From a virus, in UHGV virus genome UHGV-0397187: a stretch of DNA of 41,531 bases; one strand, written 5' to 3'. Below, one piece after another: positions 1 through 41,531 of this stretch. The position numbers and the translations under genes were made by a program. The notes beneath the pieces were generated by a model. That model searched no databases and was not told the DNA's origin. It saw nothing but the letters and a program-made list of their open reading frames with translations. The number at the start of each line of letters is the position of its first letter. Position 1 is the stretch's first letter.

Positions 1-55
1 GGTATCTGATTATCTCCTGTGCCCACATCCCTTTTCGCCGCTTCTCCCAAACCAA
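1..55 (-). CDS. tail-fibre variable C-terminal segment, 5' fragment (no own start codon; continues left of the window)
   Basis: Minus-strand translation of 1-55 reads [20 protein letters not shown], identical to the residues that follow the crossover site in the tail fibre at 39614-40309; DNA is the reverse complement of about 39951-40005. Confidence 0.5.
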   Translation of the reverse strand, partial: MVWEKRRKGMWAQEIIRY

Positions 56-67
56 CGTTTATGAAAA
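42..67. other. hix/gix-like 26-bp invertase crossover site (copy at window start)
   Basis: ttctcccaaacc-aa-cgtttatgaaaa: left half-site identical to the sites at 39939-39964 and 41482-41507; matches the recalled Hin hixL pattern TTCTTGAAAACCAAGGTTTTTGATAA in the conserved half. Confidence 0.6.
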
Positions 68-121
68 TGCAGAAATAACGAGCAAATGGCGTCATTCCTG
101 CTTTTGTCAGGGTGATCTACC

Positions 122-414
122 ATGTTTATAGGCTATGTACGCGCATCAACAAATGACCAGGACACCGATTTACAACGCAATGCGTTGATCTGTGCAGGAT
201 ATGAGCTGATTTTTTGAGGGTAAATCATCAGCATGAGACTAATAATTTAGCGTCCAATTCTGGGCTTTTTGGTTGCACCCTCTCCGCCCAGAATTGCGCG
301 CCAATTGGCCCAGAAAAAAACGCGAAGTTACAAGTTCCTCGCCAGAAGGTGGCGATCATCTATGATGTTGGCATATCGACTTTGTATAAGAAGTTTCCGG
401 TCGGAGATAAATGA
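122..414 (+). pseudogene. pin: serine DNA invertase (Pin/Hin/Gin family) remnant with internal deletion
   Basis: 122-217 encodes MFIGYVRASTNDQDTDLQRNALICAGYELIF then a stop (invertase N-terminus with the catalytic-Ser motif); the 214-414 frame ends ...RQKVAIIYDVGISTLYKKFPV, resembling the invertase C-terminal HTH; the central catalytic domain is missing. Confidence 0.7.
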
Positions 415-574
415 AACCGTAGCACGTCGTATGCAAGAACGTGCCACGGCTGGCTGATGGACGTTCGATAGCGCGAGTTTGAATGAAAATCAGCCGGAGG
501 TGATTTTACATAATTGTTGCGGAATCATTCAATATAGGGATTGCTTATTTCTGCCTGGATTGGTCTGAAATAGT

Positions 575-829
575 CCCGAAATTTTCTCTAAAAAACTCGA
601 AAAAAATGGTAACTAATTGAATGCATTAATATGCAATGGTACGTGTTTGGGATTAAAAGATGAGCGTAATTTTGCTTAACAAATTAATTTAAAAAGGGTT
701 TCTTGTTTGTTGACGAAAACAGGAATCGTATTCGGTCTTTTTTTAATTGTATTTAAAATCAATCAGTTGTAAACGTCTCCCCGAAATTCCCCGAAATTTA
801 CTCGAATTTCTGTATTCCGGTCTTTTTTG
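575..829. promoter_or_regulatory. AT-rich repeat-rich region downstream of int 3' end; candidate attL with integrase arm-type sites
   Basis: Tandem ccccgaaatt x2 at 779-798, cccgaaatt at 575-583, tattcggtcttttttt at 729-745 repeated as tattccggtctttttt at 813-829; sits where lambda-type prophages carry attL. Confidence 0.3.
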
Positions 830-875
830 GTTATATCACAACCAAAATACATTTAACAATCCATTTACGTTAAAA

Positions 876-1952
876 TCAGAGCAGTAAGTACGTTTTTTCT
901 CTCTCATCAAGGTACATTTTTGTTGTCTTCTCCGATGTGTGGCCAAGTAGACGCTGAGCAAATTCTTCTCCACATGTTTCTTTGTACAATCGTCCAGCCA
1001 GACTTCTGATCTCGTGAAAAGTTGGTGGGTTTTCACTGAACTGGATACCTGTTAATTTTCTGGCTGCGACAAATTTTTTTGTCAGGCCATCCGGGTGAAT
1101 GCTGCCGTCAGGGCTGTTTTTTCTAATCCCGGCACTGATTAGATAATCTCCCCGGCTTACCAGGCGGCATCGTTCAACTACTGTACCAAGTCGTAAACCA
1201 GCGACAGGAAGGCTGAGTGACAGGGGGATAGCAATCATCATTCCTGTCTTAATTTGCCTGATGTGGAGACGATCATCATAAATCTCACTGAACCGCATAT
1301 TTGTTATGTCTTCGCGACGTTGTCCTGTTACAAGGGCTAAGTCCATAGCTAATGGGAACCATGTCGGAAGTTGATCTGCTGCCTCCCTGATGCAGTTGTA
1401 TGTCTTTAGTTTCAGCCGTTCTCTTGTAACTACTATTTTCGGTGCTCTTGTTGGCGTTACTGGATTTTGAGATATACGTCCTTCAACAATGGCCTCGCGG
1501 AACATATCAGATAACACAGAACGCATTGATCCTGCCATCGTGTTTTTCCCTCCTTCAATCCACAAATCAAGAAACTCGGCAATATGGCGAGTGGTTATTT
1601 CTGTCAGTAAAACTCCTCCTAATTTTTCTTTTATTGTCTCCAGTTGATTTACCCGAATTTTATAAGTATTTCTGGACACTTTTCTCCTTATAAGAATCGT
1701 TTTGTAACGTTCAATCCAGTCTGCCATAGTAAATGAGTCGAACCCTTTTAGTTTTTCAATTAAGGTAGCAGGAGAGTAGTTTTTGTATATATAATGATTT
1801 GCTTCAATTGCCTGCGCTACTGCATCTCTTCTTGAAATTTTACCTAGTGTAAATTCTTCTTTCGTCAGAGGGTTGCGCCAGTAATATGCTTTGTCCCTCC
1901 TTCGATATGTTAAGTTTTTAGGCAAATTGGGATCGTATTTTTTCCGCTGCAT
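876..1952 (-). CDS. int: lambda-family tyrosine integrase
   Basis: 358-aa ORF; N-terminus [28 protein letters not shown]...EFTLGK parallels lambda Int MGRRRSHERRDLPPNLYIRNNGYYCYRDPRTGKEFGLG; C-terminal [15 protein letters not shown]...LLGH motif also conserved. Confidence 0.9.
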
Positions 1953-2205
1953 GTTTTAACTTCTCCAGTAACGGACTGTCTCTCCCTTGTCGCCCATTAG
2001 GCTGATGGTGTGTTATATCGGTATCAACCTTATTTGGGTTGATATAGAAAGCTTCCGGAACCACCCTGTAACTCCTCCCGTGTAGTTCAGGTGCAGGATA
2101 AATGTTTCCATTCCTTGCCCATCGTCTCAGCGTTGATATTGATGGTGGGTTATCCGGATATCTGAGTTTTCCCCACGTTTTGAGTGTCACAAGATTCATT
2201 GCCAT
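1918..2205 (-). CDS. xis: excisionase (Xis-like), overlapping int start
   Basis: 95-aa ORF immediately upstream of and overlapping int, as in lambda xis-int; small basic protein; position-based call. Confidence 0.5.
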   Translation of the reverse strand: MAMNLVTLKTWGKLRYPDNPPSISTLRRWARNGNIYPAPELHGRSYRVVPEAFYINPNKVDTDITHHQPNGRQGRDSPLLEKLKHAAEKIRSQFA

Positions 2206-2305
2206 ACCTCTTACGATATGACCGCCAGTAAATATACAGAATACTGGCGGGTGTGGTTGATTTTTAATAATCAGCTATGAAGTTCTAATTTGTATATAAT
2301 GCAAC

Positions 2306-2494
2306 TCACGAGGACAGAAGTTTCTCGCAATTAAAATTTATCAGCTTTACTTTCTGCTCTCTGGACACGCCTGCTTCTTTTTTCCCTGAGAGCATTTTTT
2401 CGCATTCTGATTTCGTTAATTTAGATTTTGAATATCTTGTCCAGTTAGTAGGAGTGCCACCTTCTTTTTCAATAGTGGCAGTTATTTTATACAT
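2306..2494 (-). CDS. hypothetical small protein (position of Rac ydaC); start uncertain
   Basis: ORF 2306-2566 on minus strand; a later Met is chosen to limit overlap with the downstream lar-like gene. Confidence 0.35.
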   Translation of the reverse strand: MYKITATIEKEGGTPTNWTRYSKSKLTKSECEKMLSGKKEAGVSREQKVKLINFNCEKLLSS

Positions 2495-2693
2495 GAACAC
2501 CTCCATTATTATTTCCAGTAGTTCGTTTATTCCATCTTTCGAGTGCTTCTTTTTCACTTCCACCATAGCCAGTTCGGGATTCGCATCCGTTGCATTTTGC
2601 CCGGTAATATCCTGAAATTGCTTTCACCGTAACAGATGGACAACCACAAAACGGACATGGTTTAACATCGTCATATCTCATAATTTTTGTCAT
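2487..2693 (-). CDS. lar: Lar/RalR-family restriction-alleviation protein
   Basis: MTKIMRYDDVKPCPFCGCPSVTVKA...KCNGCESRTGY: small protein with paired Cys motifs typical of the Lar family; sits directly upstream of recT as in Rac. Confidence 0.7.
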   Translation of the reverse strand: MTKIMRYDDVKPCPFCGCPSVTVKAISGYYRAKCNGCESRTGYGGSEKEALERWNKRTTGNNNGGVHV

Positions 2694-2737
2694 AAAAACT
2701 GTCTCACGTTGGCGGTGCATTACACCGCCAGGCTGAA

Positions 2738-3547
2738 TTATTCTTCTGAATTATCGATTACACTGTATTCCCCGGTTAATACAGAGGAGTCTGCCGGATC
2801 GATTGTCAGTGGTTCCTTTTCATCCATTGATACTGCACGCTGGATTTCAATTGAGACAGGCAGGTATTTAAACAGGCGACGAATAGCCGTTTTTTTTGCC
2901 ATTTCTTCCCAGTGAGTTACCCATGGCCCGTTATTACCAGCCTTACTCTGGCTGCGCACCAGTTCAATCTGTTTGCGCGTCATAACTTCAAACTGAGTCC
3001 CTCCGTCTTTCAGTCTTGCGACAGCATAGACGTGGGTCACTGGTGCATCTTCGTTTTCTCCCGGGCGGTGTATTAACTTTTCATCAAGGCCAAATTCAAA
3101 ACTAAACTCGTCACCTTCACGGACAACACGGGCTGACAGGCTGGCGATTTGACCAGAACGGCGAGCCAGATCAATCATGCCGCGATAACCAATGATTAGC
3201 TGAACGTTCTTTTTACCGCTCTTTTCGTTTTTATTACCAAAAGGCAGTAAATATGCGTGGCCGAGGGCGCTACCTGGCTCAAGGCCGAGCTGTGAACACT
3301 GAACGATCGCACTGACAAAACTCATGGTGTCACAGTTTCCTAGCGCCGGAACCTTACGAATTTCTGTGGTGGCGATACGTATCATTCGTTCAGCCGTCAT
3401 ATGGCGTGGGAGAGCTGCTGCCAGTTGCTCTTTCATTGATGGCTGATTAATAAAGCTGATCACGTCGTTATTTTTTACTGCTGCTGGTGCACGGTTTCCC
3501 TGGGTTTTTTGCAGATCGGCTTTTGCGATAGGTGGTTGCTTAGTCAT
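2738..3547 (-). CDS. recT: RecT single-strand annealing recombinase
   Basis: From [32 protein letters not shown]... the translation matches my recollection of E. coli Rac RecT essentially throughout. Confidence 0.95.
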
Positions 3548-6173
3548 TTGCATACTCCTTAGCCCAGCGGGGCAGTGATAACGTTTTAATAGCTGGCCAT
3601 TCATCGGTATTCAGGCAGTCAGCCAGGGTCCTCAGATTGCGGTGATATTCCTGCTGGCCTGCCAGTTTTGCTTCTTCGCCCATCATGAAAATCTCAACCG
3701 GGTAACGTCCGCATTCAACAGTTGTGCTGGCAACCAGAAAAACGAAAGTTGGCAGCACGCCAAACTGTGCTTCATAACCGTCACTGTAGAATGCATCCTG
3801 AACGTGATAGCGGTAGTCGTAATAAGCCGTTTTGAATCGTTGAATATCCGCTGTGGTTTTCACGTCCATGATCCAGTGAAATTCAGGAATAATTTTGTCC
3901 GGACGGCACCGACACAAAATTCCTGTTTCCGGATCTTCCCAGTAAATTGATGATTCAGCGTGTCCGGCGCTTTCAACAAGCCATTGCCCCAGCGGCAAAG
4001 CCATAACGCTTTGATACATGAGTTCAATTTTCCGGCCTTCTTCCGCAGTGATAACCGTTTTTCCTGTGCTTGCGCATTCCATCAGAAACGCTTTCTCTTC
4101 TTCTTTTCCGGCGTTTGTACGGCGGTTAAATTCAGGTGCTACGATAAAGCGGTTACTGAATTCTTCCGGTTCAAGTACCCGGCAGTGGAAAGCGGTTCCT
4201 AAATCGAGCGTTTTTGTCTTTGTAGTGTCCACGGGGGCATTTTTACGCCACAAATACAGTGCCGGAGTATCAGCAATGTCATCGAGCTGAGACTTACTGA
4301 CACCGGGACCCGCGTGGTAATTCTCATTCGAAATTCCGTAATAAATACCTGGCTCTATGTCTTCTACGATTACGGGATCTGCGACTTCGCCAGTTTCATC
4401 ACTGCAATCGCGATGCGGATCGCTGCCAGCATTCTCATTGTGCGGATGTTCAGCGCCTTCCATTTCCTCCGGATCTTTTTCCTTAGCTTCAACCTGATTC
4501 TCTTCACCGAATGTTTCCTGGTATGTTGCGTCGCCCATCACCGCACCACAGTCAGGGCAGTTATCCCCGCCAGTCTGACCGCAGGCATTGCAGACTATTT
4601 CCGGTTCCTGTTGCACTACTGGCTCAGGTTGTTTCGCATCCGGGCTGATTTTTTCCGTTTCTGGCTGGTTCTGGTACACAGAATCGCGAGTCTGGATCCC
4701 CTTAACCCATTTCGGATCGTTCGGGTCGCTAATCCCTTCAACAAATTCTCCGCGAGAGGCAGCCAGTAATTTGTCTGCATCGACAGGATTTTTGGGCGGA
4801 ATGTTTTTCCGGGCTTCATGGAGTTCTGCCCGCAGTTTCTGATATTTCGCATCAACAGAATTTACCTGTGACTGAGCATCCAGCGACTGCGTGTCCTGAT
4901 GATGTTCAGTTGCATCCGGTTCCACTGTTTCAGCCGTTGCCTGTTCATCTGCCATTGCGCAAGATGGTTGCAGTTTTTCTTCATCATCCTGTTTTTCTTC
5001 TTCTGTTACACGCTGCGGCATCGGGGCAGAGGAACGACCGCAGGCAATATCCACGATTTCTGGATCAGGGTTGGCATGATCAGTTTCAGTCAGTACTTTG
5101 TTCAGATATTCAGTGACGTGTGCGGGGATAACCTCGATCCCAATTGGTGCTTCTTTTACGGACGCAACCACGATGGCGCGGGAATAATCCAGCCCACCAG
5201 GCATGGTGATGAATTTGTCGCGGAAAACAGAAAAGGGTGGTTTATTTTCAGCGATAATTTCCTCGACACGTTTAGCGTGTGCCGGATGAAGGTTATAAAT
5301 GTCCACGTCCATTGAACGAGCCAGTACGCCAGTGGCTACGTCGCGCGCCAGTGACGTCAGATCGTGAACGAAACCTTCGCCGCGATCGGTGAGGTTCCCG
5401 CCGCCAGCATTAGCGCCGGAAGCCGTGCGCGTGATGCGTGAAACACGATTTCCTTTCATCCACTCTTTTGTCAGCAGACCGCGATCGGTGTAGTCTGCGT
5501 CCAGGTATGCTTCGAAAAAAGCAGTCATCAGCCCCAGGCTTGAATTGCCTGGATTAGGGAAAACTCTGTCAGTATCACGCACCAGTTTGTGGAGATCGCG
5601 AATTTCCAGCGGGTCGAGCAGGCTGGTTTTGTGGGAAACAGCCAGGGCAGTAACAGCTGGTAGTTCTTCAGCTCGTGCAATGTGTAATGCCTGTAGTTCG
5701 TCGCGTGAAACGTGCGTTACCGGTTTTTCGCTGCCGTGTTGAGCAAGCCAGCGAATGGGCAGCTCCTGACCGGAAATCGGGAGTAGCATATTCTCCTCAA
5801 TCTCCGTCATGTCTTCGCCATTAACATTGGTATTGTCAGTGCTGGCTGGTTTGTCCTGCGCAGAGGATGAGGGCGCGATAAATACCATTGTGATGCCATC
5901 TTCCCCGCCTTTTTCGTAACGGTTGCAGAATTCCGTATCAAATACGCCTTCTGGTGGAAGGTCATCAACAACGGGCAAATTGACGCGAACAGGTTTTTTA
6001 AAGTCATCTTCATCGTAGCCAGCATCGTCAATCGCAACAGCACCACGGGAGATGGCAATGGATAATTTTTTCGCTTCAGCCCAGTAGAAACCGCCTTTAA
6101 TACCGAGACGTTTTCTTACTTTGTCATTTTTTGCTTCGTAATACAGTGGGTAAACTTGTTTATCGGTGCTCAT
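3540..6173 (-). CDS. recE: RecE exonuclease VIII
   Basis: 877-aa ORF; long stretches ([45 protein letters not shown]..., C-terminal ...[14 protein letters not shown]) match Rac RecE as recalled; N-terminal ~100 aa differ. Confidence 0.95.
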
Positions 6174-6243
6174 TGTTTTTTAACCTCAACTCAGATTAAA
6201 ATTAATGCGAGTGATGAATAAATGTCCCTGGTTCTTCACTCAG

Positions 6244-6273
6244 GCCTGCACAGTGTGCAGGCTTTCTTTTTTC
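6244..6273 (+). terminator. plus-strand hairpin plus T-run (intrinsic-terminator-like) in the racC-recE intergenic region
   Basis: gcctgcaca-g-tgtgcaggc followed by tttcttttttc; all surrounding genes are on the minus strand. Confidence 0.3.
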
Positions 6274-6300
6274 AGATTTCACCTTTTAATTTCATTGCAA

Positions 6301-6546
6301 TCAGAGTTGCCAGAAATTCGGCTTTTTTTCTGCGGGCAGATTCTTTCCTATGTGCACCAGACACATTTTTTTAACACCATCGTTAAGTGTTTTAACGTTG
6401 CCTGATGGACCGTCGATATCAACCACAGTGAATGGGGTTTCTTTATTTTCTGTCTTAATCACGTAGCCAATACGCTTTCCTTCCAGGGTAACTTCGTGAA
6501 CAATGTCATCAGTAGTAACAACAGTGGCTTCATAACTGGTAATCAT
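6301..6546 (-). CDS. racC: RacC-like protein
   Basis: MITSYEATVVTTDDIVHEV...; strong RBS (aaggagaaaaac) before this Met; position after recE as in Rac. Confidence 0.7.
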   Translation of the reverse strand: MITSYEATVVTTDDIVHEVTLEGKRIGYVIKTENKETPFTVVDIDGPSGNVKTLNDGVKKMCLVHIGKNLPAEKKPNFWQL

Positions 6547-6620
6547 GTTTTTCTCCTTAATTAAGGTTGAGCGAATCCCTGCCATTGCTGGCATAAATTC
6601 AGTTTCGGATAGTCAGTTAA

Positions 6621-6790
6621 TTAAAGTTCGTGTGCCATCTGGTCTTTTTCGGCACAGATTTCACTACAATATTTTTTCATTTCCGTCGTTGGTATAACTC
6701 CACGCATGAAATGAAGTGGTCTTGTAATGATTTTGCTTTCTTCAATTTCTTTATTGCAAAGGTGATAAGCACATTTTATTTTCTTAGTCA
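6621..6790 (-). CDS. ydaE: YdaE-like small zinc-binding protein (missed by the ORF track, under 60 aa)
   Basis: Minus-strand translation [56 protein letters not shown]; four Cys; resembles Rac YdaE. Confidence 0.7.
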
Positions 6791-7012
6791 TTACCATGAC
6801 TCCGCCTTTACAGGTAAACCATCACGACCGAGGAAGACTCTAATCATGCAGTCAGAAATGCATGTTTTTGTAGTCAGGCTACGAATATAAAGTTTTCGCT
6901 TTTTAATATTGTTTGCCGAGGCGATATATGTCCGACCTTCATGAAGAACATAATCGCCAGGGGTCACACACTGACGTGGTATTTCATCAGTTCCGAAGTG
7001 ATGAGCAATCAT
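6791..7012 (-). CDS. kilR: Kil protein (KilR-like cell-division inhibitor)
   Basis: [46 protein letters not shown]...; matches Rac KilR as recalled; GGAG RBS precedes this internal Met. Confidence 0.8.
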
Positions 7013-7407
7013 AATTATCTCCATTTTTACAAATGAACTTTGTTGATGCGGTGCCTGGTGCCTCCAGGTGACGTTAACCAGTTAACAATTAACGCCGGAT
7101 AATCCACCCATAACACTGATGCTTTTAACTGTGCCGCGTGCGCTTAGCCGCATTCACCGCATCACAAAATTCACTTTAAAAAGGGGCAGCAGGGCAGCCA
7201 CGGAGTAGAACTGATGCCGCCAAAGACTACACATAGCAATGTCGTTATTTACAACCGGAGGCGCACTCCCACCATTTAAATTTAACAGACAAGACCGACT
7301 CTTTATGAATACCGGAAATGCGCCTTCGTGTTGTGCGCCTGTCTTTTTACCACTTCAGGCTCGGTGGTATACTGGAGTTCTCACACAACCAGTAATAAGG
7401 TATTCCG

Positions 7408-7602
7408 ATGGATAATAAAGACAAAGCCTGGCTACTTGCTTTAGCTTTCAGCATCAGATCGCAGCGAGAAACAACTCATCAAGAATTTTTCTCGGAAATC
7501 GAGAATGCTGAGAATGAGTTTTTGTCACTACTCAATGAACGTGATGCTAAAAAAAGCGCCGATTCACTTAAGGCTTGGGCGAAACTAGGCTCTTCAAAAT
7601 AA
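7408..7602 (+). CDS. hypothetical protein (position of sieB in Rac, but much shorter)
   Basis: 64-aa ORF preceded by an extended -10 (tggtatact) at about 7360-7370. Confidence 0.4.
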   Translation: MDNKDKAWLLALAFSIRSQRETTHQEFFSEIENAENEFLSLLNERDAKKSADSLKAWAKLGSSK

Positions 7603-7786
7603 TTGCTTCTGTAGCGGCATGAACAACTGTTTTTGCCGCCTCTTCAACTTCCTTGTCTGGACGACCAGCCTTTACTTTTTCTGCAATGACCTCCAGCACA
7701 GTTGGAAGAACCTTGCTAATAAGCATGGCTGCCACATCTTTGCTGCACAATTGACCGTTAATAACAACCAGATCTTCACCAACCAT
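7568..7786 (-). CDS. hypothetical protein, convergent with the previous gene
   Basis: ORF 7568-7843; the internal Met at 7786 is preceded by an aagggga RBS. Confidence 0.4.
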   Translation of the reverse strand: MVGEDLVVINGQLCSKDVAAMLISKVLPTVLEVIAEKVKAGRPDKEVEEAAKTVVHAATEAIILKSLVSPKP

Positions 7787-7963
7787 CTTTTTTCCCCTTA
7801 ACGCCGGGTGGCGGAACGTTTTATCTACTGCGCTTTGTATCAATCAACAACTGCCGTCATGTTCGTATGCCTCAGGCTGGCTACTTAGCCCTGTTCAGTG
7901 GCTGGATAACTCGAGGTATTGTCCTGCCGTTCTCTGGTGGGGCGTTGTTTGGATATGCTTATT

Positions 7964-8001
7964 AAACACAATGTGTTTTCTTGTGTCAACACGAAATGTG
8001 T
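7964..8001. promoter_or_regulatory. operator-like palindromes downstream of repressor gene (OL-like)
   Basis: aacaca-a-tgtgtt at 7964-7976 and aacacg-aaa-tgtgtt at 7987-8001; same AACACA/TGTGTT half-sites as the site at 8564-8578. Confidence 0.5.
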
Positions 8002-8086
8002 TTTGTGGTGGGTGTCATATGATGATGGTACAAAAAAAGCCCGCTGATAGCGGGCTGATTGGCATATTACTGTGATAGCAAGATCA

Positions 8087-8506
8087 TTACTCCGGTGGGG
8101 GATTATCTTTAAGCCTGCCTCTCAAATATTTTTCTACATACTCATCGATTTCTTTTAGCCGGACTTCAAATAGCTCAATCATTCGTTGTTGTTCTGAGCC
8201 CGGTAGCTGGTTAAACAACTCAAGAAGTTTTCGTTGGGATTCATTTAACCACAATTCAGAAGATTCCTGTTCTCCAAAGAGGAGCTCAGGTGGAGATATG
8301 CCAAGAGCCTTTCCCAATACGACAGCGTCATGCACTCCAACATTTCTGCTGCCCGCCTCATAGTTACCTATACGCGATTGCGTCCATCCGCAGATTTCAG
8401 CAAGTTTTCCTTGAGATAAACCAAGCTTCTGCCTGCGCTCTTTAAGACGCATTGCAATTTTGTCATTGAGCCTACTAGCGGCAATTTTTTCGTTTTCTTT
8501 TTCCAT
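8087..8506 (-). CDS. prophage repressor, HTH (XRE-family, RacR/CI-like)
   Basis: RQKLGLSQGKLAEICGWTQSRIGNYEAGSRNVG is a classic HTH; divergent from a Cro-like gene across a 96-bp operator region. Confidence 0.8.
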   Translation of the reverse strand: MEKENEKIAASRLNDKIAMRLKERRQKLGLSQGKLAEICGWTQSRIGNYEAGSRNVGVHDAVVLGKALGISPPELLFGEQESSELWLNESQRKLLELFNQLPGSEQQRMIELFEVRLKEIDEYVEKYLRGRLKDNPPPE

Positions 8507-8517
8507 TGCATCCTTGT

Positions 8518-8578
8518 ATCACGAATCGTGATTTACATAAAACACAAAACAGCTTGACCATATAACACAAGATGTGTT
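8518..8578. promoter_or_regulatory. divergent promoter/operator region (OR-like) between repressor and cro-like gene
   Basis: Palindrome atcacga-a-tcgtgat at 8518-8532; palindrome aacaca-aga-tgtgtt at 8564-8578 lying between a ttgacc -35-like and taaaat -10-like element. Confidence 0.55.
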
Positions 8579-8602
8579 TAAAATTGTCATCGGAGGTTTT
8601 CA

Positions 8603-8845
8603 ATGAACAAAATTTCAACATATCGAAAACAGCTTGGGCTGTCTCAAAGACAACTCGCTGTTCAGTTAGGGTGGATACAAAGCCGACTGGCAAATTACGA
8701 AGCAAATTTTCGTACCCCTGGACTAGAGGAGTGCAGAAAAATTGTTTCTACCCTTAATCGGCTTGGCGCTCATTGTGGACTTGACGATGTATTCCCCCCA
8801 GACGGTAAGCATAGCGAAAACAGCATAGGAGCGGTTGATTCATGA
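8603..8845 (+). CDS. Cro/YdaS-like HTH regulator
   Basis: RKQLGLSQRQLAVQLGWIQSRLANYEAN: HTH paralogous to the repressor HTH; first gene of the rightward operon. Confidence 0.75.
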   Translation: MNKISTYRKQLGLSQRQLAVQLGWIQSRLANYEANFRTPGLEECRKIVSTLNRLGAHCGLDDVFPPDGKHSENSIGAVDS

Positions 8846-9264
8846 AAATCAGGCATGAGCACATCGAATCAGTGTTGTTAGCCCTGGCAGCCGAAAAAGG
8901 GCAGGCGTGGGTCGCTAACGCAATTACTGAAGAATATCTGCGCCAGGGGGGCGGCGAATTGCCCCTGGTACCAGGCAAGGACTGGAACAATCAGCAGAAT
9001 ATCTATCATCGTTGGTTGAAAGGTGAAACGAATGCGCAAAGGGAAAAAATTCAGAAACTGATCCCAGCAATTCTGGCAATCCTTCCGCGCGAGCTGCGTC
9101 ACCGACTCTGCATCTTCGATACCCTGGAACGCCGTGCATTACTGGCGGCGCAGGAAGCGTTGAGTACGGCAATTGATGCGCATGATGATGCAGTCCAGGC
9201 CGTTTACCGGAAAGCACATTTCAGCGGTGGTGGGTCGCCCGGCGATTCTGTCGTAGTGCATTGA
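8842..9264 (+). CDS. YdaT/CII-like regulatory protein
   Basis: 140-aa ORF directly after the cro-like gene, same size and position as Rac ydaT; family assignment by position and recollection only. Confidence 0.45.
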   Translation: MKIRHEHIESVLLALAAEKGQAWVANAITEEYLRQGGGELPLVPGKDWNNQQNIYHRWLKGETNAQREKIQKLIPAILAILPRELRHRLCIFDTLERRALLAAQEALSTAIDAHDDAVQAVYRKAHFSGGGSPGDSVVVH

Positions 9265-9309
9265 TTGAAATTAATCGTGCCGGATTGTTTTGTTCGGTAT
9301 CAGTTAAAT

Positions 9310-9727
9310 GTAACGCTGTGAGCGTTACAAGGTGAAAACAAATGGCTTCAAACTGGATAAAGCTCGAGGTTATTACGCCGGATAAGCCGGAAATATTCAG
9401 GCTTGCTGAGATTCTGAATATTGATCCAGATGCCGCATTAGGGAAGGTTATTCGCTTCTGGGCATGGGCGGATCAACAAATGATAGACGGTAATGCAGAT
9501 TGTAACGCTCGCGGCGTTACAAAAAGTGCAATAGATCGCATCACTTTTATGGCTGGTTTTGCTGATGCGTTAATTCAGGTTGGATGGCTGGTCGAAAATG
9601 ACGGTGGGCTTTCTCTACCTAACTTTGAACGTCATAACGGGAAAAGCTCTAAAAAACGGGCGGTTACAAACGAGCGAGTTACAAAAATACGCGAACTGAA
9701 ACGAAAAGGTAACGCTGGCAGCGTTAC
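9310..9727. repeat. iteron-like palindromes (candidate origin / initiator binding sites)
   Basis: gtaacgc-N5-gcgttac at 9310-9328, 9502-9520 and 9709-9727, plus half-sites (ggttacaaa, agttacaaa) near 9662-9690. Confidence 0.5.
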
Positions 9728-10136
9728 ACAAATGGATCAAAAAGCGTTACCAGAGGAAGAGGAAGAGGAAGAGGAAGATATAAATACTGATCTCCCCCTA
9801 AATCCCCCTCGCCAAAAACGAGCGTCTAAAAAATTTGAGCCGGAGGCTATTGAGCTGCCCGATTGGTTGCCGGAAACACTCTGGCATGAGTGGGTCCGGT
9901 TCAGGCAGGCATTGCGAAAACCGATTCGAACGGAGCAGGGCGCTAACGGGGCGATACGGGAGCTGGAAAAATTCCGCCAGCAGGGTTTTACACCTGAGCA
10001 GGTGATTCGACACAGTATCGCCAATGAATACCAGGGCCTGTTCGCGCCGAAAGGTGTTCGGCCTGAGACGTTGCTCCGACAGGTTAACACCGTCTCGTTG
10101 CCGGACAGTGCGATCCCGCCAGGCTTCAGGGGGTAA
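9342..10136 (+). CDS. replication initiation protein (O-like / YdaU-like)
   Basis: 264-aa ORF upstream of a DnaC-like loader; contains the iteron-like palindromes and an acidic (EEEEEEEED) linker. Confidence 0.55.
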   Translation: MASNWIKLEVITPDKPEIFRLAEILNIDPDAALGKVIRFWAWADQQMIDGNADCNARGVTKSAIDRITFMAGFADALIQVGWLVENDGGLSLPNFERHNGKSSKKRAVTNERVTKIRELKRKGNAGSVTQMDQKALPEEEEEEEEDINTDLPLNPPRQKRASKKFEPEAIELPDWLPETLWHEWVRFRQALRKPIRTEQGANGAIRELEKFRQQGFTPEQVIRHSIANEYQGLFAPKGVRPETLLRQVNTVSLPDSAIPPGFRG

Positions 10137-10142
10137 CAGGCC

Positions 10143-10889
10143 ATGAAAAATATTGCGACAGGAGGCGTTCTGGAGCGTATCCGCAGACTGACCCCACCAC
10201 ATGTAACCGCCCCATTCAGAACGGTTGCGGAGTGGCGCGAGTGGCAACTTGCTGAAGGCCAGAAACGTTGCGAGGAGATCAACCGCCTGAATCGTCAGTT
10301 GCGGGTGGAAAAAATCCTGAATCGCTCTGGCATCCAGCCGTTGCACCGCAAATGTTCGTTTGCGAATTACCAGGTGCAGAACGACGGTCAGCGATACGCG
10401 TTGAGTCAGGCGAAATCCATCGCTGATGAACTGATGACCGGGTGTACAAATTTTGCGTTCAGCGGAAAGCCTGGTACCGGGAAGAACCACTTAGCGGCAG
10501 CTATCGGGAATCGCCTGCTGAAAGACGGTCAGACAGTGATTGTGGTTACCGTGGCTGATGTTATGAGTGCCCTCCACGCCAGCTATGACGACGGGCAGTC
10601 AGGCGAGAAATTTTTGCGGGAACTGTGCGAAGTGGATCTGCTGGTTCTTGATGAAATTGGCATTCAGCGCGAGACGAAAAACGAGCAGGTGGTACTGCAC
10701 CAGATTATTGATCGACGGACAGCGTCGATGCGTAGCGTGGGTATGCTGACAAACCTGAACTATGAGGCCATGAAAACATTGCTCGGCGAGCGGATTATGG
10801 ATCGCATGACCATGAACGGCGGACGCTGGGTGAATTTTAACTGGGAGAGCTGGCGTCCGAATGTCGTCCAGCCAGGAATTGCGAAGTAA
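10143..10889 (+). CDS. DnaC-like helicase loader (IstB-type AAA+ ATPase)
   Basis: Walker [18 protein letters not shown] and Walker B LLVLDEIG motifs. Confidence 0.85.
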
Positions 10890-10911
10890 TTTTTACCGGG
10901 AGAAAAATTTA

Positions 10912-11673
10912 ATGGAGACTGTTTTTGATGCACTGAAAGCAATGGGAAAAGCCACATCCATAGAACTTGCTGCGCGACTTGATATCAGTCGTGAAGAAGT
11001 GCTGAACGAACTATGGGAACTGAAAAAAGCTGGTTTCGTTGATAAAAGCGCGTACACCTGGCGTGTGGCTGATAACAACGTTCAGCAGGAACAGCCAGCG
11101 CCAGAAGAACAGCCGGAAGAAACCACCACGGCGACAGTAGCGAAAATCTCAGAGTGCGATTTAACCGCGACGATTGAACAACGCGGACCACAAACGGCGG
11201 ATGAACTGGCTACGCTGTTCGGTACAACATCCCGCAAAGTGGCTTCAACGCTGGCAATGGCAATCAGCAAAGGTCGTCTGATTCGCGTAAATCAGGGCGG
11301 TAAATTTCGTTACTGCATACCGGGCGATAATTTACCAGCAGAGCCGAAAGCTGCATCGGTAGCGGAAACTGATGGTAAAGCCTTTCCTCAGCCTGCATGT
11401 GTTGCGTTACCAGTACAGGAGGCTGCAACACAGGAAGATATTAAAACAGAAACTGTGGCGGACATTGTGCAGTCGCTGCCATCGTTCACCGAAACGCGAG
11501 CGGATGACCTGATTTTACCATCGCTGCATATGGCAAACCGCGAACTGCGTCGGGCGAAAAGTCATGTCCAGAAGTGGGCGCGAGTCTGCGCCGCGCTGCG
11601 GGAGCTGAACAAGCACCGGGATATTGTTCGACAGATTACTGATTCTTCCCGCCGTGTTGTATCGGAAAAGTGA
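10912..11673 (+). CDS. winged-helix DNA-binding protein (DUF1627-like), start uncertain
   Basis: [45 protein letters not shown] is a winged-helix-like N-terminus; the ORF could start at 10861 instead. Confidence 0.5.
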
Positions 11674-11688
11674 TTGCCGGAGGCACTT

Positions 11689-12111
11689 ATGGCAAAAGTA
11701 TTTACACAAGAAGAGCGGGAAAAAATTAAAGGGCAGGTTGTTGAGCTAGTACGCCGGAGTGGGCGCGAGACGTTACGGCAACTGGAAGCCAAGACAGGTG
11801 CGACAAGATATCTGATGAGCGTTCTCGCCAGAGAGCTTGTTGCCAGTGGCGATGTATACAACTCTGGTTACGGGTTATTTCCGTCTGAACAGGCCCGTAA
11901 GGACTGGCAAAACGCCCGCAAAAAACTATCCAGGGCAAAGGTGAAAAAAACGGTTGTGGTTGATCCTGACCTTATCTGGTCATTACCAGACGGAGAAATA
12001 CGCCGCTACGACAGGCGTCTGAACATAATCTGTCGCGAGTGCCGGAAGAGCGAAGCTATGCAGCGTGTACTGGCTTTCTATCAGGGTAATTTTCAGGAGG
12101 CGGTACTGTGA
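11689..12111 (+). CDS. hypothetical protein
   Basis: ORF with ATG at 11689 preceded by ccggagg RBS (the track start at 11674 is a TTG). Confidence 0.5.
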   Translation: MAKVFTQEEREKIKGQVVELVRRSGRETLRQLEAKTGATRYLMSVLARELVASGDVYNSGYGLFPSEQARKDWQNARKKLSRAKVKKTVVVDPDLIWSLPDGEIRRYDRRLNIICRECRKSEAMQRVLAFYQGNFQEAVL

Positions 12112-12168
12112 GTGAAATTAGCTATCAGGCTTCAATTGCCGCTGGCATTCGCATCAAAGGAGAGGAGC

Positions 12169-12525
12169 ATGGAAATAAAACCAGAAGATGAGTTAAGTAA
12201 TATTGTTTTATTTCCGGTAAAAGAGGATGACCCACGTAATCAGGTTAATTTTCTTTATGAGCCATCGGAAAGACCATATTGTCATCACGCCTCTGTCCGG
12301 GTTGACGAAAAAGAGCGTCAGGTCCGCTGTAAAATCTGCGGTGCAGTTGTGGAGCCATTTGACCGGATGCTCTCTGTGGCGAAAAGAGAAACCAGACTGG
12401 CAGATGATGTAAGGCTATTGCGTCAGGAGGAACAGGAAAGGCGAAAAAATATAGAAAAGCTAATTCAGATTGAGCGTAACGCGAAAGCGCGGATAAGCAG
12501 GGTGACAAAATCAAGAACTGAATAA
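12169..12525 (+). CDS. hypothetical protein with zinc-ribbon-like Cys/His motif
   Basis: ATG at 12169 after aaaggagaggag RBS (the track start at 12112 is a GTG); CHH...CKIC motif. Confidence 0.5.
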   Translation: MEIKPEDELSNIVLFPVKEDDPRNQVNFLYEPSERPYCHHASVRVDEKERQVRCKICGAVVEPFDRMLSVAKRETRLADDVRLLRQEEQERRKNIEKLIQIERNAKARISRVTKSRTE

Positions 12526-12618
12526 TTTAAATTTAGCACTGTTAAAAATTTAATCCTTAACCGGAGGGATTTCTGCACCATCAGAACATCAGGAGTCCGC
12601 CCGAAAGGGCGGTAAGAA

Positions 12619-12837
12619 ATGACTACATTATTCAGAAAAGAATATCCGCGAAGAAGTAGAACGACAGAATTTTTGTTTCTCATTCTGTTTATCGTGTTGA
12701 TGACACCGATATCCCCGCTAATTTTTGTCTGGGCAATCGGGAAAATAATTGAGCCAGTTATTGAATTGTATAACGACGTGGTATGGGCGTCGTTCAACAC
12801 ACTGCACAATAAAATTAATCCGTATAAGGAAAGCTGA
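12619..12837 (+). CDS. small membrane protein
   Basis: FLFLILFIVLMTPISPLIFVWAIG is a hydrophobic stretch consistent with a transmembrane helix. Confidence 0.45.
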   Translation: MTTLFRKEYPRRSRTTEFLFLILFIVLMTPISPLIFVWAIGKIIEPVIELYNDVVWASFNTLHNKINPYKES

Positions 12838-12838
12838 T

Positions 12839-13270
12839 ATGACCACTATTACCACTATTACCAGAGAAAACGCGGAGATTAAATCATTCATCACTGGTTT
12901 CCTGAGCGACCCGGCGCACGATAACCAATCTTCAGACAGCCTGCTTGCCAATGTGTTTCGTATCGCGCTGGCTTCGCTGGAAGCAGAACCAGTTGCATGG
13001 ACTGATGATGAGGAACTGCGTGATGTCAAGCAGTATGGTCTCGGTGAGATATTTCAGTGCCCGCCAGATAAATACGCAGACTCGCGTCGTGTAATTCCGC
13101 TGTATCGTGTGCCGCCAGCTTCCATGGTGCAGGCACAGGGCATAGAGATTGCAATAAACGAACTGGTGGCTCTGTCCCCACGCTTGGATAAACAGGCGGT
13201 GGAAACTCTTTCTATGGCTGTGGAACATTTACGCAAACTGGTTAAGAAGCAGTTGCAGACTAAGGACTAA
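12839..13270 (+). CDS. paralogue 1 of a three-member family (conserved N-terminal motif, variable C-terminus)
   Basis: MTTITTITRENAEIKSFITGFL...FRIALASLEAEPVAW; shares MTT.T start and (I)ALASLEAE motif with the genes at 13274 and 14231. Confidence 0.6.
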   Translation: MTTITTITRENAEIKSFITGFLSDPAHDNQSSDSLLANVFRIALASLEAEPVAWTDDEELRDVKQYGLGEIFQCPPDKYADSRRVIPLYRVPPASMVQAQGIEIAINELVALSPRLDKQAVETLSMAVEHLRKLVKKQLQTKD

Positions 13271-13273
13271 CCC

Positions 13274-13717
13274 ATGACCACTATTACCAAAGAACGTATT
13301 GAATTGTTCATTAAAAATCCGCTTGAAAACGGGCTTGCTCGTAGCGAACAAATGGAAGTGGCACGGATCGCTTTGGCATCGCTGGAAGCAGAGGCAGTTA
13401 TGTTCTGTATATCAGGACAAAATGTAGATTCAGAAGAACATGTATCAACCAGCAAAGCGGTTGTTGATGCCTGGGTTGAAGAATGGAATCAGGTTGACGG
13501 AAGTCCTGGCGAACCACTGTACAAAACTATGCCACTCTACTATCACGCTGCCTTGCCAGCGCCGGTAGTGCCTGAAGGGCTGGTTAAAGCGGTGCGTTTT
13601 TATGAGCAGGTAAAAAATGAGAATCCGGCAGTCGAAACCGTAGCATGGAAAGACGCTGTTGACTGGGTTCTCGAAGAGGCTTGTCAGGCTGTAAACATTG
13701 GCATCAAAGGAGAGTGA
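13274..13717 (+). CDS. paralogue 2 of the three-member family
   Basis: MTTITKERIELFIKNPLENGLARSEQMEVARIALASLEAEAVMF. Confidence 0.6.
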   Translation: MTTITKERIELFIKNPLENGLARSEQMEVARIALASLEAEAVMFCISGQNVDSEEHVSTSKAVVDAWVEEWNQVDGSPGEPLYKTMPLYYHAALPAPVVPEGLVKAVRFYEQVKNENPAVETVAWKDAVDWVLEEACQAVNIGIKGE

Positions 13718-13718
13718 T

Positions 13719-14234
13719 ATGGCGTTAACACACCACGAACTCTGTCAGATTGCGTACAAGTTCCTTAAGCGCAACGGGTTCAAGGTTTGCTTTCATGACC
13801 GCTTTGTTGCTGTAACCAGTACCGGAGAACAGCCAGATGCTATGGGATTCAGAAATTCAGCATCATGCCTGATAGAGGCGAAGTGTTCTCGTGCTGACTT
13901 GTTGGCAGATAGAAAAAAGCGTTTCCGTAAAAATCCCTCACTTGGCATGGGCGACTGGCGATTCTTTATTAGTGAGCCGGAAATTATTTCAGTTGAGGAT
14001 TTACCTCCCGGCTGGGGATTACTTCACGTTGTTAACGGAAGAGTACGGAAAGTACATGGATGGCCCAGGGGTAATTGCTGTTGGGGTAATCCTGACGATA
14101 AGCCATTTACCGGGAATAAGCAGGTTGAATGCGATTACATGTTATCTGCATTAAGGCGCATGGAGCTAAGAGGACACCTTAATGAAATATATGACGGTGT
14201 AATTGTTAATAAGAAAGAAGGAAACGCAGCATGA
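13719..14234 (+). CDS. putative PD-(D/E)xK-type nuclease-like protein
   Basis: ATG at 13719 after aaaggagag RBS; GEQPDAMGF...LIEAKCSRADL gives a PD ... E-x-K arrangement; weak motif-level inference. Confidence 0.4.
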   Translation: MALTHHELCQIAYKFLKRNGFKVCFHDRFVAVTSTGEQPDAMGFRNSASCLIEAKCSRADLLADRKKRFRKNPSLGMGDWRFFISEPEIISVEDLPPGWGLLHVVNGRVRKVHGWPRGNCCWGNPDDKPFTGNKQVECDYMLSALRRMELRGHLNEIYDGVIVNKKEGNAA

Positions 14235-14608
14235 CCACTTTAACCGACAAAGAACTGATTAAAGAAATCAGAGAGCGAATCGGCAGCCTGGACGTCCGAG
14301 ACAATATTGAGCGTCGGGCTTATGAAATTGCTCTGGCATCACTGGAAGCAGAAGCGCCAAATTTGCCTGGTGGTTTCACCATTGAGGATGCGAAGGAGTT
14401 ACATGAAGACCTGGTACGCAGCCACATAAGCCAGGCTTTAAGTGGCGAGAAGATGAAAAAGAAAGATCGTGATGCTGATTTGCTCTGGATTCATGGCGTT
14501 ATAGTACAGGCAGCGTGGTTTGTGAAAGCCTCACTGGATGCGTTGCCTGAACCGCTGCGGGAGGAGAAGGGAGGAAGTCCAACTGAAGAAAGTGAAGCCG
14601 GACTGTAA
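14231..14608 (+). CDS. paralogue 3 of the three-member family
   Basis: MTTLTDKELIKEIRERIGSLDVRDNIERRAYEIALASLEAEAPNL. Confidence 0.6.
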   Translation: MTTLTDKELIKEIRERIGSLDVRDNIERRAYEIALASLEAEAPNLPGGFTIEDAKELHEDLVRSHISQALSGEKMKKKDRDADLLWIHGVIVQAAWFVKASLDALPEPLREEKGGSPTEESEAGL

Positions 14609-14946
14609 ATTACCGAGTAAGGCGATGGACTACCTGAAGCGAAACGGGCTGACAAGCGTGGAGGATATTTTACGATGACCTGGCCTGAGGCATTCACCAC
14701 GGTAGGAATTGCAATGGCGGTGGCGCTGGTGGTGTATTCGATTTGCCGCTGGGGATAAAAACGGTTTGCGGGAAAAGGAGAGTTAAGTAGAATTGCAGCG
14801 GGTGCTTGAGGCTATCTGCCTCGGGCATGAACACCAACGGCAGATAGATAAAAGCCCCACCCGACTATAAATCGAAGTGAGGCCCCTATATGCTCGTCAC
14901 ATATAGATTGCCTCTTACGGACCGAAAGGTCAAGGAGAAGCAGGCT

Positions 14947-15102
14947 ATGAAGCAGCAAAAGGCGATGTTAGTCGCCCTGATCGTCATCTGTTTAACCGTC
15001 ATAGTGACGGCACTGGTAACGAGGAAAGACCTCTGCGAGGTACGAATCCGAACCGGCCAGACGGAGGTCGCTGTCTTCACAGCTTACGAACCTGAGGAGT
15101 AA
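14947..15102 (+). CDS. hok: Hok/Gef-family type I toxin
   Basis: MKQQKAMLVALIVICLTVIVTALVTRKDLCEVRIRTGQTEVAVFTAYEPEE: hallmark Hok sequence; aaggag RBS; in-frame upstream extension from 14890. Confidence 0.9.
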   Translation: MKQQKAMLVALIVICLTVIVTALVTRKDLCEVRIRTGQTEVAVFTAYEPEE

Positions 15103-15171
15103 GAGACCCGGCGGGGGAGAAATCCCTCGCCACCTCTGATGTGTCAGGCATCCTCAACGCACCCGCACTTA

Positions 15172-15196
15172 ACCCGCTTCGGCGGGTTTTTTGTTG
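15172..15196 (+). terminator. intrinsic terminator after hok
   Basis: acccgc-ttcg-gcgggt followed by ttttttgtt. Confidence 0.75.
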
Positions 15197-15338
15197 CGCG
15201 CTGAATACGCAGGGTGAAAAATAACCATATATTTGATTATATACACAACAAAAAATAAAAGTCATTGCACCTGCACATTAAATAATCAAATATACGACGT
15301 GAAATAAATATTTTTCAGATTAATATTTTTGTCTCTAT

Positions 15339-15590
15339 GTGGATATAACCGTTTGTACTTATAAACCTGGAGGCATCGTGGAAAAAATAAAGAAACTATT
15401 TAGTAGCAAATATGCAGTCATACGTCGTGATGACCTGTCAGTTATAGTCGAAATGGATTACTTCCCTGAAACCAAAAAATCAATGATGTATCGTAATGGT
15501 CGAAAGGCAATTTTTTTACCGATGAGGGTAAGTGACATTATGGGAAATGATAAACTGCTGGATGAATTGCGAGTCAGAGCATCCTGTTAG
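15339..15590 (+). CDS. Rem-like small protein (Qin-type gene order hok-rem-DUF1367-Q)
   Basis: 83-aa ORF between hok and the DUF1367-like gene, same size and position as Qin rem; a GTG at 15377 with ggagg RBS is an alternative start. Confidence 0.45.
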   Translation: MDITVCTYKPGGIVEKIKKLFSSKYAVIRRDDLSVIVEMDYFPETKKSMMYRNGRKAIFLPMRVSDIMGNDKLLDELRVRASC

Positions 15591-15661
15591 TATTGGCATT
15601 AATTCTGGTATACTACATAACGGGCTGAACACCCATTCTACTGCGCCAGCGGAGAACTACG

Positions 15662-16261
15662 ATGGCGCATATACAACTGGTCAAACAAACCTCTTCTGGA
15701 TTACTTCTCCCGGCGACGCCGGAGAGTTGCGATTTTTTGCATCAAATCAAAATAGGTGAGTGGATACACGCAGACTTTAAGCGTGTGCGTAACTACGCAT
15801 TCCACAAGCGTTTTTTCAAACTCCTGCAACTGGGATTCGATTACTGGACTCCGATCGGTGGGGCGATCACGCCTCGCGAACGAAAACTGGTATCAGGCTT
15901 CGTTGATTACCTGTGCGAATCAGTAGGTCGGGAACACACTCCAGCCCTGAGTGATGCCGCAGAGCAATACCTTAATACAGTTGCGACATGCAGAACCCGG
16001 GATACGGCATTGCTAAAGTCGTTTGACGCTTTCCGCGAGTGGGTAACCATTCAGGCCGGATTTTACACCGAGCATATTTATCCTGATGGTAGTCGTGGGC
16101 GCAGGGCAAAATCTATCGCATTTGCGAACATGGACGAAACCGAGTTTCAGCAGGTTTATAAATCTGTACTGAATGTGCTGTGGAACTGGATCCTGTTCCG
16201 TAAATTTTCCTCTCCGGAGGAAGTCGAAAATGTTGCCGCACAGTTACTGGAGTTTGCGTAA
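15662..16261 (+). CDS. DUF1367-like phage protein (YdfU-like)
   Basis: 199-aa ORF immediately upstream of the YbcO-like and Q genes; family call from recollection and synteny. Confidence 0.5.
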   Translation: MAHIQLVKQTSSGLLLPATPESCDFLHQIKIGEWIHADFKRVRNYAFHKRFFKLLQLGFDYWTPIGGAITPRERKLVSGFVDYLCESVGREHTPALSDAAEQYLNTVATCRTRDTALLKSFDAFREWVTIQAGFYTEHIYPDGSRGRRAKSIAFANMDETEFQQVYKSVLNVLWNWILFRKFSSPEEVENVAAQLLEFA

Positions 16262-16551
16262 TGGTGGATTTACGTAAAGCGGCGCGGGGGCAGATGTGCA
16301 CCGTCAGAATTCCTGGCTACTGCAATCACAATCCCGAAACTTCTGTGCTGGCGCATTACAGGCTGGCGGGGATGTGCGGAACAGCGACAAAACCACACGA
16401 TATGCAGGCAGCGATTGCCTGCAGCTCATGCCACGATTTAATCGACGGGCGGGTAAAAACCAGCGATTACACCAAAGAAGAATTACGCCTGATGCATGCA
16501 GAAGGTGTTTTTCGCACACAAGAAATCTGGAGAAAGGAAGGTTATTTATGA
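16261..16551 (+). CDS. YbcO-like (DUF1364) zinc-binding putative nuclease
   Basis: MVDLRKAARGQMCTVRIPGYCNHNPETSVLAHYRL..CGTATKPHD...IACSSCHD parallels DLP12 YbcO as recalled. Confidence 0.7.
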   Translation: MVDLRKAARGQMCTVRIPGYCNHNPETSVLAHYRLAGMCGTATKPHDMQAAIACSSCHDLIDGRVKTSDYTKEELRLMHAEGVFRTQEIWRKEGYL

Positions 16552-17102
16552 TTTACCCAACAAATACAGGCAAAAGCGGGGAACACCTTCGTCTCACCAC
16601 GCTGGAAAGTGTCTGGATTCAGGGAAAACTGCGCATGTGGGGGCGCTGGTCGTATATTGGCGGCGGTAAGACGGGAAATATGTTTAACCAGTTGCTGACC
16701 TCTAAAAAGCTAACAAAAACGGCAATTAATGAGGCGCTCCGGAGGATGAAAAAAGCAGGTCTGGACAAACCTGAACTTGAGGCTTTTTTGCGGGATATGA
16801 TCAACGGCAAGCAAAAAAGCTGGCTGGTGCATTGTACTGATGCAGAGGCGTTATGCATTGATCGGGTGATTAGTGAAGTGCTGGCAGAACACCCAGGATT
16901 GATTTGTATCCTCCGGCAAAGATATGAAGGGCGGGGGATGAGTAAGCGCAAAATGGCTGAATTGCTGAATGATGCACACCCCGAGTGGTGTTTCCGGACG
17001 TGCTGCAGTCGGGTAGATGTATGGCTAAATCTTGCTGAATATATGCTCTATCTACCGATGCGTGATGCATTCTCTTCCGGGGATCTAAAAACCGTCTGTT
17101 GA
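16548..17102 (+). CDS. putative late-gene antiterminator (Q-like)
   Basis: 184-aa ORF whose stop overlaps the -35 of a strong promoter followed by a short-transcript terminator (PR'/tR' arrangement); lysis genes follow. Confidence 0.55.
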   Translation: MIYPTNTGKSGEHLRLTTLESVWIQGKLRMWGRWSYIGGGKTGNMFNQLLTSKKLTKTAINEALRRMKKAGLDKPELEAFLRDMINGKQKSWLVHCTDAEALCIDRVISEVLAEHPGLICILRQRYEGRGMSKRKMAELLNDAHPEWCFRTCCSRVDVWLNLAEYMLYLPMRDAFSSGDLKTVC

Positions 17103-17128
17103 CTCAATCTGTTATCCGGGGCTATATT
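17099..17128 (+). promoter_or_regulatory. late promoter PR'-like (sigma70)
   Basis: -35 ttgact (17099-17104), 18-bp spacer, -10 tatatt (17123-17128). Confidence 0.6.
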
Positions 17129-17189
17129 CCTCACGCGCCAGCAAAATCTGGCGTCGGGATTGGCGTCCCGGATAGAGACCGCGACAGAT

Positions 17190-17213
17190 ACACGCCGCGA
17201 GCGTGTTTTTTAT
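17190..17213 (+). terminator. tR'-like intrinsic terminator about 65 nt downstream of PR'
   Basis: acacgc-cgcga-gcgtgt followed by tttttatt. Confidence 0.6.
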
Positions 17214-17372
17214 TGTCGTATGCACGCGCACATCTGAATTATGGTGGGCTGTGTGGGGGCGGAGAGATCCGCGCCGGTCGGTTTCCCGGTTACGCCAACC
17301 CTGCACAGTTCACCACCAGATGATTGGCGTCGTCGGTGGTGAGTTATTAAGAAACCACCAGAGGGCGTCATT

Positions 17373-17930
17373 ATGACAACTCAAATTTCTGTTGAAACTC
17401 TCTCCCCGATCACCCATAACCAGATTCCTGTTATTACCACCGAACTTTTGGCGCAGCTTTACGGCACTGAGCCGGTGCGTATTCGCCAGAATCATCATGA
17501 GAACAAAGTACGCTTCGTTGAAGGGAAACACTTTTTCAAAGTTGTTGGTAATGACCTTAAAGAATTGCGGGTCGCTTTAAACTACTCACAAAATCCAGTT
17601 TCACCCAAAGCCCGCTCCCTCATCCTCTGGACAGAACGAGGCGCAGCACGCCACGCCAAAATGCTCGAAACCGATCAGGCATGGGATGTGTTCGAAAAAC
17701 TGGAAGACTGCTATTTCAGTCAAAAGGATCCGTCAACGCCAGTTTCATGCCAGAAAAGTTACGACACGCGAGTTCTCTGTTATCAGAGAGGCGGTGTCAC
17801 TGTTTCCACAATTCAGTTACGGGATGATGATATTGTTATTTCCCTTGAGTCATGGCTGGAACTGGCGAGAGCCAATGGTTGGTTTGTTGTTCGCAGAGAT
17901 CAACTGGTGGAAAGGTTGATGCAGCTTTAA
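17373..17930 (+). CDS. ORF6N-domain (antirepressor N-terminal-like) protein, moron
   Basis: ITTELLAQLYGTEPVRIRQNHHENKVRFVEGKHFFKV fits the ORF6N/KilA-N-like pattern; own terminator downstream. Confidence 0.5.
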   Translation: MTTQISVETLSPITHNQIPVITTELLAQLYGTEPVRIRQNHHENKVRFVEGKHFFKVVGNDLKELRVALNYSQNPVSPKARSLILWTERGAARHAKMLETDQAWDVFEKLEDCYFSQKDPSTPVSCQKSYDTRVLCYQRGGVTVSTIQLRDDDIVISLESWLELARANGWFVVRRDQLVERLMQL

Positions 17931-18025
17931 AAAAGTTCTTGCATTTTTGCACATAAACTGCTTCAATCCCGGTACGCTTCGCAAAGCTGTATCGCGAGGC
18001 GAACCAAGCGCATGAACTTTACCAG

Positions 18026-18054
18026 AACCCGCCATTGAGCGGGTTTTGTTGTTT
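18026..18054 (+). terminator. intrinsic terminator after the ORF6N-like gene
   Basis: aacccgc-cattga-gcgggtt followed by ttgttgttt. Confidence 0.7.
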
Positions 18055-18163
18055 CTGGTACTGGCGAACCTGATGTTTCATTTCTGGAGCGCGATTCCTG
18101 GCGGAATACCTGGAATCGAGACATTCTGGTAAAATTGTGTTCAGTACAGGATGTGGAGGTGAG

Positions 18164-18733
18164 ATGAGAGAACTACCTAAAGTTTATTTTTTAGGAGTAG
18201 ATGATGAGCTCGTCGATTATCTTGAAAAACAAGGGGAAGAGACGATACGAGAGATTCATCTTTCTAACAAAACCAATGTTGAGAATGGATACAAACTTCT
18301 GAACATTCAGATTGTTGGAATTGGCTCATCTTTTTTATTGCTGACACAGAAAACTAATTTCGATTTTCTCACCGCCGGAATTACCACATTTACATTGCTA
18401 TGGACATGGTGCGCCATTTACTTGGTATGTACTGGTTTATCTGTGAAGGTTAGGGGCCTGATCAATGCCCCTCCTGATCATCTATATCATGAAAAATATA
18501 AGGATATGGAGCCCTCGAGCTTTAAAATATTCGCTGATGCAGGATATTTAGGACCTGATAAGTTATTGCCGCTTATACGAAGGTATCGCCTTGTTGACTT
18601 GAGTGATACAGCAAGAGAGTTACTGTTGGAAAATGAGAAAATCCGCACGAGTCTCGATAAAGCAAGGATGTATACTATCCTTGCTCCGGTAGCGGCGATG
18701 TTTATCTCGGCTGTTTTTTTATATGTTCAATGA
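18164..18733 (+). CDS. AT-rich membrane protein of unknown function (moron)
   Basis: ATG at 18164 after ggaggtgag RBS; hydrophobic segments IVGIGSSFLLL, ITTFTLLWTWCAIYLVCTGL and C-terminal MYTILAPVAAMFISAVFLYV; visibly AT-rich codon usage. Confidence 0.6.
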   Translation: MRELPKVYFLGVDDELVDYLEKQGEETIREIHLSNKTNVENGYKLLNIQIVGIGSSFLLLTQKTNFDFLTAGITTFTLLWTWCAIYLVCTGLSVKVRGLINAPPDHLYHEKYKDMEPSSFKIFADAGYLGPDKLLPLIRRYRLVDLSDTARELLLENEKIRTSLDKARMYTILAPVAAMFISAVFLYVQ

Positions 18734-18863
18734 CTGAGTCGGCAGAATCTCCAACAAAAACACGACGTGTAGCAAAGTCTGCAGTACTTTGTGTTGGAGT
18801 TGGTTTTGGTGCCACGGGTTGCTGAGGTTTATTTTCACCTTGTGGCTTGTTTTTTTCAGACAT
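18702..18863 (-). CDS. small Pro/Gln-rich protein, convergent with and overlapping the membrane-protein gene
   Basis: MSEKNKPQGENKPQQPVAPKPTPTQSTADFATRRVFVGDSADSVIEHIKKQPR; aagagga RBS 7 nt upstream of the ATG on the minus strand. Confidence 0.4.
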   Translation of the reverse strand: MSEKNKPQGENKPQQPVAPKPTPTQSTADFATRRVFVGDSADSVIEHIKKQPR

Positions 18864-18957
18864 AAAAATCCTCTTTGTTTGAATTGTTACTTTTGGCGAT
18901 TTAACGATATCAAACACGAGTATATACCGCCAGAAGCTTAATCTGGCACTCCATCTG

Positions 18958-18985
18958 GCCCCGGCATGTCCCGGGGCTTTTTCGT
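18958..18985 (+). terminator. plus-strand intrinsic terminator closing the moron block
   Basis: gccccgg-catgtc-ccggggc followed by tttttcgttgtt. Confidence 0.6.
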
Positions 18986-19080
18986 TGTTAGGCTCCGGAA
19001 ACATCCTCGACTTCTTGTTAGCAAGCCTGAGAGCCTGAATCTTACACTTAGCACCATCCGAACTCTCGGAGGTGAGGCTT

Positions 19081-19422
19081 ATGAAAATGCACAATGCCCC
19101 TCATTCCTGGCCTGACTTACTGGAACTCTTACAAAGTTGGTGGCGTGGAGATACGCCGCTGGGTGCAGTGGTTATGTCAATTATTATGGCTGGTTTGCGC
19201 ATTGCCTATTTTGGCGGTGGCGGCGGCTGGAAACGAAAAACGCTTGAGATTCTGCTTTGTGGTGCTCTGACGCTGACCTTTGCATCCGCGCTTGAGTATG
19301 TCGGATGGCCTAAATCACTTTCTGTTGCCATTGGTGGTGGGGTGGGGCTGATTGGTGTTGATGCTATTCGTGGTGCGGCAATGAGGGTCATCGGTAACAA
19401 GTTCGGTGCCCATAAGGAGTAA
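19081..19422 (+). CDS. holin (lambda S-like, dual-start MKM motif)
   Basis: ATG at 19081 after ggaggtgagg RBS; MKMHN dual-start; hydrophobic segments; directly upstream of endolysin. Confidence 0.75.
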   Translation: MKMHNAPHSWPDLLELLQSWWRGDTPLGAVVMSIIMAGLRIAYFGGGGGWKRKTLEILLCGALTLTFASALEYVGWPKSLSVAIGGGVGLIGVDAIRGAAMRVIGNKFGAHKE

Positions 19423-19425
19423 TTA

Positions 19426-19902
19426 ATGCAGACACTTAATTCCCAGCGTAAAGCTTTCCTTGATATGGTGGCATGGTCAGAAGGAACAGATAACGGACGG
19501 CAGAAAACCAGAAATCACGGTTATGATGTTATTGTCGGTGGCGAACTGTTCACTGATTACTCCGATCACCCCCGCAAACTTGTCACGCTAAATCCGAAAC
19601 TCAAATCAACAGCCGCCGGACGTTACCAGCTTCTTTCACGCTGGTGGGATGCCTACCGCAAGCAACTTGGCCTGAAAGATTTTTCTCCAGAAAGTCAGGA
19701 TGCTGTAGCGCTGCAGCAGATTAAAGAGCGTGGCGCTTTACCGATGATTGACCGCGGCGATATTCGTCAGGCAATCGACCGTTGCAGCAATATCTGGGCT
19801 TCGTTGCCGGGCGCTGGTTACGGTCAGTATGAACATAGAATCGGTGACCTGATTGCCCGATTTAAAGAAGCTGGTGGGGTGGTAAATGAAGCTGAGATAT
19901 AA
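19426..19902 (+). CDS. R: endolysin, lambda R-type lytic transglycosylase
   Basis: NSQRKAFLDMVAWSEGTDNGRQKTRNHGYDVIVGGELFTDYSDHPRKLVTLNPKLKSTAAGRYQLLSRWWDAYRKQLGLKDF matches lambda R almost residue for residue as recalled. Confidence 0.95.
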   Translation: MQTLNSQRKAFLDMVAWSEGTDNGRQKTRNHGYDVIVGGELFTDYSDHPRKLVTLNPKLKSTAAGRYQLLSRWWDAYRKQLGLKDFSPESQDAVALQQIKERGALPMIDRGDIRQAIDRCSNIWASLPGAGYGQYEHRIGDLIARFKEAGGVVNEAEI

Positions 19903-20278
19903 GCTGGTTATTGTTGCCTTCTTTGTTACCGTCATCGGTTCTTTTATCTGGTCTGCCGGGCATTACTACAGCAAATATCAGCACGAAAAGGAGCGCGCTG
20001 ATGAGGCTGTACGAAATGCTGAATCTGCAACAGCCATTACCAGTAACGTCCTGCAATCACTGCAAATCATCAATACAGTTATAGAGGCTAACCAGCATGC
20101 AAAACAGCAGAGCGCACTGGAGTCACAGAGAACCCAGGAAGATATCAAAGTGGCTGTTGCGGATGATGATTGCGCTGTTCGTGTTGTTCCTTCTGGTGCA
20201 GTTAAGCGGTTGCACGAATACGCGAACGGTATACGTGTCGGTGCCGGTCATTCCGTTACCAGCAAGTCTGACGGCTGA
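19886..20278 (+). CDS. Rz: i-spanin (Rz-like)
   Basis: Start overlaps the endolysin stop; N-terminal TM helix LVIVAFFVTVIGSFIW, then charged periplasmic domain. Confidence 0.75.
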   Translation: MKLRYKLVIVAFFVTVIGSFIWSAGHYYSKYQHEKERADEAVRNAESATAITSNVLQSLQIINTVIEANQHAKQQSALESQRTQEDIKVAVADDDCAVRVVPSGAVKRLHEYANGIRVGAGHSVTSKSDG

Positions 20279-20441
20279 AACACCCCAGCCAGATTTACCC
20301 GACCCGTTTACGTGGGGAGCCAGCCTTAACCTGAATGTTGCGTTGTTGTCAGCGTTAGCACAGTGCAACAGGGATAAGGCTGATATCAGGACTTTTGAGA
20401 AAAACAGGGCAGCACAAACCAATGGCACGATTAAACGTTGA
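20163..20441 (+). CDS. Rz1: o-spanin (Rz1-like lipoprotein), overlapping and extending past Rz
   Basis: Other frame inside Rz; signal peptide with lipobox LSGC (MMIALFVLFLLVQLSGCTNT); Pro-rich mature region. Confidence 0.65.
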   Translation: MMIALFVLFLLVQLSGCTNTRTVYVSVPVIPLPASLTAETPQPDLPDPFTWGASLNLNVALLSALAQCNRDKADIRTFEKNRAAQTNGTIKR

Positions 20442-20607
20442 AGTTATCCCACCAGACAGCGAAACGATGAACGAGATTTTTGCAGAGATTGAACGTAAAT
20501 ATGCGCATCAGCCGATGACGCCAAAAGTTATCGATGAAATGCAACGCGAAGCGGCGCGCCTTGTAAGGCGAGTGACAAACACGAAGGTTACGTTTGTTCG
20601 GGACTGA
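20422..20607 (+). CDS. hypothetical small protein
   Basis: ORF with ATG at 20422 (the track start at 20395 is a TTG) between spanins and terminase. Confidence 0.35.
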   Translation: MARLNVEVIPPDSETMNEIFAEIERKYAHQPMTPKVIDEMQREAARLVRRVTNTKVTFVRD

Positions 20608-20664
20608 CATTACAGAAGCTCCTTTGATAAGGGGCTTCGATAATGTCACTAAGAGGAAAAATTC

Positions 20665-21414
20665 ATGGCAAAACCGGACTGGGAGGCCATCGAATCGGCA
20701 TACCGGGCCGGAGTCCTTAGCCTCCGTGATATAGGCGAGAAATACGGCGTTACAGAAGGGGCTATCAGGAAGAGGGCCAAAAAGCTTGGTTGGGTACGCA
20801 GTGGCGGTACGCAGGTTTGCAAAAATGGTACGCAAAAAAGAAAAGTGCGTACCAGCAGAAAGCCTGCCATTACTGGCCTTACACAAAAAGGTACGCAACC
20901 AAAAACAGAACCTACACTGGATACGAAACCGATACGCGGAATGCGTACCGATCCCCCGACTAACCCATTCCAACCCGGTAACCAGCAGGCATTAAAACAC
21001 GGTGGTTATGCCCGTCGCCTTCTGCTCAAAGATGAGGTGATAGAGGACGCTAAAGCGTTGACGCTCGAGGACGAATTATTTCGCCTTCGTGCTAACAACC
21101 TTGTCGCTGCAGAGAATATTGGTCGGTGGCTGGTGTCGCTGGAAGATGCTAATGGGGACCAGGAAAGGAAGATGCTGATGGAAAATATCAGCGCCGCCGA
21201 GAAAGCAATGATGCGCAATACAGTTCGTATTGAGTCCATCGTTGGCACGCTTGCGACGGTAGGAAAAATATTTGCTGATACAGCCTACCGCAAGGCCGCC
21301 ACTGATAAGGTGTCTCTGGAGGCTGATCGTCTTCGCCGTGATGCAGGTATTGATGATGGCAATGGAGAGCGTGACCTCAATGACTTCTACTCTGACATCC
21401 AAAGCGACGCTTAA
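20665..21414 (+). CDS. terminase small subunit (HTH-containing)
   Basis: N-terminal WEAIESAYRAGVLSLRDIGEKYGVTEGAIRKRAKKLGW HTH typical of small terminase subunits; aagagga RBS; directly precedes large terminase. Confidence 0.8.
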   Translation: MAKPDWEAIESAYRAGVLSLRDIGEKYGVTEGAIRKRAKKLGWVRSGGTQVCKNGTQKRKVRTSRKPAITGLTQKGTQPKTEPTLDTKPIRGMRTDPPTNPFQPGNQQALKHGGYARRLLLKDEVIEDAKALTLEDELFRLRANNLVAAENIGRWLVSLEDANGDQERKMLMENISAAEKAMMRNTVRIESIVGTLATVGKIFADTAYRKAATDKVSLEADRLRRDAGIDDGNGERDLNDFYSDIQSDA

Positions 21415-22783
21415 TCCGGCTTTACGTAGTTTCTGGACTACGCGGGCACGTAACAAAGTGCTTTATGGTGGCCGGTCATCGTCAAAATCATGGGATGCCG
21501 CTGGCATTGCCATATTTCTGTCGAATAAATACACCCTGCGTTTTTGTTGTGCCCGTCAGATCCAGAATAAAATCGAAGAGTCGGTTTATACCCTGCTCAA
21601 AATTCAGATAGACAGGTTTGGCCTGCGGCACCGTTTCCGGATTCTGAACAACAAAATCATTAACCGGGTTACTGGCTCGGAATTTGTTTTTTATGGATTA
21701 TGGCGCAACATCGAAGAAATTAAATCACTGGAGGGGATCGATGTGTTGTGGCTGGAAGAAGCCCACGCACTGACGGAATACCAGTGGAAAATTCTGGAGC
21801 CAACGATCCGTAAAGAGGGTTCGGAATGCTGGTTCATATTCAACCCCGGACTTGTTACTGATTTCGTCTGGCGCAACTTCGTTGTTGATCCGCCCGAAGG
21901 CACTCTCATCCGCAAAATTAACTATGACGAAAATCCGTTTCTGTCTGACACCATGCTTAAGGTTATCGACGCGGCGCGACGCCGTGATCCGGATGGTTTT
22001 AAACATGTGTATGAGGGCGTTCCGGAGTCTGATGATGATGCGGCAATCATCAAACTGTCCTGGATAGAAGCCGCAGTGGATGCGCACAAAACGTTAAATT
22101 TCGAACCCAGTGGAAGAAAGCGTATTGGCTTTGACGTGGCTGACAGTGGTACAGATAAGTGCGCTAACGTTTACCGTCACGGATCCGTTGTTTTCTGGGC
22201 CGACGAATGGAAGGCCAAAGAAGATGAATTACTGAAGAGCTGCCAGCGTACTTATCAGGCGGCGCTGGAGCGTGAAGCAGATATTGTTTACGACTCTATC
22301 GGTGTTGGTGCGTCTGCCGGTGCTAAATTCTCTGAAATTAACGCTGACCGGAAGAGCGAGAATGCATACGCGCGACGTGTGAATTACCAGAGGTTTAACG
22401 CTGGTGCTGGTGTGCATGAACCAGATGACGAATACAACGGCATCCCCAACAAAGACTTTTTCGCAAATCTTAAGGCTCAGGCATGGTGGCTGGTGGCTGA
22501 CCGTTTCAGAAATACGTTTAACGCCATTAACAACGGAGAACAGTATCCTGTGGATGAGCTGATCAGCATAGATTCTCGTTGTCCGTTGCTTGAAAAGCTG
22601 AAACTGGAACTGACAACACCTCATCGCGATTTTGACCGTAACGGACGTGTGATGGTCGAAAGTAAAAAAGACCTCGCAAAACGCGAGATACCGTCACCAA
22701 ACGTTGCTGACGCATTCATTATGGCCTTCGCGCCAATTGATACATCGCTGGATATCTGGGAACAGCTGGGGAGACAGGCCTGA
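21362..22783 (+). CDS. terminase large subunit (PBSX-type), start uncertain
   Basis: GGRSSSKSW Walker A-like motif; C-terminal nuclease-like region; ORF spans 21272-22783. Confidence 0.85.
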   Translation: MESVTSMTSTLTSKATLNPALRSFWTTRARNKVLYGGRSSSKSWDAAGIAIFLSNKYTLRFCCARQIQNKIEESVYTLLKIQIDRFGLRHRFRILNNKIINRVTGSEFVFYGLWRNIEEIKSLEGIDVLWLEEAHALTEYQWKILEPTIRKEGSECWFIFNPGLVTDFVWRNFVVDPPEGTLIRKINYDENPFLSDTMLKVIDAARRRDPDGFKHVYEGVPESDDDAAIIKLSWIEAAVDAHKTLNFEPSGRKRIGFDVADSGTDKCANVYRHGSVVFWADEWKAKEDELLKSCQRTYQAALEREADIVYDSIGVGASAGAKFSEINADRKSENAYARRVNYQRFNAGAGVHEPDDEYNGIPNKDFFANLKAQAWWLVADRFRNTFNAINNGEQYPVDELISIDSRCPLLEKLKLELTTPHRDFDRNGRVMVESKKDLAKREIPSPNVADAFIMAFAPIDTSLDIWEQLGRQA

Positions 22784-24249
22784 TGGCACGAAACAAACAA
22801 GCCCTGCGGCGAACTGCGCAGGCCACAGCTGATGGTTATGAGAATTTTATTGCCCGCGTAGGGATGCAGGCACCTAACCAGCACTCAGCATCCACCTACC
22901 GGGCTAATTTCACCAGTCGTAACCGCATGCTGGTGGAATGGTCCTATCGTTCATCTTGGATCATCGGCGAAGCGGTCGATGCTATCCCGGATGATATGAC
23001 CCGCAAAGGCATTCGCATCACTTCGGAAATTGATGCAAAAGATCGCGGCATTCTCGAATCACAACTTGATGAGTTGCAGATCTGGGATGCGCTGAACGAC
23101 GTGCTGAAATGGTCTCGCCTCTACGGCGGCGCGGTCGGCTTCATCATGATCGAGGGGCAGGCACCAATGACCCCGCTGCGGCTCGAAACCATTGGAGAAG
23201 GCAAGTTTAAGGGCATTCTCCCGCTCGACCGCTGGATGATTAACCCGGTGCTGACACGCCGCATTAAAGAGATGGGGCCGGACCTCGGCAAGCCTGAGTT
23301 TTACGACGTGGTGACCACCGCAACGGGCATTCCGGCCTGGCGCATCCATCACAGCCGCCTGATCCGCTTTGATGGCGTCACGCTGCCATTCCAGCAGAAG
23401 ATGACCGAAAACGAATGGGGAATGTCGGTTGTAGAGCGTATCTGGGATCGGCTTACTGCGTTCGACAGCGCCACTGTCGGCGCGGCGCAGCTGGTCTACA
23501 AAGCGCATTTGCGTACCTACAGCGTGGAGAAGCTACGCGAGCTTATCGCACTTGGTGGTCCTGCGTATGAAGCGCTGCTGAAGAACATCGACCTGATCCG
23601 CCAGTTCCAGAGCAATGAAGGCATGACGCTCATGGACTCGCGGGATAAGTTCGAAACCCACCAGTACAGCTTCAGTGGTCTGGATGACATTCTTTCGCAG
23701 TTCGCTGAGCAGATAAGCGGTGCCGTTGGTATCCCGCTGGTGCGACTGTTCGGTCAATCCCCGAAAGGCTTCTCTACTGGTGACGCAGACCTCGCCAACT
23801 ATTACGACCGGGTGAGCTCGTTGCAGGAACGCCGCTTACGGCTGCCGATGCGTCGGATACTGGACATCATGCATCGTTCGGAGCTTGGCAAGCCGCTGCC
23901 GGACGATTTCACGTTTGAGTTTAACCCGCTATGGCAAATGTCTGATGTCGATCGCTCAACGGTGGCGTTAAACACCACCAACGCAATCAGTACAGCGCTG
24001 GGTGATGGTCTGATGACACTGAAAGCCGCTATGACTGATTTGCGAGAAAATTCTGACGTAACCGGCATCGGGGCATCCATTACCGACGAGGACATCGAGA
24101 ATGCCGAAGATGAAGCGCCGCCCGGCATCGGCGAACCTGATGACGAACCGCAGGAACCGTCAGGCGGAAATCCGGTATCGAACCAGCCTACGCAGGATAG
24201 CGCGGGCGGTCGGGGATATCGTAAATGGTCGCTACGATGGTTCAAATGA
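22783..24249 (+). CDS. portal protein
   Basis: 488-aa ORF immediately after large terminase (ATGA overlap), before the head morphogenesis gene; acidic C-terminal tail. Confidence 0.75.
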   Translation: MARNKQALRRTAQATADGYENFIARVGMQAPNQHSASTYRANFTSRNRMLVEWSYRSSWIIGEAVDAIPDDMTRKGIRITSEIDAKDRGILESQLDELQIWDALNDVLKWSRLYGGAVGFIMIEGQAPMTPLRLETIGEGKFKGILPLDRWMINPVLTRRIKEMGPDLGKPEFYDVVTTATGIPAWRIHHSRLIRFDGVTLPFQQKMTENEWGMSVVERIWDRLTAFDSATVGAAQLVYKAHLRTYSVEKLRELIALGGPAYEALLKNIDLIRQFQSNEGMTLMDSRDKFETHQYSFSGLDDILSQFAEQISGAVGIPLVRLFGQSPKGFSTGDADLANYYDRVSSLQERRLRLPMRRILDIMHRSELGKPLPDDFTFEFNPLWQMSDVDRSTVALNTTNAISTALGDGLMTLKAAMTDLRENSDVTGIGASITDEDIENAEDEAPPGIGEPDDEPQEPSGGNPVSNQPTQDSAGGRGYRKWSLRWFK

Positions 24250-24874
24250 CAGTGTCACCGAAATAATGGATGCGCTGGAGCGCTACAGCGAAATCATCAC
24301 CCCATGGGCGACGAAGGTTGCTGAGAACTTTACCGCCGACATTGCGCGCCAGAATGAAAAGCAGTGGCGTCAGCACAGCAGGAACATCAGCGCAGAGCTG
24401 CGCAACATGGTCGACCGCGCCCCGGTAGGCCAGGTGATGAAATCCATCGTCGCCGAGCAAATTAAGTACATCAAGTCACTGCCTCTTGAGGCCGCCGATC
24501 GGGTGTATGACATTCAGAACAAGGCCATCGAGGCCGTTGTGTCTGGTGGCCGCGCTGAGCCATTCGCGAAAGAGATAGCTGCGTCCGGTGACGTGTCACG
24601 CTCACGAGCGAACCTTATCGCCCGTACTGAACTTGGACGTGCAACCGGCGCGCTGGATCAGGCGCGTGCGCTGTCAATTGGTTCGAATGGTTATATCTGG
24701 CGTACAGCCGAAGATGGTGACGTCAGGCATTCTCATCGGGAAATGGAAGGTAAATTTGTCGAATGGGGCAAACCTCCAACGCTTGATGGCATGACCGGTC
24801 ACGCTGGCGAGCTCCCGAATTGTCGCTGTTATAAAGAAATCGTTTTTCCCACCTCCCAATCTTATCCCGCCTGA
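24101..24874 (+). CDS. head morphogenesis protein (Mu F / SPP1 gp7-like), start uncertain
   Basis: ARTELGRATG...YIWRTAEDGDVRHSHREMEGKF resembles the Mu F-like minor head domain; the ORF overlaps the portal by about 150 nt, so the true start may be the Met at 24266. Confidence 0.6.
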   Translation: MPKMKRRPASANLMTNRRNRQAEIRYRTSLRRIARAVGDIVNGRYDGSNDSVTEIMDALERYSEIITPWATKVAENFTADIARQNEKQWRQHSRNISAELRNMVDRAPVGQVMKSIVAEQIKYIKSLPLEAADRVYDIQNKAIEAVVSGGRAEPFAKEIAASGDVSRSRANLIARTELGRATGALDQARALSIGSNGYIWRTAEDGDVRHSHREMEGKFVEWGKPPTLDGMTGHAGELPNCRCYKEIVFPTSQSYPA

Positions 24875-24888
24875 ATCGCAGGTAACAC

Positions 24889-26109
24889 ATGAAATATTTT
24901 TTCAATACCCGGCTGGGGGAAACCCGCTATCAGCTGGCTGACGGCTCGTTGCTGTGCAAAGACGTGCCGATAGGACGAACAGGTAAGCAGCTCTATGGTG
25001 CTGATGACCTGCCAAAACTGAAACCCGATAAGTTCGGTGAAATAGTCGTCACGCGTTCTCCTGAGCAGGTATTCCATCCCGCCACGCTTGCCTCATTCGA
25101 AGGAATGAGTATCACGGTGTTGCATCCCGAGGATGAAAACGGGGATGTGCGGCTGGTGAATCCAGAGAACTGGAAAGAGCTTGCTGTCGGGCATCTTCAG
25201 AATGTCCGGCGCGGGACGGGTATGCAGTCTGATTTGATGCTGGCTGACCTTATCGTCAAAGACGAAAGCGCCATTCAGCTTATCGATGATGGCCTGCGCG
25301 AAGTGTCGTGTGGCTATGACGCGGAGTACGAGCAGACCGAGCCAGGCAAAGCCGAGCAGGTCGATATTACCGGAAACCATGTGGCTCTTGTCCCTAAAGG
25401 CAGAGCCGGAAATCGTTGTGCAATTGGAGACAGAGACACAATGGCAAATCAAAAGAAAAACTGGTGGAACCGCATGCGTGCAGCCATCAAGACAGGAGAT
25501 GCCGACACCATGAACGAACTGGTGGAGTCGGCTCCCGCATCGGTTACAGGAGATGAGGGGGATTTGCCGCAGGGCGTTAATCTCAACATCAACCTGTCCC
25601 CGCAGCAACCGCTACCGGACAAAGCACCAGAGATGGGTGGAGGTCCAACCGGCGACAGTGATGATGACCTCAAAACATTACTGAAAGCCCTGCTGGCTAA
25701 GCTGGAAGGAAATGCGACGGGCGATAACGATAATAAGCCTGACGATAATCCGACCGGTGATGGCGAGGATGATGAAGAGGAAACCACGATTACTGGTGAC
25801 TCAGCCTGGCGTGCCGAAGTTATCGTTCCGGGTATCGATCTGAGCCGTAAGATGAAACCGACCGCGTTCAAACGCGAGGTTCTGGCTTCCGCAGATAAAA
25901 CGCTGGTTCGCCAGATAGTCGGTGATGCGGATATCCGCAAATTGCCGAAACAATCAGTCGACATGGCGTTTAATGCCGTGTCTGAGATTGCCAAAGGGCG
26001 AAACACCCGCGCCACCACCGGCGATGCACAGCGCCCAAATATGGGCATGACCAGTATCGCTTCCCTGAACAAACAAAACGCTGAATTCTGGGCAAACCGT
26101 AAAGGGTAA
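24889..26109 (+). CDS. capsid scaffolding / prohead protein (DUF2213-like)
   Basis: 406-aa ORF between head morphogenesis and capsid genes with a long acidic, low-complexity middle region. Confidence 0.5.
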   Translation: MKYFFNTRLGETRYQLADGSLLCKDVPIGRTGKQLYGADDLPKLKPDKFGEIVVTRSPEQVFHPATLASFEGMSITVLHPEDENGDVRLVNPENWKELAVGHLQNVRRGTGMQSDLMLADLIVKDESAIQLIDDGLREVSCGYDAEYEQTEPGKAEQVDITGNHVALVPKGRAGNRCAIGDRDTMANQKKNWWNRMRAAIKTGDADTMNELVESAPASVTGDEGDLPQGVNLNINLSPQQPLPDKAPEMGGGPTGDSDDDLKTLLKALLAKLEGNATGDNDNKPDDNPTGDGEDDEEETTITGDSAWRAEVIVPGIDLSRKMKPTAFKREVLASADKTLVRQIVGDADIRKLPKQSVDMAFNAVSEIAKGRNTRATTGDAQRPNMGMTSIASLNKQNAEFWANRKG

Positions 26110-26112
26110 AAA

Positions 26113-26619
26113 ATGAATAATGTATTTCTGTACCGGATGCCTGTTGGCATTGCCGGGGCTGTCTCTCGCCCGCAGGACTTAACCGTCGAACCGGTGGTCC
26201 TTAAATCCGATAACGCCTTTGCTGCCTATGGGCTGGCTGGTAAATACGATGATGACGGTTTTTTCGTGCCGCTGGCAGATGGTGATACCGCAGACAAGGT
26301 GAAGGGGATCTATGTGCGCCCTTATCCGACCACTTCGCAGCCGGACATGGTTCGCCAGGTGGGGAGTGGCAAGAACTTCCCTGGCGACGCCATGAAGCGT
26401 GGCTACGTGACCGTTAATCTCGGTTCTGATTTTGATGCCAGCACCATCAAAAAAGGCGACCCGGTATACGTTGTCGTCTCCACTGATGAATCCATCAAAG
26501 TGCCGCTGGGTGGATTCATGGCCACGTCAGTCAGTGGCAAAAACGTGGTGCTGACCAACGCTGAATTCACAGGTGCCGGTGATGCTAACGGCAATGCAGA
26601 AATTTCCTGGAAGATTTAA
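26113..26619 (+). CDS. capsid-associated structural protein (DUF2190-like)
   Basis: 168-aa ORF directly upstream of the major capsid gene. Confidence 0.45.
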   Translation: MNNVFLYRMPVGIAGAVSRPQDLTVEPVVLKSDNAFAAYGLAGKYDDDGFFVPLADGDTADKVKGIYVRPYPTTSQPDMVRQVGSGKNFPGDAMKRGYVTVNLGSDFDASTIKKGDPVYVVVSTDESIKVPLGGFMATSVSGKNVVLTNAEFTGAGDANGNAEISWKI

Positions 26620-26630
26620 GGAACAGACGA

Positions 26631-27572
26631 ATGATTACTTTTGATCAGGCAACCGTTGACAGCTCTGGTGCCTTTCTCATCGGGGAGCTGGAGCGACTCG
26701 ACCAGACGCTGAACCTGCCACTGGTGGGGTACACCTGGACCCGCGATATTCAGTTGCGTGAAGATGTCTCTATCGCAGATGACATTTCCAGCTGGACGAA
26801 TACCAGCTTCGCCGCTGCGGGTACTGGTGCAAATCCGAATGGCAAAAACTGGGTAGGCAAAGACTCAACCGCTATTGCTGGCGTAAACGTGGATATCGGC
26901 AAATCCGGTAACCCGCTGAACCTGTGGGGGATGGAACTTGGCTGGACGGTCATAGAATTGCAGGCTGCTCAGCAGGTCGGACGCCCGATCGATACGCAGA
27001 AGTATGACGGGATGCAACTGAAATGGCAGATGGATAACGATGAACAGGTATATGTTGGCGATTCCGCATTAAACCTGAAAGGCCTTGTTACCCTGGACGG
27101 CGTGCCTGTCAACAACGCTGCCAAAACGTGGGCAACCTCAACACCGGACGAAATCCGCGCAAGCATTAACCAGGTGCTGTCTGATGCGTGGGCCGCTTCT
27201 GGTTACTCTGTGGTCCCGCGTGATTTGCTGATCCCGCCTGAGCAGTTTGCTCTGTTGTCCAGCATCATCGTTTCATCTGCGGGTAACCAGTCCCTGTTGA
27301 CGTACCTTCAGACCAACACCATCAGCTATCACCAGAACGGTATTCCGCTGAATATCCGCGCGGTTAAATGGCTGAAAGGCCGTGGTGTGGGGAATAAGGA
27401 TCGCATGGTTGCGTACACCAACGATAAAAAATACGTCCGCTACCCGCTGGTTCCGCTTCAGAGCGTGCCGGTGCAGTATCGCGGTCTGTATCAGATCGTC
27501 ACTTACTACGGCAAGCTGGGTGCAGTCGAGCCAGTGTACAAAGAAACCATTTCGTACGTTGATGGCATTTAA
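26631..27572 (+). CDS. major capsid protein
   Basis: 313-aa ORF in the canonical position after scaffold; family recognition by recollection. Confidence 0.65.
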   Translation: MITFDQATVDSSGAFLIGELERLDQTLNLPLVGYTWTRDIQLREDVSIADDISSWTNTSFAAAGTGANPNGKNWVGKDSTAIAGVNVDIGKSGNPLNLWGMELGWTVIELQAAQQVGRPIDTQKYDGMQLKWQMDNDEQVYVGDSALNLKGLVTLDGVPVNNAAKTWATSTPDEIRASINQVLSDAWAASGYSVVPRDLLIPPEQFALLSSIIVSSAGNQSLLTYLQTNTISYHQNGIPLNIRAVKWLKGRGVGNKDRMVAYTNDKKYVRYPLVPLQSVPVQYRGLYQIVTYYGKLGAVEPVYKETISYVDGI

Positions 27573-27613
27573 CAGCCACATGGCCCCCTGGCGGGGCCAT
27601 TAAGGATGACCCG

Positions 27614-27835
27614 ATGGCAAAAAATAATGCAGTAATACACGTACATACCCCGTTTGTGCTCACGCTTCCCGACGGTTCACGGCGCGAGTTTGTTAAAGGC
27701 CGTCATGCTGTGGAGGAAGACGTTGCCACGCACTGGTTCACTCGTGCGCACGCGGAAGTATCCGTTGGCAAAGCCACAGACGCGCGTAACGAGGTAAAAA
27801 ATGCCAAAGAATCAAAGTCTGCCAGCGGTAAGTGA
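27614..27835 (+). CDS. hypothetical head-associated protein
   Basis: 73-aa ORF between capsid and head-tail genes. Confidence 0.35.
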
Positions 27836-28208
27836 TTTTCGCCGCGACTTCCCGCAGTTTGCTGACCCTGCCAAATATCCCGAAGCGCAAATCCAGTTTC
27901 GTCTGAATCTGGCCGATGAACTGCTGAGCGAAAACGTCACCGGCAAAAAGTTGTTTCCGTACTTTGCCGGGTTGTTCGTTGCGCACTACATGACGCTCTG
28001 GGCGGCAGACAGCCGGGCGATGCTGGCTGGTGGTTCGGGCGGTTCAACCAATGGTGTTCAGTCCTCAAAGTCCGTGGATAAGGTAAGCGTCAGTTATGAC
28101 ACCAGCGCGACGCTGAATCCTGATGCAGGTTTCTGGAATAACACCCGATATGGCGCTGAATTTTATCAGTTGATCACGATGTTCGGTGCAGGCGGTCGCC
28201 AGCTATGA
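27801..28208 (+). CDS. head-tail connector-type protein (DUF4054-like)
   Basis: 135-aa ORF in the head-completion block; tightly packed with neighbours. Confidence 0.45.
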
Positions 28209-38937: not shown

Positions 38938-39614
38938 GCAAATACACCGAACTGATCACGAACTACCACGCCACCAAACCTAAATTTCTTGCACATGTTG
39001 ATCTGATGACCCGGCCGCTTATTGATGTTGCGGCTGCCACCAGAGGGCTGATTACTGCATTTGATATTGACTCTGCGGTTGGTGTGCAACTTGACATTCT
39101 TGGATTGTGGATCGGACGTAGCCGTGTTGTCAGCCAGCCTATCTCAGGTGTCTATTTCAGCTGGGATACCGACGGGCTTGGATATGATCAGGGTGTATGG
39201 CAGGGGCCATACGATCCTGATTCCGGATACATGTACCTCAGCGATGAAACTTATCGTGTCATCCTTAAAGCGAAGATTGCGATTAATAACTGGGATGGAC
39301 GGAATGATTCGCTTCCGGCAATTCTTGACGCGGCGACAGCAGGATCCGGACTGCGAATGCAGATAGTCGATAACCAGGACATGACGATATCGGTCTGGGT
39401 CTTTCCTGATACTGATATTTCAGATGTATCGCGTGAGTTAATTGCTGCAATTAAACAGGGATATCTCACAGTAAAAGCCGCCGGGGTTTGGGCGGGTGGC
39501 ATTGAAACACCTTCGGTGGAAACTCCATCGGAAGGTTCAAAATTTTTTGGTTTTGATATGGATAACGAATTCATCAGTGGTTTTGATGTAGGGGCATGGG
39601 GAGTATTACTCTGA
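38934..39614 (+). CDS. baseplate/tail protein (gpI-like)
   Basis: 226-aa ORF immediately upstream of the tail fibre gene. Confidence 0.55.
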
Positions 39615-40309
39615 TGGCGAAAAATGACTTTAAAGCGTTTGCAACTGATCGGAATGCCAATGTTATGTCGCAGGAGGAATGGGAAGCGTTGCCTGCGCTT
39701 TTATCCGGATTTACAGCAGGGAAAGCATCCAGTGCGCAAGTCAATAAGGTTATTCGGCAGGCCAGCTTTATTGCTGCAGCTCTGGCCCAGTTTGTAAGTG
39801 ACAAAACGCAACGGGATGTGCTTGATAATGGTGATCTGCCCGGTTTTGTTGAATTGCTGGGATCGGGGTTTGCTGTTGAATACCTGAGCCGCAAGAATCC
39901 GTTTGGCGATATCAAATCGGATGGCACGGTGAAAACGGCTCTCGAAAACCTTGGTTTGGGAGAAGCGGCGAAAAGGGATGTGGGCACAGGAGATAATCAG
40001 ATACCGGATATGGGAGCATTCGCTTCTGGTTCGGGATGGTTCAGGCTACCAGGTGGATATATTGTTCAGTTTGGCACTTTTTCAGGAAACACGACCCGCT
40101 TTATCAGTGGACACTTCCCTATACCATTCCCTAATCAGCCGATGGTTTCAGTCAGTGTTATGTCTGATGCCGTTCAGTCAGACCCGTCGAATCCTGCCCC
40201 GCAGGTTTTGTCTGTAAATTTTGAACATATCAGTAATTCAGCGTGGCGTGTGGCAACCAGTGATATCTCACAGCAATACAGATTCAGTTATATTTCGATA
40301 GGACGGTAG
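39614..40309 (+). CDS. tail fibre protein with invertible C-terminal half
   Basis: ATG at 39614 overlaps the previous stop; the hix-like site lies inside the coding region at 39939-39964, splitting a constant N-terminus from a variable C-terminus. Confidence 0.8.
39939..39964. other. hix/gix-like 26-bp crossover site (left, inside tail fibre gene)
   Basis: ctctcgaaaacc-tt-ggtttgggagaa, exact reverse complement of 41482-41507. Confidence 0.8.
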
Positions 40310-40311
40310 AA

Positions 40312-40752
40312 ATGCAGAAATATATTTTCAGTGCCGATAAAAATGCGTTTTTCCCTGTGGAGCTTAAAATCGCTTATCAGGAATCCGGCGAATGGCCCGA
40401 TGATGGAATCGAAATTGACGACACTGTTGCCGCCGAATTTATGAAGGAAGCACCAGAAGGAAAATACAGAGGTGTCATCGACGGAATGCCTGCATGGATT
40501 GATATTCCACCGCCAACTCATGAGGAACAAATTGCCGCAGCCGAACTGGAAAAGCAGCAATTGATTAATCAGGTCAACGAATACATAAACAGTAAGCAAT
40601 GGCCTGGTAAAGCGGCGATTGGTCGCCTGAAAGGTGAGGAACTGGCGCAATATAATTTGTGGCTGGATTATCTGGACGCACTGGAGCTGGTCGATACTTC
40701 CGGTGCGCCAGATATTGAATGGCCTACGCCTCCGGTAACTCAGGCCAGCTAA
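40312..40752 (+). CDS. tfa: tail fibre assembly protein (Tfa)
   Basis: 146-aa ORF right after the fibre; C-terminal VDTSGAPDIEWP motif shared with Tfa'. Confidence 0.8.
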   Translation: MQKYIFSADKNAFFPVELKIAYQESGEWPDDGIEIDDTVAAEFMKEAPEGKYRGVIDGMPAWIDIPPPTHEEQIAAAELEKQQLINQVNEYINSKQWPGKAAIGRLKGEELAQYNLWLDYLDALELVDTSGAPDIEWPTPPVTQAS

Positions 40753-41119
40753 TCTCAGGAGCCGTCGAAGTGTCGACGGCTTTTACTTCTTTTTTGTAGT
40801 ACATCCAGGCGGATAGTTTTTCTTTATCTGTACTGCTAATATCACCAAGCATTAATTCCACTCGCCAGTCAGCTGTGACATTATCGGCATGAGAAAGTAA
40901 CTGCATTCGCTGATTTTCCGCACGTGCGACATAATCAATCACCGGGGATTTCAGTACCGGTAAACCATTTTCATCTGACGTAATTAATTTACCCCCTTCC
41001 TGCTGTCCGGCAATTAATTCATTGTATAAGTCTGTACTTATCTCAACAATGTCAGCAGGCATGTCGCTGTTTATACCATCGAAGAAAAAACCATTAGTCG
41101 ATTTTGAGAAATAAATCAT
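40724..41119 (-). CDS. alternative tail fibre assembly protein (Tfa')
   Basis: MIYFSKSTNGFFFDG...; C-terminus ...VDTSTAPEISWP parallels Tfa; convergent with Tfa and overlapping its 3' end. Confidence 0.75.
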   Translation of the reverse strand: MIYFSKSTNGFFFDGINSDMPADIVEISTDLYNELIAGQQEGGKLITSDENGLPVLKSPVIDYVARAENQRMQLLSHADNVTADWRVELMLGDISSTDKEKLSAWMYYKKEVKAVDTSTAPEISWPELPEA

Positions 41120-41127
41120 AGATATAC

Positions 41128-41531
41128 CTATACACCGATTGCTACCCAAAAACAGGACCTTTCATATTTGACAATTTCTCCCTGAGATATACCGCCAACA
41201 ATTATATAGAACTGTGATTTGCTGATATCAGAACAGTTCGCTATGCCCATTGCAGATATACCCGCCACCGACGTTGTATGTGGTACAGCCAACAGCGCAA
41301 GTGAACGATTTGGGAATGTTACCGGGTAAGTCACCGTATAGTTTGATGCTCCACTGACAATACCCCACTGAATAATCAGACCCGAAGGTAGTTTTTGAAA
41401 ACCCGTTGATGAAAGTGAACTGGCAAACGCCGCCATATCCGGAATTTGGTTTTGCCCGTTACCTACATTCCGTTTTGCCGCTTCTCCCAAACCAAGGTTT
41501 TCGAGAGCCGTTTTCACCGTGCCATCCGATT
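41128..41531 (-). CDS. alternative tail fibre C-terminal segment (no own start; expressed only after inversion)
   Basis: Minus-strand translation ...[41 protein letters not shown]... shares the constant-region junction with the fibre at 39614-40309, then diverges. Confidence 0.75.
41482..41507. other. hix/gix-like 26-bp crossover site (right)
   Basis: ttctcccaaacc-aa-ggttttcgagag; near-palindromic half-sites around a 2-bp core. Confidence 0.8.

What the first reader, a model, noticed from the sequence alone, without database searches (positions are those of the whole stretch)
40724..40790. Convergent Tfa/Tfa' overlap with a plus-strand terminator hairpin embedded in Tfa' coding sequence
Tfa (plus) and Tfa' (minus) overlap by about 29 nt. 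The hairpin gccgtcga-agtg-tcgacggc plus T-run directly after the Tfa stop lies within Tfa' codons (AVDTSTA), so the same DNA serves as a terminator on one strand and coding on the other.
Basis: seen in the sequence. Interest (0 to 1): 0.35.

Follow-up and report, generated by a model that had tools for sequence, protein, structure and literature searches.

The report
Terminator hairpin inside silent tail-fibre chaperone gene
Two phage tail-fibre chaperone genes in a flippable DNA segment overlap tail to tail by 29 bases, and the stop signal for transcribing the active gene appears to be written into the coding sequence of the silent one, which is a tidy but fairly ordinary piece of genome compaction.

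Summary
Tfa (40312-40752, +) and Tfa' (40724-41119, -) are both PF02413 tail-fibre assembly proteins and overlap by exactly 29 nt. A perfect 8-bp hairpin (40761-40780) followed by TTTTACTTCTTTTTT starts 8 nt after the Tfa stop and is encoded by Tfa' codons K-AVDTSTA.

The 29-nt overlap is already annotated widely, for example tfaP/tfaE of E. coli K-12 e14. The hairpin is not general. It belongs to one Tfa' lineage and occurs in about 18% of sampled overlap junctions.

Within that lineage the stem looks selected. The only two freely variable stem positions stay complementary (C-G, U-A, U·G). Every wobble variant pairs only on the strand antisense to Tfa'. Unpaired Tfa genes coding the same AVDTSTA peptide mostly use non-complementary codons and carry a normal intergenic terminator instead.

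The best reading is a one-directional intrinsic terminator for the baseplate/tail-fibre operon, active only in the orientation seen here. Termination itself is untested.

This is a new variant of a known kind, of modest interest. In passing: the invertase gene at the window start is disrupted, and both window ends are flipped-state junctions.

The parts
36588..36611 (+). Terminator-like hairpin (AAAACCCGCC-TTCGAG-TGGGTTTT, then TTGC) just upstream of the baseplate V gene. It is the likely upstream boundary of the V-W-J-I-S-Tfa unit.
   Evidence: ORF layout
36633..39614 (+). Baseplate genes: V-like spike 36633-37385, W-like 37385-37738, J/gp47 37738-38937, DUF2612 38934-39614. They lie upstream of the fibre gene on the same strand.
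   Evidence: names from the homologous locus L003
39614..40309 (+). Tail-fibre gene with a constant N-terminal part and a variable part Sv (gp53-like C-terminal domain, PF21882). This is the expressed fibre in the present orientation.
39941..39965 (.). Left crossover site CTCGAAAACCTTGGTTTGGGAGAAG, inside the left inverted repeat 39915-40023.
40312..40752 (+). Tfa, the tail-fibre assembly chaperone expressed in this orientation (146 aa, PF02413).
40720..40747 (.). Imperfect palindrome TGGCCTACGCCTCCGGTAACTCAGGCCA. It codes WPTPPVTQA.. on the + strand and WPELPEA* on the - strand. It holds the 29-nt overlap (40724-40752) and the mosaic joint between the Sv-Tfa and Tfa'-Sv' modules.
40761..40780 (+). 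Hairpin GCCGTCGA-AGTG-TCGACGGC, the stem-loop of the proposed intrinsic terminator. On the minus strand it is codons AVDTSTA of Tfa'.
40781..40795 (+). U-rich tract TTTTACTTCTTTTTT, the complement of Tfa' codons K-K-E-V-K.
40724..41119 (-). Tfa', the silent chaperone gene of the alternative fibre (131 aa, PF02413). It belongs to the 'K-AVDTSTA-P' lineage that carries the hairpin.
41128..41531 (-). Sv', the silent alternative fibre C-terminal part (gp53-like C domain). It runs off the window end.
41481..41505 (.). Inverted copy of the crossover site (CTTCTCCCAAACCAAGGTTTTCGAG), inside the right inverted repeat 41423-41531.
41..67 (.). Outer crossover site CTTCTCCCAAACCAACGTTTATGAAAA, next to the invertase gene. 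Bases 1-55 are the reverse complement of 39953-40007, the start of Sv.
122..414 (+). Disrupted pin-type serine invertase gene. It has a frameshift near position 212, and about 270 nt of the catalytic core are missing or replaced relative to intact pinE.

Best explanation
The window holds a Pin/Gin-type invertible tail-fibre segment: Sc | Sv-Tfa > < Tfa'-Sv' | invertase. The two chaperone genes are fused tail to tail over a palindromic WPxPP-coding core, so no intergenic space is left.

In the orientation present here, transcription of the baseplate/fibre operon (about 36633 to 40752) passes the Tfa stop. Eight nt later it makes an 8-bp G+C-rich hairpin followed by UUUUACUUCUUUUUU, a Rho-independent terminator that also gives the mRNA a protected 3' end. 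That signal is built from the antisense of Tfa' codons K-AVDTSTA. A-V-D (GCC GTC GA) is the reverse complement of S-T-A (TC G ACG GC), and the Lys AAA codons supply the U-run.

The signal is one-directional. When the segment flips, the hairpin lies in the translated Tfa' mRNA with no U-run behind it. The Sv'-Tfa' transcript then has no equivalent terminator and must end by Rho action in the untranslated antisense stretch, or read on towards the invertase gene.

Shown: the anatomy, conservation of the stem, the strand asymmetry and the association with context. Inferred: that RNA polymerase actually terminates there, and with what efficiency.
For: 1. Anatomy and strength. Core hairpin energy is -11 to -13 kcal/mol in all variants. 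This is similar to the canonical P2-G-like terminator after unpaired Tfa genes and to the Mu U/U' hairpin.

2. Position. Unpaired Tfa genes are followed 5-8 nt after their stop by a classic intergenic terminator such as AAGGCGGGC-TGAT-GCCCGTCTT TTTTATGA. The embedded hairpin sits at the equivalent place, 8-23 nt after the partner's stop, across junctions with 29-, 20- and 17-nt overlaps.

3. Codon choice. Among unique Tfa 3' ends coding AVDxSTAP, a hairpin on the antisense strand was present in 26 of 28 convergent-overlap cases and in 5 of 59 others. After clustering at 80% identity the counts are 7/2 against 2/27, Fisher p=9e-5.

4. Covariation. Six of the 8 stem pairs are fixed by the amino acids. 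Of the two free third-position pairs, one shows C-G x4, U-A x4 and U·G x4, and the other is C-G in 13 of 15 lineages. Neighbouring four-fold sites in the loop and flank take 3-4 states.

5. Strand specificity. Every wobble variant (L035, L039, L160, L161, L381 twice, L341) is G·U on the terminator strand and a C·A mismatch on the Tfa' mRNA. None goes the other way. Sense-strand stability drops from about -11 to about -7 kcal/mol in these variants.

6. Operon boundary. A matching terminator-like site precedes the operon at 36588-36611.

7. Precedent. Phage Mu has a hairpin in the 28-nt spacer between U and U' at the centre of its G segment.
Against: - No transcript data were available.
- In most relatives the U-tract is weaker than here (UUUCACUU...), so efficiency may be modest.
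- About 80% of sampled overlap junctions, including K-12 e14 and the nearest relatives of this prophage (L003, L277), have no embedded terminator on either strand. The function is therefore dispensable.
- Covariation rests on essentially one base pair. The lineages are related, so phylogenetic inertia is not fully excluded.
- The Lys residues that make the U-run could be kept for protein reasons.
Confidence: 0.62

Rival explanations
1. By-product of coding. The conserved Caudo_TAP peptide AVDTSTA happens to be self-complementary with common codons, and the AAA Lys codons give a T-run. The hairpin would have no transcriptional role and persist by descent.
For: The AVDTSTA peptide is widespread in Tfa proteins regardless of context. 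Six of 8 stem pairs follow from the amino acids alone. About 8% of non-convergent genes (5 of 59) show full complementarity by chance. Most overlap junctions do without a terminator.
Against: There is strong enrichment in the convergent context after clustering. The stem third positions are kept while adjacent four-fold sites are scrambled, in lineages only 50-59% identical in protein. The wobble asymmetry is one-sided.
Confidence: 0.2
2. The hairpin acts on the RNA mainly as a 3'-end protective stem-loop. Transcription would end further downstream by Rho in the untranslated antisense Tfa' region, and exonucleases would trim back to the hairpin. It would stabilise the message rather than terminate it.
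For: The U-tract is weak in many relatives (UUUCAC...) while the stem is conserved. The region after the Tfa stop is untranslated on that strand, which is the setting in which Rho acts (established knowledge). The strand-specific conservation is explained equally well.
Against: In this window the U-tract is good: 4 U directly after the stem, 12 U in 15 nt. The first three U (codon AAA) are kept in nearly all hairpin lineages.
Confidence: 0.1
3. The hairpin works in the Tfa' mRNA (sense strand), for example as a translational pause, an RNase site or a stability element when Tfa' is the expressed gene.
For: The perfect-stem variants fold equally well on both strands. The module is found in the expressed orientation in 9 of 26 assemblies.
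Against: In at least six cases the sense-strand stem is broken by C·A mismatches while the antisense stem keeps G·U, and no reverse case was seen. The stem lies in translated sequence, where ribosomes would melt it.
Confidence: 0.04
4. DNA-level role. The palindrome would be a recombination or cruciform site that promotes exchange of fibre modules or assists inversion.
For: Mosaic joints between modules fall about 15-35 bp away, in the palindromic overlap at about 40735-40748.
Against: The joint maps to the WPxPP-coding palindrome, not to the hairpin. The crossover sites are at 39941-39965 and 41481-41505. In the P1 annotation the inversion enhancer lies in the invertase gene. G·T-containing variants argue for an RNA stem rather than a DNA stem.
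Confidence: 0.04

Closest known systems
Invertible tail-fibre segments of the Gin/Cin/Pin family (Mu G segment, P1 C segment, e14 P segment)
   Same: The layout is the same: a constant fibre part outside the segment, two convergent Sv-Tfa sets inside, inverted repeats with about 26-bp crossover sites, and an adjacent serine invertase. K-12 e14 tfaP/tfaE have the identical 29-nt overlap. Mu has a hairpin at the centre of the segment.
   Different: In Mu and P1, U and U' do not overlap and the hairpin sits in a 28-nt non-coding spacer. e14 and most other overlapping pairs have no hairpin. Here the hairpin is built from codons of the silent gene, and the invertase gene is disrupted.
Intrinsic terminator after the last gene of a tail-fibre operon (the Tfa gene of unpaired, P2-G-like systems)
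   Same: It serves the same gene family and has the same position a few nt after the Tfa stop, with similar hairpin energy and a U-run.
   Different: The canonical one is intergenic and unconstrained by coding. This one must also encode K-AVDTSTA, so only two stem positions are free to vary.
Overlapping 3' ends and bidirectional terminators of convergent bacterial genes (Ju et al. 2019, as summarised in PMC13500782; 3'UTR review PMC7821165)
   Same: It is a convergent gene pair with a termination signal shared with, or lying inside, the neighbour's territory.
   Different: It is not bidirectional, because there is no U-run on the minus strand. Only one of the two genes has a promoter-fed transcript at any time, so RNA polymerase collision is not expected.
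Phase-variable terminator in the fim switch controlling fimE (Joyce and Dorman 2002, cited in PMC9881135)
   Same: It is a terminator carried on an invertible element, so it acts in only one switch state, with a recombinase gene nearby.
   Different: The fim case is Rho-dependent and was shown experimentally to control the recombinase. Here any effect on the downstream invertase is pure inference, and in this window the invertase gene is a pseudogene.

Membership tests
Intrinsic (Rho-independent) terminator | G+C-rich stem-loop (about 5-14 bp, loop 3-8 nt) | tested here: met
   8 perfect pairs, 6 of them G-C, with a 4-nt loop. The core stem-loop folds at -13.2 kcal/mol and the 61-nt region at -18.6 kcal/mol with z=-3.1.
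Intrinsic (Rho-independent) terminator | U-rich tract directly 3' of the stem on the transcribed strand | tested here: met
   UUUUACUUCUUUUUU at 40781-40795. It is weaker (UUUCAC..) in several relatives.
Intrinsic (Rho-independent) terminator | Lies just downstream of the last stop codon of a co-oriented transcription unit | tested here: met
   The core stem starts 8 nt after the Tfa TAA, and Tfa is the last + strand gene of the baseplate/fibre block.
Intrinsic (Rho-independent) terminator | Structure conserved through compensatory change | tested here: inconclusive
   One of the two free pairs covaries (CG/UA/UG). The covariation score was reached by 14 of 500 shuffles. The evidence is limited by coding constraint and by relatedness of the lineages.
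Intrinsic (Rho-independent) terminator | RNA 3' ends or transcript release at the U-tract | not testable with these tools
   No transcript data were available. K-12 e14, for which public 3'-end maps exist, lacks this hairpin.
Bidirectional terminator of convergent genes | U-tract after the hairpin on both strands | tested here: not met
   The minus strand continues CCUGAGAUUAGC. No terminator-like site follows the Tfa' stop in any locus.
Gin/Cin/Pin-type invertible tail-fibre segment | Inverted repeats with crossover sites flanking two convergent fibre/chaperone sets | tested here: met
   The repeats 39915-40023 and 41423-41531 are 84% complementary. The crossover sites align with those next to pinE in L003 and L004.
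Gin/Cin/Pin-type invertible tail-fibre segment | Adjacent functional serine invertase | tested here: not met
   The gene at 122-414 is frameshifted and lacks about 270 nt of the core. It is intact in relatives.
Gin/Cin/Pin-type invertible tail-fibre segment | Both orientations occur | tested here: met
   In related assemblies the hairpin-bearing gene is silent in 17 and expressed in 9. Both window ends are flipped-state junctions.
Caudo_TAP (PF02413) tail-fibre assembly proteins | Full-length match above the Pfam gathering score | tested here: met
   Tfa scores 119.5 bits and Tfa' 83.5 bits against a cut-off of 22.1.
Phase-variable terminator controlling a recombinase (fimS/fimE type) | Orientation-dependent read-through changes recombinase expression | not testable with these tools
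   Only the geometry fits: the invertase is always downstream and co-oriented with the late operon.

The most novel reading that the evidence does not exclude
The embedded terminator makes the two states of the switch transcriptionally unequal. With Tfa expressed, late transcription stops cleanly at the centre of the segment. With Tfa' expressed, it runs antisense through Tfa and Sv and into the co-oriented invertase gene. Segment orientation would then feed back on invertase expression and bias switching, an orientational control analogous to fimE but built from a dual-coding intrinsic terminator.
Probability: 0.1. Interest if true: 0.55.

Novelty: new variant of a known kind. Interest (0 to 1): 0.3.

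Why it matters
If confirmed, this is a clean natural example of one short DNA stretch under two selective pressures at once: a protein motif on one strand and an RNA terminator on the other. Because the amino acids fix six of the eight stem pairs, the effect of the RNA constraint can be read directly in the remaining synonymous sites.

It has a practical side. Terminator finders that discard hits inside coding sequences (as in bioRxiv 10.1101/2024.07.17.603904) would miss such operon ends. Engineers who swap fibre/chaperone modules to retarget phages would unknowingly add or remove the operon terminator.

It also shows that the two states of an invertible host-range switch need not be equivalent in transcription. 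It does not change how tail-fibre switching or termination is understood.

Tried and rejected
- A protein-alignment search of genome contigs returned only 3 relatives, so it gave no useful diversity.
- The metagenome pattern scan returned 120 loci, but only 6 were Tfa genes. They still added L294, L341, L381 and L386.
- Five literature searches found no description of a terminator inside a tail-fibre chaperone gene or of the Tfa/Tfa' overlap as such. Ju et al. 2019 is not held.
- Bidirectional terminator: rejected, because there is no U-run on the minus strand.
- A mirror-image terminator inside Tfa for the flipped state: not found. Only a weak site exists at 40434-40417, and none lies between the Tfa' stop and the invertase in the flipped locus L004.
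- Hairpin as crossover site or inversion enhancer: rejected. The sites map to the segment ends, and the enhancer lies in the invertase gene in the P1 annotation.
- Using K-12 3'-end maps: not possible, because e14 has the TfaE-type partner without the hairpin.
- P1's very detailed annotation lists no terminator between U and U'.

Full report
**What is in the sequence**

The last 2 kb of the window is an invertible tail-fibre segment of the Gin/Cin/Pin kind.
- The fibre gene (39614-40309, +; gp53-like C-terminal domain) is followed by Tfa (40312-40752, +; PF02413, E=1.4e-34).
- On the other strand lie Tfa' (40724-41119; 131 aa; PF02413, E=1.8e-23) and a second fibre C-terminal part, Sv' (41128 to beyond 41531).
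- Inverted repeats 39915-40023 and 41423-41531 (84% complementary) contain the crossover sites.
- Tfa and Tfa' share 40724-40752, exactly 29 nt.
- Eight nt after the Tfa stop comes GCCGTCGA-AGTG-TCGACGGC (40761-40780), followed by TTTTACTTCTTTTTT. On the minus strand this reads K-K-E-V-K-A-V-D-T-S-T-A.
- The consensus scan ranks it first among + strand sites in this region, and it is one of about seven strong sites in the whole window.
- It folds at -18.6 kcal/mol, z=-3.1.
- The minus strand has no U-run after the hairpin.

**The overlap is common and already annotated**

The same 29-nt overlap is annotated in several unrelated phage backgrounds:
- a P2-like phage (L001)
- a Mu-like phage (L002)
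- a prophage of the same type as the window (L003)
- a P2-like prophage of strain SFE8 (L398)
- tfaP/tfaE of the K-12 e14 element

Among non-redundant convergent Tfa pairs in the first sample (15 + 4 + 1 + 2 = 22 pairs), overlaps were 29 nt in 15 pairs, 20 nt in 4 and 17 nt in 1. Two further pairs had a frameshifted partner.

The overlap is an imperfect palindrome, TGGCCTAnnCCnCCGGnnnnnnAGGCCA, which codes the conserved WPxPP end of the family on both strands. In this window the last residues of Tfa (VTQAS) are simply the antisense of the partner's S-W-P-E-L codons.

Megablast matches to hundreds of phages and 2549 E. coli genomes mostly stop at window position 40748. The overlap is therefore also the joint at which Sv-Tfa and Tfa'-Sv' modules are reassorted.

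**The hairpin belongs to one Tfa' lineage**
- In L002, L003, L277 and e14 the same Tfa gene faces a 197-200-aa TfaE-type partner, and the hairpin and T-run are absent.
- In an unbiased sample of 72 unique palindromic-overlap junctions, only 13 carry the GCCGTYGA...TCRACGGC hairpin. All 13 have a partner ending ...K-AVD[TV]STAP...
- The TfaE-type end (TATDTSTAP) cannot form the stem, because Thr replaces Val.
- The module occurs in 118 of 5426 complete E. coli genomes.

**Is the stem selected?**

A degenerate search for any DNA coding AVDTSTAP gave a natural experiment: many Tfa genes with the same peptide but free codon choice.
- Six of the eight stem pairs follow from first and second codon positions. 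Only Ala1(3)-Thr6(3) and Val2(3)-Ser5(3) are free.
- Among unique 3' ends, both free pairs were complementary on the antisense strand in 26 of 28 convergent-overlap cases, against 5 of 59 others.
- After clustering at 80% nucleotide identity the table is 7/2 against 2/27, Fisher p=9e-5.
- In an alignment of 15 convergent lineages, some only 50-59% identical in protein, the Val/Ser pair is C-G x4, U-A x4 and U·G x4. The Ala/Thr pair is C-G in 13 of 15.
- The four-fold sites in the loop and just outside the stem take three or four states.

The formal covariation score is modest (reached by 14 of 500 shuffles), because only one pair can really covary.

**Which strand is selected?**

All variants that pair only by wobble are G·U on the strand antisense to Tfa' and C·A mismatches on the Tfa' mRNA. 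These are L035, L039, L160, L161, both free pairs of L381, and L341. No lineage shows the opposite intermediate, GTT with TCG.

Core stem energies stay at -11 to -12 kcal/mol on the antisense strand. On the sense strand they fall to about -7 in these variants.

This argues for an RNA made from the + strand of the window, which is the Tfa transcript. It argues against a role in Tfa' mRNA or in DNA.

**Why a terminator?**
- Unpaired Tfa genes in the same data are followed within a few nt by a textbook intergenic terminator such as AAGGCGGGC-TGAT-GCCCGTCTT TTTTATGA.
- The embedded hairpin sits at the equivalent place and has similar energy.
- The residue before the stem is Lys AAA in 26 of 30 convergent cases, against 7 of 57 others. 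This gives the first three U.
- A terminator-like site at 36588-36611 precedes the first baseplate gene, so the block 36633-40752 looks like one unit bounded by two terminators.
- Phage Mu carries a hairpin in the 28-nt spacer between U and U'. A central stop signal in such segments therefore has a precedent. Here the spacer is gone and the signal has moved into codons.

**Limits**
- No transcript data exist for this element.
- Most relatives have a weaker U-tract (UUUCAC...).
- Most overlap junctions have no embedded terminator at all, so it is dispensable. Rho acting on the untranslated antisense RNA is the obvious fallback.
- After inversion (state seen in L004 and 8 other assemblies, against 17 in the present state) the hairpin lies in translated Tfa' mRNA without a U-run. 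No other + strand terminator is found before the end of the invertase gene.
- The invertase is always downstream and co-oriented with the late operon. This allows, but does not show, orientation-dependent read-through into it.

**Comparison with known systems**

This is a member of the Pin/Gin/Cin class of fibre switches, and both genes are ordinary PF02413 chaperones.

The element meets the sequence definition of an intrinsic terminator. It fails that of a bidirectional terminator.

The overlap is already known from annotation. I found no description of the embedded terminator in five literature searches.

I rate it a new variant of a known kind, with modest interest.

Noticed in passing
window 1-460 and 41481-41531: The window starts with the reverse complement of the start of Sv (1-55 matches 39953-40007). 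Next come the outer crossover site (41-67) and a pin-type invertase gene that is frameshifted and lacks about 270 nt of its core (122-414). The window ends with Sv' joined across a crossover site to inverted Sc sequence. Both contig ends are therefore flipped-state junctions, while the interior holds the unflipped Sc-Sv junction. The contig is probably a circular permutation broken in the inversion repeat and assembled from a mixed-orientation population, with inversion supplied in trans. A multi-cassette system is the alternative.
   Followed up: partly
window 40735-40748; L001-L003: The mosaic joint between the Sv-Tfa and Tfa'-Sv' modules falls inside the palindromic 3' overlap. Most of 2594 E. 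coli records and 49 phage records match only up to 40748. The same Tfa is paired with different partners in P2-like, Mu-like and SEN34-like phages.
   Followed up: partly
L030, L033, L129 (equivalent to window 40790-40795): The A6 run of Tfa' (complement of the distal T-run) has lost one A in some contigs. This frameshifts Tfa' so that it ends ...KKK*, 30 nt short of the partner. It is a possible cost of carrying a homopolymer for the U-tract.
   Followed up: no
window 36588-36611: A strong + strand terminator-like hairpin (AAAACCCGCC..GGGTTTT, then TTGC) lies directly upstream of the baseplate spike gene, after a small ORF at 36183-36524.
   Followed up: no
L163 (phage Mu) 2503-2532: The Mu U/U' spacer hairpin AAGGCCCG-ATAG-CGGGCCTT has a clearly better T-run on the minus strand (AATTTTTATT) than on the plus strand (CTCTCATTC). 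In Mu too, the two G-segment states may differ in termination.
   Followed up: no
window 2310-2488, 7184-7235, 14800-14949, 17122-17320: Rfam hits above gathering score: RalA antitoxin sRNA, DicF (minus strand), sok, isrK, and C4 antisense RNA with its a1/b1 targets. The window is a lambdoid-type early region joined to a myovirus tail module related to vB_EcoM-611R5/689R2 and Salmonella phage SEN34.
   Followed up: no
L341 (metagenome contig Ga0308166_1038495): A K-AVDVSTAP Tfa gene without a convergent partner still has the antisense-strand hairpin, with one G·U pair. It may be a relic of a former paired arrangement or a chance case.
   Followed up: no
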